Source of the DNA: an uncultured Acidimicrobiales bacterium
GTDB taxonomy: Bacteria > Actinomycetota > Acidimicrobiia > Acidimicrobiales > SHLQ01
Reading direction: 5' to 3'
Length of the DNA: 64,000 bases
Assembly: GCA_964451305.1 (NCBI GenBank)
Contig: CAYVHV010000014.1
Coordinates: 345 to 64,344, forward strand
Made by a program: the position numbers and the translations under genes. How positions within the stretch are numbered: the first letter of the stretch is position 1; every line of letters begins with the position of its first letter. This document shows, in pieces, positions 1 through 64,000 of this stretch. The notes under the pieces are model-generated. The model saw only the letters and a list, made by a program, of their open reading frames with translations. It did not search any database and was not told where the DNA came from.

Positions 1-240
1 ATCATGATGCACCAGCCACTCGGCGGTGTTCAGGGCCAGGCATCAGATATTGCGATCCAGGCAGATCAGATGGGCAAGACCAAGAAGCTGCTTCAGGCGC
101 TCATTGCCGAGCACACCGGTCAAACCTTCGAACAGATCGAAGCCGACTCCGATCGCGACCGCTGGTTCACCGCAGCCGAAGCCAAGGAATACGGCATCAT
201 CGACGAGGTCATCACCTCCCGTGGAGACATCACCAAGTAA
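1..240 (+). CDS. clpP: ATP-dependent Clp protease proteolytic subunit, C-terminal part (5' truncated)
   Basis: MMHQPLGG (catalytic His), GQASDIAIQA, DSDRDRWFTAAEAKEYGIIDEV are ClpP signatures. Confidence 0.95.
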   Translation: MMMHQPLGGVQGQASDIAIQADQMGKTKKLLQALIAEHTGQTFEQIEADSDRDRWFTAAEAKEYGIIDEVITSRGDITK

Positions 241-276
241 TTCGCAAGCGGCTCCGCCGCTGGTTTTTTTGCGAAT
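240..276 (+). terminator. Intrinsic terminator-like hairpin after clpP
   Basis: agcgg-ctccg-ccgct (247-261) followed by ggTTTTTTT; flanked by attcgcaa/ttgcgaat inverted repeat. Confidence 0.55.
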
Positions 277-282
277 GACGTT

Positions 283-421
283 GGTGATCCTGTTCTCCCC
301 TTCGGGGAGCGTTCAAGCGGCACGCAGCCTGAACGCCGGAGGCGGTGTTTGCTGTCCTGCTCACCTACCGAAATTTGAAGGCTGATGGTTCTGTAAGGAC
401 CAAGACTCTTCAAATTTCGGT
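283..421. repeat. REP-like cluster of hairpins between convergent clpP and rpe
   Basis: ctcccc-ttc-ggggag (295-309), gcgttca/tgaacgc (309-336), ggtga/tcacc (283/365), 14-bp IR accgaaatttgaag/cttcaaatttcggt (367-380/408-421) with inner tggttc/ggacca stem. Confidence 0.5.
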
Positions 422-1092
422 TACTGGGCGGCTTCGGCCTTTGCTCGTAGGTCGGCTACGCCCTCGGCGAGCGAGTCATAACGGAAGAGCGCGCTGCCGC
501 TGATGAGGACGTTGGCGCCCGCTCCGGCCGCGCCCGCAATGGTGTCTGCGCTGATGCCGCCATCGACCTCGATGTCGACATCATGACCACCGGCGTCGAG
601 CATGGTCCGGCACGCAGCGATCTTTGGCTCCATCGTTTGGATGTACTTCTGGCCACCGAAACCAGGGTTGACCGTCATGATCAACACCATCTCGACCAAG
701 TCGAGGACGTGCTCGATCTCAGACAACGGAGTCGACGGATTTAGCGCCACCGCCGCGCTGCCGCCGAGATCGGCCACGTTCGCGAGCGTGCGGTGCAGAT
801 GCTTCGACGTTTCCGCGTGGACGATCAGCAGGTCACAACCAGCGTCGATGTATTGTTTCGCCATGAGATCGGGGTCAGCGACCATCAGGTGGGCCTCGAA
901 TCGCACGTCGGTGTGCGGCCGACACGCAGCGATTACGTCGGGGCCAAAGGTGAGGTTGGGAACGAAGTTGCCGTCCATCACATCCCATTGGATGCGATCG
1001 ACGCCAGCGTCTCCCAGACGGCGGCACTCCTCTCCGAGGTTGGAGAAGTCGGCGGGAAGGACGGAGGGCACAATTTCGATCCGGCGTGTCAT
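421..1092 (-). CDS. rpe: Ribulose-phosphate 3-epimerase
   Basis: PSVLPADF, DVMDGNFVPNLTFG, EAHLMV, MTVNPGFGGQ, EVDGG motifs. Confidence 0.97.
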   Translation of the reverse strand: MTRRIEIVPSVLPADFSNLGEECRRLGDAGVDRIQWDVMDGNFVPNLTFGPDVIAACRPHTDVRFEAHLMVADPDLMAKQYIDAGCDLLIVHAETSKHLHRTLANVADLGGSAAVALNPSTPLSEIEHVLDLVEMVLIMTVNPGFGGQKYIQTMEPKIAACRTMLDAGGHDVDIEVDGGISADTIAGAAGAGANVLISGSALFRYDSLAEGVADLRAKAEAAQ

Positions 1093-1137
1093 GTCTCGAA
1101 TCTAGGGGACTGGAACCGCAACGCCTATATTGCGATG

Positions 1138-2376
1138 GTGACGAGCGAGCCAGCACTGACAGAGATCGAGGTTCGGGTCATCCGCCCAGCCAACGGGGGT
1201 GCGGGCGTCGGACAAGACGCGCACGGCCGGACGACCTTCTGCGAAGGTGCACTTCCAGGCGAGCGGGTGCGCGTTGGGCTGACCCAAGAGAAGAAGCGTT
1301 TCGCTCGCGGCATCGTGACCGAAGTCCTCGAACCAGCCGACGACCGCATCTACGCCCAGTGTCCGACACATCATGTGGGATGCGGGGGCTGCGACATGGC
1401 CCACGGCAACGACGACATCCAACGAACGGTTAAAGCGCACGTCGTGCGCGATGCGCTCTCGAGAATCGGCCGGGTCGATCCCGAGACGATCGAACGCTCG
1501 TGGCTCGGATTCACCGAACCGGCAAAACCCGGCTGGTACCGGACGACCGCTCGGCTCGCCGTGGCTCGAGACCGAATTGGGTATCGAGCAGCCCGAAGCC
1601 ATGACGTCGTCGACGTGACGGCATGTGGCGTAGTGCACCCGTTGGTCGAAGAGGTCGTTCTCGATGGCCGCTTTCCGAAGGAGAGTGGCCCTGAGGTCAT
1701 GATTCGGGCGAGCCATGCCACGGGTGAACGCATGGTCATCGTCGACGGCTCCACCAACGGGGTGTCTGTGCCAGCCGACGTCACGCTCGTGAGCCAGGCA
1801 CAGATCGACGCCGGAGCCGACATCTCGATCGTCGAAGACGCGGGCGGCCGGTCATTCGTTATTTCGGCCGGATCGTTCTTCCAAGCCGGCCCGACGGTAG
1901 CGACCGACCTCGTCGCTGCGGTCTCGGCAGCAGCCGGTGACCTGACCGGACGTGCGGTCGTCGACGCCTACTCCGGTGTTGGCCTGTTCGCTGGCACCGT
2001 CGCTGCGGCCAGTAATTCCCTGACCGCCGTCGAGCTCTCGTCCAGCTCGATTCGCGATGCTCGTCGAAACCTTGAGGATCAACGACTCTCCGGACAGCGG
2101 ATCGACATCGTCGAGTCCGCTGTCGAAGATTGGGACGCAACACCCGCAGAAGTCGTCATCGCCGATCCATCTCGAGCTGGACTCGGTGCCGAGGGGGTCG
2201 AAAGCCTGCTGCGGTGTCGAGCGGAGCGGTTCATCCTCGTATCGTGCGACACCGGATCGTTCGGGCGCGACGCAGGATTGCTTCGGAACGCTGGCTACGA
2301 GCTCGACTCGGTGCGGCTCGTCGACGCATTCCGCGACACCAGCCACGTCGAAACCATCGCCGCGTTTACCCGCTGA
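1138..2376 (+). CDS. TRAM-domain class I SAM-dependent RNA m5U methyltransferase (RlmD/TrmA family)
   Basis: TRAM GALPGERVRV, CPTHHVGCGGC Fe-S motif, SFFQ, DAYSGVGLF, DPSRAGL, catalytic VSCD, HVET; start placed at GTG 6 nt after TATATT (ATG 1135 also possible). Confidence 0.9.
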   Translation: MTSEPALTEIEVRVIRPANGGAGVGQDAHGRTTFCEGALPGERVRVGLTQEKKRFARGIVTEVLEPADDRIYAQCPTHHVGCGGCDMAHGNDDIQRTVKAHVVRDALSRIGRVDPETIERSWLGFTEPAKPGWYRTTARLAVARDRIGYRAARSHDVVDVTACGVVHPLVEEVVLDGRFPKESGPEVMIRASHATGERMVIVDGSTNGVSVPADVTLVSQAQIDAGADISIVEDAGGRSFVISAGSFFQAGPTVATDLVAAVSAAAGDLTGRAVVDAYSGVGLFAGTVAAASNSLTAVELSSSSIRDARRNLEDQRLSGQRIDIVESAVEDWDATPAEVVIADPSRAGLGAEGVESLLRCRAERFILVSCDTGSFGRDAGLLRNAGYELDSVRLVDAFRDTSHVETIAAFTR

Positions 2377-2484
2377 GCGCGTAAACCGTCTGGGTCGGAT
2401 TGCCCATAAAGCTCCAGCCGCTCCGGTTCTACTCTCGTACACAGGTGCCCTTGGGTACACGAGTGTTGGGAACAAGAACCTTCG

Positions 2485-5400
2485 GTGTTTCGTTTTTTTG
2501 TCGATTCGGATTCTGCAGAGCGCGACGATGGTCGCGCCCTCGCGGTGTCAATCGAACGCGAAGATGCAACAATCGCTGACCTTGCAGTCGCGCTCTCGCT
2601 GCCCGAATCGGCGCTCGTCATCGACGGCGTCGTCCACCTCGCCGAAGTACGGCTGAGCGAGGTGTCGTTGGTCGAGGGGTCGCGCGTGAGTCCCCTGGGC
2701 CCACGCCAAGCCACCCGCTCGGGCATTGGTCGGTCATGGGTTGGAGTGGCCGGTGGGCCACATGCTGGCGTGGTCAAGCGCATGGACGCCGACGGATCGG
2801 TCACGATCGGCCGCGGTTCGATGAACGACCTCGATATCGACAACACGAGCGTCTCGGCGGTCCACGCAGTCGTCGAGAAGCGAAGCTCGGGAATGACCGT
2901 CACCGACCATGACTCGACGAACGGCACATGGGTGAATGGTCGGCCCATCACAAAGACCACCTCGCTGGCATCTGGACAACCGGCGCGAATCGGCTCTTCG
3001 ATCGTCGAGTTCATCGAGATTGATTCGACAGACAAACCGCTCGCTACCAGCGTTGCTCACGCCGAGACCGCTGGTCGGGTGTTGTTCAATCGGCCGCCCC
3101 GCGGACCGGTCGCACGAGCCCCGGACCTCGTCGCCGTCCCCGAAGCACTGCCCGAGCGAGAGAACCCAACGCTGCGGCTCGTTTCGCTACTCGTTCCGAT
3201 CCTGCTCGCCGTCGTGATGGTCGTTGCATTGGATTCGTTCCGGTTCGCACTCTTCGCGCTGCTTTCACCGTTGATGGTTCTCGGCAATTGGCTCTCGAAC
3301 CGACGCACGGTCAAGAAGGAACGAAGCGGCGATGTCGGGAATCGTCGATCGGCGCTCCAGAAGCTCCGCAAAGAGCTCGAGCACGCCGAACGCACAGAAC
3401 GAAACCGGCGTAGTCAACGCGGTCCGGGCTTGCTCGAAGTTCGTCGACGGATCGAACTGCCATCGAATCGGCTCTGGGAACGGCGCCTCGATGCCCCCGA
3501 CGCGCTCACCATGCGACTCGGCATGGGAACCGTGCAGTGGAGTCCAACGGTGACCCCGCAAATAGATGGTTCGAACGACGAGGATCGTGACGAAGAACTC
3601 GACGAGATCTTGTCGGGGGTGACAACCCTCGATGACGTTGAAGTCCTCACCGACCTTCGCGTCGGACCCATTGGATTCACTGGCCACATGGGTGACGCGC
3701 GCAACGCTGCTCGATCCGGGGTTTTGCAGCTCGCAACACATCATGGACCGGCCGACCTCGACATCACGATCCTGACCACTAGCGACAACCTCGAGGACTG
3801 GCGTTGGGCGCAGTGGCTACCGCACACCACCGACAGTAATGGTGGGCTACGAATCTTCACCGACGATCAGCACGTCGACTACGTGGCGCGCCTTCTCGAG
3901 AACGCTGACGAACGCAAGCGTGACACCGACGCCGCTCTCAACCCGGCCGTTCTGTTGGTCGTCGACGACCTCGATGCGCTGCATCGCAAGTCCAGTCCGC
4001 TCCGTCAACTGCTCGAGCGCACCGAGCAAAACATCTTCGCGATGGTTATCGCTCCGGTGCGCGACCAGCTGCCTGCCTCGATAGCAACCGTGATTCACGT
4101 CGATGGGGTCGATGGTGAGTTCGAGCTAACCCGACCATCGGACCCAGCCATCCATGAGACCGGGATTATCGACGGCCTCTCCAGCGAGGTCGCGTCCGAT
4201 ATTGCGCGCTCGATGGCCCGCTTCGAAGACCCTGAACTCGAGTCGGCAGGAGGGGCGTTGCCAGCACGAGTTACCGCGCGTGACATCTTCCCAGAATCGA
4301 TGTTCGACGACATGGCCAGTGATGCCGTCACGCGACGCTGGATCTTGGGCACTCGGGGCAACGAGCTGACGATGCCCATCGGAATCTCCGAAACCGGTCT
4401 GTTCACGGTCGATCTCATCGACGACGGACCCCATGGATTAATCGCTGGCACCACCGGAGCTGGAAAGTCAGAACTTCTCCGGACCGCCGTGCTTGGAATC
4501 GCCACCAACCATGGTCCAGACGACGTGGTCTTTGTGCTCATCGACTACAAGGGCGGCTCAGCATTCGACGCATGCGCGGCACTCCCACACGTCGTGGGGG
4601 TTGTGACAGACCTCGACGATCACCTCGCCGAGCGGGCTTTGCAGTCGCTCGAAGCCGAACTTCATCACCGAGAATCCATGCTCCGCCGGGCATCGATGGC
4701 CGACATTGGCGAGTATCGGGCCTCGGGATCCACAGACGGGCCACTTCCTCGCCTGGTCGTCGTCATCGATGAATTCGCAACCTTGCGCAGCGAACTTCCA
4801 GAATTCGTCAAGTCCCTCGTCGGCATCGCGCAACGAGGGCGAAGCCTGGGCGTTCATCTCATCCTCGCCACACAACGTCCGTCGGGAGCCGTCGACGCGA
4901 ACATCCGCGCTAATACGAACCTGCGGATTGCACTGCGAGTGCAAGACGCCTCAGATTCAACCGACGTGATCGACGATCCTCGTGCCGCCAGAATTTCGCG
5001 CACCGCTCCGGGACGCGCCTATGTTCGCCGCGGCGATGGTGACGTCGCAGCAGTACAGACCGCATACCTTTCCGGCTCGGCCGAATCCGACGGCCCAGCG
5101 GTGCGGGTAGGAGAGATTCTGCTCGGGGGATCACCGCCAGCCTTCCCGCTCGACCCTCCCGGGGGAGAAGACACCGATCTCCAGCAGCTGGTCGACACGA
5201 TTTGTCGTGCAGCCATCGATCACGACGCGCCTCGACGACCGTGGCTCGAAGAACTCCCATCACATATTGCTGACCCTGAAGAACTCCGGTTACTCGAAGC
5301 AGGCGACAACGCCCACGTCGTTCTCGCCGTTGGAGATGACCCGATGCAACAGCGTCGCGTCACCCGCGGTTGGAACCTCGACGATGGGAACCTCGCTGTT

Positions 5401-6690
5401 ATTGGAAAGGCTGGGAGCGGAGTAACCACCGCGCTACGAAGCGCCATTACGGCGCTCGGCGCAGCCCAGAACGATCGGCCGCTGTGGGTATTTCCTATCG
5501 ACCACGGCACGGGTGGACTCGACGGAGTCGACAGCTTCGCGCACGTCTCGGACCTCATTGCCGGAACCAGCGAAGCGCGTCAGGCACGACTGCTTCAGTT
5601 TCTCTCGACGACGCTCGACGAACGCCGGGCCCAACAGGGAAACCTCGGCGACCTCCCATTGATCGTCGTGGCGATCGACGGATGCGGCCCCTTTGGCGAC
5701 GCCAACGACGTCGAGTCGGGAACAGCGAATGGCGAGTTGCTCGCCCGCATTAGCCGCGATGGCCCGATGGTCGGGATCTACATGATCGTTGGTGCTCGCT
5801 CTGAGCAAGAAATCCCGCGTCCGATGCGCCGGTTCTTCCACCAGACGATCGTGCTCGAGCAATCAAATCCCCGTTCGTACGCTGATCTGGGAATCTCCAC
5901 CAAGAATCTTCCGACCTTCGTGCCGGGTCGGGCGCTCTTCGACGCAACCCCGATGGTCGCCCAGATCATCGACTGGGAATGGTCAGCGCGCAACGGAGCT
6001 GTCGAGGTCACAACCGTGACCGAACCGCCATCGATGGATGGCCTCGCACGCGATATCGGACGAAGCGGGCTACCGGCGGCCAAGATCGACCATGACCTCA
6101 CCATCCCGTTCGGGATGTCCGACAACACCCGCGCTGCGGCCACCCTAAAACTCCGAACCGGAGAACACTGCCTTATCGCCGGTCCGAGCCGAAGCGGCCG
6201 CACCAACACCCTTCGTGTCATCGCATCCCAATTGCGCGACGCCGACCGGTCACTCGTTCTCGTCGGGATCACCCCGTCCTTTGGATCACCGCTGCTCTCC
6301 GAAGGTGTCTTCGATGCGGGAGGAAGCCCAGAGGACCTCGAGAAGGTGCTCCAAACCAGTGGTGAAGAAGAGCGTCGTTGGGTCATCCTCGTCGATGATG
6401 CGGATGGATTCGATCTCGAGAGTGGTGCCCTGTACGAGATTGCTCGCAAGAATCCGGCAAACGTGACCATCATTGCGGCGGCCCGATCGTCGAGCCTTCG
6501 ACAGAGCTACGGGCATTGGACCCGTTTTGTGCGTGCCTCAGGCACCGGAATTCTTTTGCAACCCGATCCGTCGCTCGACGGGGAACTCCTCGGCGTCCGG
6601 CTCCCTCGAGGGCAACGCTTCGACGACATTGCCGGGCGTGGCTATCTGGTTCGTTCAGGCAACACCGAGATCGTCCAAGTCGCGCACTGA
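2485..6690 (+). CDS. EccC/EssC-like FtsK/SpoIIIE ATPase with N-terminal ubiquitin-like and FHA domains (type VII secretion motor)
   Basis: FHA (IGR..SVSAVHA..STNGTWVNG), two TM helices, LWERR, D1 GTTGAGKS/VVIDEFA/RGRSLGVHLILATQRP, degenerate D2 GKAGSGVT and D3 GPSRSGRT. Confidence 0.9.
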   Translation: MFRFFVDSDSAERDDGRALAVSIEREDATIADLAVALSLPESALVIDGVVHLAEVRLSEVSLVEGSRVSPLGPRQATRSGIGRSWVGVAGGPHAGVVKRMDADGSVTIGRGSMNDLDIDNTSVSAVHAVVEKRSSGMTVTDHDSTNGTWVNGRPITKTTSLASGQPARIGSSIVEFIEIDSTDKPLATSVAHAETAGRVLFNRPPRGPVARAPDLVAVPEALPERENPTLRLVSLLVPILLAVVMVVALDSFRFALFALLSPLMVLGNWLSNRRTVKKERSGDVGNRRSALQKLRKELEHAERTERNRRSQRGPGLLEVRRRIELPSNRLWERRLDAPDALTMRLGMGTVQWSPTVTPQIDGSNDEDRDEELDEILSGVTTLDDVEVLTDLRVGPIGFTGHMGDARNAARSGVLQLATHHGPADLDITILTTSDNLEDWRWAQWLPHTTDSNGGLRIFTDDQHVDYVARLLENADERKRDTDAALNPAVLLVVDDLDALHRKSSPLRQLLERTEQNIFAMVIAPVRDQLPASIATVIHVDGVDGEFELTRPSDPAIHETGIIDGLSSEVASDIARSMARFEDPELESAGGALPARVTARDIFPESMFDDMASDAVTRRWILGTRGNELTMPIGISETGLFTVDLIDDGPHGLIAGTTGAGKSELLRTAVLGIATNHGPDDVVFVLIDYKGGSAFDACAALPHVVGVVTDLDDHLAERALQSLEAELHHRESMLRRASMADIGEYRASGSTDGPLPRLVVVIDEFATLRSELPEFVKSLVGIAQRGRSLGVHLILATQRPSGAVDANIRANTNLRIALRVQDASDSTDVIDDPRAARISRTAPGRAYVRRGDGDVAAVQTAYLSGSAESDGPAVRVGEILLGGSPPAFPLDPPGGEDTDLQQLVDTICRAAIDHDAPRRPWLEELPSHIADPEELRLLEAGDNAHVVLAVGDDPMQQRRVTRGWNLDDGNLAVIGKAGSGVTTALRSAITALGAAQNDRPLWVFPIDHGTGGLDGVDSFAHVSDLIAGTSEARQARLLQFLSTTLDERRAQQGNLGDLPLIVVAIDGCGPFGDANDVESGTANGELLARISRDGPMVGIYMIVGARSEQEIPRPMRRFFHQTIVLEQSNPRSYADLGISTKNLPTFVPGRALFDATPMVAQIIDWEWSARNGAVEVTTVTEPPSMDGLARDIGRSGLPAAKIDHDLTIPFGMSDNTRAAATLKLRTGEHCLIAGPSRSGRTNTLRVIASQLRDADRSLVLVGITPSFGSPLLSEGVFDAGGSPEDLEKVLQTSGEEERRWVILVDDADGFDLESGALYEIARKNPANVTIIAAARSSSLRQSYGHWTRFVRASGTGILLQPDPSLDGELLGVRLPRGQRFDDIAGRGYLVRSGNTEIVQVAH

Positions 6691-6847
6691 TCTGTTTCGT
6701 CCCATCACGGGACTGACGTGTCGATCCCGAGAACATCGCTGAACGCCCGCGCGTTTAGCGATGTTCTTGAGCGTGTGCGCTCCGCCCGTTCGCTCACCCG
6801 ATTTGGATGTTGACCATTTGAATGGCACATTAGGTATCGAAACAGCA

Positions 6848-6886
6848 TGAAACGTTACAACGCGTAGCGTCGTACTACGAAGGAGA
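6848..6886 (+). promoter_or_regulatory. Candidate ECF-type promoter and RBS upstream of the WXG100-like gene
   Basis: TGAAAC-N17-CGTA (6848-6874), then AAGGAGA 8 nt before ATG 6895. Confidence 0.4.
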
Positions 6887-6894
6887 GTCTTCTC

Positions 6895-7395
6895 ATGGGT
6901 GCATCGTTTATTGGCGGCAATCTTGAATCGTTGGGTCAGGTAGCAACGCGGTTGCATGAATCTGGTGACAAGGCACTGCAAACAACCGATGGAGCGCACG
7001 CGGCAGCGCAGCGATTGACCGAAGCGATCGATGGGTCCATGGGCGAGCTCCTCACACAATTTGGAAACGTGGCGGGCGACCTCAGTGCCGACATTTCCCA
7101 GGCACACGAGCAGTTGCGGGCAGCCGACTGGCAGGGATCGTCATATGAGAACGCGGTCACGATCAAGGGCGACCTTCAAGCGCAGGTCGAACGAGTGCTC
7201 GCTGATGCCACCGCGAACTTGGAGGCCGAAAAAGTTGCGTTCGTCGGGCGAGCTGAAGCCTTGGTGGAGCAGGTGCAAGTGCAGTTCGGCGCGGTGATGG
7301 CGAACGTTCAAGGTGAATACGCGGCACTGGCCGATGCGTCAACTCGCACCATGGAGAATCTCGAAGCTGCCGATCAGACGATTCGCCTCGGGTGA
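6895..7395 (+). CDS. Elongated WXG100-like helical hairpin protein
   Basis: Ala/Gln/Leu-rich, proline-free, apparently all-helical; central WQG at residues 79-81; C-terminal ENLEAADQ; no signal peptide; directly downstream of the EccC-like ATPase. Confidence 0.72.
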   Translation: MGASFIGGNLESLGQVATRLHESGDKALQTTDGAHAAAQRLTEAIDGSMGELLTQFGNVAGDLSADISQAHEQLRAADWQGSSYENAVTIKGDLQAQVERVLADATANLEAEKVAFVGRAEALVEQVQVQFGAVMANVQGEYAALADASTRTMENLEAADQTIRLG

Positions 7396-7596
7396 ATCGG
7401 TCGACGGGTTGTCAGGAGTGACCGCGCGGTAACCAGTCGCTATATCGGCTGAGCGCTCAGCCCGTTTCGATTTGTCGATGCGTAGAAATTGGCAGACGGA
7501 TGATTTGCCAAATGTCACACTTACCGTGCTACTTTCCGAGTCCACGTTCCCCCATTGTCGGGGAACCTATTGAAACTCTTGGGGGAGGGCCCACGC

Positions 7597-9468
7597 GTGG
7601 CAGTAGTCGAGGATCGGGTTCAAACCAGTGCTTCAGGCACTGGAGCAAAGACAGTGGCGTCGCTTGCAAAGGGCTGGGCCGATCGTAAACCCAACCATGT
7701 AGCGTTTCGAGAAAAGAGTTTCGGCATCTGGCAGGAGTACTCCTGGGCCGATGCCTGGGAGCTCATCGAGGTCTCCGCTCACGCTCTGCTGTCACTCGGA
7801 GTTGAGGTTGGCGACCGGGTCACCATCCACGCAGAAGACCGCCCCGAGTGGATCATCGTGGACATCGCAACCGTCGCGCTTCGTGGAACGACCGTCGGTC
7901 TCTATCCAACAAACCCCGCCGCCGAAGTCGAATACACCATCTCGGACTCCGGCTCGGTCGTCCATATCGTCGAAGACCAAGAGCAAGTCGACAAAGTCTT
8001 CGATGCCGACCAAGACAAAATCTCGTCGGTGCGATCGCTCGTCTACCTCGAGCCTCGCGGTTTCGCGAACTTCACCGATGAGCGACTGATCTTCTGGGAG
8101 AACTTCCTCGATATGGGCCGCGAGCACCGCTCGCAGAACCCCGGAGCCGTTGCTTCCCGCATGGCCGAGGCCCAAGAGGACGACGTCATGACGTTCGTCT
8201 ACACCTCAGGCACAACTGGGCCGCCCAAAGGCGCGATGCTCACCAACGCGAACTCGATGTTCGCAATCGAGAAGGTCGTCGACGAGATCGACGCATATCC
8301 CGACCGAACCCCGCCAAACACCAAGGACCAGATCCTCACCTACCTGCCGCTCTGCCACGTTGCCGAGCGCATCTTCTCGACGTGGACGATGCTCGCTGGA
8401 GGACCGACGCTCAACTTCGCCGAATCCATCGAAACCGTCGCCCAGAACCTTCGCGAAGTGCAGCCGACGCTCTTCTTTGCCGTTCCTCGCATCTGGGAAC
8501 GCCTGCACGCCGGCGTGCAGATCCGCGGCGCCGATGCCACACGCTTCAAAGCCCTGTGGCTTGGTCTAGGGATGAAGGCCGCCGACTCGATCGGCCGAGC
8601 CAAGGTTGCCAACAACGGGAAGCACACCCCGGTCAGCCGGGTCATGCACGCGATCTTCTACCCGATCGTTTTCCGTGCGCTTCAAGAACGAGTTGGTTTG
8701 CGTCACTGCCGTCGCGCATCGAGCGGCGCAGCACCGATCGCACCCGAGGTGCTCCAGTTCTTCATGGGTATCGGCATCGAGGTCTACGAGCTCTACGGCA
8801 TGACCGAAAACTCGGCGGTGGCAACGGTGAACTACCCAGGCCGCCTCAAGCTCGGCACCGTCGGCGAACCCTATAAAGACATCGGCCTGCGTCTCGATGA
8901 AGAAACCAACGAGATCCAGACCAAGCACGCTGGCAACTTTGCGGGCTACTGGGGCAAGCCAGAGAAGACCGCGGAAACCTTCACCGAAGACGGATGGCTA
9001 AAGACGGGTGATGTTGGGGAGTGGGTCGACGGAACACACGTCAAGATCGTCGACCGCATGAAGGACATCATCATCACCTCCGGTGGCAAGAACATCTCGC
9101 CATCGGAGATCGAGAACACGATGAAAGCGTCGCCGTTCATCAAGGAGTGCATGGTCGTTGGTGACGGCCGCAAGTATCTCACCGCACTCGTGGCGATCGA
9201 ACTCGATGTCGTCGGTGCATGGGCGTTGCGACGCAACATTCCATACACCACCTATCGCGATCTCACGGAAAAGCCCGAGGTCATCGAACTCGTCCAAACA
9301 GCGGTCGATGAGACGAACGAGAAGTTCGCTCGTGTCGAAGGACTGAAGAAGTTCCGGATGATTCCAAAGGAACTCGACCATGAAGATGGCGAACTCACCG
9401 CAACGCAGAAGCTGAAGAGGTCCGCGATGATGGAGTTGTACGGCGATCTCGTGGAGTCGATGTACTAG
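7597..9468 (+). CDS. Long-chain acyl-CoA synthetase (AMP-binding)
   Basis: YTSGTTGPPKG, YGMTE, GWLKTGD, DRMKDIIITSGGKNI, ELTATQKLKR; GTG 7597 follows GGGGAGG. Confidence 0.93.
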   Translation: MAVVEDRVQTSASGTGAKTVASLAKGWADRKPNHVAFREKSFGIWQEYSWADAWELIEVSAHALLSLGVEVGDRVTIHAEDRPEWIIVDIATVALRGTTVGLYPTNPAAEVEYTISDSGSVVHIVEDQEQVDKVFDADQDKISSVRSLVYLEPRGFANFTDERLIFWENFLDMGREHRSQNPGAVASRMAEAQEDDVMTFVYTSGTTGPPKGAMLTNANSMFAIEKVVDEIDAYPDRTPPNTKDQILTYLPLCHVAERIFSTWTMLAGGPTLNFAESIETVAQNLREVQPTLFFAVPRIWERLHAGVQIRGADATRFKALWLGLGMKAADSIGRAKVANNGKHTPVSRVMHAIFYPIVFRALQERVGLRHCRRASSGAAPIAPEVLQFFMGIGIEVYELYGMTENSAVATVNYPGRLKLGTVGEPYKDIGLRLDEETNEIQTKHAGNFAGYWGKPEKTAETFTEDGWLKTGDVGEWVDGTHVKIVDRMKDIIITSGGKNISPSEIENTMKASPFIKECMVVGDGRKYLTALVAIELDVVGAWALRRNIPYTTYRDLTEKPEVIELVQTAVDETNEKFARVEGLKKFRMIPKELDHEDGELTATQKLKRSAMMELYGDLVESMY

Positions 9469-10826
9469 TGGTCTTCGGGATTCTCGCCCAAGCCGGTGAC
9501 GCCGGCTTTGTGGCCACGCTAATCAACACGATCATTCGAGGGCTTGCGATCGGTGGCGTCTATGCCATCATCGCCCTCGGTTTCGTCATCATCTTCAAAG
9601 CCACACAGGTCGTGAACTTTGCCCAAGGCGCCCTCGCTGCTGCCGGCGGCTTGTTCCTCTCGTTCTTGGTCTTTGACCAAGTGAGCGCCGATGCCCCACG
9701 AGGCCAAACCCCTGGCACGTGGTGGCGGGCGCCGTTCGCCGGCGACGGGCTTCCCGATGTCAACGACCAATGGGCGGCGTTCCTGCTCGTAGCCTTCGTG
9801 GCCGGGCTCGTCACGTCTCTGCTCGTCGGTCGCTCGATCCCAGGCCGAGCCTTGGTCGCGATGGTGGCCACGTTCCTCGCCTGCCGTTGGCTCGCAACCC
9901 GATCGGGTTTCACCTGGCTCGAACCACCACTGCTCAGCTTCGTCATCGCCTTGGCAGCCTTTTTCGGCGTTGCGCTCTACAAGGGCTGGCGCCCGAGCAC
10001 GGCGTTCGTTGGCGCATTTGGATTCGCGTTTGTGGTTCAGCTCATCATCGGCGTGATCAGCAACGAGTGGATCGACTGGTTCGGCAACCTCGGTATTGCG
10101 CTGCTGTTCGGTGCGCTGCTCGGTATTGCCCTTGAGCGTGCGGCAATTCGCCCGATGATCGGCGAGCCCTTGTTCTCGATGGCGGTTATCACACTCGGTC
10201 TAGAGATCGTGATCCGCCAAGTAGCGTCCGATTCGGTTCGAATCCTCAACCGCTCGGTGCTTGCACCGTGGGAGGGCGACCCGTTCGACCCAGAGTCCAC
10301 CGGTGGATTCGTGATCGGGGGAGCGTTCTTCAACTGGAGTTGGATCGCCATCCTCATCGCAGCCGGTTTGGCATTCGTTCTCGTCAACGTCTTCTACCGC
10401 TCCAAGCTCGGCGTTGCGATGCGTGCGGTGTCCTTCGATCAAGAGGCTGCAATGGCGCAGGGAATCAACGTTGGCCAGGTCTTCGCAATTGCGTGGGCCT
10501 TCGGAACAGCACTCGCTGTCCTCGGCGGCGTCTTTGCCACCCAGCCACCCATCTCCCAAGAAGGCAGTGTGACGATCACGACCGCACTCGTTGCCTTCCG
10601 TGCACTTCCGGCGGTCATCCTCGGCGGTCTCGACTCGGTGAAAGGCGCCCTGGTCGGCGGTGCGTTTATCGGGCTTGCCGAAGCCGCGGCTGGTCAGTAC
10701 CTCGCTCCATTCCAGAGCACGCTCGGCGCTGGCTACTCCCAGATCGTTCCATACGTCGTCATGTTGGCGGTGCTGCTCATCCGACCGTTTGGTCTGTACG
10801 GCACACCTGAAGTTCGGAGGGTCTGA
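9468..10826 (+). CDS. Branched-chain amino acid type ABC permease (LivH-like) with large hydrophobic insertion
   Basis: GGVYAIIALGFVIIFKATQVVNFAQG, SKLGVAMRA, AAMAQGINV, LGGLDS; 452 aa. Confidence 0.9.
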   Translation: MVFGILAQAGDAGFVATLINTIIRGLAIGGVYAIIALGFVIIFKATQVVNFAQGALAAAGGLFLSFLVFDQVSADAPRGQTPGTWWRAPFAGDGLPDVNDQWAAFLLVAFVAGLVTSLLVGRSIPGRALVAMVATFLACRWLATRSGFTWLEPPLLSFVIALAAFFGVALYKGWRPSTAFVGAFGFAFVVQLIIGVISNEWIDWFGNLGIALLFGALLGIALERAAIRPMIGEPLFSMAVITLGLEIVIRQVASDSVRILNRSVLAPWEGDPFDPESTGGFVIGGAFFNWSWIAILIAAGLAFVLVNVFYRSKLGVAMRAVSFDQEAAMAQGINVGQVFAIAWAFGTALAVLGGVFATQPPISQEGSVTITTALVAFRALPAVILGGLDSVKGALVGGAFIGLAEAAAGQYLAPFQSTLGAGYSQIVPYVVMLAVLLIRPFGLYGTPEVRRV

Positions 10827-10828
10827 TC

Positions 10829-12187
10829 ATGCAGGGACGTCCAAAGCTATTTACGTCATATGAGGCCGATGCCTCGATCTTCCCGACAAACCTTCAGCGT
10901 GGCCTTATCGCGACGTTGATCCTGATCCTGCTCTTGATGCCATTCGAGATCCCGTTCATCTCGGGGCCCGTTCCACGGGCATTCCCAGAGAGCTGGCCAA
11001 TCATTGGTAACCGGTTCACGATCCTGGGACAGATTCCGATCCTCAACGACGGTCTGCCATTCGCACGGTTCCTCGGCGACAACGCATGGCTGCGACCAAT
11101 GACGGAGGTCTTCATCTTCGCCGTTGCCGCACTCGGGCTCAATATCCTCGCCGGTGTCGCTGGACAGGTATCGCTCGGGCACGCCTTCTTCATGGGCGCC
11201 GGGGCATGTACCGCAGTTGTCCTCGGCGGTGCGCCAAGCGCCGATCCGCTTCGTTGGGGCTGGGAGCTTCCAATCTGGATCTGGCTGCCCGCAGCCGGAA
11301 TCGTCGCCGCCGGCGTCGGCATCTTGGTGTCGCCAACAGCGGTGAAACTGCGAGGGCTGTACCTCGGAATCGTGACCCTCGGTCTCGTCTTCATCGGTAT
11401 CCACCTCAGTCGTGTCTTCCCGCAGATTGCGGGCGACACCGAGTCCGGGCGTCGCTATCCAGAATTCGACGTTCGGATCTGGAAAGAAGAAACACCGTTG
11501 ATCGCCGTGTCCTCCGAGGACAGCGTCGGCGGATGGTTCGGACTCAACCGTTTCGATGTCACCGCCGAGCAGAAGACCTACATCTTCACCTTGCTCGTCG
11601 CCATCGTCATGACGGTGCTCGCCAAGAACATCGGCCGCTCTCGGACCGGCCGTGCCCTTCAGGCAATCCGAGACCGTGACATCGCAGCCGAAGTCATGGG
11701 CGTTGACGAGGCCAAGTACAAGCGAATCGCCTTCGCCATCTCGAGTGGGTACGCCGGAATTGCAGGTGCCATGTACGCGAGCTTCCTCGGGTTCGCTGCT
11801 GGTTCGGAATTCAGCTTGTTCCTCTCGGTCGAGTTCATCGCCATCTTGTTGATCGGCGGTGCAGGAACCGTCAGCGGAACCTTGCTCGGCACGTTCTTCG
11901 TCGTGATCCTGCCCGAGATGGTCGAGCAGTTCACCGAGTTTCTCGAAGACGCAGACGGAGGGGTCACCGGTGCGGTTGGTGACTTCCTCCTGACGGCTGG
12001 ACCGGGAGACTTCGGTCCAATTTCAACCGAGGCGGTCAGTCCGGGCTGGGCATTAGGAATCTTCGATTGGAACGTCGTCATCTACGGCGCGCTGATCGTC
12101 GTCTTCCTCATCTTCGAGCCACTTGGACTGTTCGGAATTTGGCTCAAGATTCGCAACTACTGGAAGGGCTGGCCCTTCACCTACTAA
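10829..12187 (+). CDS. Branched-chain amino acid type ABC permease (LivM-like)
   Basis: GLNILAGVAGQVSLGHAFF, LRGLYLGIVTL, SRTGRALQAIRDRDIAAEVMGV, FEPLGL. Confidence 0.92.
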   Translation: MQGRPKLFTSYEADASIFPTNLQRGLIATLILILLLMPFEIPFISGPVPRAFPESWPIIGNRFTILGQIPILNDGLPFARFLGDNAWLRPMTEVFIFAVAALGLNILAGVAGQVSLGHAFFMGAGACTAVVLGGAPSADPLRWGWELPIWIWLPAAGIVAAGVGILVSPTAVKLRGLYLGIVTLGLVFIGIHLSRVFPQIAGDTESGRRYPEFDVRIWKEETPLIAVSSEDSVGGWFGLNRFDVTAEQKTYIFTLLVAIVMTVLAKNIGRSRTGRALQAIRDRDIAAEVMGVDEAKYKRIAFAISSGYAGIAGAMYASFLGFAAGSEFSLFLSVEFIAILLIGGAGTVSGTLLGTFFVVILPEMVEQFTEFLEDADGGVTGAVGDFLLTAGPGDFGPISTEAVSPGWALGIFDWNVVIYGALIVVFLIFEPLGLFGIWLKIRNYWKGWPFTY

Positions 12188-12344
12188 TCGAAACGGCGGT
12201 GGGTCTGGACGTGGCGATGCACTCGCTGAACCGGGTTCGACCAAGATGATCTTTGAGAAGTCGAACTTCTCAAGAAATGCAATACACACAAGCAACACAC
12301 AAAGCAGATGTCGGTAACGGGATCTCAACCCTGGGAGGGGAACC

Positions 12345-13805
12345 ATGAAACGAATGCGTTGGTTGGCATTGATTGCCATCTTCAGCCTGTTGGCGGTCGC
12401 ATGTAGCGCTGCCGAAGAGGCCGCCGAAACTGCGACAGATGCCGCAGGCGAAGTCACCGAAGAGGTCGAAGAGGCCGTCGACGGTGATGATGACGAAGAA
12501 GAAGAAGCCATGGAAGACGAAGAAGAAGAAGCCATGGAAGACGAGGACGGTGAAGAGGCAGGCGGCGACGTCGTTCCTGCGAGCACCGACTTCGGCGCAA
12601 ACGACGAAGCCATTCGCGTTGGGCTGTCCGCTGACCTCTCCGGACCATTCGCTGGTCTCACATCGGTCATCGTTCAAGCCCAAGAGGCCTACTTCGATCG
12701 TGTGAACGAGAACGGTGGCATCGGCGGACGTGAAGTTGAGCTGGTAACGCTCGACAACGCGTACGAGGTTCCAACCCAGCTCGACAACTATGCAGAACTC
12801 GCCGAAGAAAGCGAAGACGGCGTGGTCATGATCAGCCAGTCGACCGGCTCACCACACACCACTGCAATTGCTGAGGATCTCGAGAACGACGACCTCATCG
12901 CAATTCCACTGTCGTGGTACTCCGGTTGGGCAACCGAACTCGGTACCAACGTGTTCGAGCTCTACACCAACTACTGCTTCGAAAGCATGAACGGCGTTGA
13001 GTTCCTCGCCGAGCAGTCCGGAATCGACTCACCAACCGTCGCTATCGTCTCTCGCCCAGGCGAGTACGGACAGGACGGCGCAGCAGGAGCACGAATCGCA
13101 GCTGAAGCTCTCGGCCTCGAAATCGTTGTTGACCTCGAAGGCGCAATCGCTGGTGAAGACTTCACCCCGGTCATCTCCGAGCTGGTCGCCGGATCACCAG
13201 ACATCGTGTGGATTACCTCCGCACCTGGTGAACTCGCACAGATCCTCGGCGGCGCAGCGGCAGGCGGCCTCCAGGCCCTCTGGTCAGGTAACTCACCGAG
13301 CTACAACGTTGCGCTCCTCGATACCGCAGTTGCACCTGCCCTCGATGCGTTCTACTTCCACAGTTCATATGCAGCACTGTGGGACTCGAACGACTCCCCA
13401 GGCATGCAGGACATGGTTGCTGAGCTTCAGGCTCGTATTCCAGACGGAAACTTCGCCCAGGCCGACACCTACGTGTTGGGTTGGACCGAAGCAATCTTCA
13501 CCGAAGCTGTGCTCCAGCAGGCAACCGACAACGGTGACCTGACTCGTGCAGGCGTCGTTGCAGCAGCCAACGAGGTCGAGGTCGACTTCCAGGGTCTCGC
13601 TCCTAGCCAGACCTGGCAGGGCGATCCAAACGACTTCGCTATCCGTGCAAGCTTCATCTACGACGTCGTGCTCGCAGACGCCACCATCACCGCACCGATC
13701 ACCGGTGAGGGCTCGAGTGGCCTCTCTGTTGTACGTGACAACTTCACCGGCGACGTAGCCGCTGGATTTGAATTCACCGAGGCCTGCTTCCTCTCCGAGG
13801 GCTGA
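12345..13805 (+). CDS. ABC transporter substrate-binding lipoprotein (LivJ/PBP1 family) with acidic linker
   Basis: Lipobox LAVAC, DLSGPFA, NENGGIGGREVEL, GSPHT; GGGAGG RBS. Confidence 0.9.
   Translation: MKRMRWLALIAIFSLLAVACSAAEEAAETATDAAGEVTEEVEEAVDGDDDEEEEAMEDEEEEAMEDEDGEEAGGDVVPASTDFGANDEAIRVGLSADLSGPFAGLTSVIVQAQEAYFDRVNENGGIGGREVELVTLDNAYEVPTQLDNYAELAEESEDGVVMISQSTGSPHTTAIAEDLENDDLIAIPLSWYSGWATELGTNVFELYTNYCFESMNGVEFLAEQSGIDSPTVAIVSRPGEYGQDGAAGARIAAEALGLEIVVDLEGAIAGEDFTPVISELVAGSPDIVWITSAPGELAQILGGAAAGGLQALWSGNSPSYNVALLDTAVAPALDAFYFHSSYAALWDSNDSPGMQDMVAELQARIPDGNFAQADTYVLGWTEAIFTEAVLQQATDNGDLTRAGVVAAANEVEVDFQGLAPSQTWQGDPNDFAIRASFIYDVVLADATITAPITGEGSSGLSVVRDNFTGDVAAGFEFTEACFLSEG
12492..12544 (+). 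repeat. 24-bp in-frame tandem repeat (about 2.2 copies) encoding DEEEEAME
   Basis: gacgaagaagaagaagccatggaa at 12492 and 12516, partial third copy at 12540. Confidence 0.9.
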
Positions 13806-13824
13806 TCTCAAAAGTGTGTATGCA

Positions 13825-13856
13825 TCCCGGCCGGGCGGTTCGCCGCCCGGCCGGGA
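13825..13856 (+). terminator. 14-bp GC stem with UUCG loop after the SBP gene (terminator or mRNA stabiliser)
   Basis: tcccggccgggcgg-ttcg-ccgcccggccggga; no U-tract. Confidence 0.75.
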
Positions 13857-13922
13857 CGACACAAGTTCTGTATCTAACCGCTAGTGAAACCACCCGGCGT
13901 TCCGCCGGAACCGGAGAGCCAA

Positions 13923-14720
13923 ATGCTTGAAGTCGCCAACCTTGAAGTGGTCTACAACGATGTTGTTCTGGTGTTGCGCGGGCTCTCTATTGAAGTCCCC
14001 GATGGCCAGATCGTTGCCCTGCTGGGCGGAAATGGCGCCGGGAAGACCACGACGTTGCGAGCCATCAGTGGCCTGCTCGGTGTTCACGAAGGCGTCGCGA
14101 CCAAAGGGACAATCACCTGGAACGGCGACGACATCACCAAGGCCAACCCAGCCGATATCGTCAAGTCCGGCATTACCCAGGTAATGGAAGGACGACGTGT
14201 CTTTGCCGAGCTGACCGTCGATGAGAACCTTCAAACCGGAGGCTTCACGAACCACGACAAAGAGTCGGTGCAAGAGGCCTATGACCGCACGATGGAGCTG
14301 TTCCCGGTTCTTCACGAACGTCGCAGCTCGCTCGCCGGATACCTTTCTGGCGGCGAACAGCAGATGCTCGCCATCGGGCGCGCCATGATGGCAAACCCAA
14401 AGCTGCTCATCCTCGATGAGCCGTCACTCGGCCTTGCACCCCTGCTGGTGGAGCAGATCAGAGACATCGTGGTCGACATCAACAAGTCGGGCGTCAGCGT
14501 CTTGCTCATCGAGCAGAACGCGGCGATGGCCCTGTCGATTGCCGACTACGGCTACATCATGGAGAACGGCAAGATCGTGCTCGATGATCCCGCCGAAAAA
14601 CTCCGCCAGGACGAAGATGTCCAGGAGTTCTACCTCGGCCTCCACACCGACGAATCGGGGGAGCGCAAGAGCTTCCGCGATGTGAAGCACTACAAGCGCC
14701 GCAAGCGCTGGCTCTCGTAA
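13923..14720 (+). CDS. ABC ATP-binding protein (LivF-like)
   Basis: GGNGAGKTT, LSGGEQQMLAIGRA, LDEPSLGLAP, IEQNA; GGAGAG before ATG 13923. Confidence 0.95.
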   Translation: MLEVANLEVVYNDVVLVLRGLSIEVPDGQIVALLGGNGAGKTTTLRAISGLLGVHEGVATKGTITWNGDDITKANPADIVKSGITQVMEGRRVFAELTVDENLQTGGFTNHDKESVQEAYDRTMELFPVLHERRSSLAGYLSGGEQQMLAIGRAMMANPKLLILDEPSLGLAPLLVEQIRDIVVDINKSGVSVLLIEQNAAMALSIADYGYIMENGKIVLDDPAEKLRQDEDVQEFYLGLHTDESGERKSFRDVKHYKRRKRWLS

Positions 14721-14746
14721 CGACTCGAATAGGAACCCTTTCTTTC

Positions 14747-15523
14747 ATGAGCGATCATCTCCTCGTCGTCGACGACATCACCCTTCGGTTCGGCGGCGTG
14801 ACCGCAATCAACGGCGTGAGCTTTCACGTCGACGACGGTGAACTGTTCTCCATCATTGGACCCAACGGCGCCGGAAAGACCTCGATCTTCAACACACTGT
14901 CTCAGGTGTACCGCCCTCAAGAAGGCGACATCATATGGCAGGGCCAGTCGATCATGGGCCAGCGGCCCGACAAGGTGGCTGGAATGGGCATTGCTCGCAC
15001 GTTCCAGAACATCGAGTTGTTCGCAAACATGACCGTCGTCGACAACCTGCTCACCGGCCGTCACGTTCGGATGAACAGTTCCTGGCTCGCGGGAGCATTC
15101 TGGCTGGGCCCTGCACGCAAAGAAGAGATGGAGAATCGACGTCGCGTCGAAGACATCATCGACTTCCTCGAGATTCAAGCCTTCCGTAAGAGCCCGGTTG
15201 CATTGCTGCCGTACGGCATTCAGAAGCGAGTCGAACTCGGACGAGCGCTCGCGATGGACCCGGTCCTTCTTCTTCTCGACGAGCCGGTCGCGGGCATGAA
15301 CCAGGAAGAGACCGAAGATATGGCTCGGTTCATCCTCGACATCCGCCGCGAGCTCGGTATTGCCATGATCATGGTCGAACACGACATGGGCCTCGTCATG
15401 GATATTGCAGACCGCATCATGGTCCTCGACTTCGGCCAGAAGATCGCCGAAGGCCTCCCAGACGAAATCCAGTCGAACCCAGACGTGATCGCCGCGTACC
15501 TGGGCGGCGAGCTCAGCGCCTGA
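14747..15523 (+). CDS. ABC ATP-binding protein (LivG-like)
   Basis: GPNGAGKTS, ARTFQN, LPYGIQKRVELGRAL, LDEPVAG, EHDM, VIAAYLG. Confidence 0.95.
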   Translation: MSDHLLVVDDITLRFGGVTAINGVSFHVDDGELFSIIGPNGAGKTSIFNTLSQVYRPQEGDIIWQGQSIMGQRPDKVAGMGIARTFQNIELFANMTVVDNLLTGRHVRMNSSWLAGAFWLGPARKEEMENRRRVEDIIDFLEIQAFRKSPVALLPYGIQKRVELGRALAMDPVLLLLDEPVAGMNQEETEDMARFILDIRRELGIAMIMVEHDMGLVMDIADRIMVLDFGQKIAEGLPDEIQSNPDVIAAYLGGELSA

Positions 15524-15582
15524 GCGACGCTCACGCACGCGCTCTCTTGGCCTTGGGGCCAGTGCTAGGGCAGAATGACGCT

Positions 15583-16680
15583 GTGAGCACTCTCAACCTT
15601 GACCTTTTGGCGACCGCTGCGTTGGCGGGCGAAGATCTGACCGCAGAGCGGGCAGAGCAGATCCTCCTCGACCCCGAGATCGACCTGCTTCCGCTGGTTA
15701 ATGCGGCGTATCGAGTTCGCTTCGCACGCTGGGGCAAGACGGTGCAGGTGCACATCTTGAACAACGCGGCGAACGGCAAATGCCCCGAGGACTGCTCGTA
15801 CTGCACACAGGGGAAGAACTCATCGGTTCCGATCGAGGAGTACCCGATGAAGACCTCCGACGAGATTATGGATGAAGCACGGCTCGCCTACGAGAACGGT
15901 GCGTTCCGGTATTGCATGGTGTTCTCGGGACGAGGGCCGTCGACGACTCGCACAGAGGAGCTGGCGTCGCTCGTCCGCGATATCAAAGCGAAGTATCCGC
16001 TCGAAGTATGTGTCTCGGCTGGGCTGCTCGACGATGCGAAGGCCGAGGTTCTCGCCGACGCAGGGCTGGACCGTCTCAACCACAACCTGAACACCTCAGA
16101 AGAGCACTACGCCGAGATCTGCACAACGCACACCTATCAGGACCGTCTCAACACACTCAAGGCTGCCAAGCGCAACGGGATTGAGATGTGCTCGGGCCTT
16201 ATTGCCGGAATGGGCGAACCAGCGTCTGATCTCGTCGAGATCGCTCAGACGCTTCGAAGCCTTGAAGCCGAGTCGATCCCGGTCAACTTCTTGTTGCCCT
16301 TCGAGGGCAACGATCTCGTCGAGCCTCAGGGCCTCACCCCCGAGTACTGCTTGCGAGTCCTGTGCATGTTCCGCTTCACCAACCCAACCGCAGAGATCCG
16401 GGTCGCTGCGGGCCGTGAGTTTCACTTGCGCTCGCTCGAACCGTTGGCCCTGTACCCGGCAAACTCACTGTTCCTCGAGGGCTACCTCAACGCAAAGGGT
16501 GCAGCCTCAAACCGCACCTATGAGATGATCACCGATGCTGGATTTGAGATCGTCAGTGACTTCTCGGCTGAAGCGCTCGTCGACTCGGCCGAAAAGACAG
16601 CGAACGAGCACCCCGTAGAGATCGGTGGGAAGTCGGTGGTCAAGACGATCGACGACCTCCGGCCGAGCTTGCAGCCGTAA
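15583..16680 (+). CDS. bioB: Biotin synthase (radical SAM)
   Basis: CPEDCSYCTQ, NHNLNTS, THTYQDRL, CSGLIAGMGE, IPVNFL, IRVAAGRE; GTG 6 nt after CAGAAT. Confidence 0.93.
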   Translation: MSTLNLDLLATAALAGEDLTAERAEQILLDPEIDLLPLVNAAYRVRFARWGKTVQVHILNNAANGKCPEDCSYCTQGKNSSVPIEEYPMKTSDEIMDEARLAYENGAFRYCMVFSGRGPSTTRTEELASLVRDIKAKYPLEVCVSAGLLDDAKAEVLADAGLDRLNHNLNTSEEHYAEICTTHTYQDRLNTLKAAKRNGIEMCSGLIAGMGEPASDLVEIAQTLRSLEAESIPVNFLLPFEGNDLVEPQGLTPEYCLRVLCMFRFTNPTAEIRVAAGREFHLRSLEPLALYPANSLFLEGYLNAKGAASNRTYEMITDAGFEIVSDFSAEALVDSAEKTANEHPVEIGGKSVVKTIDDLRPSLQP

Positions 16681-16690
16681 CCCCGGTCTT

Positions 16691-17122
16691 TCAGGCTCGG
16701 GCCGAATCGGGAATGGCATAGGAGATCGTCGCGTGGGCCACGGGGCGGTCCGGTTCGCCGTCGATCGTCATGATGATGTCGCCGAAGATCATGTTGCGAC
16801 CGCGCTTGATCTGACGGGCTTGAGCGATCACATCGCCCCCGATCGCTGGGCGAACGAAGGTGATGTGCACGTCCCAGGTCACCGCCATTGGGGTGATGCC
16901 TTCGGTCGTGAACGTGAGCACCCACCCGCACAGGTCGGCAACGTTGAACAGCGTCGGACCAGAGATGTACCCGCCGGGCCGCAACGCCGCTTCGTCATAC
17001 ACCCAGCGCACCCGGACATCGTCGGGGTCGGTCTTCTCGATCACGATGGGCGTGTGTTTGGCGAAGTCGCCGAGCGACGTCATGAAGTCTGTGACTTCTT
17101 CAGGAGTGACCTTCGATTCCAT
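16691..17122 (-). CDS. PaaI-family hotdog thioesterase
   Basis: LRPGGYISGPTLFNVAD, MAVTWDVHITFVRP, PVAHATISYAIP; true start ATG 17122 lies inside the longer ORF. Confidence 0.88.
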   Translation of the reverse strand: MESKVTPEEVTDFMTSLGDFAKHTPIVIEKTDPDDVRVRWVYDEAALRPGGYISGPTLFNVADLCGWVLTFTTEGITPMAVTWDVHITFVRPAIGGDVIAQARQIKRGRNMIFGDIIMTIDGEPDRPVAHATISYAIPDSARA

Positions 17123-17135
17123 GAGTTCTCGCTCT

Positions 17136-17528
17136 CTAGCGTTTGGGGACGGTTCTGGTGCGACCCCGGAAATGGGCGACCGTTTCGTTTCGTTGGTTTG
17201 TGATCGTGACGTCGACAAGGCCGGTCCGGCCCCACTGGCCGACCCGCTCGCCGGTTGCGGTGAGGTCGTCGTCGACCATCGCTGCTCGCACGTAATCGAT
17301 CTCGGCGTGGGCGGCGAACGCCACCTGGTCATCGGGAAGTGGCCCGTTCGTCGTGTAGTCCATGACCGCGTCGGCGAGTAGGAACAGCAACCCGCCATGG
17401 CACACACCATGGCTATTGACCATTTCAGGACCGACCGTCATCGATGCGGTCACAAATGATGCATCACCCTGACCGCGGCGAGAAACGTCGATTCCGTAGT
17501 GTTCGACGGCGGGGTCGGATCCGTGCAT
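17136..17528 (-). CDS. PaaI-like acyl-CoA thioesterase
   Basis: MVNSHGVCHGGLLFLLAD, GRTGLVDVTITNQ, VAHFRGRTR. Confidence 0.88.
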   Translation of the reverse strand: MHGSDPAVEHYGIDVSRRGQGDASFVTASMTVGPEMVNSHGVCHGGLLFLLADAVMDYTTNGPLPDDQVAFAAHAEIDYVRAAMVDDDLTATGERVGQWGRTGLVDVTITNQRNETVAHFRGRTRTVPKR

Positions 17529-17550
17529 TGGGCGAGCCTAGTCTGTGGCC
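17529..17550. promoter_or_regulatory. Bidirectional leaderless promoter with overlapping -10 hexamers
   Basis: Plus strand TAGTCT (17539-17544)-N6-ATG 17551; minus strand TAGGCT (17540-17535)-N6-ATG 17528. Confidence 0.7.
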
Positions 17551-18978
17551 ATGTTCATCAACGGTGAGTTTGTCGACGCCATCTCGGGCGCCACGTTTGA
17601 AGTAACCAACCCCGCGACTGGTGAGAGCCTCGGGCAGGTTCCTGACGGTGGGGCTGGCGATGCCGAGTCCGCGATTGCAGCTGCTGACGCGGCATTTGGT
17701 GAGTGGTCGCGCACCACCGCATACGAACGAGCCGACATCTTGATGGCCGCGTGGAGGCTTATGGGGGAGCGAGCGAGCGAACTCGCCGCCCTCATGACCG
17801 CAGAGCAGGGCAAACCCCTTCGAGCATCGGCGGCTGAGGTCAGCTACGGCGCCGACTTCATCCGGTGGTTCGCCGAGGAGGCCCGACGTCTGACCGGTGA
17901 GTGGATCCCGTCATCGCGAGCAAACCAACGATTCCTGTCCGTGCAGTCACCGGTTGGCGTCGTCGCAGCGGTGACGCCATGGAACTACCCAATGTCGATG
18001 CTCACCCGGAAGATGGCCCCCGCCTTGGCCGCGGGGTGCACCCTCGTGCTGAAACCAGCCGAAGCAACGCCGCTGAACGCGAAGGCGATCTTCGAGATCT
18101 TCCGTGATGCCGGTGTCCCCGACGGGGTGATCAACATGGTCACCGCTGCAAACCCGGCCCCGATCGGTGAGGTGTTCACGAGCGATCCGCGTGTCGCCAA
18201 GCTCACCTTCACCGGATCTACCGCGGTAGGCCGAGTACTCGCCGGTGCTGCCGGTGCGTCGCTCAAACGGGTCTCGGTGGAACTTGGCGGTCACGCTCCG
18301 TTCATCGTGATGCCCGACGCAGACCCGGTCCACGCCGCCAAGGGCGCCGCAGCACTCAAGTATTTGAACTCGGGCCAAGCGTGCATCAGCCCAAACCGTT
18401 TGTACGTCCCACGAGACGCCGTCGAGGCGTTCACCGAGACGATGGCGACCCGAGTCGGACGCATCAAAACGGGCAACGGCATAGGCGAAGGCGTTGGATG
18501 TGGGCCGCTGGTTAACGAGGCTGCGGTAGCCAAGGTCGAAGCGCAGGTCGACGATGCTGTTGTAAAGGGCGCCGAAGCCGTCGTTGGTGGTCACCGCCTG
18601 ATCGACGGCGAACATGGCGACGGGCACTTCTACGCGCCGACGGTGCTCTCGGGGGTTACGAGCGACATGGCGATTTACCGCCAAGAGACCTTCGGGCCCG
18701 TCGCTCCCATCATTGCCTACGACGACACCGACGACGTCATCGACATGGCGAACGACACGAACTACGGCCTCGCGGCATACGTCTATACCAACGACCTCTC
18801 GACGGCGATCAAAACGGTTGAGGCACTGCGCTTTGGCATCATTGGCGTCAACGATGTGAACCCGACGTCGGCGTCGGTTCCCTTCGGCGGCATGAAGGAT
18901 TCCGGACTGGGGCGCGAAGGCGCCCACGAAGGGTTGCTCGAGTATCTGGAGACCAAGACTGCGGGGATCGCACTCTGA
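17551..18978 (+). CDS. gabD: NAD(P)-dependent succinate-semialdehyde dehydrogenase family aldehyde dehydrogenase
   Basis: TPWNYP, KPAEATP, FTGST, ELGGHAPF, NSGQACI, ETFGPV, PFGGMKDSGLGREG. Confidence 0.85.
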   Translation: MFINGEFVDAISGATFEVTNPATGESLGQVPDGGAGDAESAIAAADAAFGEWSRTTAYERADILMAAWRLMGERASELAALMTAEQGKPLRASAAEVSYGADFIRWFAEEARRLTGEWIPSSRANQRFLSVQSPVGVVAAVTPWNYPMSMLTRKMAPALAAGCTLVLKPAEATPLNAKAIFEIFRDAGVPDGVINMVTAANPAPIGEVFTSDPRVAKLTFTGSTAVGRVLAGAAGASLKRVSVELGGHAPFIVMPDADPVHAAKGAAALKYLNSGQACISPNRLYVPRDAVEAFTETMATRVGRIKTGNGIGEGVGCGPLVNEAAVAKVEAQVDDAVVKGAEAVVGGHRLIDGEHGDGHFYAPTVLSGVTSDMAIYRQETFGPVAPIIAYDDTDDVIDMANDTNYGLAAYVYTNDLSTAIKTVEALRFGIIGVNDVNPTSASVPFGGMKDSGLGREGAHEGLLEYLETKTAGIAL

Positions 18979-19058
18979 GCATCCGCTTGGGCTGATGCAG
19001 CCACGACGAGCAGCGGATCGCTCTGTCCCACGTCAGCGGATTGCGATATCCTCGATTC

Positions 19059-19718
19059 ATGACCGGTGTCACATGGGATGAGCGCAAGCCAGGGGACTGG
19101 CTCGCGTCGAATGGCCGTTGGTATCCCGAGCATCAGCGCCCGCGAGGCTGGACCACGCTGGCACTGCCTCCAGCTCCTGGGCACGGGGGAGCGTCGCAGC
19201 TCCATTCGACGATCGCATCGAAAATCAACACGGCCAAGACCGAGTGGTCTCCGAGTTTCTCAGACTCCGACGACGACGAAGATGACTTCGACTTCGACTC
19301 CGACGGCGCAGTTTCGTTCGAGACAACAGCATCGGGTGTGCAGCCCAGTCGCGTTGCTCGTCCAAGGCCGACGGCAGCGAACGCCACAGCGACCAACGTC
19401 CGGACGTACAAGCATCGGATCGAGCGTGGTCCAGCTGCGCCAGCGCAGCTCCCACCGCCATCGCAATGGCGAGACAAGCCCGCGCAACCTCCCGCACCGC
19501 GAGCCCCCGCACCTCCGGGTCGCGTCTCGAACGAGCCCGCATCGCCACCGCCGCCACCGCGTTCAGTGCCGGCTCGGCGGTCGCCTAGCGGGAACGCCGG
19601 CGCACAGTCACCGACGGCCGCAGGGTACGCGAGCGACCTCGGACGGGTGCTCGGCAAGGCTCGCAAGCGGATCGAAGAAGCGATCGAAGAATCGGCGCAG
19701 GCAGGAAATGACCGCTAA
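19059..19718 (+). CDS. Hypothetical Pro-rich, largely disordered protein with N-terminal WLASNGRWYP motif
   Basis: TATCCT-N6-ATG start; stop overlaps the next start (TAATG); acidic patch and Pro-rich linker. Confidence 0.7.
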   Translation: MTGVTWDERKPGDWLASNGRWYPEHQRPRGWTTLALPPAPGHGGASQLHSTIASKINTAKTEWSPSFSDSDDDEDDFDFDSDGAVSFETTASGVQPSRVARPRPTAANATATNVRTYKHRIERGPAAPAQLPPPSQWRDKPAQPPAPRAPAPPGRVSNEPASPPPPPRSVPARRSPSGNAGAQSPTAAGYASDLGRVLGKARKRIEEAIEESAQAGNDR

Positions 19719-22700
19719 TGACCAACACTGAGTTCTCGCTCACCGACCGACTGTCATCGACCGAGGGCCAGATCACCTTGTCCGGAGCGCAGGCACTCTT
19801 GCGCGTTCCCGTAGACCAACACCGAGCCGACTCGGCTAGGGGGCACCGAACGGCGACACTGATCAGTGGATATCGCGGTTCCCCGGTCGCTGGGATCGAA
19901 GGGATCATCGCGCAACATCAGGGAATCCTCGATGCTGCGAACGTCTCGTTTATCAGCGGCGTGAACGAAGAGCTTGCGGCAACGGTTATCTGGGGTTCCC
20001 AGATGGCCGAGCTCGAGAAGACAAAACGCTACGACGGCGTGCTCGGCATGTGGTACGGCAAAGGTCCCGGTGTCGATCGCTCGGGCGATGCGTTCCGTCA
20101 TGCCAACACCGCGGGCGTTGGTCCACTCGGTGGCGTACTCGCCGTCGCTGGCGATGATCCTGAGTGCAAGTCCTCCACCATCCCGTCCGCGTCAGAATTC
20201 GCGCTCCACGACGCCGGGATGCCCGTGCTCTATCCATCGAGCGTGGCCGACGTACTGCGCCTCGGACGGTACGGCTACGAGATGTCTCGTTCATCGGGTC
20301 TGTGGGTTGGCTTCAAGCTCCACACCGACGTCGCCGATGGATTCGCGACCGTTCCCGCAGACGCTGGCGACCCGAAGATCACGCCATACACCCACGAGGT
20401 TGATGGGGTGCCGTGGCGAGCAACGGTCAACAACAACCTGATCTCCCCTGCGTCGCTCATGCTCGAAGAAGAGTTATTCGGCCTGCGGACCGAGGCGGCG
20501 CTCGCGTTCGCCCGCGAGAACCGCATGAATCGGTCCAGCGGATCGATGAGCCCGTGGCTTGGAATCGTCGTGGCGGGCAAACCGCTCGGCGACGTTCACG
20601 ACGCACTCGCACTCCTCGGGATCGACGATCAACTCGAAGAACTCGGCGTTGGCATCTACGTCCCTGGCATGATCTCGCCCCTCGAGCCGCAAGCACTACG
20701 AGCGTTCGCAAAATCTGTCGACACGTTGCTCGTGGTCGAGGCAAAACGTTCGTTCATCGAATCGCAGGTGCGCGACATCCTGTACGACGAGACGAACCCG
20801 CCACGCGTGTACGGCAAGCGAGATTGGAATCGTGATGCACTCGTCCCACTCGCTGGAGCGCTCAACTCGAAGAACCTCGTCGAGCCTCTGCGTCGCGTCC
20901 TCGAACGAAACATCGATCCCTCCCGACTCAAGAAACAGCGCGAGCGAATTCCGCTGATCGCGGACACCGGCGGTGCCGAGCTGCCCGTCCGCACCCCGTA
21001 CTACTGCTCGGGTTGTCCTCACAACTGGTCGACGGTCGTTCCCGATGGCTCGACGGCAGCTGCTGGTATTGGCTGCCACACGATGGCGATCTGGATGGGG
21101 CGAGACACCGAAGGGCTCACCCAAATGGGCGGGGAGGGTTCACAATGGGTCGGTACCGCACCGTTTATCGACGATGATCATCGCTTTCAGAACCTCGGCG
21201 ACGGCACGTTCTTCCACTCGGGTTCGCTCTCAATCCGCCAAGCCGTGTCGGCCGGAGCGAACATCACGTTCAAACTGCTCTACAACCACGTGGTCGCGAT
21301 GACCGGCGGGCAAGACGCAGCGGGCGAGATGCCCGTCCCCGAGCTGACCCGATGGCTGCGGGCCGAAGGCGTCGGAGCCATCGTCGTCGTCACGAACGAC
21401 CCCGACCAATACGGACCTGACGCCAAATTCGAGAAAGGCGTACGCATAGTTGAACGTGACGCATTCGACGAGGTCCAGCGCCAACTTCGCGAGCTCACTG
21501 GAGTAACGGCGCTCATCTACGACCAGGGGTGCGCAGCTGACCTTCGTCGTAGCCGCAAGCGCGGAACCACGGTGACACCGACAACTCGGGTGATGATCAA
21601 CGAGGCCATCTGTGAAGGCTGCGGTCACTGCGGCGAGGTCTCGAACTGTATGAGCGTGCACCCGGTCGACACGCCGTTCGGGCGCAAGACCCGTATTCAT
21701 CAAGAATCCTGCAACTACGACCTGAGCTGCCTCGGAGGGAACTGTCCAGCCTTTGTCACCGTCGAAATCGATCCGAACGACCGGGTCGAGAAAGTCCGTT
21801 CCGGTGCCGACTTTGCAAGCGGCGACAGCCCCGACGACCCCGAGCTTCCCGACGAAGCGACCCTCTTGATCGTCGGCGTCGGCGGCACCGGGGTCGTGAC
21901 GGCGAGCCAAGTGTTGTCGACCGCCGCAATGATCGACGGAAAGGTCGCCACCAGTCTCGATCAGACCGGACTCGCCCAAAAGGGTGGCCAGGTCATTTCA
22001 AACCTGCACCTCGGAAGCGAAACGCATCGAGGAGCGGCGAAGGTCGGCGTTGGAGAGGCCGACGCACTGCTGCTGTTCGACGTGGTCGGAGGGTCAATGC
22101 CAGCGGTCCTCGATCGAGGGAGCAGCGAACACACCCGAGCCGTGGTCTCGACAAGTCGAGTGCCGACAGGGCAGATGGTCACCACCCTCGAGCAGTCCGA
22201 GTTTCCAGAGAACGAACGCTTCAGGGCGCGCATCGACCAGGTAACACGTGCCGACGAGAACGTATGGATTGATGCCGAGGGGATTGCGCGGCACGTCTAC
22301 GCCAGCCAGCCAGCGGCGAACATGCTCGTCGTCGGCATGGCATACCAGATGGCGATGATCCCAGTTTCAGCGTCAGCAATCGAGCAGGCCATCAGTCTTA
22401 ACGCTGTTGCGACCGAGATGAACCTCTCGGCATTCACCCTCGGCCGTCGACTCGTCGCGGACCCCGATCTGCTCGCCGAGGTGTCGGCAAGCGCTGCGGT
22501 GATCGAGCCAGCGCCACCGGCCCCGACGGCGACCGTCCGATCGCTGATCGACAGCGTGCCGCAGATCGATGACGAGCTCGAGCAGATACTGCAATGGCGG
22601 ATACCCGAGCTCATCGCCTGGGGCGACACAGACTATGCGACCCGCTACGTGGCATCGATTGCGGCGGTGCGGCGTTCGGAGATCTCGGCATCGATCCAGG

Positions 22701-23194
22701 GGACGCCGCTGTCCTCGGTCGCAGCTCGACACCTCTTCAAACTGATGGCATACAAGGACGAATACGAAGTTGCCCGCTTGGCGCTGAACTCGGACATGGA
22801 AGCGCAGGCGAAGGAACGCTTTGGCCCAAACGCGTCGCTGAGCTATCAGCTGCACCCACCGACGCTGAAGAAGGTCGGTGTGAAGAACAAGATTGCGATC
22901 CCGTCGGCTGCTGCGACCAAGACGTTCAAGTCCTTGCTCAAGTCAAAGCGAATGCGAGGGACACGTTTCGATCCGTTTAGTAAGTCCGAAGAGCGCCGAG
23001 TCGAACGTGAGCTCATCACCGAATATGAACAGCTGCTGACACGACTGCACAGTGGGCTGACCCCCGACTCGGTAGAGCGAGCCGTCACCATTGCCGACCT
23101 CGCCGACCAGATCCGAGGATTCGACGAGATCAAGCTCGCAAACGTGAAGCGCTATCGCGAACAGGTCGCCGAAGCGCTGGCAGCGCTAGGGTAG
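19718..23194 (+). CDS. Indolepyruvate ferredoxin oxidoreductase family protein (fused alpha/beta subunits)
   Basis: SGYRGSP, WYGKGPGVDRSGD, RTPYYCSGCPHN, GDGTFFHSG, CEGCGHC, GVGGTGVVT, MAYKDEYEVAR. Confidence 0.93.
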   Translation: MTNTEFSLTDRLSSTEGQITLSGAQALLRVPVDQHRADSARGHRTATLISGYRGSPVAGIEGIIAQHQGILDAANVSFISGVNEELAATVIWGSQMAELEKTKRYDGVLGMWYGKGPGVDRSGDAFRHANTAGVGPLGGVLAVAGDDPECKSSTIPSASEFALHDAGMPVLYPSSVADVLRLGRYGYEMSRSSGLWVGFKLHTDVADGFATVPADAGDPKITPYTHEVDGVPWRATVNNNLISPASLMLEEELFGLRTEAALAFARENRMNRSSGSMSPWLGIVVAGKPLGDVHDALALLGIDDQLEELGVGIYVPGMISPLEPQALRAFAKSVDTLLVVEAKRSFIESQVRDILYDETNPPRVYGKRDWNRDALVPLAGALNSKNLVEPLRRVLERNIDPSRLKKQRERIPLIADTGGAELPVRTPYYCSGCPHNWSTVVPDGSTAAAGIGCHTMAIWMGRDTEGLTQMGGEGSQWVGTAPFIDDDHRFQNLGDGTFFHSGSLSIRQAVSAGANITFKLLYNHVVAMTGGQDAAGEMPVPELTRWLRAEGVGAIVVVTNDPDQYGPDAKFEKGVRIVERDAFDEVQRQLRELTGVTALIYDQGCAADLRRSRKRGTTVTPTTRVMINEAICEGCGHCGEVSNCMSVHPVDTPFGRKTRIHQESCNYDLSCLGGNCPAFVTVEIDPNDRVEKVRSGADFASGDSPDDPELPDEATLLIVGVGGTGVVTASQVLSTAAMIDGKVATSLDQTGLAQKGGQVISNLHLGSETHRGAAKVGVGEADALLLFDVVGGSMPAVLDRGSSEHTRAVVSTSRVPTGQMVTTLEQSEFPENERFRARIDQVTRADENVWIDAEGIARHVYASQPAANMLVVGMAYQMAMIPVSASAIEQAISLNAVATEMNLSAFTLGRRLVADPDLLAEVSASAAVIEPAPPAPTATVRSLIDSVPQIDDELEQILQWRIPELIAWGDTDYATRYVASIAAVRRSEISASIQGTPLSSVAARHLFKLMAYKDEYEVARLALNSDMEAQAKERFGPNASLSYQLHPPTLKKVGVKNKIAIPSAAATKTFKSLLKSKRMRGTRFDPFSKSEERRVERELITEYEQLLTRLHSGLTPDSVERAVTIADLADQIRGFDEIKLANVKRYREQVAEALAALG

Positions 23195-23223
23195 CGAAAC
23201 CAAACGAGCGAAAGGGTGCCGAC

Positions 23224-23685
23224 ATGGGCGTCTCGATCAAGGACATCGACGGTCTCAACGGGCTAATCACCGACCAATGGAGCGATTGGACCGACACGGT
23301 CGAAGTCACTCAGGACATGATCAACACATTTGCTGATGTCACCAAGGATCATCAGTGGATCCACGTCGACATCGAACGGGCGAACGCAGGACCCTTCGGC
23401 GGCCCCATCGCTCATGGCTTTCTCACCTTGAGTCTCGTCTCCCATTTCAGCGAGGCGAACTTTCCTGAGATCGACGGACTGCTCGGCGTTCTCAACTACG
23501 GAGCAGACCGTTTACGTTTCCTCAATCCCGTTCCAGCGGGGGCGAACGTGCACGCCAAGTCACGCATCATCGACATCACCGAGAAAGCCACTGGCATCTT
23601 GATGAAGACCGAGATTGCCGTGCACGTCGAGGGCGACGAGAAGCCCGCTGTGCTCTATGAATCTCTCGGCTTGTTGCTCGGCTAA
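23224..23685 (+). CDS. MaoC-family dehydratase
   Basis: FADVTKDHQWIHVD, IAHGFLTLSL, NYGADRLRF. Confidence 0.92.
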   Translation: MGVSIKDIDGLNGLITDQWSDWTDTVEVTQDMINTFADVTKDHQWIHVDIERANAGPFGGPIAHGFLTLSLVSHFSEANFPEIDGLLGVLNYGADRLRFLNPVPAGANVHAKSRIIDITEKATGILMKTEIAVHVEGDEKPAVLYESLGLLLG

Positions 23686-23761
23686 CGCCCAAGCACTCGT
23701 GTGACGTAAGAGTTGTCGGCAGGACTTGCTCCGCACCCATAGTCGGTGTGATTCTTTGGCC

Positions 23762-24169
23762 ATGCTTTCGGCAAATCTCGACTTCTCGACCATCCGCATT
23801 TTTCTGCACGTTCTGGCAGTGACCGTTTGGGTCGGCGGCCAGATCGTGATGATGGGAATCATGCCGATCTTGAAAGAAGCTGGCATCGACGGGCTCCCTG
23901 CCAAGGTGGCGAAGGGCTTCCAGAACGTGGCGTGGCCTGCAATGGCTGTCGCAATCTTCACCGGAATCTGGAACATCTTGGCGCTCAACAGCGTCGAGAA
24001 GACGTTCGCCTGGAACATGACATTTGGTATCAAGTTCCTCTTCGTCGTCGCGTCAGGCGCTGGTGCGCTCATGCACTCCAAGACCGACGACCCAAAGAAG
24101 AAGGGCCTGTTCGGTGCGATTGGTTTCTTCACCGCGATCATCGCGATGTTCCTCGGTTACGTCATCTGA
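23762..24169 (+). CDS. Four-TM membrane protein, CopD-like
   Basis: FLHVLAVTVWVGG, TGIWN, FGIKF. Confidence 0.7.
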   Translation: MLSANLDFSTIRIFLHVLAVTVWVGGQIVMMGIMPILKEAGIDGLPAKVAKGFQNVAWPAMAVAIFTGIWNILALNSVEKTFAWNMTFGIKFLFVVASGAGALMHSKTDDPKKKGLFGAIGFFTAIIAMFLGYVI

Positions 24170-24193
24170 ACTGAAGCGACGTCAACACGGGAT

Positions 24194-24895
24194 CTAGCGA
24201 AGGCTCCGAGACTCCCTACCAGACATCACGAGGTTGCCAATTTCGGCCATCAGTACGTTCGCGTTCTCGATGTGATCGTCGGTGTCGAACCAGATCGGGG
24301 ACCCGATATTCGCAACGACCTTATGACGTCCAAGTCGTGGCTTTGGTAGCGGCGTTCCCGGTTGCCACGCTTCGTCAGAGAATGCGAAACCAACGGGAAC
24401 AACAGCAGCGCCCGCAGCGCGAGCGATTCGAGACACACCGGGACGACCTTGCCCGACGCCGCCGACCTGATCTTTGGCTCGGGTGATCCGGCCCTCGGGC
24501 ATGATCGCTGTGGTTTGGCCGTCGAGGAGCGCGTCGACCATGGTTCGTTCCGCTGTGTCCTTGTCTTCTTTGCTGAATGGCACACAGCCAATGTTGCGAA
24601 AGAACGTGCCGGCGATGGGGTTCGAGAAGAAACGAGAGTTCACCCCGATTCGGCTCGTGATCCCATAGCGGCCGAGGAGGATGAGCGCTGCGGCAAGGTC
24701 GAACAAACTGGAGTGGTTTGCCGCAATGATCACCGGTCGATCGGTTGGGAGCTCGATCGTGTCGGGGAGATCGACGAGCGAGCTCAACCGGGCAACGACG
24801 TGCGAACCACCGACGGAGATCGCGTAGCGCTTCTCAAAACCTGTGGGAGTGAAGAGCTCTTTGGCCTCGCCCTTGCCGAACATCGCGGTTTGCAC
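24194..24895 (-). CDS. Lysophospholipid (1-acyl-G3P) acyltransferase family
   Basis: ANHSSLFD (HX4D), IMPEGRI, GVSRIA..VVPVG; TACAAT-N7-GTG. Confidence 0.88.
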   Translation of the reverse strand: MQTAMFGKGEAKELFTPTGFEKRYAISVGGSHVVARLSSLVDLPDTIELPTDRPVIIAANHSSLFDLAAALILLGRYGITSRIGVNSRFFSNPIAGTFFRNIGCVPFSKEDKDTAERTMVDALLDGQTTAIMPEGRITRAKDQVGGVGQGRPGVSRIARAAGAAVVPVGFAFSDEAWQPGTPLPKPRLGRHKVVANIGSPIWFDTDDHIENANVLMAEIGNLVMSGRESRSLR

Positions 24896-24987
24896 GTGGA
24901 GGATTGTACGTCGGCCAGATCATGGTGCGCCCTTACCGAGCGGTACGATCTCGCAACACCGGATCCTGCCACCTACGGAGGCCACCC

Positions 24988-26283
24988 ATGGTCGAACCTG
25001 ACTTCCTTGAGTTCTCGACGTTGAGCCTGCACGCTGGCCACCAACCCGACCCGGTCACCGGCGCTCGTGCAGTCCCGATTTACTGGTCGACGTCGTACAT
25101 GTTCGATAACACCGATCATGCCGCAGGCCTGTTCAACCTCGAAGTTCCCGGGCACATCTACTCCCGTATCTCGAATCCGACGACCGCTGTTCTCGAAGAA
25201 CGAATCGCAGCGCTCGAAGGTGGCGTTGGGGCGGTATGTACCGCAAGCGGTATGTCGGCATTCCATCTCGGGGTGGCGACGCTAATGGGTGCTGGCGGTC
25301 ATATCGTTGCGGCGCGAAACCTCTACGGCGGCACAGCGAACATCCTCACCCAAACGCTTCCCCGGTTCGGCATCACCACCACCTTTGTCGATCCCAACGA
25401 TCCGAGTGCCTTCGAAGCTGCGATTACCGAAGACACACGTCTCGTGTACGGTGAGACGCTCGGCAACCCCGGCATCGAGGTCATGGACATCGAAGCGGTG
25501 GCCGATGTGGCTCATCGCAACGGGCTGCCGTTGATGGTCGACTCGACCTTTGCAACCCCGTATCTCATCAAGCCGATCGAACATGGTGCCGACATCGTCA
25601 TGCATTCGATCACGAAGTTCATGGGCGGTCACGGTGTTGCGCTCGGCGGCGTGCTCGTCGATGGAGGACACTTCGATTGGGATGCCACGGGCGGGAAATT
25701 CCCAACGATGACCGAGCCATACGACGGGTATCACGGGCTTGCATTCTCCGAAGAGTTTGGGCCGGCAGCGTTCATCACCCGGGCGAGGGCCGAGGGGCTT
25801 CGGGACTTCGGGGCAGCGATCAGCCCCATGAACGCGTTCCAGATTCTTCAAGGTGTCGAAACGCTGCCCCTGCGTATGGAAAAGCATGTGGCGAACGCCC
25901 AGGCGGTCGTGGCGATGCTGCTCGAACACGATGCGGTGAGCTGGGTCTCGCATCCGAGCGCTCCGACGCATAAGGATCATGAGCTTGCCAAGCGGCTCTA
26001 TCCAAAGGGCGCCGGCGCGATCCTCAGCTTTGGGGTCAAGGGCGGGCGCGAGGCGGGCCGCAAGTTCATCGAGTCGGTCAAACTCGCATCGCACCTTGCA
26101 AACGTCGGCGACGCTCGAACGCTCGTGGTGCACCCCGGCTCGACCACCCATCAGCAGATGTCGGCCGAGGCGCTTCGAGTTGCGGGCGTTGGTGAAGATC
26201 TCGTCCGTTTATCCGTCGGCCTCGAAGATGAGAAGGACATTCTCGCCGACCTGTCCCAGGCGCTCCGTGCGTCGCAGCGCTAG
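24988..26283 (+). CDS. metY: O-acetylhomoserine sulfhydrylase / aminocarboxypropyltransferase
   Basis: YSRISNPT, LYGGT, DSTFATP, HSITKFMGGHG (PLP Lys), HLANVGDARTL; GGAGG RBS. Confidence 0.88.
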   Translation: MVEPDFLEFSTLSLHAGHQPDPVTGARAVPIYWSTSYMFDNTDHAAGLFNLEVPGHIYSRISNPTTAVLEERIAALEGGVGAVCTASGMSAFHLGVATLMGAGGHIVAARNLYGGTANILTQTLPRFGITTTFVDPNDPSAFEAAITEDTRLVYGETLGNPGIEVMDIEAVADVAHRNGLPLMVDSTFATPYLIKPIEHGADIVMHSITKFMGGHGVALGGVLVDGGHFDWDATGGKFPTMTEPYDGYHGLAFSEEFGPAAFITRARAEGLRDFGAAISPMNAFQILQGVETLPLRMEKHVANAQAVVAMLLEHDAVSWVSHPSAPTHKDHELAKRLYPKGAGAILSFGVKGGREAGRKFIESVKLASHLANVGDARTLVVHPGSTTHQQMSAEALRVAGVGEDLVRLSVGLEDEKDILADLSQALRASQR

Positions 26284-26295
26284 AGGAGCATCATC

Positions 26296-27105
26296 ATGGA
26301 GATCCAATTCCGGGGAGAGCCGGTTCGCATCGCTACCGGCGGCAAGAATCACGACAACGACCTGCCGGGGATCGTGTTGATCCACGGTTCGGGTATGGAC
26401 CGCACCGTATGGCAGCTGCAGAGCCGATGGCTTGCCCACCATGGCTACCGGGTCGCCGCCATCGACCTGCCCGGCCATGGCCTGAGCGGTGGCGAACCGC
26501 TCGAATCCATCGAAGAGATGGGGGAGTGGACCGCAGGAGTGATCCACGAGCTCGGACTCGCACCGGCCCACATCGTCGGGTTCTCGCTCGGCACCTACGT
26601 GGCGATCGAAGCTGCGGCGCAAGATCCGACGTGTGCAGAGTCCCTGGTCCTGATCGGCACGGCGTCGTCGATGCCGGTTCACCCCGAACTGCTCACATCG
26701 AGCTACGACGATATCCCGCGGGCGAGCCGGCTTATGACGTCATGGGGGATTGGAAGCAGAGCGCACCGCGGTGGGCACCAATCGCCCGGCACATGGCTTG
26801 TGGGCGCGTCTACCGCGCTTGTCGATCGATCGCCGGAGAACGCACTCGGGCACGATATGGCAGCATGTAACGCCTATCAGGGGGCGGTCTCCTCGGCAGC
26901 CAAGATTCAAGCTCCGGTCACCTTCGTCCTCGGTACCGAAGACAAGATGACACCGATCAAAAAGAGCGGCGATCTCCTCGATGCTGTCGAGAACAAGACC
27001 GTTGTTCGGATGGACAAGATCGGTCACATGATGCCGATCGAAGATCCGATCGGGGCGCGTGTTGCCATCGCCGATGCGACTGGCTGGTCCGGTCAGCGAT
27101 CCTAG
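26296..27105 (+). CDS. Alpha/beta hydrolase
   Basis: LIHGSG, DLPGHG, GFSLG nucleophile elbow, GTEDKMT, GHMMP. Confidence 0.9.
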   Translation: MEIQFRGEPVRIATGGKNHDNDLPGIVLIHGSGMDRTVWQLQSRWLAHHGYRVAAIDLPGHGLSGGEPLESIEEMGEWTAGVIHELGLAPAHIVGFSLGTYVAIEAAAQDPTCAESLVLIGTASSMPVHPELLTSSYDDIPRASRLMTSWGIGSRAHRGGHQSPGTWLVGASTALVDRSPENALGHDMAACNAYQGAVSSAAKIQAPVTFVLGTEDKMTPIKKSGDLLDAVENKTVVRMDKIGHMMPIEDPIGARVAIADATGWSGQRS

Positions 27106-27180
27106 AATTTGCGATCGGTCGACGCCGCTCGTAACCGATTGAGTCCTCGGAGGGAGGGTTGATCGGCCTAGCGTGGTCTC

Positions 27181-27936
27181 GTGGAAATTTTTGGAGTCAT
27201 CAACGCATCTCCCGACTCACTCGCCGACTTCTCGGTAGCAACAACTCCCGAGGCTGCTCGGGCGTACGCCGAGGAGTTGCTCGCAGCTGGTGCTGATCAC
27301 ATCGATCTCGGCGGGCAGGCGAGCCATGGTGGGGCAGCGGTGGTCACGTCCGATCAAGAGTGGGCGATCCTCGAAGGCCCGCTGCGCGCCATTGCCGAAC
27401 TCGACGTCACGATCTCGGTAGATACCTGGCAGGTCGAGACGGCCCGTCGCGCGTTCGACGCTGGGGCGTCGGTGCTCAACGCCGCAGATGCGCTCCAAGA
27501 TCCGGCGATGCTCGAGTTCGCAGCCGAGCGCGAATGCGACATCGTGCTGCCGTTTATGTTGGGCCCTGATCCGCGCCACCTCAAACACGTCGAGGGAGAT
27601 CCGGTGGAAGTCATGATCTCGTGGTTCGGTGAGCGCCTCAAGGAGATGGACGCCTACGGCATTCGAGAGCGCTGCTATCTCGACCCCGGCACGGGGTTCG
27701 GGCCAGCGCACTGGGACTGGGAAATGCGAGCGGAATACCAACGCAAGATCTACACCGGTCTCGACCGACTTCGGGTCTTCGATCTGCCGATCTACGTACC
27801 GGTGCCGTGGAAGCAAACACCCGACCGTATGGAGCTGCTGGACATCGCGCTCTCGCACAACCTGGATTACACGAGGTCGCATTATCCAGCGCAGGTACGC
27901 GAGCGGCACAACGCCCTCAATCCGATCGACTCGTGA
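27181..27936 (+). CDS. folP: Dihydropteroate synthase-like protein (atypical)
   Basis: GVINASPDS, DLGG, ISVDT, LDPGTGF, RSH; TAGCGT-N6-GTG. Confidence 0.75.
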   Translation: MEIFGVINASPDSLADFSVATTPEAARAYAEELLAAGADHIDLGGQASHGGAAVVTSDQEWAILEGPLRAIAELDVTISVDTWQVETARRAFDAGASVLNAADALQDPAMLEFAAERECDIVLPFMLGPDPRHLKHVEGDPVEVMISWFGERLKEMDAYGIRERCYLDPGTGFGPAHWDWEMRAEYQRKIYTGLDRLRVFDLPIYVPVPWKQTPDRMELLDIALSHNLDYTRSHYPAQVRERHNALNPIDS

Positions 27937-28027
27937 TCGCTCCAACTGCGTCTGTGGCTAGGGTTCTCGACCGCTGCCTCTAACCTGTCCCAAGAGAACG
28001 ATCGAGCGCAGTTTCAAAGGAGCGGTC

Positions 28028-29644
28028 ATGTCGGATCAGACAGAAGAGCAGTGGTGGCGAACCGGTGTTGTGTACCAGGTGTATGTGCGGTCATTCGCTG
28101 ACGGCAACGGTGACGGAACCGGCGACGTGGCTGGTCTGCGTAGTCGTCTCGGCTATCTGAGCGCACTCGGCGTCGACGCGCTGTGGATCAACCCGTGGTA
28201 CGCGTCGCCGCTTCGCGACGGCGGCTACGACGTGGCGGATTACCGCAAAATTGATGAACGTTTCGGGACGACCGAAGAGGTCGAGACGTTCATTTCGGAG
28301 GCGCACGATTACGGCATCAAGGTGATTGCTGATCTCGTACCGAACCACACCTCGAGCGATCACGCGTGGTTTCAAGAAGCGCTCGCTGCAGAACCTGGTA
28401 GCCCCGAACGCGATCGCTATGTGTTCCAACCGGGCAAGGGCGAAGATGGCGAGCTTCCACCCACGGACTGGACGGCGGTCTTTGGTGGGTCGGCGTGGGA
28501 ACCGGTCGGTGACGGCTGGTGGTACCTCCATATCTTCGATGTGTCGCAGCCCGACCTGAACTGGGAGAACGAGGAGGTTCGAGCCGAGTTCGACAGCGTG
28601 TTCCGCTTCTGGCTCGATCGTGGGATCGATGGTTTCCGCATCGACGTCGCACACGGATTGGTCAAGGACCGGACGTTTCCCGATGTTGGACGTGTCGGCG
28701 CGATTCTCGAGAGCGAACGGGTCGCGAACCATCCCTTCTGGGACCGCGATGGCGTCCACGAGATCAACCGTCGCTGGCGCAGGGTGCTCGATGAGTATGA
28801 GAACCGCATGATGGTCGCAGAGGCATGGGTCGCCGCTGACCGGCTACCGCTCTACTTGCGCCCTGACGAATACCATCAGTCCTTCAACTTCGATCTGTTG
28901 ACCACCGATTGGGATGCATCGGAGTTCGCTGCGGTCATCGAGACATCGGTCGAGGCAGCCGAGAAGATTGGCGCAGCCTCGACGTGGGTGCTTTCGAACC
29001 ACGATGTGATGCGTCACGCAACGCGCTATGGCCTGGCGAAGGGTACGGCCTGGCGCAAGTGGCCAATGACCGGGCCGGTCGAGGCGCTCGACGTGGAACT
29101 TGGGAACAGACGTGCGCGAGCTGCGTGTCTCATCACGATGGCGCTTCCAGGATCGACGTACGTGTACCAAGGCGAAGAGCTGGGCTTACCGGACGTGTGG
29201 GATCTGCCCGAGGACGTTCTCGACGACCCGACGTGGTTGCGTTCGGGCAAGACCGAAAAGGGTCGAGACGGAAACCGCGTTCCGATCCCTTGGAAGGAGA
29301 GCGGCCCCTCGTTCGGCTTTGGTGATGGCGGGTCATGGCTGCCTCAACCCGACACGTTCGGCGCACTCAGTGCGGAAGCCCAAGAGGGTGATAGCACATC
29401 GATGCTGGCGTTGTACCGGGAGGTAATCGAAGCGCGAAAACAGCACCTCATTGCTGACCAGCGCTTCGAGATCGTCGAACTGGGCAAGGACGTATTGTCG
29501 TTCCAGCGGGGCGATGTTCACGTCATTGTGAACATGTCAGCATCGGCGATCGACCTCCCAGCTGGCGAGATTATCGTCTCATCACTGCCGGGCGTGACGA
29601 CGACCCTCGAGCCGGAAACTGCGGTGTGGATGAGGGCAAACTGA
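28028..29644 (+). CDS. GH13 alpha-glucosidase
   Basis: YQVYVRSFAD, DLVPNH, DGFRIDVAH, VAEAW, SNHD, YQGEELGL. Confidence 0.93.
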   Translation: MSDQTEEQWWRTGVVYQVYVRSFADGNGDGTGDVAGLRSRLGYLSALGVDALWINPWYASPLRDGGYDVADYRKIDERFGTTEEVETFISEAHDYGIKVIADLVPNHTSSDHAWFQEALAAEPGSPERDRYVFQPGKGEDGELPPTDWTAVFGGSAWEPVGDGWWYLHIFDVSQPDLNWENEEVRAEFDSVFRFWLDRGIDGFRIDVAHGLVKDRTFPDVGRVGAILESERVANHPFWDRDGVHEINRRWRRVLDEYENRMMVAEAWVAADRLPLYLRPDEYHQSFNFDLLTTDWDASEFAAVIETSVEAAEKIGAASTWVLSNHDVMRHATRYGLAKGTAWRKWPMTGPVEALDVELGNRRARAACLITMALPGSTYVYQGEELGLPDVWDLPEDVLDDPTWLRSGKTEKGRDGNRVPIPWKESGPSFGFGDGGSWLPQPDTFGALSAEAQEGDSTSMLALYREVIEARKQHLIADQRFEIVELGKDVLSFQRGDVHVIVNMSASAIDLPAGEIIVSSLPGVTTTLEPETAVWMRAN

Positions 29645-29758
29645 GCGCCTTTCCGACACGTTGTGAAATCTGACCACACCCCTTGAGATATCCAAGAAAC
29701 TCTGTACTATGTTCTTTGGGTCTAAAGCCCAAAACATTCGGCGGCGAGTGCCGAATGT

Positions 29759-29787
29759 GGCGGAAAAGGCGGGAAAAGGCGGGAAAG
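29759..29787. repeat. Three near-identical 9-10 bp direct repeats GGCG(G)GAAAA
   Basis: ggcggaaaa ggcgggaaaa ggcgggaaag. Confidence 0.75.
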
Positions 29788-29892
29788 TAGCTCGGGGGTT
29801 GGTCTTGGCCGGCCCCCGATCTATGCGTTCGGGGGCATGTGTCGGTCCGGCGAACCCTGTAATTGGTCGGGTTCCCAGCTACCGTTGTGGCT

Positions 29893-30666
29893 ATGGCAAG
29901 AAACCGGCGGTCCGCAGAAGAAACCCGCCGGCTTATGGTCGAGGCAGGCCTTGAGATGCTCCAGCAGCACGGCCTGACCCTCGGGCTTGGTCAGCTCACT
30001 CTCGAGGCAGCGTGCATCGAAAAAGACATCGCTCGATCGTCGAGCCATTCGGCGTGGGCGATCGATGACAGGTTCTCTCCCCAAGAGAAGTTTCAGCGTG
30101 AAGTCGTCAAGTCCTGGCTCTTTGATCGAGAAGGCACCCTGTTCGCTGGGGCCGCAGCTGATGCGGTTGCGAAGCTCTTCGAGGACGGCGAACGCCCGAC
30201 ACCAAAAGAAGTGATTCGCGCCGGTGGTCAAGCTGCCCTCGATGTTGGGATGCGGAGCGCTGAACAAGGTGGCGACTTTCTCTCCACCGACCTTGCGTTG
30301 CGGTACTCGATCGCATCACAGCCGCACGGCGAACGAGATCCAGAGATGCTCGGCTGGTTGTCATCGGGCGAACGTTCGAATCGAAAGGCCCGTGTCGAAG
30401 ACACCTACAAGCCATTCGCCAAGACCATTGGCTACGAAGCCAAGCCGGAATTTGGCGATGCTGCCTACGAGATCTATTCGGTTGTGGTCGCGTCCCTCGT
30501 CGAGGGGCTTTCGTTGCGCTCGATGCTGTTGCCAGAGCTGGAAATCACCGAGCCCATCCCGGGGACCGAAGAGGATCGCGTTCCGGCCAACGTACTGGGC
30601 GCCTGCCTCGAAGCGCTCGTCCCCGTCTTCTTCAATCCAATAGAGGACGACTCACAACCCGAGTGA
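29893..30666 (+). CDS. Divergent TetR-like transcriptional regulator
   Basis: RRSAEETRRLMVEAGLEML..LTLEAAC..IARSS resembles a TetR HTH; helical C-domain with SLVEGL. Confidence 0.55.
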   Translation: MARNRRSAEETRRLMVEAGLEMLQQHGLTLGLGQLTLEAACIEKDIARSSSHSAWAIDDRFSPQEKFQREVVKSWLFDREGTLFAGAAADAVAKLFEDGERPTPKEVIRAGGQAALDVGMRSAEQGGDFLSTDLALRYSIASQPHGERDPEMLGWLSSGERSNRKARVEDTYKPFAKTIGYEAKPEFGDAAYEIYSVVVASLVEGLSLRSMLLPELEITEPIPGTEEDRVPANVLGACLEALVPVFFNPIEDDSQPE

Positions 30667-31125
30667 GATCTCGCGTGCGAACGTGAGGAGCTCCTCCACG
30701 TGTGAGTTGGTGAACCCGATCGACGGCGTTGTCTGCACGAGCGTCGTCGGAATCGTTTCGTTTCGTTTCGACGCCCACGAGTAGGCATCGTCGTAGAGGT
30801 CGTCGTCAATCCACGCCGCTGGGCGGGCGCCTACCCAATGCTTGACCGAGTCGAGTTTGCGGGTTTGGGTCTGGCCACGGACAAAGGAGATGACCGGCAA
30901 AGGATCGAGGCCGAGGGCTGGGCACAGTGCCTGGTTCGCGTAGTGCTCCCACGTGGTAGCCCATACGAGATCGAACGCTTCGGCCAGCCGTTGTAGCCGC
31001 GGAGCGTGAGCATCGGTCCAGACCACCCAGAACCCGCCCAACTCACGTTCTTCGAAGTCGGCCGGCGGCGTCATGCCATAGGGGGAAAGGACTCCACCGA
31101 CGTCGAGCAGAAGGTAGGGGCGCAT
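30652..31125 (-). CDS. HAD-superfamily protein (Swiss Army Knife RNA repair-like HAD domain)
   Basis: LLLDVGGVL, LVWATTW, AWIDDD; TACCTT-N6-ATG 31125. Confidence 0.75.
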   Translation of the reverse strand: MRPYLLLDVGGVLSPYGMTPPADFEERELGGFWVVWTDAHAPRLQRLAEAFDLVWATTWEHYANQALCPALGLDPLPVISFVRGQTQTRKLDSVKHWVGARPAAWIDDDLYDDAYSWASKRNETIPTTLVQTTPSIGFTNSHVEELLTFAREISLGL

Positions 31126-31150
31126 TTGCCCAAGGTAGCGGCTCGTCAGG

Positions 31151-31579
31151 TCAGCGGGGTTCGAGGACGATCGAGGCTGAGTTGATGCAGTACCTGGTGT
31201 CTTTGCCGCCTTGCCCGTCGGGGAAGACATGGCCGAGGTGCGCGCCGCAGTCGGCGCAAAGCGTTTCAGTGCGTGGAATGCCGTATGCCCAGTCAGAGTC
31301 CTCGGCGATGGCCTCTTCACTGACCGGCGCGTTAAATCCGGGCCACGGCGAACCGCTTGCATCGAGCTTGTTCTCGCTATCGAAGAGCTCTGCGTTGCAA
31401 ACCCGGCAGTGATACGTGCCAGTGGTGGTCGTACCCAGGTATTCGCCCGTGTACGGCTCTTCGGTACGGCCGAGATGCGCCACCTGATACTGCACGGGCG
31501 TCAATTTCTCGCGCAGCTCATCTTCGGAGTATTTAGTAATTCGAGGCTTCTTTGCAAAGAGTCGCTTCAATAGCTTCAT
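31151..31579 (-). CDS. msrB: Methionine-R-sulfoxide reductase
   Basis: TEEPYTG, two CxxC, WPGF, HLGHVFPDG, RYCINS. Confidence 0.95.
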   Translation of the reverse strand: MKLLKRLFAKKPRITKYSEDELREKLTPVQYQVAHLGRTEEPYTGEYLGTTTTGTYHCRVCNAELFDSENKLDASGSPWPGFNAPVSEEAIAEDSDWAYGIPRTETLCADCGAHLGHVFPDGQGGKDTRYCINSASIVLEPR

Positions 31580-31643
31580 ACATAGAGAAACCGGGTGAGG
31601 TATCCAACTTGTTCCACCCATCTCCCGCGGGCGCAGAATCTGG

Positions 31644-32102
31644 CTAGGCGGCTCGTTTGGTTACGTCGGGGCGATCGGGAGCGATGAATTCGTGGAGGTA
31701 CCGCCACTCTGGGTCATCTTCACCGGAAAGCTCCATGCCTCGCTCACGGACGATCGACGGTGCCGATAGCAGCGCCTCGGCCAAGCTTTGAGTTCGGGAA
31801 CCGTAGAAACTCAGTTCCCACCGGCCGTGAGAACACACTCGACTCATCGGGAAGAACCCGGCGTCTTCGGCAGCTTCGATAACCGCGTCCTCGAACTCGT
31901 AGAACCATGTCGCTTCGTCCGGGCTCGCAAGGCCGTCTTCGCCTGGCTCATCCATCATGACGCCGAGAAGATGTAGGTACGGCGCTTCCCGTTGTGGGCC
32001 AACGTCGACGAGCCCTCGGTTGTAGAGGACGCTGGCGCTTTTGCCGTCGTCGGTTTGGGCCTGGTACATCTGCCACGCCTGTGGAACCTGATTCGAACGC
32101 AT
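31644..32102 (-). CDS. DUF695-like hypothetical protein
   Basis: DGLASPDE..EFED, GRWELSFYG, DDPEWRYLHEFI pattern. Confidence 0.6.
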   Translation of the reverse strand: MRSNQVPQAWQMYQAQTDDGKSASVLYNRGLVDVGPQREAPYLHLLGVMMDEPGEDGLASPDEATWFYEFEDAVIEAAEDAGFFPMSRVCSHGRWELSFYGSRTQSLAEALLSAPSIVRERGMELSGEDDPEWRYLHEFIAPDRPDVTKRAA

Positions 32103-32216
32103 GGAGACAAATCGGCGCGAGCTACCCGGTTCTTGAATAGAAGGTCATATGACACCCAATGTGAGGCATCGGACCCCTAAGGGCCCTCACTACATCTGCC
32201 GATAATTACTGGGACG

Positions 32217-33182
32217 ATGGCATCTCATTCCGCACCCACGCCCATTCGAGGCGATCTCGACGAGGAGTACTTCGACGAGGACGACGACGATCGCGCCTTC
32301 GACGATGAGTTCGAAGACAACTACGACGACGACGAGCTCGACGATCACGACGACAACGATCATGACGATCGCGGGCAGAGCGAACGATCGAACGATCTCC
32401 CCGAGGTCGCAGCGAGACCGAAACGGCGAGTGTTTCGGTGGGCTGCTCGCCTTCTCTCGCTCGCCGTTCTTGCCGTCGTCGGTGTCGGCGCATACCTGCT
32501 CTGGCCGACGCTAAACGAGCGCTTCATTCAACCGGTCGAGACAACGGCTGCTGAGCTCGACACCGTCGAGGGAAGAATCGATCAGCTCGACACGTCATCC
32601 GCGGATTTTGCTGCTGTCGTTGGAGAACTCGACACTCGCCTCACCCAGATCGAGGCCGCCCAATCGGATGTCGCGAACCGTCTCGATGAGGTCGACGAGA
32701 CCATCGGAGAACTCGACGGATTGATCGAGACCCAGACCACCCGGCTCGATGGTCTCGATGAATTGGCCGCCACGCTCGGTACCGATCTCGATGAAACGAA
32801 CGCAACCGCTGCTCGCCAACTCGAGATCACCCGTGCTGCTGAGCTCATGTCGCGAGCTCGACTGTTTCTCTTCCAGGCGAACTACGGACTTGCCGCTGCT
32901 GATCTCGACGCTGCGACGGTGACCCTTGCCAACCTCGACTCTGAAGATGGAGACATCGACGAGGTCATCGACCGACTCGACCGGGCGCTTGTGAACTTGC
33001 CCGACTTCCCGGTCGCAGCGGCGAGCGATCTCGATATTGCATGGCAGACGCTGCTCGGGAATTCACCAGCGCCGTCGCCGCTGCCGTTCCGGACCGATGA
33101 CGCCGAAACGACCGACGATTCCGAGTCGCAGCCGAGCACCGATGATGGTGCCACCGACGAGCTCGAGGCCGTCGCGGAGTAA
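32217..33182 (+). CDS. Bitopic coiled-coil protein with Asp-rich N-terminus
   Basis: Acidic tract, one TM (LLSLAVLAVVGVGAYLLW), long heptad region, C-terminal ARLFLFQANYGLA. Confidence 0.75.
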   Translation: MASHSAPTPIRGDLDEEYFDEDDDDRAFDDEFEDNYDDDELDDHDDNDHDDRGQSERSNDLPEVAARPKRRVFRWAARLLSLAVLAVVGVGAYLLWPTLNERFIQPVETTAAELDTVEGRIDQLDTSSADFAAVVGELDTRLTQIEAAQSDVANRLDEVDETIGELDGLIETQTTRLDGLDELAATLGTDLDETNATAARQLEITRAAELMSRARLFLFQANYGLAAADLDAATVTLANLDSEDGDIDEVIDRLDRALVNLPDFPVAAASDLDIAWQTLLGNSPAPSPLPFRTDDAETTDDSESQPSTDDGATDELEAVAE

Positions 33183-33185
33183 CTC

Positions 33186-33653
33186 CTAGCTTGGAACCGC
33201 CCGTAGCGAAGAATCGAACCTCTTCATCGCAAACGAGAAGCCGAGCGCCCCTACTTTGCTGAGGAGGGGACCGAGCGGATCGATGAAACTGGGTAGGCGA
33301 TCGACGGTGACGTCTTCAAACCAAACGATTCGGGCGCCGTTCCCATGCGATGTCAACGTGAAGCCAGCTTTGCCGTCCAGGACAGGACCGATCTTCGCGA
33401 CCTCGCAGTAACCGGTCGATGTTTCCGGGTCCCAGTCGATTGCGAGGACTTCCATGCGATCGACCAGCATGAGCGGGCCAACCCCGGTGTAGGCCGTGAA
33501 CGTGCCTCCGACCGCACGCGGGTCGCCGTCGTCGATTTCGACTCGTGTGGCGGGTACCCAGTCGCCATGGGCTTCCCAGTCGATCATTTCCTCCCAGACC
33601 TTGTGCGGGGGAGTGATGAAGTCATGCGTGACGGTGAAGCCGATGGCAACCAT
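33186..33653 (-). CDS. SRPBCC (START-like) family protein
   Basis: VWEEMIDWEAHGDWVPAT, FTAYTGVGP, VAKIG, WFEDV. Confidence 0.8.
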   Translation of the reverse strand: MVAIGFTVTHDFITPPHKVWEEMIDWEAHGDWVPATRVEIDDGDPRAVGGTFTAYTGVGPLMLVDRMEVLAIDWDPETSTGYCEVAKIGPVLDGKAGFTLTSHGNGARIVWFEDVTVDRLPSFIDPLGPLLSKVGALGFSFAMKRFDSSLRAVPS

Positions 33654-33675
33654 GGTTCCAGTGTCTCACCGGCGG

Positions 33676-34902
33676 TTACCGCAGCGCTGACCCAACGTGG
33701 TGTCCGGTGCTAAACACGGCCTGCAAGAGGTAGCCGCCGGTAGGGGCCTCCCAGTCGAGCATCTCGCCGACGACGTAGGTGTTTGGCGATGCATTGAGTT
33801 GAAGGTCATCGTCGACCGCCGACCATAACACGCCGCCAGCACACGAGATGGCACGCTCCATCGATGCGAGTTCGTCGACCTGGAGCGTGACGGCTTTCGC
33901 GAGTTCACCGAGACCGTCGGCGTTCGTGGGTAGGTCGTTCCCGGTGGCCTCGCGCATCAGGCTGATGCCGACGGGGCTGATGCCACTGCGGGCTAGCCAC
34001 GTCGAGAGTGACTTCTTCTTCTGACGGCGCTCGACGAGTCGGCGGACGAGATCGCCGACGTCGAGGTCGGGCATGAGGTCGATTATGAGCTCGCCGGAAC
34101 CGTCGGCGGCGATCTGTTCTCGGAGGCGCCGCGAGTGTGCATAGACGGGTCCGCCTTGCAACCCGGTTCGAGTCACGATCGGGTCGCCGCGAACGGCGTA
34201 GCCGTCGACGATGACCGCAGAGTTCTTCACCGGCTCGCCCGCAAATCGATCGACGAGCGGTGCACTCCACGGGTACGAGATGCCGCAGTTCGCCGGCTGC
34301 AGATCGGTGACGTCGATGCCGCGGTCACGAAGGGTTGTGACCCATGAGCCGTTCGAGCCAACCCTCGGCCAGCTCGGCCCTCCGAGGGCAAGGACTGCAG
34401 CGTCGTACTCATAGCGCTGGCTGTTGCCGTCGCTGTCGAGAAACGTGAGGGCGGTGCGTTCGCCGGAATCATCCCAGCCGCACCACGTGTGCTCACCGGT
34501 AAAGGTCACGCCCCGCGCCCGGAGCCGACGAAGCCAGGCGCGGAGAAGTGGCACAGCGCGAAACGACTTTGGGAAGACGCGCCCGCTACTACCGACGAAG
34601 GGTGTTTCACCAAGGCCGCCGGCCCACGTGCGTAGGTCGTCGGGGGTGAACCCGCGGATCGCCGCTTCGAGATGGTGCCGTTCGGGGCCGTAGCGGTCGA
34701 GGAACTCATCGATGGGTTCGCTATGGGTCATGTTCAAGCCGCCGCGGCCAGCGAGAACGAACTTGCGGCCCGGAGATCGGCGTTGATCGAAGATCGCGAC
34801 GGTGTGACCAGCGCGAGCCGCGACCTCGGCTGCCATCAGTCCACCAGGCCCCGCGCCGACGATGACGACATCGAGCGTGCGCTCTTGGGGTTCTGTTTCC
34901 AC
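33676..34902 (-). CDS. HI0933/BaiN-like flavoprotein
   Basis: GAGPGGLMAA, GRKFVLAGRGGLN, GSSGRVFP, GEMLDWEAPTGGYLLQ; TAAGCT-N6-GTG. Confidence 0.9.
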   Translation of the reverse strand: METEPQERTLDVVIVGAGPGGLMAAEVAARAGHTVAIFDQRRSPGRKFVLAGRGGLNMTHSEPIDEFLDRYGPERHHLEAAIRGFTPDDLRTWAGGLGETPFVGSSGRVFPKSFRAVPLLRAWLRRLRARGVTFTGEHTWCGWDDSGERTALTFLDSDGNSQRYEYDAAVLALGGPSWPRVGSNGSWVTTLRDRGIDVTDLQPANCGISYPWSAPLVDRFAGEPVKNSAVIVDGYAVRGDPIVTRTGLQGGPVYAHSRRLREQIAADGSGELIIDLMPDLDVGDLVRRLVERRQKKKSLSTWLARSGISPVGISLMREATGNDLPTNADGLGELAKAVTLQVDELASMERAISCAGGVLWSAVDDDLQLNASPNTYVVGEMLDWEAPTGGYLLQAVFSTGHHVGSALR

Positions 34903-34977
34903 CTGCAGAGCTTACGGCGGACAGAACTCTGAGCGTTTCGTAGAACGGCGTTGAGCCAATGGCCTACGGTTAGGGTC

Positions 34978-35604
34978 ATGTTCTCCCGATTCAAAGGCAA
35001 AGGAACCGAACCTGTTCCGGCCCCTCCGGGTCGCGACGAGCAGATGGTGATTGCCGAGACCCATGCCGTGCTCGGCACACCGATGCGAGGACCGTTTCCC
35101 GACGGCATGGAGCAGATCATCATCGCCATGGGGTGTTTCTGGGGCCCGGAGAAGATCTTTGCCGAACTCGACGGGGTTTATACGACCGCAGCCGGTTACT
35201 CGGGCGGTGTCACGCCGAACGCAAACTACGAAGAGGTCGGTGGTGGAAGCACCGGGCACGCCGAATCGGTATTGATCGTCTTCGACCCAACGGTCATCTC
35301 GCTACAGGAATTGCTCGTCAAGTTCTGGGAGCAGCACGATCCAACGACGCCACGAGGGTTGACGGGCTTTGGTTCGCAGTACCGCAGTGCCATCTACACA
35401 ACGACGCCCGAGCAGCTCGAGGCCGCACTCGCTTCGCGTGATCACTACCAGGCCCGGTTGCGTGACATTGGATATTCCAAGATTCGAACCGAAATTCGAG
35501 CGGCCGGAGAGTTCTACTACGCAGAGGACTACCACCAGCAGTACCTGCACAAGAACCCTGCAGCCTTCTGTCCACACGGCTTCTGTCAGGTGAGCTACAC
35601 CTAA
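34978..35604 (+). CDS. msrA: Peptide methionine-S-sulfoxide reductase
   Basis: GCFWG, TGHAE, HDPT, QYRSAIY, YAEDYHQQYL. Confidence 0.95.
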   Translation: MFSRFKGKGTEPVPAPPGRDEQMVIAETHAVLGTPMRGPFPDGMEQIIIAMGCFWGPEKIFAELDGVYTTAAGYSGGVTPNANYEEVGGGSTGHAESVLIVFDPTVISLQELLVKFWEQHDPTTPRGLTGFGSQYRSAIYTTTPEQLEAALASRDHYQARLRDIGYSKIRTEIRAAGEFYYAEDYHQQYLHKNPAAFCPHGFCQVSYT

Positions 35605-35657
35605 CCTTCGACGAGCCACACGTGGACCTTCGACGAGCACACGTGGTTCTCCCACGT
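35604..35657. repeat. 21/22-bp tandem duplication containing CACGTG, followed by a short hairpin
   Basis: accttcgacgagccacacgtgg (35604-35625) and accttcgacgagcacacgtgg (35626-35646); acgtgg-ttctc-ccacgt. Confidence 0.8.
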
Positions 35658-35698
35658 CGAGCCAATGGAATTGGAGCGGTGTCTGCTAGCAATGCGTC

Positions 35699-36592
35699 AT
35701 GCTGATCTCGCTCTTCGATTCCCAACCCGTCGTATCAACCGCAGTTGCGAACGCTGAACGCGCACGAGCGGCAGGACTCCATCGCTATTGGGCGCCGCAG
35801 GTCATGAACGCTGACACCATGCTGACCTTGGGTGCGGTCGCGGCTTCGGTTCCTGACATCCTGCTCGGCACGTCGGTCGTTGCAATGCAAACCATGCTTC
35901 CCCAGACGATGGCTCAGCAGGCCCGAACCCTCAACCAACTCAGCGATGGGCGGTTCACGCTGGGGATCGGCGTGAACCACGAACCCGTCGTCACGAACCG
36001 GTGGGGGCTTCCATGGGAAAAGCCGTACAGCCGCTTCGTCGACTATCTCAACGCCATGACGCCGCTGCTCGAAATCGAGTCGGTCGATGTGTCCGGGACG
36101 TACTTTTCGCACACGACCGAAATCGCCGTTCCCGGTGATGCGCCAGAGCTGATGCTCGCCGCCCTCGGCCCGAAGATGCTCAACCTGGCCGCCGAGCGCA
36201 GTGGCGGGACGATCACGTGGATGACCGGGCCGAAGACGATCGCCGAACACATCCGGCCGAACCTCGACGCTGGTCAAGAGGCTAGCGGTGGCGGCAAAAT
36301 CGTTGCCGGAGTCTCGGTCGTTACAACGACGAGCGAAGAGGAGATAGCTTCTGCACGCTCGTGGGCGAACAAGGCGCTCGCGATCTACCCACAATTGCCG
36401 TCGTACCGTGCCGTTATGGACCGTGAGGGCGCAACCGAGGCTGCCGACCTTGTGCTGATCGGTAGCGCCGATGAAGTGCAAGCGGGTATTGAACGGTACC
36501 GAGACGCCGGCACCGATGAGGTCGCGCTGAACCTGATGGGCGCTCCCGAGCAGAACGAGCGCAGTTGGGAACTGATCTCGGGTATGGCGTAG
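35699..36592 (+). CDS. LLM-class, probably F420-dependent, oxidoreductase
   Basis: YWAPQ, LGTSVV, GRFTLGIG, LAALGPKML, LPSYRAVMDREG. Confidence 0.85.
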   Translation: MLISLFDSQPVVSTAVANAERARAAGLHRYWAPQVMNADTMLTLGAVAASVPDILLGTSVVAMQTMLPQTMAQQARTLNQLSDGRFTLGIGVNHEPVVTNRWGLPWEKPYSRFVDYLNAMTPLLEIESVDVSGTYFSHTTEIAVPGDAPELMLAALGPKMLNLAAERSGGTITWMTGPKTIAEHIRPNLDAGQEASGGGKIVAGVSVVTTTSEEEIASARSWANKALAIYPQLPSYRAVMDREGATEAADLVLIGSADEVQAGIERYRDAGTDEVALNLMGAPEQNERSWELISGMA

Positions 36593-36668
36593 CCGCTATT
36601 CCGAACGTACAGGACCCGATATCAGCCTTGCTCCACGAGCCGGATCGTTCACGCCGTAGCCTTACGGG

Positions 36669-37133
36669 GTGACTGCGCTCCTCATCGTGTATCCAGCTTC
36701 CTCGAAACCAGCCGACCCGGCAGATGCCGCGGGCGACCTTGGCTCGCTCCTCGGTGGTGCGGACTCTCTTCGATCGATTGTGGACGGCGCCGTCATCGAG
36801 ACCCAGCCGGGAAGCATCGTCTTTCACTACGGCAGCATCGATGCGGCCACCGCCGATCTTGCTCAGGTGAGCACCCATCCATCGGTGGCCCACGCCATCG
36901 TCGTTCCACAGAGTTCACCTCGTCCGGCGATCCGGCCGGTACGTCTCGCCCTTTTGGTGTGGACAGCGGTCTACGTGTTGTTGAACAGTCTGTTGATCGC
37001 GACCGCGCCGCTGCTTGGCGATGCCCCGCTTCTCGTGCGGACCTTTGTAGCCACAGTGATTCTCGTGCCGATCATCGTTTTGAAGGTGATCCCGTTCGTC
37101 AACCGACGATTCGTTCGGTGGTTAGCCCGGTAA
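36669..37133 (+). CDS. Membrane protein resembling the C-terminal TM hairpin of ABM-type proteins
   Basis: LALLVWTAVY..PLLVRTFV..VIPFVNRRFVRWL; TAGCCT-N6-GTG. Confidence 0.6.
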   Translation: MTALLIVYPASSKPADPADAAGDLGSLLGGADSLRSIVDGAVIETQPGSIVFHYGSIDAATADLAQVSTHPSVAHAIVVPQSSPRPAIRPVRLALLVWTAVYVLLNSLLIATAPLLGDAPLLVRTFVATVILVPIIVLKVIPFVNRRFVRWLAR

Positions 37134-37142
37134 CCTCGCCCT

Positions 37143-37859
37143 ATGAACGGCGATGTGATCATGCGAGCGATCGGCGTTACAAAGACCTACCGGAGCGGCG
37201 CAAACGAGGTGCACGCACTCAAGGGAGTGTCACTCGATGTGAACGCTGGTGATCTCATCACCGTGGTCGGGCCGTCGGGGAACGGGAAGACGACCTTGCT
37301 CAACTGTCTTTCGGGGATCGATTCGATCGATAGCGGCGAGGTCTTCATCGACGGTCAAGACATCCATACGTTGAGCGATTCGGCTCGTACCGCGCACCGG
37401 GCGGAGCGAATGGGCTTCATCTTTCAGAGCTTTAACTTGATTCCGGTTCTCAGCGCCCGAGAGAACGTCGAGATTCCGCTCGTCATTTCGGGAGCCAGCC
37501 GGCGTGATGCGTTCGAACGCGCCGGCGAGATGTTGACCCGCGTCGGGCTGGACAACCGGATCGATCACCGTCCGCGAGAGCTGTCGGGTGGGGAGCAACA
37601 GCGGGTCGCGATTGCACGGGCCTTGGTCACCGAACCAGCGATCGTGTGGGGAGACGAGCCGACGGGCAACCTCGACAGCGAAACCGCAGGATCGATCGTC
37701 GAGCTACTGCAAGAGGTCAACAACAATGGGCAAACCGTTGTGATGGTCACCCACGATAAATCAGTGGCATCGATCGGAAACCGAATCGTTGAAGTTCGAG
37801 ACGGCCAAGTTTCTCGAGACGACGACGGTTCGGCAGTGGGCGGCCCCGAAGGCTCGTGA
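37143..37859 (+). CDS. ABC ATP-binding protein (LolD/MacB type)
   Basis: [40 protein letters not shown]. Confidence 0.95.
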
Positions 37860-40747
37860 CCACCCTTTTCGTTCTCGCCCTGATCGCAGCCTTCGTTGGA
37901 ATCCCGGCACTAGTCGATCTCGTTCGTCGCAGTGATCTGCGCCGAATGGCGATCCGTAACACCGTCAGGCGCCCATTCGAAACGGTGTTGATCATCGTTG
38001 GGTCGGCGCTCGGCACGGCGATCATCGTTGCTGCGCTCATGGTCGGTGACACCTTCGAAGCGAGCATCCTCGACATCGTTCGCCGCAACCTTGGTGAGGT
38101 CGACCTCGTCATCGAGGTGGAGAGCGCGAACGACGCCGAGCTTCTCGCTTCGGTTCTCGCCGACACTCCTCCCGAATCGGTCGACGGGGTCCTGACGCTT
38201 CGTGGCGTTGGAGTTGCGGCGGCGGCCGGTTCGCAACAAGATCCGATCGCCACGTCGCCGGATCGACCCGTCGAACCAGCGATCAGCGTCAATGCGGTCG
38301 ACTTTGCGGAGTTCGAATCGTTCGGTAGCTCGCCGTCGCAATGGAGCTTGGTTGGAGTGCCCGACCCTGGTTTCGACGGCGCCGTGATCAACGACGAGCT
38401 CGCCACCGACCTCGAACTCACGGTCGGCAATACGGTCACCCTCTTCGCTATCGGAACCGAGATCGAGCTAGATGTCGTCGCCATCGTCGACGCGAGCGGA
38501 CTCGGTGGTTGGAGCGACATGTACGTTGCAAACGACCTGTTCGAAGAGCTCGGAGTGCCAGATGCGTTGACCTTCGACGCCGTTGCGGTGTCGTTGGAGG
38601 GAACACTCTTCGACTCGACCGGCCCGATCGTCGACGAAGCTATCGAAGAGATCACCGGGCTCGTCGAGGGGTCGCCTGACGGTGAGCAGATCCTGGCGTC
38701 GTCACCCGCTGACGGCCTGCTCATCGACCCGATTAAACAGGTCTTGGTCGACGACGCGGCAGAAGAAGATGAAGAACTGACGACGCTGTTCTTCGTCGTC
38801 GGCGGATTTAGCGTCCTCGCCGGGGCCCTCCTACTCATCAACCTTTTCGTGATGCTGAGCGAAGAACGGAAGCCGAACCTCGGCGTGCTCCGTGCGATCG
38901 GCTGGAACCGGCGAACGCTACGACGGGCGTTTCGTACCGAGGGGTTGATCTACGCTCTGCCAGCATCGATCGGCGGTTCGGTACTCGGCATGGGGGTTGG
39001 TTGGGTCATCGTCCAGCTCACCCGGTCGATCCTCTCAGGCCGTAACCCCAACGGGAACTTCGAGCTCCTGACCACGATCCAGCTCGAGAGCTTGTTCATC
39101 GCAGGTCTGAGCGGGTTTGTTATTGCCATGCTGGCGATCTTGTTCACGTCATGGCGGATCAGCCGGCTGAACATCGTCACGGCCATTCGAGATCTGCCAT
39201 CACCGACCACAACACGGGGGACATCGGTGCGAGCCATCGCGGCAACGCTCGCCGTCGCCCTCGGCGTCATTTCGTTCGTGATCGGCCAGCCAGCAGCGAA
39301 CCCGTACCTGACCTTGGTCAGCGTGCCCCTCGTCGTTCTTGGGCTCGCCGTGCTGCTTCGCTCGTTTATCTCGCCGCTCGTGCTCAGCGCCACCGGCGGA
39401 GCGATCGTTATCGCGTGGGGGCTGCTGATCTTCGAGGTGCTTCCAGACGACACCAATGTAGAAGTGCAGTTCTTCCTGGCCTACGGAGTGGTGGTCGTGG
39501 CCGCCGGTGTTGCATTGGCGACAGTGTCGGGAACGCTGTTCCAACGTTTGGCATCTCGGTCAGCGTCGGGTGGGGTCGCTGCTCGTCTTGCGTTGGCCTA
39601 TCCAACCGCTCGGGTATTCCGCACCGCATCATCTCTCGGGATGTACTCGCTCATCATTTTCAGCTTGGCGTTCATGGCGGTTCTTGCCGAAGGAATTCAG
39701 GCGCAATCCGATGACATCGTCGCGCAGAGCGCCGTCGGCCACGACCTCCTCGTCCAATCGCTCAGCGCGAATCCGATCGACCCCGTCGACGTCGCGCAGT
39801 TCGACGGTGTGGCCTCCGCGAGTGCAATCACTCGAACGTTCACGGAATGGTCTTCAGACTTTCGACCCGATACCGCAGACGAGCCACGAGGTTCGAGCCT
39901 GAGTAGCGCCGACGCATCGTTCATTCTGGAGAACGCACCAGCGCTCATCGAACGCGACTCGCGCTTTTCGACCGACGCGGAAGCGTTCCAGTTCGTGCTC
40001 GACAACCGTGATGCCATCATTGCCCCGATCACGTTGTTCGGTGGTAGCGACGAGTTCGAACCATCGATCGGTGACACAGTCGTGGCCGTCGAGGCCGACG
40101 CCGAGTTTGAGATCATCGGCGTATACGACAATGACTTCACCTTTCCCGGAATATGGATCAACCCCGAGGCTCTCATTGAGATCGACCCTGAAGCCCGGGC
40201 AACCCGGCTGTATGTGAGCGTGGCCGACGGAACCGATGCGGACGCCATCGGTGAACGGATCGAAGCGGAGTTCCTTCCAAACGGTGCCCAGGCCGAGACG
40301 TTTCAGGCCCGAGTCGACCGTTTCCTCGAAGCGAACATCGCATTCTTCAGCCTGCTTCGGGGCTACCTCTTGCTCGGCCTCATTATCGGGATTGGCGGTC
40401 TTGCCGTGACGCTCTCGCGGGCTGTTCGAGAACGCCGCCGCCAGATCGGGATGCTGCGCTCGATGGGGCTCAACAGTGCTGGCGTCGGGCGCTGGTTTCT
40501 TGGGGAGGCTGCATTCATCTCGGTCATGGGCATCGTCTGTGGTGCCGGCCTCGGTGTGCTGTCCGCATACTTCTTGGCCACTCGGTCCGGCGCGGTGGAC
40601 GGAGATCAAACACCGTTCGCTGTTCCGTGGGGTTCGATGCTGGCACTCATTGTGATCCCGTTGGTCGCCAGCGCTATCGCGGCGGTTGCGCCTGCCCGCA
40701 AAGCCGCCGCGCTACGACCGAGCGAAGCACTCCGCCTCGCAGCCTAA
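37856..40747 (+). CDS. FtsX/MacB-like ABC permease with two repeats
   Basis: [14 protein letters not shown] and [33 protein letters not shown] overlap with the ATPase gene. Confidence 0.9.
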
Positions 40748-40826
40748 GTGCGCCGCAGGTTCGGCATCGTGCACGGGAAAGCAGCACGGGAAATAGAGGC
40801 GACGTGTCCGACGTTGGCTTGAGACG

Positions 40827-41462
40827 ATGACGAACATAGCGCCAGCGATCGAACGATTCCGCAGAGATACCGATGCTCCCGCCGTGCTTGCCGCAACCAT
40901 CGACAGAGACGGAGGATTCGAGGTCGAAGCCGTCGGTATTCGTCGACGAGACGAGCCATCGACCGTGGTCTCGATCGACGACCAAGTCCATATTGGATCG
41001 TGCGGGAAGGCAATGACGAGCGCGCTCTACGCACGACTGGTCGAAGTGGGCCCGGTCGTTATCGGGAAAGGAAATGTGATCGGGGCCGAACACAAATACC
41101 CCGACAATCCCGCGCTGTTGACCCCAGCAGGGCGCTATCACCTCACCCTCCACGACTGGGCGCGGTTCATCACGGTGATCCTTCGAAACGGAGACGGGTT
41201 CCTCACCTCCGACAGCATCGAACGGTTGACCACGATGCCGACGAGTGGCTCCGATGGGTTCGCAATGGGATGGGCTGACGCGCAGCACAGTGGCGGATCG
41301 ATCGCCATGCAAGGTTCGAACACCCTATGGTCGGCGACCGTCTTCATCGATGAGCACATGACGATTGCCTCGCTGGTGGCCGTAAACGATGGCCGTCGAC
41401 GCATTCTCGAGAACTCTGCACACCTCGCTCACGGGCTCGTCTTTGGTACCGCTCCCACGTAA
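40827..41462 (+). pseudogene. Serine hydrolase / beta-lactamase class C family gene with in-frame internal deletion
   Basis: HIGSCGKAMTS (SxxK) and C-terminal DNP..LTPAG, QGSNT are present, but the LLTH and YSN segments are missing; only 211 aa. Confidence 0.6.
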
Positions 41463-41482
41463 GGGGTGGAGGTGAATCGCTG

Positions 41483-42073
41483 CTAGGAGCGATGACCTCC
41501 GGCATTCCAACCGTTGTTTGACAGGTGGGTGCTCGCGAACTCGAACGGTGCATCTTCGAGTGGAGTCTGGAGCGTGTCGTTCCAACGATTGAGGAAACCA
41601 AAGAGCGAAATAACGCTGACGATCTCGACGACTTGTTCTTCGGAGAAATGCTCTGCGAGAGCATCAAAGTGCGCGGCCGTCGATGCGTTCGGCGTGACGC
41701 TTGCGTCGCGGGCGAGGGCCAACGCAGCCCGCTCTGCGGGGGAGAAGAGATCGCTCGTCTCGAACAACCACACGTTCTCGACCTTCTCAGCAGCGATTCC
41801 TTTGTGCACTGCGCCTTCGGCGGTGTGGGCTTGGCAGTACATGCACCCGGCGGCCGTCGACGAGATCTGCGCGATAAGGGCCTTGAGGCCAATGTCGACA
41901 GACCCAGGCCCCATGACCGCTGGAGCGAGCGGTGCGAACGCTTTAAGCACGGCGGGGGTACGGGCCATCACGAGCAGCGATGTCGGGACGTACCCGGTCG
42001 CTGCCTCGATTGCATTGAACATCTCGTCCAGCTCGGTGAGGGCCTGTCGTTCCATTGGTTCTATGCGTGCCAT
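41483..42073 (-). CDS. Carboxymuconolactone decarboxylase / AhpD-like peroxidase family protein
   Basis: AGCMYCQAH, FSPAERAAL, FGFLNRWNDTL. Confidence 0.9.
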   Translation of the reverse strand: MARIEPMERQALTELDEMFNAIEAATGYVPTSLLVMARTPAVLKAFAPLAPAVMGPGSVDIGLKALIAQISSTAAGCMYCQAHTAEGAVHKGIAAEKVENVWLFETSDLFSPAERAALALARDASVTPNASTAAHFDALAEHFSEEQVVEIVSVISLFGFLNRWNDTLQTPLEDAPFEFASTHLSNNGWNAGGHRS

Positions 42074-42186
42074 GGTCTTCTCCAGAGGGTTCTTTTGGGT
42101 TGTGACAATATTGGTAACAGTGGTTTAGTCAGAACAGTAACGAGTCGATACGAGATTATGCGAACGTTTCGACCGTGGGCGCGTCT

Positions 42187-44022
42187 ATGAAAGGGCTGCG
42201 TCGTTCTTGGATCATCACTGCTGTGGTCGGCACACTCTTCGTCGTCGCGGTCCTAAGCGCGATTTTCGAGAGTCGCGAAGCGTTGCACTACCGCGAAACC
42301 GGCCGTGCGTCTACACAACTCGAGCTCGCAGCGCACACGCTGTCAATGATCGAACTGATCGAAGCGCCTCCCGCCGGAGTCGAGCTGGAAGAAGCCGATG
42401 CTGTAGCCCTCCTCGAAGATGAAACTGCCTTCGCTCGGACAGGCCTTAATGCAGATGAGCAAACTCGGGCGGTGCAACTGGTTGGGGGTCTGGTCAACAA
42501 CGCGGAGATCGATGGGCAAACCGAACGTGAGGAGATTGAAGAACTCCTGCAGATTCTTCATGACGATGCAGAACTGGCCGAACAGCGCGGCACCGAAGCC
42601 GAAACCTCAGCCTTTCGATGGATTTTGCTCTCAGCGATCACCGGAGTTGGAATCGTTTGGCTCGTGCTCAGTGCTCAGCGACGTACGAGAAGGCTCAGAC
42701 AGAATCTGAAAGAGCAAGCATTCACCGACTTCTTGACCAGACTGCCGAATCGTCGCGAGCTGGCGGTCTGCTTTGATATCGCAAAAGAAGAAATGGAGCG
42801 CGACGATGTCCTTACCGCTCTCCTCTACATGGATCTCGATGGATTCAAAGAGATCAACGATGCCGGGGGCCACGACACCGGTGATCAGATCCTGAAGGTG
42901 GTTGCCGAAAAGCTGAGCGCAGCGACGATGAGCGATAACGAGACGCTCGTTCGACTTGGCGGTGACGAGTTCGGTGTCGTGGTTCGCAATCTCGAATCTG
43001 TTGAGGAAGCGCGTACGGTAGCGGAGCGCTTCCGGACCTCGCTGTCCAACAATTCAGGACCGGGTGATGTTCTCCATATCAGCGTCGGACTGGCCGTCTG
43101 CGACGACGTGGAAATGCTCAGCGAGTTGCAGAGCCAAGCGAACCTCGCCATGTACGAAGCGAAGAAACGGCAGGGTTCCTCTGTCACCTTGTATGAAGAG
43201 CGCATGAGTGAGGCCGCCAACATGACGGCCGGGCTATTGCTCGCCCTTCGCAACGCTGAGCTCGACCAGGAGTTCTCGCTCGAGTACCAGCCAGTCGTCG
43301 CCATCGACAGTGATGACGTGTTCTTCGTCGAGGCGTTACTCCGCTGGAACAGTCCGTCGCTCGGCCGGGTCAATCCCAACGACTTCATCCCTCTTGCCGA
43401 AAGCAGCGGCGAGATCCAACGGATCGGTGATTGGGTCATTCGGAGCGCATTCGAGCAGCACGTGGCATGGCAGGACGACGCCTTGACAAGGGACCTGTCG
43501 ATCTCGGTCAACGTTTCGATCAATCAACTCGAAGACGATGACTTCGTGGTTCGCCTTCTCTCCACCGCAAGCGAATTCAGCAGTGTCGACCCGTCGAAGT
43601 TGATTATCGAAGTAACCGAGTCGTCGGCTTCTGGATCGGTGGTCATGGAACGGCTCGCTGAGCTCCGGGCAGCCGGCTACCGGGTTGCTATCGACGACTT
43701 CGGATCTGGGTATTCGAATCTCGCGCAGCTGATCCAGACCCCGTTCGACATCTTGAAGATCGACCGGCAACTCATCGCAAGTCTCGAGGAGAGCGACGCG
43801 AGTGGGGTCACGTCGATCGACGTCCTCGCAGCGATCGGTGCAATCGCTCGGGCCCAGGGTGCTCCAGTCGTGTGTGAGGGCGTCGAAGAACAACATCAGC
43901 TCGCGCCGCTGATCAGCGCCGAGATCTCTCATATCCAAGGATGGCTGATCTCAAAGTCGGTGCCAGCAGACGAACTGCGTACCTTCCTCGCCCACAACGC
44001 TTCGGTCGCGTCCGCCGCATAG
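42187..44022 (+). CDS. Membrane-bound diguanylate cyclase/phosphodiesterase (GGDEF-EAL)
   Basis: Two TM, TDFLTRLPNRR, DLDGFKEIND, RLGGDEF, EALLRW, DDFGSG, KIDR, EGVE, QG. Confidence 0.93.
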   Translation: MKGLRRSWIITAVVGTLFVVAVLSAIFESREALHYRETGRASTQLELAAHTLSMIELIEAPPAGVELEEADAVALLEDETAFARTGLNADEQTRAVQLVGGLVNNAEIDGQTEREEIEELLQILHDDAELAEQRGTEAETSAFRWILLSAITGVGIVWLVLSAQRRTRRLRQNLKEQAFTDFLTRLPNRRELAVCFDIAKEEMERDDVLTALLYMDLDGFKEINDAGGHDTGDQILKVVAEKLSAATMSDNETLVRLGGDEFGVVVRNLESVEEARTVAERFRTSLSNNSGPGDVLHISVGLAVCDDVEMLSELQSQANLAMYEAKKRQGSSVTLYEERMSEAANMTAGLLLALRNAELDQEFSLEYQPVVAIDSDDVFFVEALLRWNSPSLGRVNPNDFIPLAESSGEIQRIGDWVIRSAFEQHVAWQDDALTRDLSISVNVSINQLEDDDFVVRLLSTASEFSSVDPSKLIIEVTESSASGSVVMERLAELRAAGYRVAIDDFGSGYSNLAQLIQTPFDILKIDRQLIASLEESDASGVTSIDVLAAIGAIARAQGAPVVCEGVEEQHQLAPLISAEISHIQGWLISKSVPADELRTFLAHNASVASAA

Positions 44023-44175
44023 CGATTTTCAGCGGCATCAGCGGCGCCGAACCGCAGGTGGTGTAGGTCTCTCGGCCTGGTTTTTCCTCGTGAGATCGCG
44101 ATTGGGTAGGGGTGTTTCGGTGGTTGGGTAGGCGCGGCCTTGCACTGTCAGCGAGGATCGAGAGACCCTCGATAC

Positions 44176-44745
44176 ATGACACGTTTACGTGCACGCCAAC
44201 TCGATCGAACGCAGACGTTCGAACAGTTCTATGAGTCGAACGTCGATCAGCTGTACGGCTTTTTGCGTATCCGGTCGAGTGCTGCTCTCGCCGAAGAGTT
44301 AACCGCCGAGGTATTCGTCTCTGCGTTTGAACGCTGGACCGATGAGTCACCGCTGACCACCGGTTGGCTCTTCACCGTTGCTCGGCGTCGCTTGGTCGAT
44401 GAGTGGCGTACATGCGCCCGGATCGACAAACGATTCCAGAGGCTCGTCCCAACGGCACAAACGACGTGTCCTGATAGATCGAGCGAATCCGAGGCACGGG
44501 TAACGGTACTCACCGTGCTGGACGAGTTGCCGAAACCGTATCGACAGGCGTTAATCCTGCGTTACGTCGATGACCTGTCGCTTGGAGATGTCGCCGAAGT
44601 GCTTGAACGCTCCAAGCAAGCAACAGAATCTCTTCTCGCACGAGCACGTCGAACATTCGCCACCCTGTACAAAGCGGCCGATGTCGTCGATGACCATTCG
44701 CCAGTAGGGCGCCAGCATTCTCGTGGCCTCGCCGTCTCGCGATGA
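44176..44745 (+). CDS. ECF RNA polymerase sigma-70 factor
   Basis: AEELTAEVF, WLFTVARRRLVDEWR, LPKPYRQALILRYVDDLS..VAEVL..ESLLARAR. Confidence 0.9.
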   Translation: MTRLRARQLDRTQTFEQFYESNVDQLYGFLRIRSSAALAEELTAEVFVSAFERWTDESPLTTGWLFTVARRRLVDEWRTCARIDKRFQRLVPTAQTTCPDRSSESEARVTVLTVLDELPKPYRQALILRYVDDLSLGDVAEVLERSKQATESLLARARRTFATLYKAADVVDDHSPVGRQHSRGLAVSR

Positions 44746-44857
44746 GCTCCGTTCGCTGCTTCGTCGGGCGGCTGGACAACCGGCACCACGACGCGTCAAA
44801 GCGCGCGTAAAACAAAAGCTCAAGGATGCTGGCTACATCACAAAAAAGTAAAGCGAA

Positions 44858-47440
44858 CTAGGGGTCCGCGCTCGTCCAAATGTCGGTGAGTTGACCCCTG
44901 CTCGTGATGTCGAGCTTCCGGTATATCCGCTCGAGGTGTCGCCCGACGGTTCGAGCCGACAGGTACAGCGCCTCGCCGACCTCTCCATTTGAGCGGCCTT
45001 CAACGACGAGTTCGACCACCTCTGCCTCCCGTTCGGTGAGCACGGGAGTCATGGCTTCGTACAGGGGCGACATCGCGTTTGGATCTAACGCAGCGAATCG
45101 GTGGCTTCGGCGTTCGGCACGAAGCGCGTCGGAACTATTTCCTGATGCGAGCAGGAACCGCTGGGCGCCAGCAGCCATGTCCCACGCAAGTCCGCGTGCG
45201 CCGTAGTGCTCGGCCGCGAGGCTCAACTCGGCGAGGCGGGCGCCGTCCTGAGCGAGATGAGCGGCAGCCTCGTCGGCATAGAGCTGGGCGAGGCCCGGCC
45301 CAGCGGACTGACAAATCTCGGTAAGTCGTTCGACCGTACTTTCGGTTGCGGGATCGCCGAATGCGAACTCGTAGCGAAGCGCAAACAGCTCGGCGAGAGC
45401 GTCGCCTCGCCACCGTGCGGTATCGAGCGCTCGCTGGCGGAGAGCTTCGGACTCTTCTCCGTCGCGGCGCGCCGCCCTCGACGCGGCGAGACAGATCATC
45501 GCGCCAGCGAGGGCATAAACCGACGGCTCGGCCTTCTCGGCCATCTCCACCAAGTGTGCGGATCCGACGGTGAAGTCTTTCGCTCGGCTCTTGGCAAAGA
45601 GCTGGTAGCCGAACCCGAGAAGCTTTGAGGTACGTTCGGTCGATCGACGTTCGAGCTCGGTCATGTTGAACGCCGCGGTGAGCGCATCGCCGACGTTCAG
45701 CCCGATCGCATTAACGATGAGATCGACGAGCTCGAGTGACGTTGCGACGTCAGCGTCTCCAGATCCTGCGTATGCGAGCCGAAGGTCGGCATTACTCGAT
45801 AGCGCTGCGTCGATCCCACGAGACCAGGCCTGAGCAAAGTGGGCTGTCTGGTTCATGCGAATTGTCGTGAATGCCAGGCTTGCTTCCATGGCGTAGTCGT
45901 TCAGCATCTCGTGGACAACGGGAATGTTGAGCATCATCCACGACAGAACCGACTGATCGAGACAAACCAGCTCTTTGGCTCTGGGGTCGAGTTCCTCAGT
46001 AAGCATCGTCCCGTGCGCTCGATAGAGCGGTTCGATGGGTTCAAAGAGTTCCTTGACCCGGAACTGCATTGCTCGTGCGATCTGATTTGCCCGACCTGTG
46101 GTCTTGTCTACGACCACACCCGCGAACTCGAGTGATTCCGCCGGGTCGCCCCGGTACTCAAACGATGCGTCGAGCCACATCAGGTAAATCTCGTCGGCCT
46201 GAGCTGCTGAGGCAGACTCGACAGCCCGCTCGAAGAGTGCATCAGCCTTATCCCAATCGCGCACCATCGCGAATGCCATTGCGGTTTGTGCCGCGACGAT
46301 CGGGTCGCCGGTTTGGTCGAGGAGCGCAGAGCCGAGCTGCTGAATAACCGTTGGTTGGCGGGAGCGGGTAGCGGTCTGGAATGCAGAGCGGAGGGCATCT
46401 TCGTCTACTGGTTCGTCGGCCGCGAGGCGAAGCAAGGTCGTCTGGAAGCTGTCACCATCAGCGGCATCGATCGCGTCTGCGAGTTCAACGCGCAACCGTC
46501 GCAACGCATCTGGCGTCAAGCTGGCTGTCGCCGTCTCGCCAAAGAGCGGATGCGAGACGAAGAACTTCTCGTCTTTGACGTTGCAGACGCGGCTATCGAG
46601 AAGGAGGCGCACGCCGTCATCGCCAGCGAGTCGGCTGATGACGTCAACTGGAGCCGATCCTCCGACCGCGATCAGTTCCAGGGCTCGGCGAGCAGCTGGA
46701 TCGAGCGCGTGCACGTTTCGGCCGACGAGTTCGATCAGCTGGGGTGGCAGACCTGTAGGCGGGGTGATCGATGCTCCGGACTCGCTCGGAGTCAAACGAT
46801 TGTTCAACATCGCGTCGACGAGCAGCTCACGAAGGAAGAGCGGGTGGCCAGCTGCAGTGTCCCAGAGCCATTGTTGGGTGTTGGCGTCGAGCTCGCCGAC
46901 CATGAGCGACGCGAGCATTTCTTGGCTGGCCTGAGTCATGGGCGATACGCCGACTCGATCGAGAAGGCCGTCCTTCCACAGCGATTCGGCCGCGGGCGAA
47001 ACCGGATCGCTCGACCGGTGGGTCGCGAACACGAGGGCAAGTTCCGCTGCGGCGATGCGGTGAATGAGTGCCGCCGACGCGTCATCGAGTCGTTGGATAT
47101 CGTCGACGAGCATCGCGACGGTTCCGTTTCGCGCTCGGCGTGTAAGAGCGGACAACACGAGACGAGCAAGATCTCCTTCTTGGTCGAGGTCGACCAAGCC
47201 GAGGAGGGGAGCGAGGGGAATGTCGGCGGTTGCTTGTGCGCCGATGATCTCGATCACATCAAAGTCGTACGCCTCGAGGACGGCCTTGGTCTCGTCGAGC
47301 AGTCGGGTCTTGCCAACGCCTGCTGGTCCAGAGAAGAACAGGCCGCGAGCGTCGTTGACTGCTGATTCGATGAGCTGTCGTTCGTGGACGCGCCCGACTA
47401 GGGGCGTCGCACCAACCGTTATTCGTTCTTCGTTCCTCAC
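44858..47440 (-). CDS. Large ATP-binding LuxR-family (LAL) regulator
   Basis: LVGR..E, GPAGVGKTRL, VDDIQRLD, GHPLFL, LTEREAEVV..LSARTVGRHLERIYRKL; start codon uncertain. Confidence 0.88.
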   Translation of the reverse strand: MRNEERITVGATPLVGRVHERQLIESAVNDARGLFFSGPAGVGKTRLLDETKAVLEAYDFDVIEIIGAQATADIPLAPLLGLVDLDQEGDLARLVLSALTRRARNGTVAMLVDDIQRLDDASAALIHRIAAAELALVFATHRSSDPVSPAAESLWKDGLLDRVGVSPMTQASQEMLASLMVGELDANTQQWLWDTAAGHPLFLRELLVDAMLNNRLTPSESGASITPPTGLPPQLIELVGRNVHALDPAARRALELIAVGGSAPVDVISRLAGDDGVRLLLDSRVCNVKDEKFFVSHPLFGETATASLTPDALRRLRVELADAIDAADGDSFQTTLLRLAADEPVDEDALRSAFQTATRSRQPTVIQQLGSALLDQTGDPIVAAQTAMAFAMVRDWDKADALFERAVESASAAQADEIYLMWLDASFEYRGDPAESLEFAGVVVDKTTGRANQIARAMQFRVKELFEPIEPLYRAHGTMLTEELDPRAKELVCLDQSVLSWMMLNIPVVHEMLNDYAMEASLAFTTIRMNQTAHFAQAWSRGIDAALSSNADLRLAYAGSGDADVATSLELVDLIVNAIGLNVGDALTAAFNMTELERRSTERTSKLLGFGYQLFAKSRAKDFTVGSAHLVEMAEKAEPSVYALAGAMICLAASRAARRDGEESEALRQRALDTARWRGDALAELFALRYEFAFGDPATESTVERLTEICQSAGPGLAQLYADEAAAHLAQDGARLAELSLAAEHYGARGLAWDMAAGAQRFLLASGNSSDALRAERRSHRFAALDPNAMSPLYEAMTPVLTEREAEVVELVVEGRSNGEVGEALYLSARTVGRHLERIYRKLDITSRGQLTDIWTSADP

Positions 47441-47661
47441 CTCGACCCCCGCAGCGGCAAGAATAGAAAACACGACCCGCACTGAGCGAACCGAGTGGCA
47501 CGAATTAACAAACTCTCCACAATTCGAAACGACCTGGTCGACGTGAAGATCTACAGACGGCTGCTGTTCGTTGGTTGGGTAACGCAATCGCGTATGGTTC
47601 ACTGGACGGCGGTCAGCGGCACGGCGCATCTTTTGGCGCCGGCCATGGAAACGAGGAAGCA

Positions 47662-48141
47662 ATGGAATCTAAACCAACGACCGGCGAAGGCGAACCCGAC
47701 GACGCAGCGGAAGCTCCCGACGCTTCAGAGGACTCAACGCCCAAAGGCCCTGCCCTTGAAGAAACCGAATTCTCCAAGGTGTTGGACGAGGCGAAAGAAA
47801 AGAACGACTTCAACATTGTCTGGGAGCCCTTCGTAAACACCCGCTTTCACGTTCCCGTCGAGGCTCGTTCAGGGCCCGACGACACGTCTCCGGTCAAGCC
47901 GCTCGTGAGGACTCGTCCGGATTTCCTCGAGGGTGAACCAACCTTGTTGGTTTCCGAGCACATTCCTCTCCTCGCAGGAAAGAACCAGCACGAGATCGCG
48001 ACGATTGAAATGTTCGGCGTGCAGATCGCAGAGATCTTGCCAGCGACGATCAACATGATCATCCTCGGCCCCAAGGGTGCGTTCGTGGTGCCGAAAGAGA
48101 AGGTTCAGTGGCTCCGCGAGAGTATTCAGCGCCCGGAGTAG
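47662..48141 (+). CDS. Hypothetical protein, SseB N-domain-like
   Basis: GAGGA RBS; F.NTRFHVPV..PLV..IEMFGVQIAE..MIIL..FVVPKEKV pattern. Confidence 0.55.
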   Translation: MESKPTTGEGEPDDAAEAPDASEDSTPKGPALEETEFSKVLDEAKEKNDFNIVWEPFVNTRFHVPVEARSGPDDTSPVKPLVRTRPDFLEGEPTLLVSEHIPLLAGKNQHEIATIEMFGVQIAEILPATINMIILGPKGAFVVPKEKVQWLRESIQRPE

Positions 48142-48177
48142 CGGGCAGCGCAGGCTAGGTCGGGTCGATCGAGGTTG

Positions 48178-48621
48178 TTACGAGTCGGAACCGATGGCGT
48201 CTGCGGCGAGTAGTTCGTTGGTCGTCCGGTGTTGGGCGGGCATCCAGTCGACGTGATCGAGTTCGAATTCGATCACCGCAGGAAATTGCACGTCGTGTAC
48301 GTCGATCGCGAGAAGTGTCATCGTCTCGGCAGCGACCTTCTCTCTCGATGGCCATCGCGCTGGAATGTTCATCCCGGCGAGGTGCTCGTAGCCCTCGACG
48401 ATCTCGTCGAGTCCAAGGCCCGCTGTTGTGGCTCTGGTGCTCGCGGAACTTTCCAAGCGAAGCGTCCCGTCGGGAAGTGTCTTGAGCTGGACGAACTGCA
48501 TTGGGGTCATCGACACGATGCAGTACGCATCGGGTGTTTGTGAGACGTGCGAGATGGCCTCATCGAGGATCTCTAACAGATGCCATGCGCTATCGACTCG
48601 TACCGCCCGCTGACTGAACAT
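48178..48621 (-). CDS. Hypothetical protein, possible TY-Chap (CesT/YbjN-like chaperone) fold
   Basis: FVQL..GTLRLESS..DVHDVQFPAVIEF pattern. Confidence 0.45.
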   Translation of the reverse strand: MFSQRAVRVDSAWHLLEILDEAISHVSQTPDAYCIVSMTPMQFVQLKTLPDGTLRLESSASTRATTAGLGLDEIVEGYEHLAGMNIPARWPSREKVAAETMTLLAIDVHDVQFPAVIEFELDHVDWMPAQHRTTNELLAADAIGSDS

Positions 48622-48783
48622 GCAATGATTCAATCCGCTCAACGCGCCGTGTTCAAGGACCTTCCACAGACATTGAGCAGCTGTTCACATCAGCAATGAC
48701 CCGTCGCTCGCCCGAAGTTTGGTCAGAGTGGGACCGATCTCAGAGCTGGATGCGCTGAACGTCAGGACGTTCGTGGACTTCGA

Positions 48784-49896
48784 TTAGCCGTTCGATATGT
48801 CGATCTCGGCCAATGGGTCACAGGTGTCGAGCATCTCGCTCAACGCAATAACTTCGGACTCGGTAAAGGCGAGTGACCAGCGGTGCTTGATCGATACCCA
48901 GTCGACGCCATATCGGCACCATGCGCTTTCGAGCGGTGGGCGCCAGAGGTCGGGGCCTTGGCTGCCCTTCAACCCATGTAGCTCAGTGCCTACCGCAGCG
49001 AGGGTTGCTGGGAATTCGGTGTCGGTTGCAAAGGCCCGCATCTCAGTAGGACTCCACGCCGAACCTCCGGCTTGATGGGCAGCGAGGAGCGGCACGACGT
49101 GGGAAATGGTGAGATCGTCTGCACTGGTGTACTCGGTGCCGTCGTACGGATCTAGCCATCGACCGGAGATCACGCGACACCCGGATTCATCGAGCACAGG
49201 GTCGTCGAGCGACTCGTCGATCAGCACCTCGTCTCGGTCTGATTGGCAGTCGCCATCTGAGTCGGGCCAAGCGCCGCCCGTGTAGCTGTCTCGGGCGAAA
49301 TCAGCTACGCCGACGAACGACGCCACGACGTCGGCTTCGGCGAGCTGCACAAAGACATCTGCAAGTTCTCGGTCTTCGACCGCGCCGAGGACTTCTACAG
49401 CGATGGTCGTGGTCGTGGGGGTGGTCGTGGTCGGCGCCGTCGTCGATGATTCTGTTGTTGGTGCGGTGGTCGTTGGCACGGTTGTCGTCTGTTCGACGTC
49501 GGTCGTGGTGGTGGCCTCGATTGCGACGTCGACGGTGTCATCGTCGTTACCGATGAACGTGACGGCAAGGACGACCGCACCGATCAATGCCGCGGGAGCG
49601 AGGACACGTCGTTTGAGCGTTCGCGTGGTCGCTGTTCGTTTCGCTCGTGCCTCGAGAGATGCGACCTGTTGCCACAGTTGTTCATCGCGCGACGGGTTGA
49701 GTGAGGCGATGACGACGGGTTCATAGGGTGCGGTGTCGGGAGCGCTCGGTTCAGGCGATGATGGTTCTTCGGTGGTCAGGTTGAACGTAAACGGGCCATC
49801 CTCTGCAGGGTCGACCACATGCTCGGGAGGAGGCGACGGGGTCGGTTCTGCAGGCGGTGGTTCGCCGAAGAGAATTTCGTATTCTTCGGGGGTCAT
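48784..49896 (-). CDS. Membrane-anchored DUF1524/HNH-like protein with Thr-rich stalk
   Basis: One TM, poly-Thr linker, W.DSDGDCQSDRDEVL, SGRWLDPYDG, HVVPL, WCRYGVDWVSIKHRWSL. Confidence 0.8.
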   Translation of the reverse strand: MTPEEYEILFGEPPPAEPTPSPPPEHVVDPAEDGPFTFNLTTEEPSSPEPSAPDTAPYEPVVIASLNPSRDEQLWQQVASLEARAKRTATTRTLKRRVLAPAALIGAVVLAVTFIGNDDDTVDVAIEATTTTDVEQTTTVPTTTAPTTESSTTAPTTTTPTTTTIAVEVLGAVEDRELADVFVQLAEADVVASFVGVADFARDSYTGGAWPDSDGDCQSDRDEVLIDESLDDPVLDESGCRVISGRWLDPYDGTEYTSADDLTISHVVPLLAAHQAGGSAWSPTEMRAFATDTEFPATLAAVGTELHGLKGSQGPDLWRPPLESAWCRYGVDWVSIKHRWSLAFTESEVIALSEMLDTCDPLAEIDISNG

Positions 49897-50012
49897 GACG
49901 CTCCAGCTCTACTGCTCGACGCTGATATCACCCGACTTTGGTATCACATGACATACCGGCGTTATTGGACCATCGTCGGAACATCGAAAGCTCCACGATG
50001 TGATCGGCTCGC

Positions 50013-51056
50013 CTAGAAGCTGCTGATGATTCGAGATGCGATCTTCCCGGCGCGAGCGAGGGCCCCATCGATGTGGCCTGGGTTCACCGGTGAGGTCTCC
50101 GTCGACGCCCAGTGCAGCCGTCCTTCGAGCACGGGCGTATCCCACGCCGGGTGTCCGTACGTCCCGTAGTCGCGGAGCAGCTCGACCAATGGGGGAGATG
50201 TGTGTTTCTCAGCCCTCCAGTCTGCGATATGAACCGATGTCGTCGCAGCGGCCTCCGGACCAAACATCTCGACGAGCTGGGCGGTGACGTCGCTTTCGGT
50301 TGGCGTGGGCGAGTCTGGGCGTGTCATCGGAGCGAATCCGAAGAGCGCTGCTGGTTGGCCCCCGGATCCGCTCATATCGTGCAACTCTCGTAGAGGTCCG
50401 ACATGGCTGATCGCAGCGCCAGCGAAGCCCTGGTCGCGCCAGAACGCCGTTGGGTATGACACGACAACCTTGACGACACTGCCCATCCAGACCGGTGTCT
50501 GTCGAGCGAGCTCACTCAATGCATCGGGTAGCGGCGGGTCGATGCTGATCGAGTGCGCGGCGAGAGCCGGTGGCACGGCAATGACGACATGGTGCGCGTC
50601 GAGCGAGCTGCTGGCCGTCGACACTCTCAACGCCTCAGGGGTCGCGACGATCGCGTCGACGACCGAGCGCACCTGAAGCACTCCATCTGGTAATCGTGCA
50701 GCGAGACGAGTCGCCAACTGTTGGGCTCCGTTACTGAATCGGCCAGCGGGCACGTCGATGGGGTTGCCGTCGATTCGGCGACTGCCCGCAGGGTCGTGAT
50801 AGATCGCGTCCCCGGCGAGGTGTTGTTGATGGGTCTCGATCCCGAGCTCGGAAATGAGCGAGGTGATGTGCTTCTCGTTCGCCCAGAACCACGTAGCACC
50901 AAGATCGAGAGCCCCCGAGTTCTGGTCGACGGATCGGAGCCGGCCCCCAACTCGGTCTCGGGCTTCGAGCACGGCGACGGAACGGCCCGCTGCGTTGAGT
51001 AGTCCCGCGGTTCGTAGGCCAGATACCCCGGCCCCAATGACGATGGCATCGAGCAT
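50013..51056 (-). CDS. Flavin monoamine oxidase family protein
   Basis: IGAGVSGL, EARDRVGGR, DLGATWFW, WASTETS..GHIDGAL. Confidence 0.9.
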   Translation of the reverse strand: MLDAIVIGAGVSGLRTAGLLNAAGRSVAVLEARDRVGGRLRSVDQNSGALDLGATWFWANEKHITSLISELGIETHQQHLAGDAIYHDPAGSRRIDGNPIDVPAGRFSNGAQQLATRLAARLPDGVLQVRSVVDAIVATPEALRVSTASSSLDAHHVVIAVPPALAAHSISIDPPLPDALSELARQTPVWMGSVVKVVVSYPTAFWRDQGFAGAAISHVGPLRELHDMSGSGGQPAALFGFAPMTRPDSPTPTESDVTAQLVEMFGPEAAATTSVHIADWRAEKHTSPPLVELLRDYGTYGHPAWDTPVLEGRLHWASTETSPVNPGHIDGALARAGKIASRIISSF

Positions 51057-51089
51057 GCTTCAGGATAGGTCGGCACTAAGGTTCCTACG

Positions 51090-52013
51090 ATGGAACGACC
51101 GATGGGCTGGCACCGATGTGCGCTGCTCACCGTGAGTACCGGCGTTCTTCTCGCAGCGTGTTCTTCGAGCGGCGCAGTTAGTGATTTCCGTTCGTCGCAG
51201 GACAGGCCAGATGTTGCCTTCATTCGTGATGGGACCCAGCTCGTCATCGATGGTGGGTCAGCTGCTGACCGGCTGGTGTGGGATCTTGCAAACGAATCGC
51301 TCATCGGTAGCCCTACGGTGATCGAATCGATCGAGCCGATCACCGCTGGCGAGGTTTTCGTTGGTGTGTGTTGCGAGCCGACGGCAGGGCGCCAACTCAT
51401 CGTGGATCTCGACGATGGGTCGTTCGAGATCTTTCCGCTGACGGTGCGGTTCCCATCGGTGGGGGAAGGCGAGCGCAGGTCGGTGGTCTCGGGTGGTGCA
51501 ACGATCGCAGCAGATGACCTCGGCGCGTTCCTGGCATACGAAAATGGCGTTGGAGTTGTCGCTCGCGGTTCGCAAATCAGAGACGAGCAAGCGTCGAGGG
51601 TCTTTCGTCCGGTGGCGGTGGTCGAAGAGCGCGTGGTTTTCATCGACGGTAGCGACGACCAGGCTGGAGAATTGGTAGCCACCGACCTCGAAGGTGTGGT
51701 GGTCGCTTCAGCCTCGTTAGAAGGGGTGCGCCTCGTCGACTACGACCCGCTCAATGATGTCGTGGTGGCCATCGTCGGCGGCGAAGAACTCGCGAATGGC
51801 GAGATGGTTCTTCTGCGACCTGAGACGCTGGACGAAATGGGCCGCTGGGATTTGCCTGAGCCGGTCATATCGATCGACGCCAGAGAGGGATGGGCGCTGT
51901 TCACCATGGAGACCGGGTCGGTGACCACGACGCGGCTCCGCGATCTTGGACGTCCCGATGCGATCGAGGTGCTCGTCGACTCTGGAGCGACCGAAGCGAC
52001 GTTTCTGCGGTAG
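51090..52013 (+). CDS. Hypothetical lipoprotein, beta-rich
   Basis: Lipobox LLAAC; VGVCCEP; repeated short beta-strand patterns. Confidence 0.65.
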   Translation: MERPMGWHRCALLTVSTGVLLAACSSSGAVSDFRSSQDRPDVAFIRDGTQLVIDGGSAADRLVWDLANESLIGSPTVIESIEPITAGEVFVGVCCEPTAGRQLIVDLDDGSFEIFPLTVRFPSVGEGERRSVVSGGATIAADDLGAFLAYENGVGVVARGSQIRDEQASRVFRPVAVVEERVVFIDGSDDQAGELVATDLEGVVVASASLEGVRLVDYDPLNDVVVAIVGGEELANGEMVLLRPETLDEMGRWDLPEPVISIDAREGWALFTMETGSVTTTRLRDLGRPDAIEVLVDSGATEATFLR

Positions 52014-52057
52014 CCGCTCGGCACTCTGCCACCGGCACGATCGTCTCGACGGCGTGG

Positions 52058-53452
52058 TTAACGAAGCGTGTCAGCCGTCTGAGTAACCGATTCGAGAAAG
52101 CGATCGATCTGCTCTGTGGTCGTTGGCGCGGACACGGCGAGGCGAATGACATTCTGGCCATCGACGATGGCGTGACCGACCATCGCCAGTTCGTTCTCGT
52201 ATAACGCGTCGCAGATGGCGGGCGGTTCGACGCCATCGACGGTGAAGGTCACGTTGATCGACTCCGGTTGTTTCATGAGTGTGAGCCCGGGGAGCTCTTC
52301 GATCCTCGCCGCCGCGTACGCCGCCATCGCAACCATGTTGTCGATACGAGCTTCGTAACCGTCGTTGCCGAGGTACTTCCAGGCCGCCCATACCTTGAGC
52401 GCATCGTTTCGGCGCCCACACTGCATCGATGTGATGCCCGGGTCGAGCAACGGTTTGCCATCTTGGAAGAGGTAATCGGCGCGCTCAGCAAGGTGCTTTG
52501 CCAAGAGACCGCGGTCTTTGAACAAGCAGACCGATGACGTCAGCGGAACTCCCATCAATTTGTGGGAATCCCACGTGAAACTGTCCACCTCTTCTAGGCC
52601 GGCGAGGAGATGTCGATGCTTTGCGCTCAACAACAGGGAGCCGCCCATCGCGCCGTCGACGTGGACCCACATGCCGTGCTCTCGGGCGATGGCGGTGAGT
52701 TCAGGAATCGAGTCGAACGCGCCGAGCACGGTGGTGCCTGCGGTGAGGTTGACGAAGAACGGCTTGTATCCGTTCGCGAGATCTTTCTCGATCTGAGTTG
52801 CGAAGTCCACCGGATCGATCCGGCCGGCCGAGTTGGTCGCAACCGTCTTGAGGTTGTTGCGTCCAAGGCCGCTCAAAAATGCGTTCTTTCGCACTGAGTA
52901 GTGGCCGAGGTCAGAGGTGTAGGCAATGGGACGTTCAGAGTGTGGTCGACCGTCTTCGGTCTCGGGGAAGTGCTCTTCACGGGCGACGATCATGGCAAGC
53001 ATGTTCGACAGCGAACCGCCGGGGGTGAACGTGCCCTCACCATTTTCGAAACCGGTGAATTCGAGCATCTGGTCCATGACTGTGCGCTCGATCAACACCT
53101 GTGCTCCGGCGACCTTGTAGGTGTACATCGAATTGTTGAGGAACGCCGCAAACATCTCTGCGATCGCGGCGGCTTCGATCCGTCCGCCGAACAGCTGGTT
53201 GAAGAACTGCTCGGTCGAAGTGACCGGCGTTGCCTTGCCCACATCGACGAGTGCATCGACGAGGTCGCCGATAGGAAGGCCAGCGTCAGCGAATTCGAGC
53301 GGGAGCTCCGCCGTTAGCACCTCTGGGTCCGGGGACTTGCGGACTGGTCGAACACGTTCGTGTTCGATGAGTTCTTGGAGCCCATCGAAGAAGGCGGTCC
53401 AGCTCTGTTCAACTTCGTCTTGCGGGTTTGGAGTGTGCTCTTGGCTGCTCAC
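52058..53452 (-). CDS. Group II PLP-dependent decarboxylase, CSAD/GAD-like
   Basis: FFNQLFGG, NNSMYTY, PGGSLSNM, TAGTTVLGAFD, HVDGAMGG, WDSHKLMG, QCGRRND; start approximate. Confidence 0.88.
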   Translation of the reverse strand: MSSQEHTPNPQDEVEQSWTAFFDGLQELIEHERVRPVRKSPDPEVLTAELPLEFADAGLPIGDLVDALVDVGKATPVTSTEQFFNQLFGGRIEAAAIAEMFAAFLNNSMYTYKVAGAQVLIERTVMDQMLEFTGFENGEGTFTPGGSLSNMLAMIVAREEHFPETEDGRPHSERPIAYTSDLGHYSVRKNAFLSGLGRNNLKTVATNSAGRIDPVDFATQIEKDLANGYKPFFVNLTAGTTVLGAFDSIPELTAIAREHGMWVHVDGAMGGSLLLSAKHRHLLAGLEEVDSFTWDSHKLMGVPLTSSVCLFKDRGLLAKHLAERADYLFQDGKPLLDPGITSMQCGRRNDALKVWAAWKYLGNDGYEARIDNMVAMAAYAAARIEELPGLTLMKQPESINVTFTVDGVEPPAICDALYENELAMVGHAIVDGQNVIRLAVSAPTTTEQIDRFLESVTQTADTLR

Positions 53453-53532
53453 CGAGTTCCAATCGTTGTATCGGACTGGTTTGAGGTTATCTCCGGGATA
53501 CCCCACCCAATGGATCACCCGATCGCCGAAGG

Positions 53533-54873
53533 CTAACGATTGTTGATTCGTACGTTCTGGAGTGTGAAGGTCGCATCGATCGGTTGGGGATAGGAAGCGG
53601 GCACGATCGCTTCGCCCAACCATGCTCCCTCGCGTCCAATCTCGGCGGTTCCGGCGAAGGTTCCGCCGACGGCGGTATTGACGATCAACATCATCTCGCC
53701 AGCTCGATGCGGCCCTGAGTCGAACGTGTCGACTCGGCCGGTCACGACGTGGGCGATTTCACCGTCGATGCGCCAAATCAACACGCCCGGCCGACGTTCG
53801 AGCTGAATCTCATGGCTGAATCCAGCGACGGCGGTCGTGGCGGTCGTAGATGTATGGTTCGTTTCCCACCAGTGGGCAGTGGTGTGAATGGTCGGCGGCA
53901 GGCTGCCGTCAGTTTCGAGGATGTCGATCTCGTGATAGTCGGGGGTGTCGAATCCGCTGCAACGTCCCGGTGCTTCGCACGCCTCCGCGTCGAGCAACCA
54001 CATCGCAGGCCAGAGGCCAACGCCTACTGGCAACCTCACGTCTGCGGTGATCGTCGACCAGCCGAAGCTCTCGCTCGAGATCACCATGCCAGACTCGTTT
54101 GGGAGTGCATCGATGCTCGGTGTGCTCGTCTTCGATCGGGTTGAGATGGTGATACCACCGTCGGAAACGCTGACGTTTTGTGCGGTGTAGCTCTGAGCCT
54201 CGCGGTTGCTCCACGCAACCACGTTTCTTGGGGCGCCCGTGATGTCGCTCGCGAGCTGTTGCGGTGGCGCTGACTCTGCGATCAGCCACGAGTCCGCATC
54301 GATGGAGACGGGTTCGCTGGAGTAGTCGAGATCGTCACCGGAAAGCGCGGCAACGGTCTCCTGGCGAACGGCGCGAGCATCGTCACTGATCTGCTGCTCG
54401 CGATGAGACCATCGTTGGAGTACCGCATGCTGGTCGTCGTGCAAGGTAATGACTGTGCCGACGTGGCCGAGCGCGTCTGTACCATTCGACCGTGTGAACG
54501 CCATACCGATCGCCTCGAGGCCGATCGAGACCCGGTCGGCCAAGACGGGCTTCCCGGTGAGATCGAGTTGGTCCATGTCGACAGGGAGTGCGGCGACAGC
54601 GGCGAGCGCCGCCTGGTCGGCAAGCCACGTCAGATCCGTCGTAGCCGGACCGTAGGTAAATCGAGGGGGCTCGGGCGTTGGTTCTGTGGTCGTGGTTGTG
54701 CGTGGCGGCAGGGCTGTCGTGGTTGACGACTCGACGAATGCGAGCGAGTCCTGCGCGCCGTCGTTGCTCGCGGCCGAGCCAGTCGAGTCAGCCGCAGTGC
54801 CCGTCGAACTACACGACGCAGCGAGAAGCGTTATGGCGATGGTGAGGGTCATGAGACGAAGCGAGTTCATCAC
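53533..54873 (-). CDS. GH16 glycoside hydrolase lipoprotein
   Basis: Lipobox LAASC, Ser/Thr linker, ESGMV, GLWPAMWLL, catalytic EIDILE, NTAVGG. Confidence 0.85.
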   Translation of the reverse strand: MMNSLRLMTLTIAITLLAASCSSTGTAADSTGSAASNDGAQDSLAFVESSTTTALPPRTTTTTEPTPEPPRFTYGPATTDLTWLADQAALAAVAALPVDMDQLDLTGKPVLADRVSIGLEAIGMAFTRSNGTDALGHVGTVITLHDDQHAVLQRWSHREQQISDDARAVRQETVAALSGDDLDYSSEPVSIDADSWLIAESAPPQQLASDITGAPRNVVAWSNREAQSYTAQNVSVSDGGITISTRSKTSTPSIDALPNESGMVISSESFGWSTITADVRLPVGVGLWPAMWLLDAEACEAPGRCSGFDTPDYHEIDILETDGSLPPTIHTTAHWWETNHTSTTATTAVAGFSHEIQLERRPGVLIWRIDGEIAHVVTGRVDTFDSGPHRAGEMMLIVNTAVGGTFAGTAEIGREGAWLGEAIVPASYPQPIDATFTLQNVRINNR

Positions 54874-54986
54874 TAGTCATGTCGGCGTCGGAGCGGGGGA
54901 ACTGAACGAACCACTGCTCCGATAGTGGCCGACCACTTGACGGACCTTGGCTACTCCCTCATCCTTGGTCGCGGGAGAGATTCACA

Positions 54987-55673
54987 ATGATTCAGCGGGA
55001 AGTGTCGGTCATCATTCCGGTTTTCAACCGGGAGGCCATCGTGGCCGAAGCTATCGAGAGCGTCTTGAGTCAAGACGATGTCGATGTGCAGGTCGTCGTC
55101 GTCGACGATGGGTCGACCGATCGATCATTCGATGTCGTAAAGGAGATGGCAGCAGGTGACGATCGGATCGTCGTCGATGCACTTGCGGTGAACTCGGGTG
55201 TCTCCGCCGCTCGAAATCGGGCGTTCGAACTCGCCACGTTTCCGGTGATTACCTTTCTCGACAGCGACGACCTGATGGCTCCGGGGCGATTACGAACGCA
55301 ACTCGCCGCACTCGACGACGAGCCTGATGGGATCGTCGTGGGCTGTCAGAAGATCGTTGCTCAAGGGGACGCTGAAATTCCAGAGTCATTGCGTGTCCAT
55401 TCGCAAACGGAGCACGTTCCATATACGACGACCATGTGCGCCACTCGCGAGACGTTCGACCGACTGGGACGCTTCGATGAGAGCTACCGCATCGGTGAAG
55501 ATCTCGAATACCTACTTCGCTCGAATGTCCTGGGGATTCCGATGGTGAAGCTGGAAGAAGACCTCGTCATTCGCCGGGTCTTTGGCGACAACTTGATCGC
55601 CGATCACCAGGGCGTCAAGCGGGGGATGATCCGAGCGGTGCGCAAGCACCAGATCAGACCAGACCAGATCTAG
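54987..55673 (+). CDS. GT2 glycosyltransferase
   Basis: VSVIIPVFN, VVDDGSTD, GVSAARN, FLDSDD, GED. Confidence 0.92.
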   Translation: MIQREVSVIIPVFNREAIVAEAIESVLSQDDVDVQVVVVDDGSTDRSFDVVKEMAAGDDRIVVDALAVNSGVSAARNRAFELATFPVITFLDSDDLMAPGRLRTQLAALDDEPDGIVVGCQKIVAQGDAEIPESLRVHSQTEHVPYTTTMCATRETFDRLGRFDESYRIGEDLEYLLRSNVLGIPMVKLEEDLVIRRVFGDNLIADHQGVKRGMIRAVRKHQIRPDQI

Positions 55674-56805
55674 ACGCTATCCATCGCATTAGTGTCTTCG
55701 CTCGGTCTTCGATGGAAAAGGCCATGGCAGCTTCTCGTGCTTTCCTGCCTCGCTCTTCGCGCCGTTGGGGATCTGAGGCGAGGTCGGCGATCGCTTCGGC
55801 GATCTGATCTGAAGAATCGGGTTCGACGAAGGTCGCGAAGGATGGATCGGCGATTTCGCGCATGAACGGACGGTCCGAGACGATGATCGGCAATCCGACC
55901 GACATCGCTTCGAGCACCGCGTTGGCACATCCCTCGCTGGTCGATGGGAGGACGAAGGCGTCGGCCGAGCGAAGGTACTGCGGGACGTCATGGTGAGGGA
56001 CCCCGCCGCAGAGCTCGAGGCGATCCCCCTGTGGTGGGTGAGGTCCGTTTCCAACGAAGACGCCTGTGACATCTGGAACCATTCCGACAGCGTCGGCGAC
56101 GACCTGCACCCCTTTGACATGTTCATGACGCGCCACGGTGATCGTTCGAAGCGGCGCCCCACGCGACGCGTTGTCGGCGACATCGTGTCGTGGGGGAGCG
56201 GGCGAGAAGAGTTCATGGTCGACGCCATTTCTCGACACGACGACGCGGTCCGAGTCCACGCCGAAGTCTTCGGTGAGCATCGTTGCGAGCACCTCTGACA
56301 CCGCGATGATCCCGGTGAACGAATGCAGGATCTTTCGAATTTCGGCGGTCGAGTGGGAGTACACCCATCCATCGAGGCCCGTATGGTTCTCGCTGATCTC
56401 TACAAACGACGGCCGGTCGAACCGGTCGCCGAGAACGGTTGCGGCGTGGCCGGCGGGCAACAGGAACTGACCGAAGAACCAATCGGGAAGGTCGTGCTTG
56501 TCGACAGCAGCTTCGGCCGCACGTATCCAACCCTGTTGACTGAACTTGCGGCGTTTCTGAGCGAACGGTGCTGCCACTCCGGGGGAGAAGTACCCAGGTC
56601 GACGAACCGCCAAACCTCGCTCGTTGCCGCTGCGTTCGACCGTGATTGGATACCTAGTGGGAGCAATGACGCTCACTCGAGAGCCTTGTGCTTGCACCTG
56701 TGACCAGAGCGTGTGCACGAACGCGCCGAGTTCTGGCGCACCTGAGCGTGGGAAGTCGGCGGTGAGAACCGATACGTGCGCGTTCGGCGAATCGATGTCG
56801 GTCAT
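55654..56805 (-). CDS. GT4 glycosyltransferase
   Basis: IIAVS, NGVD, HVKG, ADAFVLPSTSEGCANAVLEAMSVGLP; ATGA overlap with the upstream GT2. Confidence 0.9.
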   Translation of the reverse strand: MTDIDSPNAHVSVLTADFPRSGAPELGAFVHTLWSQVQAQGSRVSVIAPTRYPITVERSGNERGLAVRRPGYFSPGVAAPFAQKRRKFSQQGWIRAAEAAVDKHDLPDWFFGQFLLPAGHAATVLGDRFDRPSFVEISENHTGLDGWVYSHSTAEIRKILHSFTGIIAVSEVLATMLTEDFGVDSDRVVVSRNGVDHELFSPAPPRHDVADNASRGAPLRTITVARHEHVKGVQVVADAVGMVPDVTGVFVGNGPHPPQGDRLELCGGVPHHDVPQYLRSADAFVLPSTSEGCANAVLEAMSVGLPIIVSDRPFMREIADPSFATFVEPDSSDQIAEAIADLASDPQRREERGRKAREAAMAFSIEDRAKTLMRWIASRSGLV

Positions 56806-57848
56806 TGGTCCTCCGGGAAGAGCGCCTCGAGGAAGACACCGCTCAGCCACCCTCCACCGATCAACGGTGCAGCGACGAGCGCAGCCGCGAGCCGTTCGGC
56901 AATGGTCGCCGATTCGGTGGGGCCATACGCGTTGTCGATCGCGAGAAGGCCGCCCAACGCACCGGTTGTGCCGATCGTGAGAAGCGTCGGAACCGATCCA
57001 CGACGGGTCAGCCCGGCAGCGACAGCGAGGAACGGGACCGGCAGACCGAGGAGCGCCATCTGTCGCGGTGCCGGCCGCTCGCCCCGTGTGCGCCAATACT
57101 TGACTTTGCTGCGCCCAAAACCCTGGTAGCGGCCGAGGAGGGTGGAGGCGTTCGCCGGAGCCATCCAGCCAACGGTTAACCGGTCGTCGAACCACACCGC
57201 GTCCGCTCCGCCGAGTCGCTGGCAGAGGTCGTAGTCCTCGTTCATGAGGAGATCGGTTCCCCAACCGTTCACCGCTCGCAACGCGTCGATCCGTCCGACC
57301 CCGAGGTAGACGGTGTCCGCTCCGCCGCTCTCCCGGCGGTACTGATATTTCGCTCCGCCCATGACCACCGGATTGTTGTGCGCCCTCGCGATCCCCAATG
57401 CCATGGTTCGGGGTTTGGAGGGGAGCGCTACGGTGCCGCCGCCGACCCAGGACAACTCCGGGCGCGTGGCGAGGAGCTCGGTCGCGTCTCGCAGATAGGT
57501 CGACGGGATCCTGCTCTTGACGTCGACTCGACAGAGCAGTGGGCCACTGGCGGTGTCGAGACCGACGTTCAGGTTGGACGAAATGGTTCGTGCCGGGTTG
57601 GTGATGACCGCGCCGGTGAGTCCGTATTCATCGAGGAGCGTTCGTGCGAGTCCGGCGCTTGCGTCGGTGGATGCACCGTCGACGATCAGCAGCTCTCGTC
57701 GTGAGATTGGATAGTCGAGGGCGGCGATGTGGGCAATGCACTCGCGGAGATACTGCTCGCCGTTGAACAGTGGGAGCACCATGCTGACGAACGGTTCATC
57801 GCCCACCGCAGATGCGGGAATCACCGCTTCCTCGCCTAGAAGTTTCAT
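56802..57848 (-). CDS. GT2 glycosyltransferase (ExoA-like)
   Basis: VDGASTD, NLNVG, RVD, ADTVYLG, NEDYDL; C-terminal TM helices. Confidence 0.85.
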   Translation of the reverse strand: MKLLGEEAVIPASAVGDEPFVSMVLPLFNGEQYLRECIAHIAALDYPISRRELLIVDGASTDASAGLARTLLDEYGLTGAVITNPARTISSNLNVGLDTASGPLLCRVDVKSRIPSTYLRDATELLATRPELSWVGGGTVALPSKPRTMALGIARAHNNPVVMGGAKYQYRRESGGADTVYLGVGRIDALRAVNGWGTDLLMNEDYDLCQRLGGADAVWFDDRLTVGWMAPANASTLLGRYQGFGRSKVKYWRTRGERPAPRQMALLGLPVPFLAVAAGLTRRGSVPTLLTIGTTGALGGLLAIDNAYGPTESATIAERLAAALVAAPLIGGGWLSGVFLEALFPEDQ

Positions 57849-57955
57849 TGTCCCGACCAACGCAATTTGACGCTTCTTACGGGCTTTTGCCCATTCGCCG
57901 AGTATGGCACACTGCGAGTGAGCGGACCAGAGACAATTGGTGGGAAGAGAGCCTC

Positions 57956-59035
57956 GTGGCCAGTGATGAATCAGCATCCGACGACCCTGTTCGGCGACTG
58001 TCTATTTGCGTCCTGACGCTCGACGAAGAGGTTAATGTTCGCGGGTTGAAGGCGTCGTTCGACGCCATCGCCGACGAGGTGGAAGCGGAGCAACTTTCGC
58101 TCGAATTGGTCATCGTCGACGCCGGCAGCGCGGATGCCACCGTGTCGGTCGCCAGAGAGCTGGGATTCGACCACGTCCTCGAATTGCCTGGCTCGACAAT
58201 CCCGGAGGCGCGCAATGCTGCAGCCGCGCTGACGGACTCACCATGGATTGGATATATCGATGCCGATTGTCGGGTGACCTCTGGCTGGATTACCGCTGCG
58301 GTCAAGGCCCTTGAGGTCGATGATTACATCGTCGCCGGATGGCCAACGATCGGTCCTGAGACTCCAACGTGGGTCCAGCGAGCATGGCAGGCGCATTGGG
58401 ATTCGAAGCTCGATGGTCTGGTCGTCGATGACGAGGGGTTCGTCGATTCGGTCGAGATGCATCGTCTTGTGACAACTCGCAATCTCGTTTGCTCGCGCGC
58501 TGCGTTCGATCGACTGGGCGGTTTCGACGAACGGTTGCCGACCGGAGAAGACTCCGAGTTCGCCTTTCGAGCTTCGGTCGGAGACATGGCGCTTATCGGT
58601 GTGCCAGCAATGCGTGTAGAGCACCTCGGAGAGCCGGCAGATCTTCCCGAGTTCTACCAGCAGCAGCTCTGGCACGCGAACAGCGACGCGTATGGCCCCA
58701 GGGGAGCCGACGACGGCGGTGTACGCAACGGACGCAATGCCGAGTTGTTTACCTACGGGTTTCTTAGCAGCGCTGCGCTCGGCCTGGCGGGAGCCGCCGT
58801 CGGCGCATCTCGACGATCCCCGATAACAGCCGTCGCGTCGGCGCTACCCGCAGCCGTCGTCTCGGGGCTGCCGGCGTTGCGAACCGCGTGGCAGCGGCGG
58901 GACGCGAGCCTAGTCGCTCCGCTGTCCGTGTTGTATGCGGCGTACGGTGCAGCTCGGTCCGTCGACGTCCTGGGTGGGGCCAATCGGGTGCAGAGCTGGC
59001 GCACAAGGCGGTCGGCTAGCCCATCAGCTGGCTAG
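57956..59035 (+). CDS. GT2 glycosyltransferase
   Basis: VDAGSAD, ARN, YIDADC, GGFDERLPTGEDSEF; C-terminal TMs. Confidence 0.87.
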   Translation: MASDESASDDPVRRLSICVLTLDEEVNVRGLKASFDAIADEVEAEQLSLELVIVDAGSADATVSVARELGFDHVLELPGSTIPEARNAAAALTDSPWIGYIDADCRVTSGWITAAVKALEVDDYIVAGWPTIGPETPTWVQRAWQAHWDSKLDGLVVDDEGFVDSVEMHRLVTTRNLVCSRAAFDRLGGFDERLPTGEDSEFAFRASVGDMALIGVPAMRVEHLGEPADLPEFYQQQLWHANSDAYGPRGADDGGVRNGRNAELFTYGFLSSAALGLAGAAVGASRRSPITAVASALPAAVVSGLPALRTAWQRRDASLVAPLSVLYAAYGAARSVDVLGGANRVQSWRTRRSASPSAG

Positions 59036-60231
59036 TCAATGACCGAGGTGTAGACGTCGCGATGTCTCTCTGCGACCGTCGCCCACGTCGGGAATGCGCT
59101 GCCGGTCGATTGCGCACCGTTCGCGAGCCGGGTACGTAACGACCGATCATCTTCGAGGCGGCGTAGCGCATTCGCGATCGCTTCGGGTTGTCGGGCTTGA
59201 ACGATCGTTGCGTTGACCCCGTCATCGACGACACCTGATGCCGCATCGCTGGTGATCAACACCGGGCATCCAGCGGTGAACGCCTCGTGCACGACGGTCG
59301 GGGAAGCCTCGATTAGCGACGGCAAGATCATCACGTCGGCGAGGCCGTAAAGGTCGAGTATGGCTTGGCGAGGGAGGCCACGCTGAAGATCTATGGGGCT
59401 GAGTGATTGTTCTTGACGGACGATGATCCGGTGTCCAAGACCACGGCGCACAACCTCGTTTGCGAACCGGTCACCAACGGTTGCGACCACGAGCGTCCAC
59501 GAGGAGTCATCGAGCAGGGTGGCGACCTCCAACAGATCGTCGAGTCGTTTCTCAGGACGGTCCGCTGCGACCGTCAGTGCAACGAGACCATCACCCGCGC
59601 CGATCGCATGGCGAGTCTGGCTAGCGTTCGCCGCGGCGTCGGCCACGCGGTCTGGATGCCAGCCGTGAGGAATGGTCGCGATCTTCTCGGGGGCGATTCC
59701 GTAGCCGAAATAGGATGCTTCGACCTTCGGCCCAACCGCAATCAGCGCGTCGGCGGAGTGAAGGGTCCGATGAACCCGTAGCTCGATGTCCTCGCCGAAC
59801 GCTTCGTTCGTTCCCGATGCTGCGCTCTCGTAGTCGTAGATGTCTCCGCCATGGGACGTGATCACAACCGGAACGTGAAGCTCGCGTTGCAAGACGTCGA
59901 TCACCGCCCAGCCAACCGGATGCGCAGCGTGGATATGCCAGACGTCGGCCTTGAACCATCGCTGGAGCGCGTGGAGTCGAAGACGCAGGGCGTTGCGGAC
60001 GTGTGCTCCTCCCCGTTCATCGTGTCCGTCGTTCGCAGCTATCGACCAGGCTCTCCTCCACACGGGCACGGTGGTGTAGGGGACGTGGCGCCACACCGAA
60101 CGAGATTCGAGGTTCGGGAAAACTGCGACGGTATGGCCAGCTCGTTCGTGCTCGAGCGCGGCGTTGTGCACCACGAACTCCGCTCCGCCGATCGTCGGCA
60201 GATAACTCAATGGCAAAATTGCTATTCGCAC
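59032..60231 (-). CDS. GT4 glycosyltransferase
   Basis: YLPTIGGAE, TSHGGDI, EKRLD, LPSLIEASPTVVHEAFTAGCPV; AGGAG RBS. Confidence 0.9.
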   Translation of the reverse strand: MRIAILPLSYLPTIGGAEFVVHNAALEHERAGHTVAVFPNLESRSVWRHVPYTTVPVWRRAWSIAANDGHDERGGAHVRNALRLRLHALQRWFKADVWHIHAAHPVGWAVIDVLQRELHVPVVITSHGGDIYDYESAASGTNEAFGEDIELRVHRTLHSADALIAVGPKVEASYFGYGIAPEKIATIPHGWHPDRVADAAANASQTRHAIGAGDGLVALTVAADRPEKRLDDLLEVATLLDDSSWTLVVATVGDRFANEVVRRGLGHRIIVRQEQSLSPIDLQRGLPRQAILDLYGLADVMILPSLIEASPTVVHEAFTAGCPVLITSDAASGVVDDGVNATIVQARQPEAIANALRRLEDDRSLRTRLANGAQSTGSAFPTWATVAERHRDVYTSVID

Positions 60232-60302
60232 CGCGCTCGACTCCTGGTCGGACCGACGAGGCGACTCGCTTCGCATCGACCGAACCGCTACAACTGTATG
60301 TT

Positions 60303-61712
60303 GTGCAGGCGGTTTCGAGAAATAGCGAGCGGGCCGAGCGAGTGCTTGGATTCGGGACGATCGTTCTTATTCTGCTGCTCGTCACCAACGCTCAGACCGT
60401 GTTCGAGGAGTTCATTGGAAGCCCCGTCCACGACCTCGCGGTGCTGCTCATTTTGGGCCGCAGTATTTTGGCCATTCGCTCGGGTGTGAACATTGCCGAT
60501 GTGGCACGGCGCTTCAAGAAGTTCGCTCTGGCGATCGGCCTCTTGTCGGCGTTCGGCGCGATCCGACTCTTTGGCGACACCTTCGGAGTCGCCGCGTCAC
60601 AAGCCGGCTCGTTTCCCGAAGCGTGGCTAAAGGACATGTTGATCGTGGTGGCGCTGGTGGCGGGATCGGTATCACTCCAGCGGGTGACGAGGCTGAGTTG
60701 GTTGATGACGGGCTCGATCGCGATCCTCGCTGGCCCTGCGCTTATTCAACACCTGACCGGCACCTACGACTTTCAGTGGGGCGGGCTCGCAACGAACGAG
60801 ACCGGATTCATCGACGGCGAGGAACGGGTACAGATCGGTGGCCCACTCGGCAGTGCGAACCCGCTCGCGCAATGGTTGCTTGTCGCGCTTCCATTCGCCA
60901 TGCATTTCACCGTTGCGGGCCGCAGGATCGAGCATCGGGTCGCGGCCGGTGCAATGGTGCTGCTCGCCATCGGAGGAATCATCGCCACACAGTCTCGACA
61001 AGGCATGCTCGTTCTTCTACTTCTGGTGGGGCTATGGACCGTGTTCTACAGCCGGCCGAGCCCAAAGACGCTCGTTCGAGTCGCGGCGGTTGGTGTGCTC
61101 GTTGTCGGCCTCGTCGTTGCGGCGAACCCCTCACGCTGGGTTCGTCAGGTAGAGCGAATGGGCGAGGTTAGCGCATTGTTCGGCGCCGACATCGACCCAC
61201 AGTCATCGGCAGCGGGATATGCGGGAACCTTTTGGGCGGGTTACGACATGTTCGTCGACAACCCCGTCGGGGGCGTCGGACACGGCAACTTCGCGGTGAA
61301 CTACATCGAATACGTCGATGAGCGCGGCATCGACGGGAGTGGGAAGGCGAGGAGCGCTCACAACCTCGTGATACATCTGCTCGCCGAGACCGGAATCGTC
61401 GGCACGGTGACCTTCGTGTCCGGTTTTGCTCTCGTGGTGTCGCTCCTACGAACGGCGCGCAGCCGTTTGCGAGCTTATGAATTTCATGCCGATGCGGAGC
61501 TGGCCGCCGCCGACGCTGGCTTGGCGACGGCACTGTTGCTGAGTTTGGCCACGTGGAGCGCCGTTTCACTGTTTCAAGGGCTCTTTCACACCGAACAGAT
61601 CGTCGTGGTGATCGGTCTTGCCCTCGGGTTTGCGTGGGCAGCCGATTCGACTCGGCTTACCGAGTACCTAGAGCCCGCTGTAGAGGTCCCGCCGCTCGCG
61701 AGCCACGTCTGA
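60303..61712 (+). CDS. O-antigen ligase / Wzy polymerase family membrane protein
   Basis: Many TMs, GPLGSANP, TQSRQG, NPVGGVGHGNF, AHNLVIHLLAETGIVG; start approximate. Confidence 0.85.
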   Translation: MQAVSRNSERAERVLGFGTIVLILLLVTNAQTVFEEFIGSPVHDLAVLLILGRSILAIRSGVNIADVARRFKKFALAIGLLSAFGAIRLFGDTFGVAASQAGSFPEAWLKDMLIVVALVAGSVSLQRVTRLSWLMTGSIAILAGPALIQHLTGTYDFQWGGLATNETGFIDGEERVQIGGPLGSANPLAQWLLVALPFAMHFTVAGRRIEHRVAAGAMVLLAIGGIIATQSRQGMLVLLLLVGLWTVFYSRPSPKTLVRVAAVGVLVVGLVVAANPSRWVRQVERMGEVSALFGADIDPQSSAAGYAGTFWAGYDMFVDNPVGGVGHGNFAVNYIEYVDERGIDGSGKARSAHNLVIHLLAETGIVGTVTFVSGFALVVSLLRTARSRLRAYEFHADAELAAADAGLATALLLSLATWSAVSLFQGLFHTEQIVVVIGLALGFAWAADSTRLTEYLEPAVEVPPLASHV

Positions 61713-62834
61713 CCACGTGCGGGTTTGCTCGCCGCGCTCACGTGCGCCGGCCCGAAGTTCTCGAAGGTCATCTGGTGAGGTGAGGAGGTGCCCGAGCAGC
61801 TGGCTGAGTGCCACCTCGTCGTCGGTATCGTAGAGCAGGCCGTCGACACCGTCTGAGACATCGAGCGCTCCGGCGCCGATCGAAGCAACGACCGGGCAGC
61901 CGCTCGCCCAACTCTCGCGAAAGACATTCGATGCGCCTTCGGTGCGCGATGTGTGCACCAAGACCGATGCCCGAGCAAAGTGATCGAACACCGAACGCTG
62001 GGGGAGCATTTCGCCAATATCGGTGTTCGTCAGCTCGCGTTGAACAACGACCTCGACCCTGTCGCCGAGCCCGCTTTGGCGCGCCTTCTCGGCGAGGCGG
62101 TCGGTCGTGGTGAGGACGGTCCACCGCCAGTCGAGCGTTCGTGGAAGCCGCTTCGCTGTCTCGATCACGAGATCGATTCGTTTCTCGGGTCGGTCGGCGG
62201 CGACGGTCAGAAAAGTAAAGGGGTGTTCCGTCGATGCAGCGGCGTTTGCGTTTGCGAGGTGGCGTGCTGCTTTGCCCTGTTCGATGATGCAAATCGAGTC
62301 GGGCGACGCGCCGAGCGAGACGTAGGTGGCATGGACACGCTGATTGATGGCGATCAGGGCATCAGCTCGAGCCAAGGTCGACCGAATGCGTTCCTCTGCA
62401 TGGTCGTTGAGTCGCTCTCCGAAACCGGTGGCTTCATCGACGTGGATGTCTCCGCCGTGGGCGGCGAGGACGACGGGAACGCGGAGCTCGTTCTGAATAA
62501 TGTCGAGCACTGACCATCCGGACGGGTAGACGTCTTCGAGTTGCCATACGTCGGGTCGGTGCAGCCGCTGGAGCAAGTGAAGTCGTGCTCGCAAGAGTCG
62601 TCGACCCGTGGTGGGGAGGTCAGCGTCCGGTGCGAGGGCGGCTCGGGCAAAGCCGTGGCGGACGATCGGTACGCACCCGTATGGAACTGCTCGAGCGACC
62701 GGAGCTGAGGCGATCGGAGCGGCGACCATCGTTGGATGGCCGGACTCGTGATGGGCGAGTGAGATGTTGTGCAGACACAGTTCGAGCCCGCCGACGTTGG
62801 GAAGGAAACTAGGCGTTACCGAGAGAATCCGCAT
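61668..62834 (-). CDS. GT4 glycosyltransferase
   Basis: FLPNVGGLE, AHGGDI, EKRID, SRTEGASNVFRESWASGCPV. Confidence 0.9.
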   Translation of the reverse strand: MRILSVTPSFLPNVGGLELCLHNISLAHHESGHPTMVAAPIASAPVARAVPYGCVPIVRHGFARAALAPDADLPTTGRRLLRARLHLLQRLHRPDVWQLEDVYPSGWSVLDIIQNELRVPVVLAAHGGDIHVDEATGFGERLNDHAEERIRSTLARADALIAINQRVHATYVSLGASPDSICIIEQGKAARHLANANAAASTEHPFTFLTVAADRPEKRIDLVIETAKRLPRTLDWRWTVLTTTDRLAEKARQSGLGDRVEVVVQRELTNTDIGEMLPQRSVFDHFARASVLVHTSRTEGASNVFRESWASGCPVVASIGAGALDVSDGVDGLLYDTDDEVALSQLLGHLLTSPDDLRELRAGARERGEQTRTWSDVARERRDLYSGL

Positions 62835-62855
62835 GTGGGACGAACGTGAGCGGAG

Positions 62856-63530
62856 CTATGCGCTGCGTTCGTGCTCCACGGGTGCGTTGGCCCGAGGAAG
62901 GGGCAAGTGTGCGACTTCCGACTCTGAGCGTTCGTGTGCCTGGGCGACATGGGTGAATCGTAGGTCTCGCAAAATTCCGACCGGTGTCATGCATAGGACA
63001 CTTACATATCGCCAGAGGTTTTGTTGCTCTAGATAGGAAAGATCATGGTCGAGCTTGTCCCTCGGGTCCATGTAGTAGCCGCCCACGACCTGTGCCCGAC
63101 CAGTGATGCCGGGACGGACGTCGTGTCGCCTGTCGTAGCCGTCGAGGTTGCGGCTCAGCTGTTCGACAAACTCTGGACGCTCCGGACGTGGTCCGACCAT
63201 GCTCATGTCGCCTCGCATCACGTTCAGGAGCTGGGGGAGTTCGTCGACGTGGAGTGCTCGTAGGGTTCGGCCGCCGCGGATGATCCGATGATCATCCAGT
63301 GCTGCGAGAACGGGTTGATGGTCGGTCTCGGCCTCGGGATGCATCGTCCGAATCTTGATGAGCTTGAAGGGAACACCGTCACGGCCGACCCGAACTTGCT
63401 CGATCAGAAGCGGCCCTTGCGAGACCGCATAGACGTAGATGAGGACCACTGCCATCACTGGAAGTGTCACGATGAACATCACGAATGAAAGGCAAACATC
63501 GATGCATCGAAGCAATCGGCTTTGGATCAT
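62856..63530 (-). CDS. Priming sugar-1-phosphate transferase (small monotopic phosphoglycosyl transferase)
   Basis: RVGRDG..KIRTM, DELPQLLNVMRGDMSMVGPRPERP, RPGITGRAQV. Confidence 0.93.
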   Translation of the reverse strand: MIQSRLLRCIDVCLSFVMFIVTLPVMAVVLIYVYAVSQGPLLIEQVRVGRDGVPFKLIKIRTMHPEAETDHQPVLAALDDHRIIRGGRTLRALHVDELPQLLNVMRGDMSMVGPRPERPEFVEQLSRNLDGYDRRHDVRPGITGRAQVVGGYYMDPRDKLDHDLSYLEQQNLWRYVSVLCMTPVGILRDLRFTHVAQAHERSESEVAHLPLPRANAPVEHERSA

Positions 63531-63739
63531 GGTCTCCGCCCAGATCAGCCGAGTCCCGCCCGGCATTACGTCAACTGTCTATGTACGAGACGGTACCTGA
63601 TCGACCGACCCGCGAACAAATCTGGTTTGTTTCAGCACACTGCGTGGTTGAGTTTTCTGGTCGGAATTTGTATTTGGCTTTTGACCACAATTTTGCCTAC
63701 CCTTCGTGGTTGTCACCACGTGCGGGAGGTACAAGGCGA

Positions 63740-64000
63740 ATGCCTGTATATCGAATGATGGATCATGTTCTGGCTGAGGAGCTCGATGGCGAGGTACTCG
63801 CCATCGATGAGCGGACTGGCGTGTATTACAGCATGGGCGGTAGCGCCGCCTCGATCTGGTCCGCGTTGACCACGGGCGTCAGTGTTGAGACCCTCTTCCC
63901 CGAGTTGTCTTCGCCCGTCGGTGACGACCTTTCGGCGTTCATCACCCAGCTCTGCGAGGTCGAACTTCTCGCAGCTGTACCCGAAGCAGAAGGTGAAGAA
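63740..64000 (+). CDS. PqqD-family / RiPP recognition element protein (3' truncated; absent from the ORF track)
   Basis: GGGAGG RBS; manual translation MPVYRMMDHVLAEELDGEVLAIDERTGVYYSMGGSAASIWSALTTGVSVETLFPELSSPVGDDLSAFITQLCEVELLAAVPEAEGEE, matching the three-strand plus helices RRE pattern. Confidence 0.8.
   Translation, partial: MPVYRMMDHVLAEELDGEVLAIDERTGVYYSMGGSAASIWSALTTGVSVETLFPELSSPVGDDLSAFITQLCEVELLAAVPEAEGEE

Follow-up and report, generated by a model that had tools for sequence, protein, structure and literature searches.

A long WXG100-type hairpin with 36 extra residues in each arm, the probable EsxA-like substrate of a minimal type VII system in Acidimicrobiales

We focus here on a 166-residue protein encoded at 6895..7395 (+) in a 64,000-nucleotide stretch of DNA from an uncultured Acidimicrobiales bacterium (the window). 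The protein probably serves a minimal type VII secretion system, organized around the ATPase encoded upstream, as its EsxA-like core exported substrate, and we favour an exported core substrate because the Asp of its export motif is invariant and the gene lies in the slot of EsxA. Its likely equivalence to EsxA draws on its translation, its homologues, a structural model and a gap scan. Profile comparison supports its descent from the WXG100/EsxA proteins, as a preliminary description of this DNA had proposed, with 36 residues added to each arm of the hairpin.

An AAGGAG ribosome-binding site, read from the sequence, lies at 6880..6885 (+), 9 nt ahead of the ATG. Translation of 6895-7395 (+) bears out the features first described, namely the complete lack of proline, FIGGNLESL at the N-terminus, ENLEAADQ near the C-terminus and a central W79-Q-G81 motif (7129..7137, +), which falls in the predicted inter-helix loop (residues 77-81). 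Searches for homologues returned 9 close matches and 64 that are more distant, the latter at E ≤ 0.001 in a representative library, and conservation was counted over the 66 of 74 collected proteins that are 150-190 aa long, the 8 outside this range being left out. W79 is kept in 65/66 of these full-length homologues, G81 in 66/66 and D160 in 65/66, the sole exception being a truncated record; 62 of the 66 are 162-171 aa long, and every one has at most one proline. The W, G and D are near-invariant although overall identity among the homologues is 22-35%, and, on this pattern of conservation, the reading frame is that of a conserved family and not a chance one. The preliminary description had staked its interpretation on a WxG conserved at the turn, and this is what the homologues and the predicted loop contain.

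Searches of Pfam and NCBIfam gave no WXG100 match (PF06013, TIGR03930) for the 166-aa protein. Across the family, PF06013 matches 30/64 members at E ≤ 0.1 (best 2.3e-7) and TIGR03930 matches 23/64 (best 1.2e-7), tallies that were made without bit scores, so that the top-scoring member could lie close to the cut-off; the suggestion that such proteins escape the standard WXG100 models is supported. Because Pfam and NCBIfam leave the family unnamed, these systems are missed in annotation. Under a strict definition of WXG100, the long hairpin falls outside on its length, about 100 residues being expected, and on the PF06013/TIGR03930 cut-off; it has the central WxG at the turn, the predicted two-helix hairpin and the linkage to an ATPase. 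It lacks the architecture of LXG, PPE and WXG-toxin proteins, in which a helical N-terminal domain is followed by a C-terminal effector. Of the 64 family matches, 63 are shorter than 190 aa, the one long match being a repeat protein without a matching WxG, and no fusion of the long hairpin to a C-terminal effector was found among 7992 longer candidates, which is weak evidence. No promoter match was found at the hairpin gene, one terminator-like stem at 7447-7462 equals chance expectation, and three RNA runs compared with the region gave just three short fragments of <90% identity, none on the hairpin gene.

To trace where the extra length comes from, we compared the long hairpin with WXG100 proteins of the same order and phylum, 29 of them classical (~97 aa) and 34 short (~88 aa). 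Each of these sets includes one protein from a genome flagged as unpublished (G664, G708), on which no claim depends by itself. In the gap scan, the tryptophans were anchored and the best single gap per arm was sought between the short profile and a 92-row long profile. Against the 88-aa short subtype, this places 36 residues in the N-arm, within helix 1 (~residues 20-55; 6952..7059, +), and 36 in the C-arm, within helix 2 (~residues 89-124; 7159..7266, +), the edges being approximate in both cases. The 36/36 result is unchanged after dropping the first two columns and four doubtful rows, and column shuffles reached the gap-scan score in 0/60 trials in either arm. Against the classical 97-aa proteins, the gaps are 34 (N-arm) and 37 (C-arm), and the proposed symmetric extension of both arms by ~33-36 residues therefore stands. 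HHalign gives 95-97% for the long hairpin against the short subtype and 70-79% against the classical set, and three separate hairpin segments match short WXG100 profiles. On the strength of the gap scan and HHalign, we thus regard the start, turn and end of the long hairpin as WXG100-type and the middle of each helix as the addition, whose length is fixed across both long-hairpin clades. The earlier idea that each extension consists of about three 11-residue repeats holds in part: the C-arm is fitted by 11-residue repeats (adjusted R2 of 0.46 vs 0.03 for 7), but 36 residues correspond to ten turns of 3.6 and not to 3 x 11. The hydrophobic period of the arms is 3.57-3.65. Internal duplication was considered as the source of the inserts and is unsupported, self-similarity giving no clear peak at lag 36.

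The C-terminus carries L156-x-x-x-D160-x-x-I163 (7360..7383, +), which aligns with the classical YxxxE and would form the hydrophobic-xxx-D half of the export motif. In an alignment that leaves out two truncated proteins (A2), D160 is kept in 64/64 members and all 64 have L, F, I or M at position 156; an offset of 37 relative to the classical profile puts L156 on the Tyr of YxxxE. The published WXG100 C-terminal pattern is HxxxD/ExxhxxxH (PMC3935865), to which L156, D160 and I163 correspond, the chain stopping ahead of the last H. In Streptococcus intermedius EsxA the motif is VxxxD, and its Asp is reported to be indispensable for the export of EsxA itself and of every LXG toxin (PMC13355648). 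Furthermore, YxxxD/E itself is carried by 26/29 classical WXG100 proteins but by just 2/34 of the short ones. Leu in place of Tyr, to which the preliminary description had drawn attention, is thus ordinary, given a consensus of hydrophobic-xxx-D/E, the VxxxD precedent and the scarcity of YxxxD/E among the short relatives. The 15 sequences of clade 2 end in LxxxMN or similar, without LxxxD, and match (score 0.96) an Atlas cluster made up of 80 proteins of 162 aa that are labelled 'hypothetical'.

AlphaFold2 (AF2), run with a 64-row alignment, yields the two-helix hairpin expected of the monomer, with helices at 10-76 and 82-165 and WQG in the loop at the turn (pLDDT 88, pTM 0.64); the predicted helices are ~100 and ~125 Å long. 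A Foldseek search of this model against the PDB gave no match at E ≤ 0.001, and among the matches listed the only type VII entries are chains of TelA-LapA3-LapA4 (rank 6, E 0.09, TM 0.47). Homodimer prediction gave an ipSAE of 0.24 against a mark of 0.42 and, its controls not having been folded, counts neither for nor against self-pairing; covariation over 92 sequences is dominated by the clade signal and gave no contact register.

Upstream of the hairpin gene, 2485..6690 (+) encodes a 1401-aa EccC/EssC-like membrane ATPase (PF01580 and PF00498, with strong but sub-cut-off matches to TIGR03928/03924). It comprises a ubiquitin-like domain, an FHA domain (106-167), a hydrophobic membrane segment (~228-262) and FtsK domains, of which D1 has intact Walker A and B motifs, and these motifs are conserved. 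The N-terminal ubiquitin-fold domain, YukD/EsaB-like and fused to the ATPase (2485..2700, +), is assigned from three lines of evidence: profiles of the first 70 residues match ubiquitin-like PDB chains (best E 4e-5), PF08817 (YukD) is recognized in 4/23 ATPase homologues, and an AF2 model (pLDDT 81) has ubiquitins as its top Foldseek matches, none of them at E ≤ 0.001. The same fusion is seen at the N-terminus of 22 aligned homologues. Such a fusion is plausible, since the YukD of Bacillus subtilis, a separate protein, is described as gripping the ATPase at its FHA and DUF domains (10.1101/2025.01.24.634720), and fusions of FHA to EccC are reported in Actinomycetes (PMC13622651).

This is the single EccC/EssC-like ATPase found in the genome, a 956-aa FtsK-family frame on another contig being taken to be FtsK itself. 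The accessory parts searched for, EccB and EccD (PF05108, TIGR03920) as well as EssB/YukC and free YukD (PF10140, PF08817), were not found in this 94% complete genome by searches whose controls were all detected. PF06013, LXG (PF04740) and PF25547 likewise gave no match in the genome. Within the genus, the loci consist of the ATPase and the hairpin set among housekeeping and transporter genes; in the window, 12345-13805 encodes an ABC substrate-binding lipoprotein of the branched-chain type, whose N-terminal region contains an acidic EEEAME repeat, part of a conserved transporter operon downstream of the hairpin gene.

The hairpin gene is present in 26/26 genomes of the genus, with one full-length match per genome, and the ATPase lies within 1.5 kb upstream of it in 21/24 genus loci examined; in the remaining three, the ATPase is ~8 kb away, a contig edge intervenes, or none is seen. 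A broader profile finds the full-length long hairpin in 24/301 genomes of the order, belonging to 8 families, and in a few genomes outside the class; 3/27 order-level matches, of the tandem type described below, and weak class-level matches without WxG (L034, L038, L040-L042) were left out. The ATPase type occurs in 118/301 sampled Acidimicrobiales genomes. It is present in 23/24 of the long-hairpin genomes of the order, none of which (0/24) has a PF06013 match, and a PF06013 match is found in 44/95 of the other ATPase-carrying genomes. We take this pattern as support and not as proof, because kinship among the genomes makes the counts non-independent, scoring was limited to the top candidates of each genome, and some short proteins go unrecognized by PF06013. 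The latter is evident in two genomes (G030, G031) that carry a short-subtype protein without a genome-level match, and 0/24 therefore does not show that short hairpins are absent.

Gene order shows the long hairpin in the slot that is filled, in two sister genera (L202, L203), by a short WXG100 protein of 89-100 aa directly ahead of the ATPase. In other genomes, this slot is taken by a 195-aa protein in which two short hairpins are fused (HHalign 92% and 84%). Such tandem proteins of ~195 aa (L046:9911-10495, L113, L114, L115, L116, L119, L120) consist of a YFG turn unit, a Pro-rich linker and a WxG turn unit, adjoin the same ATPase type in 6/7 loci, with proteins of >1500 aa alongside in two, and resemble in their sequence a natural single-chain EsxA pair. 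Four loci with the same ATPase type (L201, L205, L207, L213) have no recognized WXG hairpin nearby, L201 containing a 96-aa WHG-containing gene on the opposite strand with no Pfam match; more hairpin variants may thus exist beside such ATPases. Among the long-hairpin loci outside the genus, the ATPase lies within the fetched stretch (up to 20 kb) in 12/26, a further 7/26 show a small helical gene, behind which a large gene lies in most cases, and 7/26 have no clearly recognized type VII neighbour, the partner profiles having been built from the same loci in which they were counted. In an ATPase tree (FastTree, 70 rows), the long-hairpin ATPases form about three groups among the short-hairpin ones, a pattern compatible with a single origin as well as with several.

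The genome also encodes a second WxG hairpin, of 145 aa, on another contig (C8:81874-82311), whose core matches the short subtype with an HHalign value of 84%. It is found in 25/26 genus genomes, and its homologues sit inside the ATPase loci of other genomes. The region L241:2874-5480, corresponding to G000:C8:81874-84480, holds this HTxxTWEG hairpin gene, which in most genus loci is followed by a gene for a coiled-coil protein with a signal peptide and a weak match to the SLT_2 transglycosylases; this protein is a possible wall-opening partner of the system.

A candidate cargo is encoded on a third contig (C82:1702-4308, within the region L266:1289-4308), an 868-aa putative polymorphic toxin with a C-terminal bacterial EndoU domain above cut-off and, directly behind it, a small overlapping gene that is a putative immunity gene. 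The N-terminus of this protein matches large proteins in the ATPase loci of other genomes (E 2e-5), and over 291 aa the protein shares 35% identity with the product of the large gene that neighbours a long hairpin in G566. Its N-terminal region is found in 15/26 genus genomes, often in several copies and on reading frames with unlike C-termini; up to 14 matching segments occur in one genus genome. Pfam named a C-terminal domain in 1/11 toxin-like homologues, a weak JAB/DUF4329 match below cut-off. Judging by these sequences, the proteins appear to be a family of polymorphic toxins whose trafficking domain is in the style of type VII secretion, a link that we infer. Many of the toxin frames (L267-L291) share the same few codons at their beginning, just upstream of the toxin starts, read as FHVM, FHIM or FRVM, which suggests a conserved regulatory or recombination sequence.

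In the mechanism that we propose, two copies of the long hairpin would pair head to tail into a four-helix dimer, as known EsxA proteins do (PMC3935865, PMC13355648), so that the WxG tip of one copy would meet D160 of the other to form a bipartite export signal. The equal inserts would preserve this dimer geometry and lengthen the rod by ~54 Å; the S. intermedius EsxA dimer is described as ~100 Å long (PMC13355648). The ATPase, with its ubiquitin-like, FHA and EccC parts, would export the dimer, and this export would activate the machine for polymorphic toxins encoded at other sites, among them the EndoU protein, which may travel with small partner hairpins such as the 145-aa protein. Pairing, export and toxin licensing by the long hairpin are proposed by analogy, and toxin export is indeed reported to depend on prior export of EsxA, the dependence being shown and its reason not (PMC13355648). 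The system is predicted to deliver antibacterial toxins in Acidimicrobiales. A stronger version, in which the two genes are the whole machine, the ATPase uniting ubiquitin-like assembly factor, FHA sensor, membrane segment and motor in one chain, and the exported dimer, stretched by its fixed inserts to a rod of ~150 Å, spans or gauges the wall, replacing the missing accessory proteins, we consider unlikely.

The conserved 145-aa hairpin counts against a self-pairing core substrate, as it could be a heterodimer partner. Further points against our reading are the clade-2 C-termini, the long-hairpin loci outside the genus in which no ATPase or no clear type VII neighbour is seen, and the Foldseek result against the PDB; the order-level counts, moreover, draw on just 8 families. 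The long hairpin could instead be a targeting partner of the Lap/TapA/PE-like kind or half of a heterodimer, pairing with the 145-aa protein or with the helical domain at the N-terminus of the toxins; its long rod would then contribute the hydrophobic-xxx-D portion of a composite signal. We judge this rather unlikely. The near-universal presence of the 145-aa protein in the genus and of its homologues in ATPase loci elsewhere is in keeping with it, as are the clade-2 long genes, which lie directly ahead of a small helical gene, in many cases with a large gene as well, and the type VII Foldseek entries, whose complex is a rod of ~180 Å (PMC10801868). Genome G269 has two long-hairpin paralogues in tandem (L047:9003-10071), followed by a small helical gene and a 451-aa protein, and this pair is likely a heterodimeric version. 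However, the long hairpin is single-copy in the genus and linked to the ATPase and not to the toxins, whose number varies widely; it replaces the short WXG100 in loci that retain their own small partner gene; and monocistronic WXG100 genes are reported to yield homodimers (PMC3935865).

The preliminary description raised the possibility of a structural or conduit element rather than a normal substrate, for which we find no positive evidence, the invariant Asp and the EsxA slot favouring an exported substrate. As a conduit or ruler, exported rods would stack or polymerize across the wall in place of missing EsaA/EccB-type parts, which is compatible with the negative outcome of the searches for EccB, EccD, EssB/YukC and free YukD, with the constancy of the insert in both clades, as a length-setting part would need, and with the filaments and channels described for EsxE/EsxF (PMC7810871). 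Yet loci that are just as small pair related ATPases with 88-aa hairpins, so an architecture of this kind can do without the extra length; furthermore, the export motif is strictly kept, and the hairpin sequence has no evident membrane segment or anchor. We thus regard a conduit as improbable. Very improbable, and largely refuted already, is an apolipoprotein-like or other coiled coil with no relation to type VII secretion, in which the WxG would be incidental. The commonest weak Pfam and PDB sequence matches are indeed apolipoprotein-type (52/64 members) and Atlas feature matches for the 166-aa protein are generic (<0.9), but the former are all below cut-off and reflect amphipathic helices, apolipoproteins and designed bundles from the PDB sequence search having been rejected as composition matches. 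Against this stand the three near-invariant residues in a divergent family, the three segments that match short WXG100 profiles, and linkage to the ATPase that recurs in families outside the class (G866, G916).

An exported, EsxA-like substrate can be compared with known systems at several levels. The EsxA/YukE homodimer of T7SSb (sagEsxA-like; PF06013, TIGR03930) shares the WxG turn, the C-terminal hydrophobic-xxx-D and a gene beside an EccC/EssC ATPase; it is ~90-100 aa long, whereas the long hairpin has 166 aa and a 36-residue insert per arm and is matched by neither model. T7SSb has EssB/YukC and a separate EsaB/YukD, and T7SSa (ESX) has EccB and EccD, parts for which the hairpin genome gave no match. 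Closest are the short 87-93-aa Acidimicrobiales WXG100 proteins, which share the I/L-G-A/G-x-L start, the T/D-W-x-G turn, the slot and the ATPase type and differ by the absence of both inserts. T7SSd, as described in PMC11217815, is alike in being from Actinomycetota, in having an FHA-bearing ATPase with conserved FHA motif residues and in its single WXG100 gene; it is defined there by a kinase (TsdD), TsdH and TsdI in the locus and no ubiquitin-like protein, whereas the hairpin locus, compared at the level of the locus only, consists of two genes, and its ATPase carries a fused ubiquitin-like domain. The N-terminus of the T7SSd ATPase may deserve the same check for such a domain. T7SSe-j are placed in Bacillota in that account (PMC11217815). 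LXG proteins with their Laps, PE/PPE and EspB likewise form long helical rods with a composite export signal, the TelA-LapA3-LapA4 complex being the example (PMC10801868); LXG domains, however, have about nine helices and need Laps, whereas the long hairpin is a stand-alone two-helix protein without an effector domain. The mobile module of a solo WXG protein and a YueA-like ATPase has the same minimal set of a hairpin and an FtsK-type ATPase; it is reported from proteobacteria, PVC, cyanobacteria and bacteroidetes, and of its three ATPase domains just the middle one is active; the available text describes no long hairpin and no fused ubiquitin or FHA part (PMC3482391). The hairpin locus thus fits none of T7SSa-f, from which it is set apart by the descriptions in PMC11217815, whose supplements may list such ATPases. 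The long hairpin apparently has an EsxA-like function yet lies outside WXG100 in the strict sense on length and model score, in a stripped-down system that is apparently undescribed; in the open-access literature, we found nothing on the family, on type VII secretion in Acidimicrobiia or on Acidimicrobiales WXG100 proteins.

In these bacteria, one ATPase type is thus found with three natural versions of its putative substrate: a hairpin of 88 aa, a protein that fuses two such units, and the form whose arms are each 36 residues longer. These natural variants could reveal whether the motor reads the ends of the rod alone or also its length. If the two genes were indeed to constitute the whole machine, they would make up the smallest type VII system that delivers toxins and offer a natural experiment on what the length of EsxA does.
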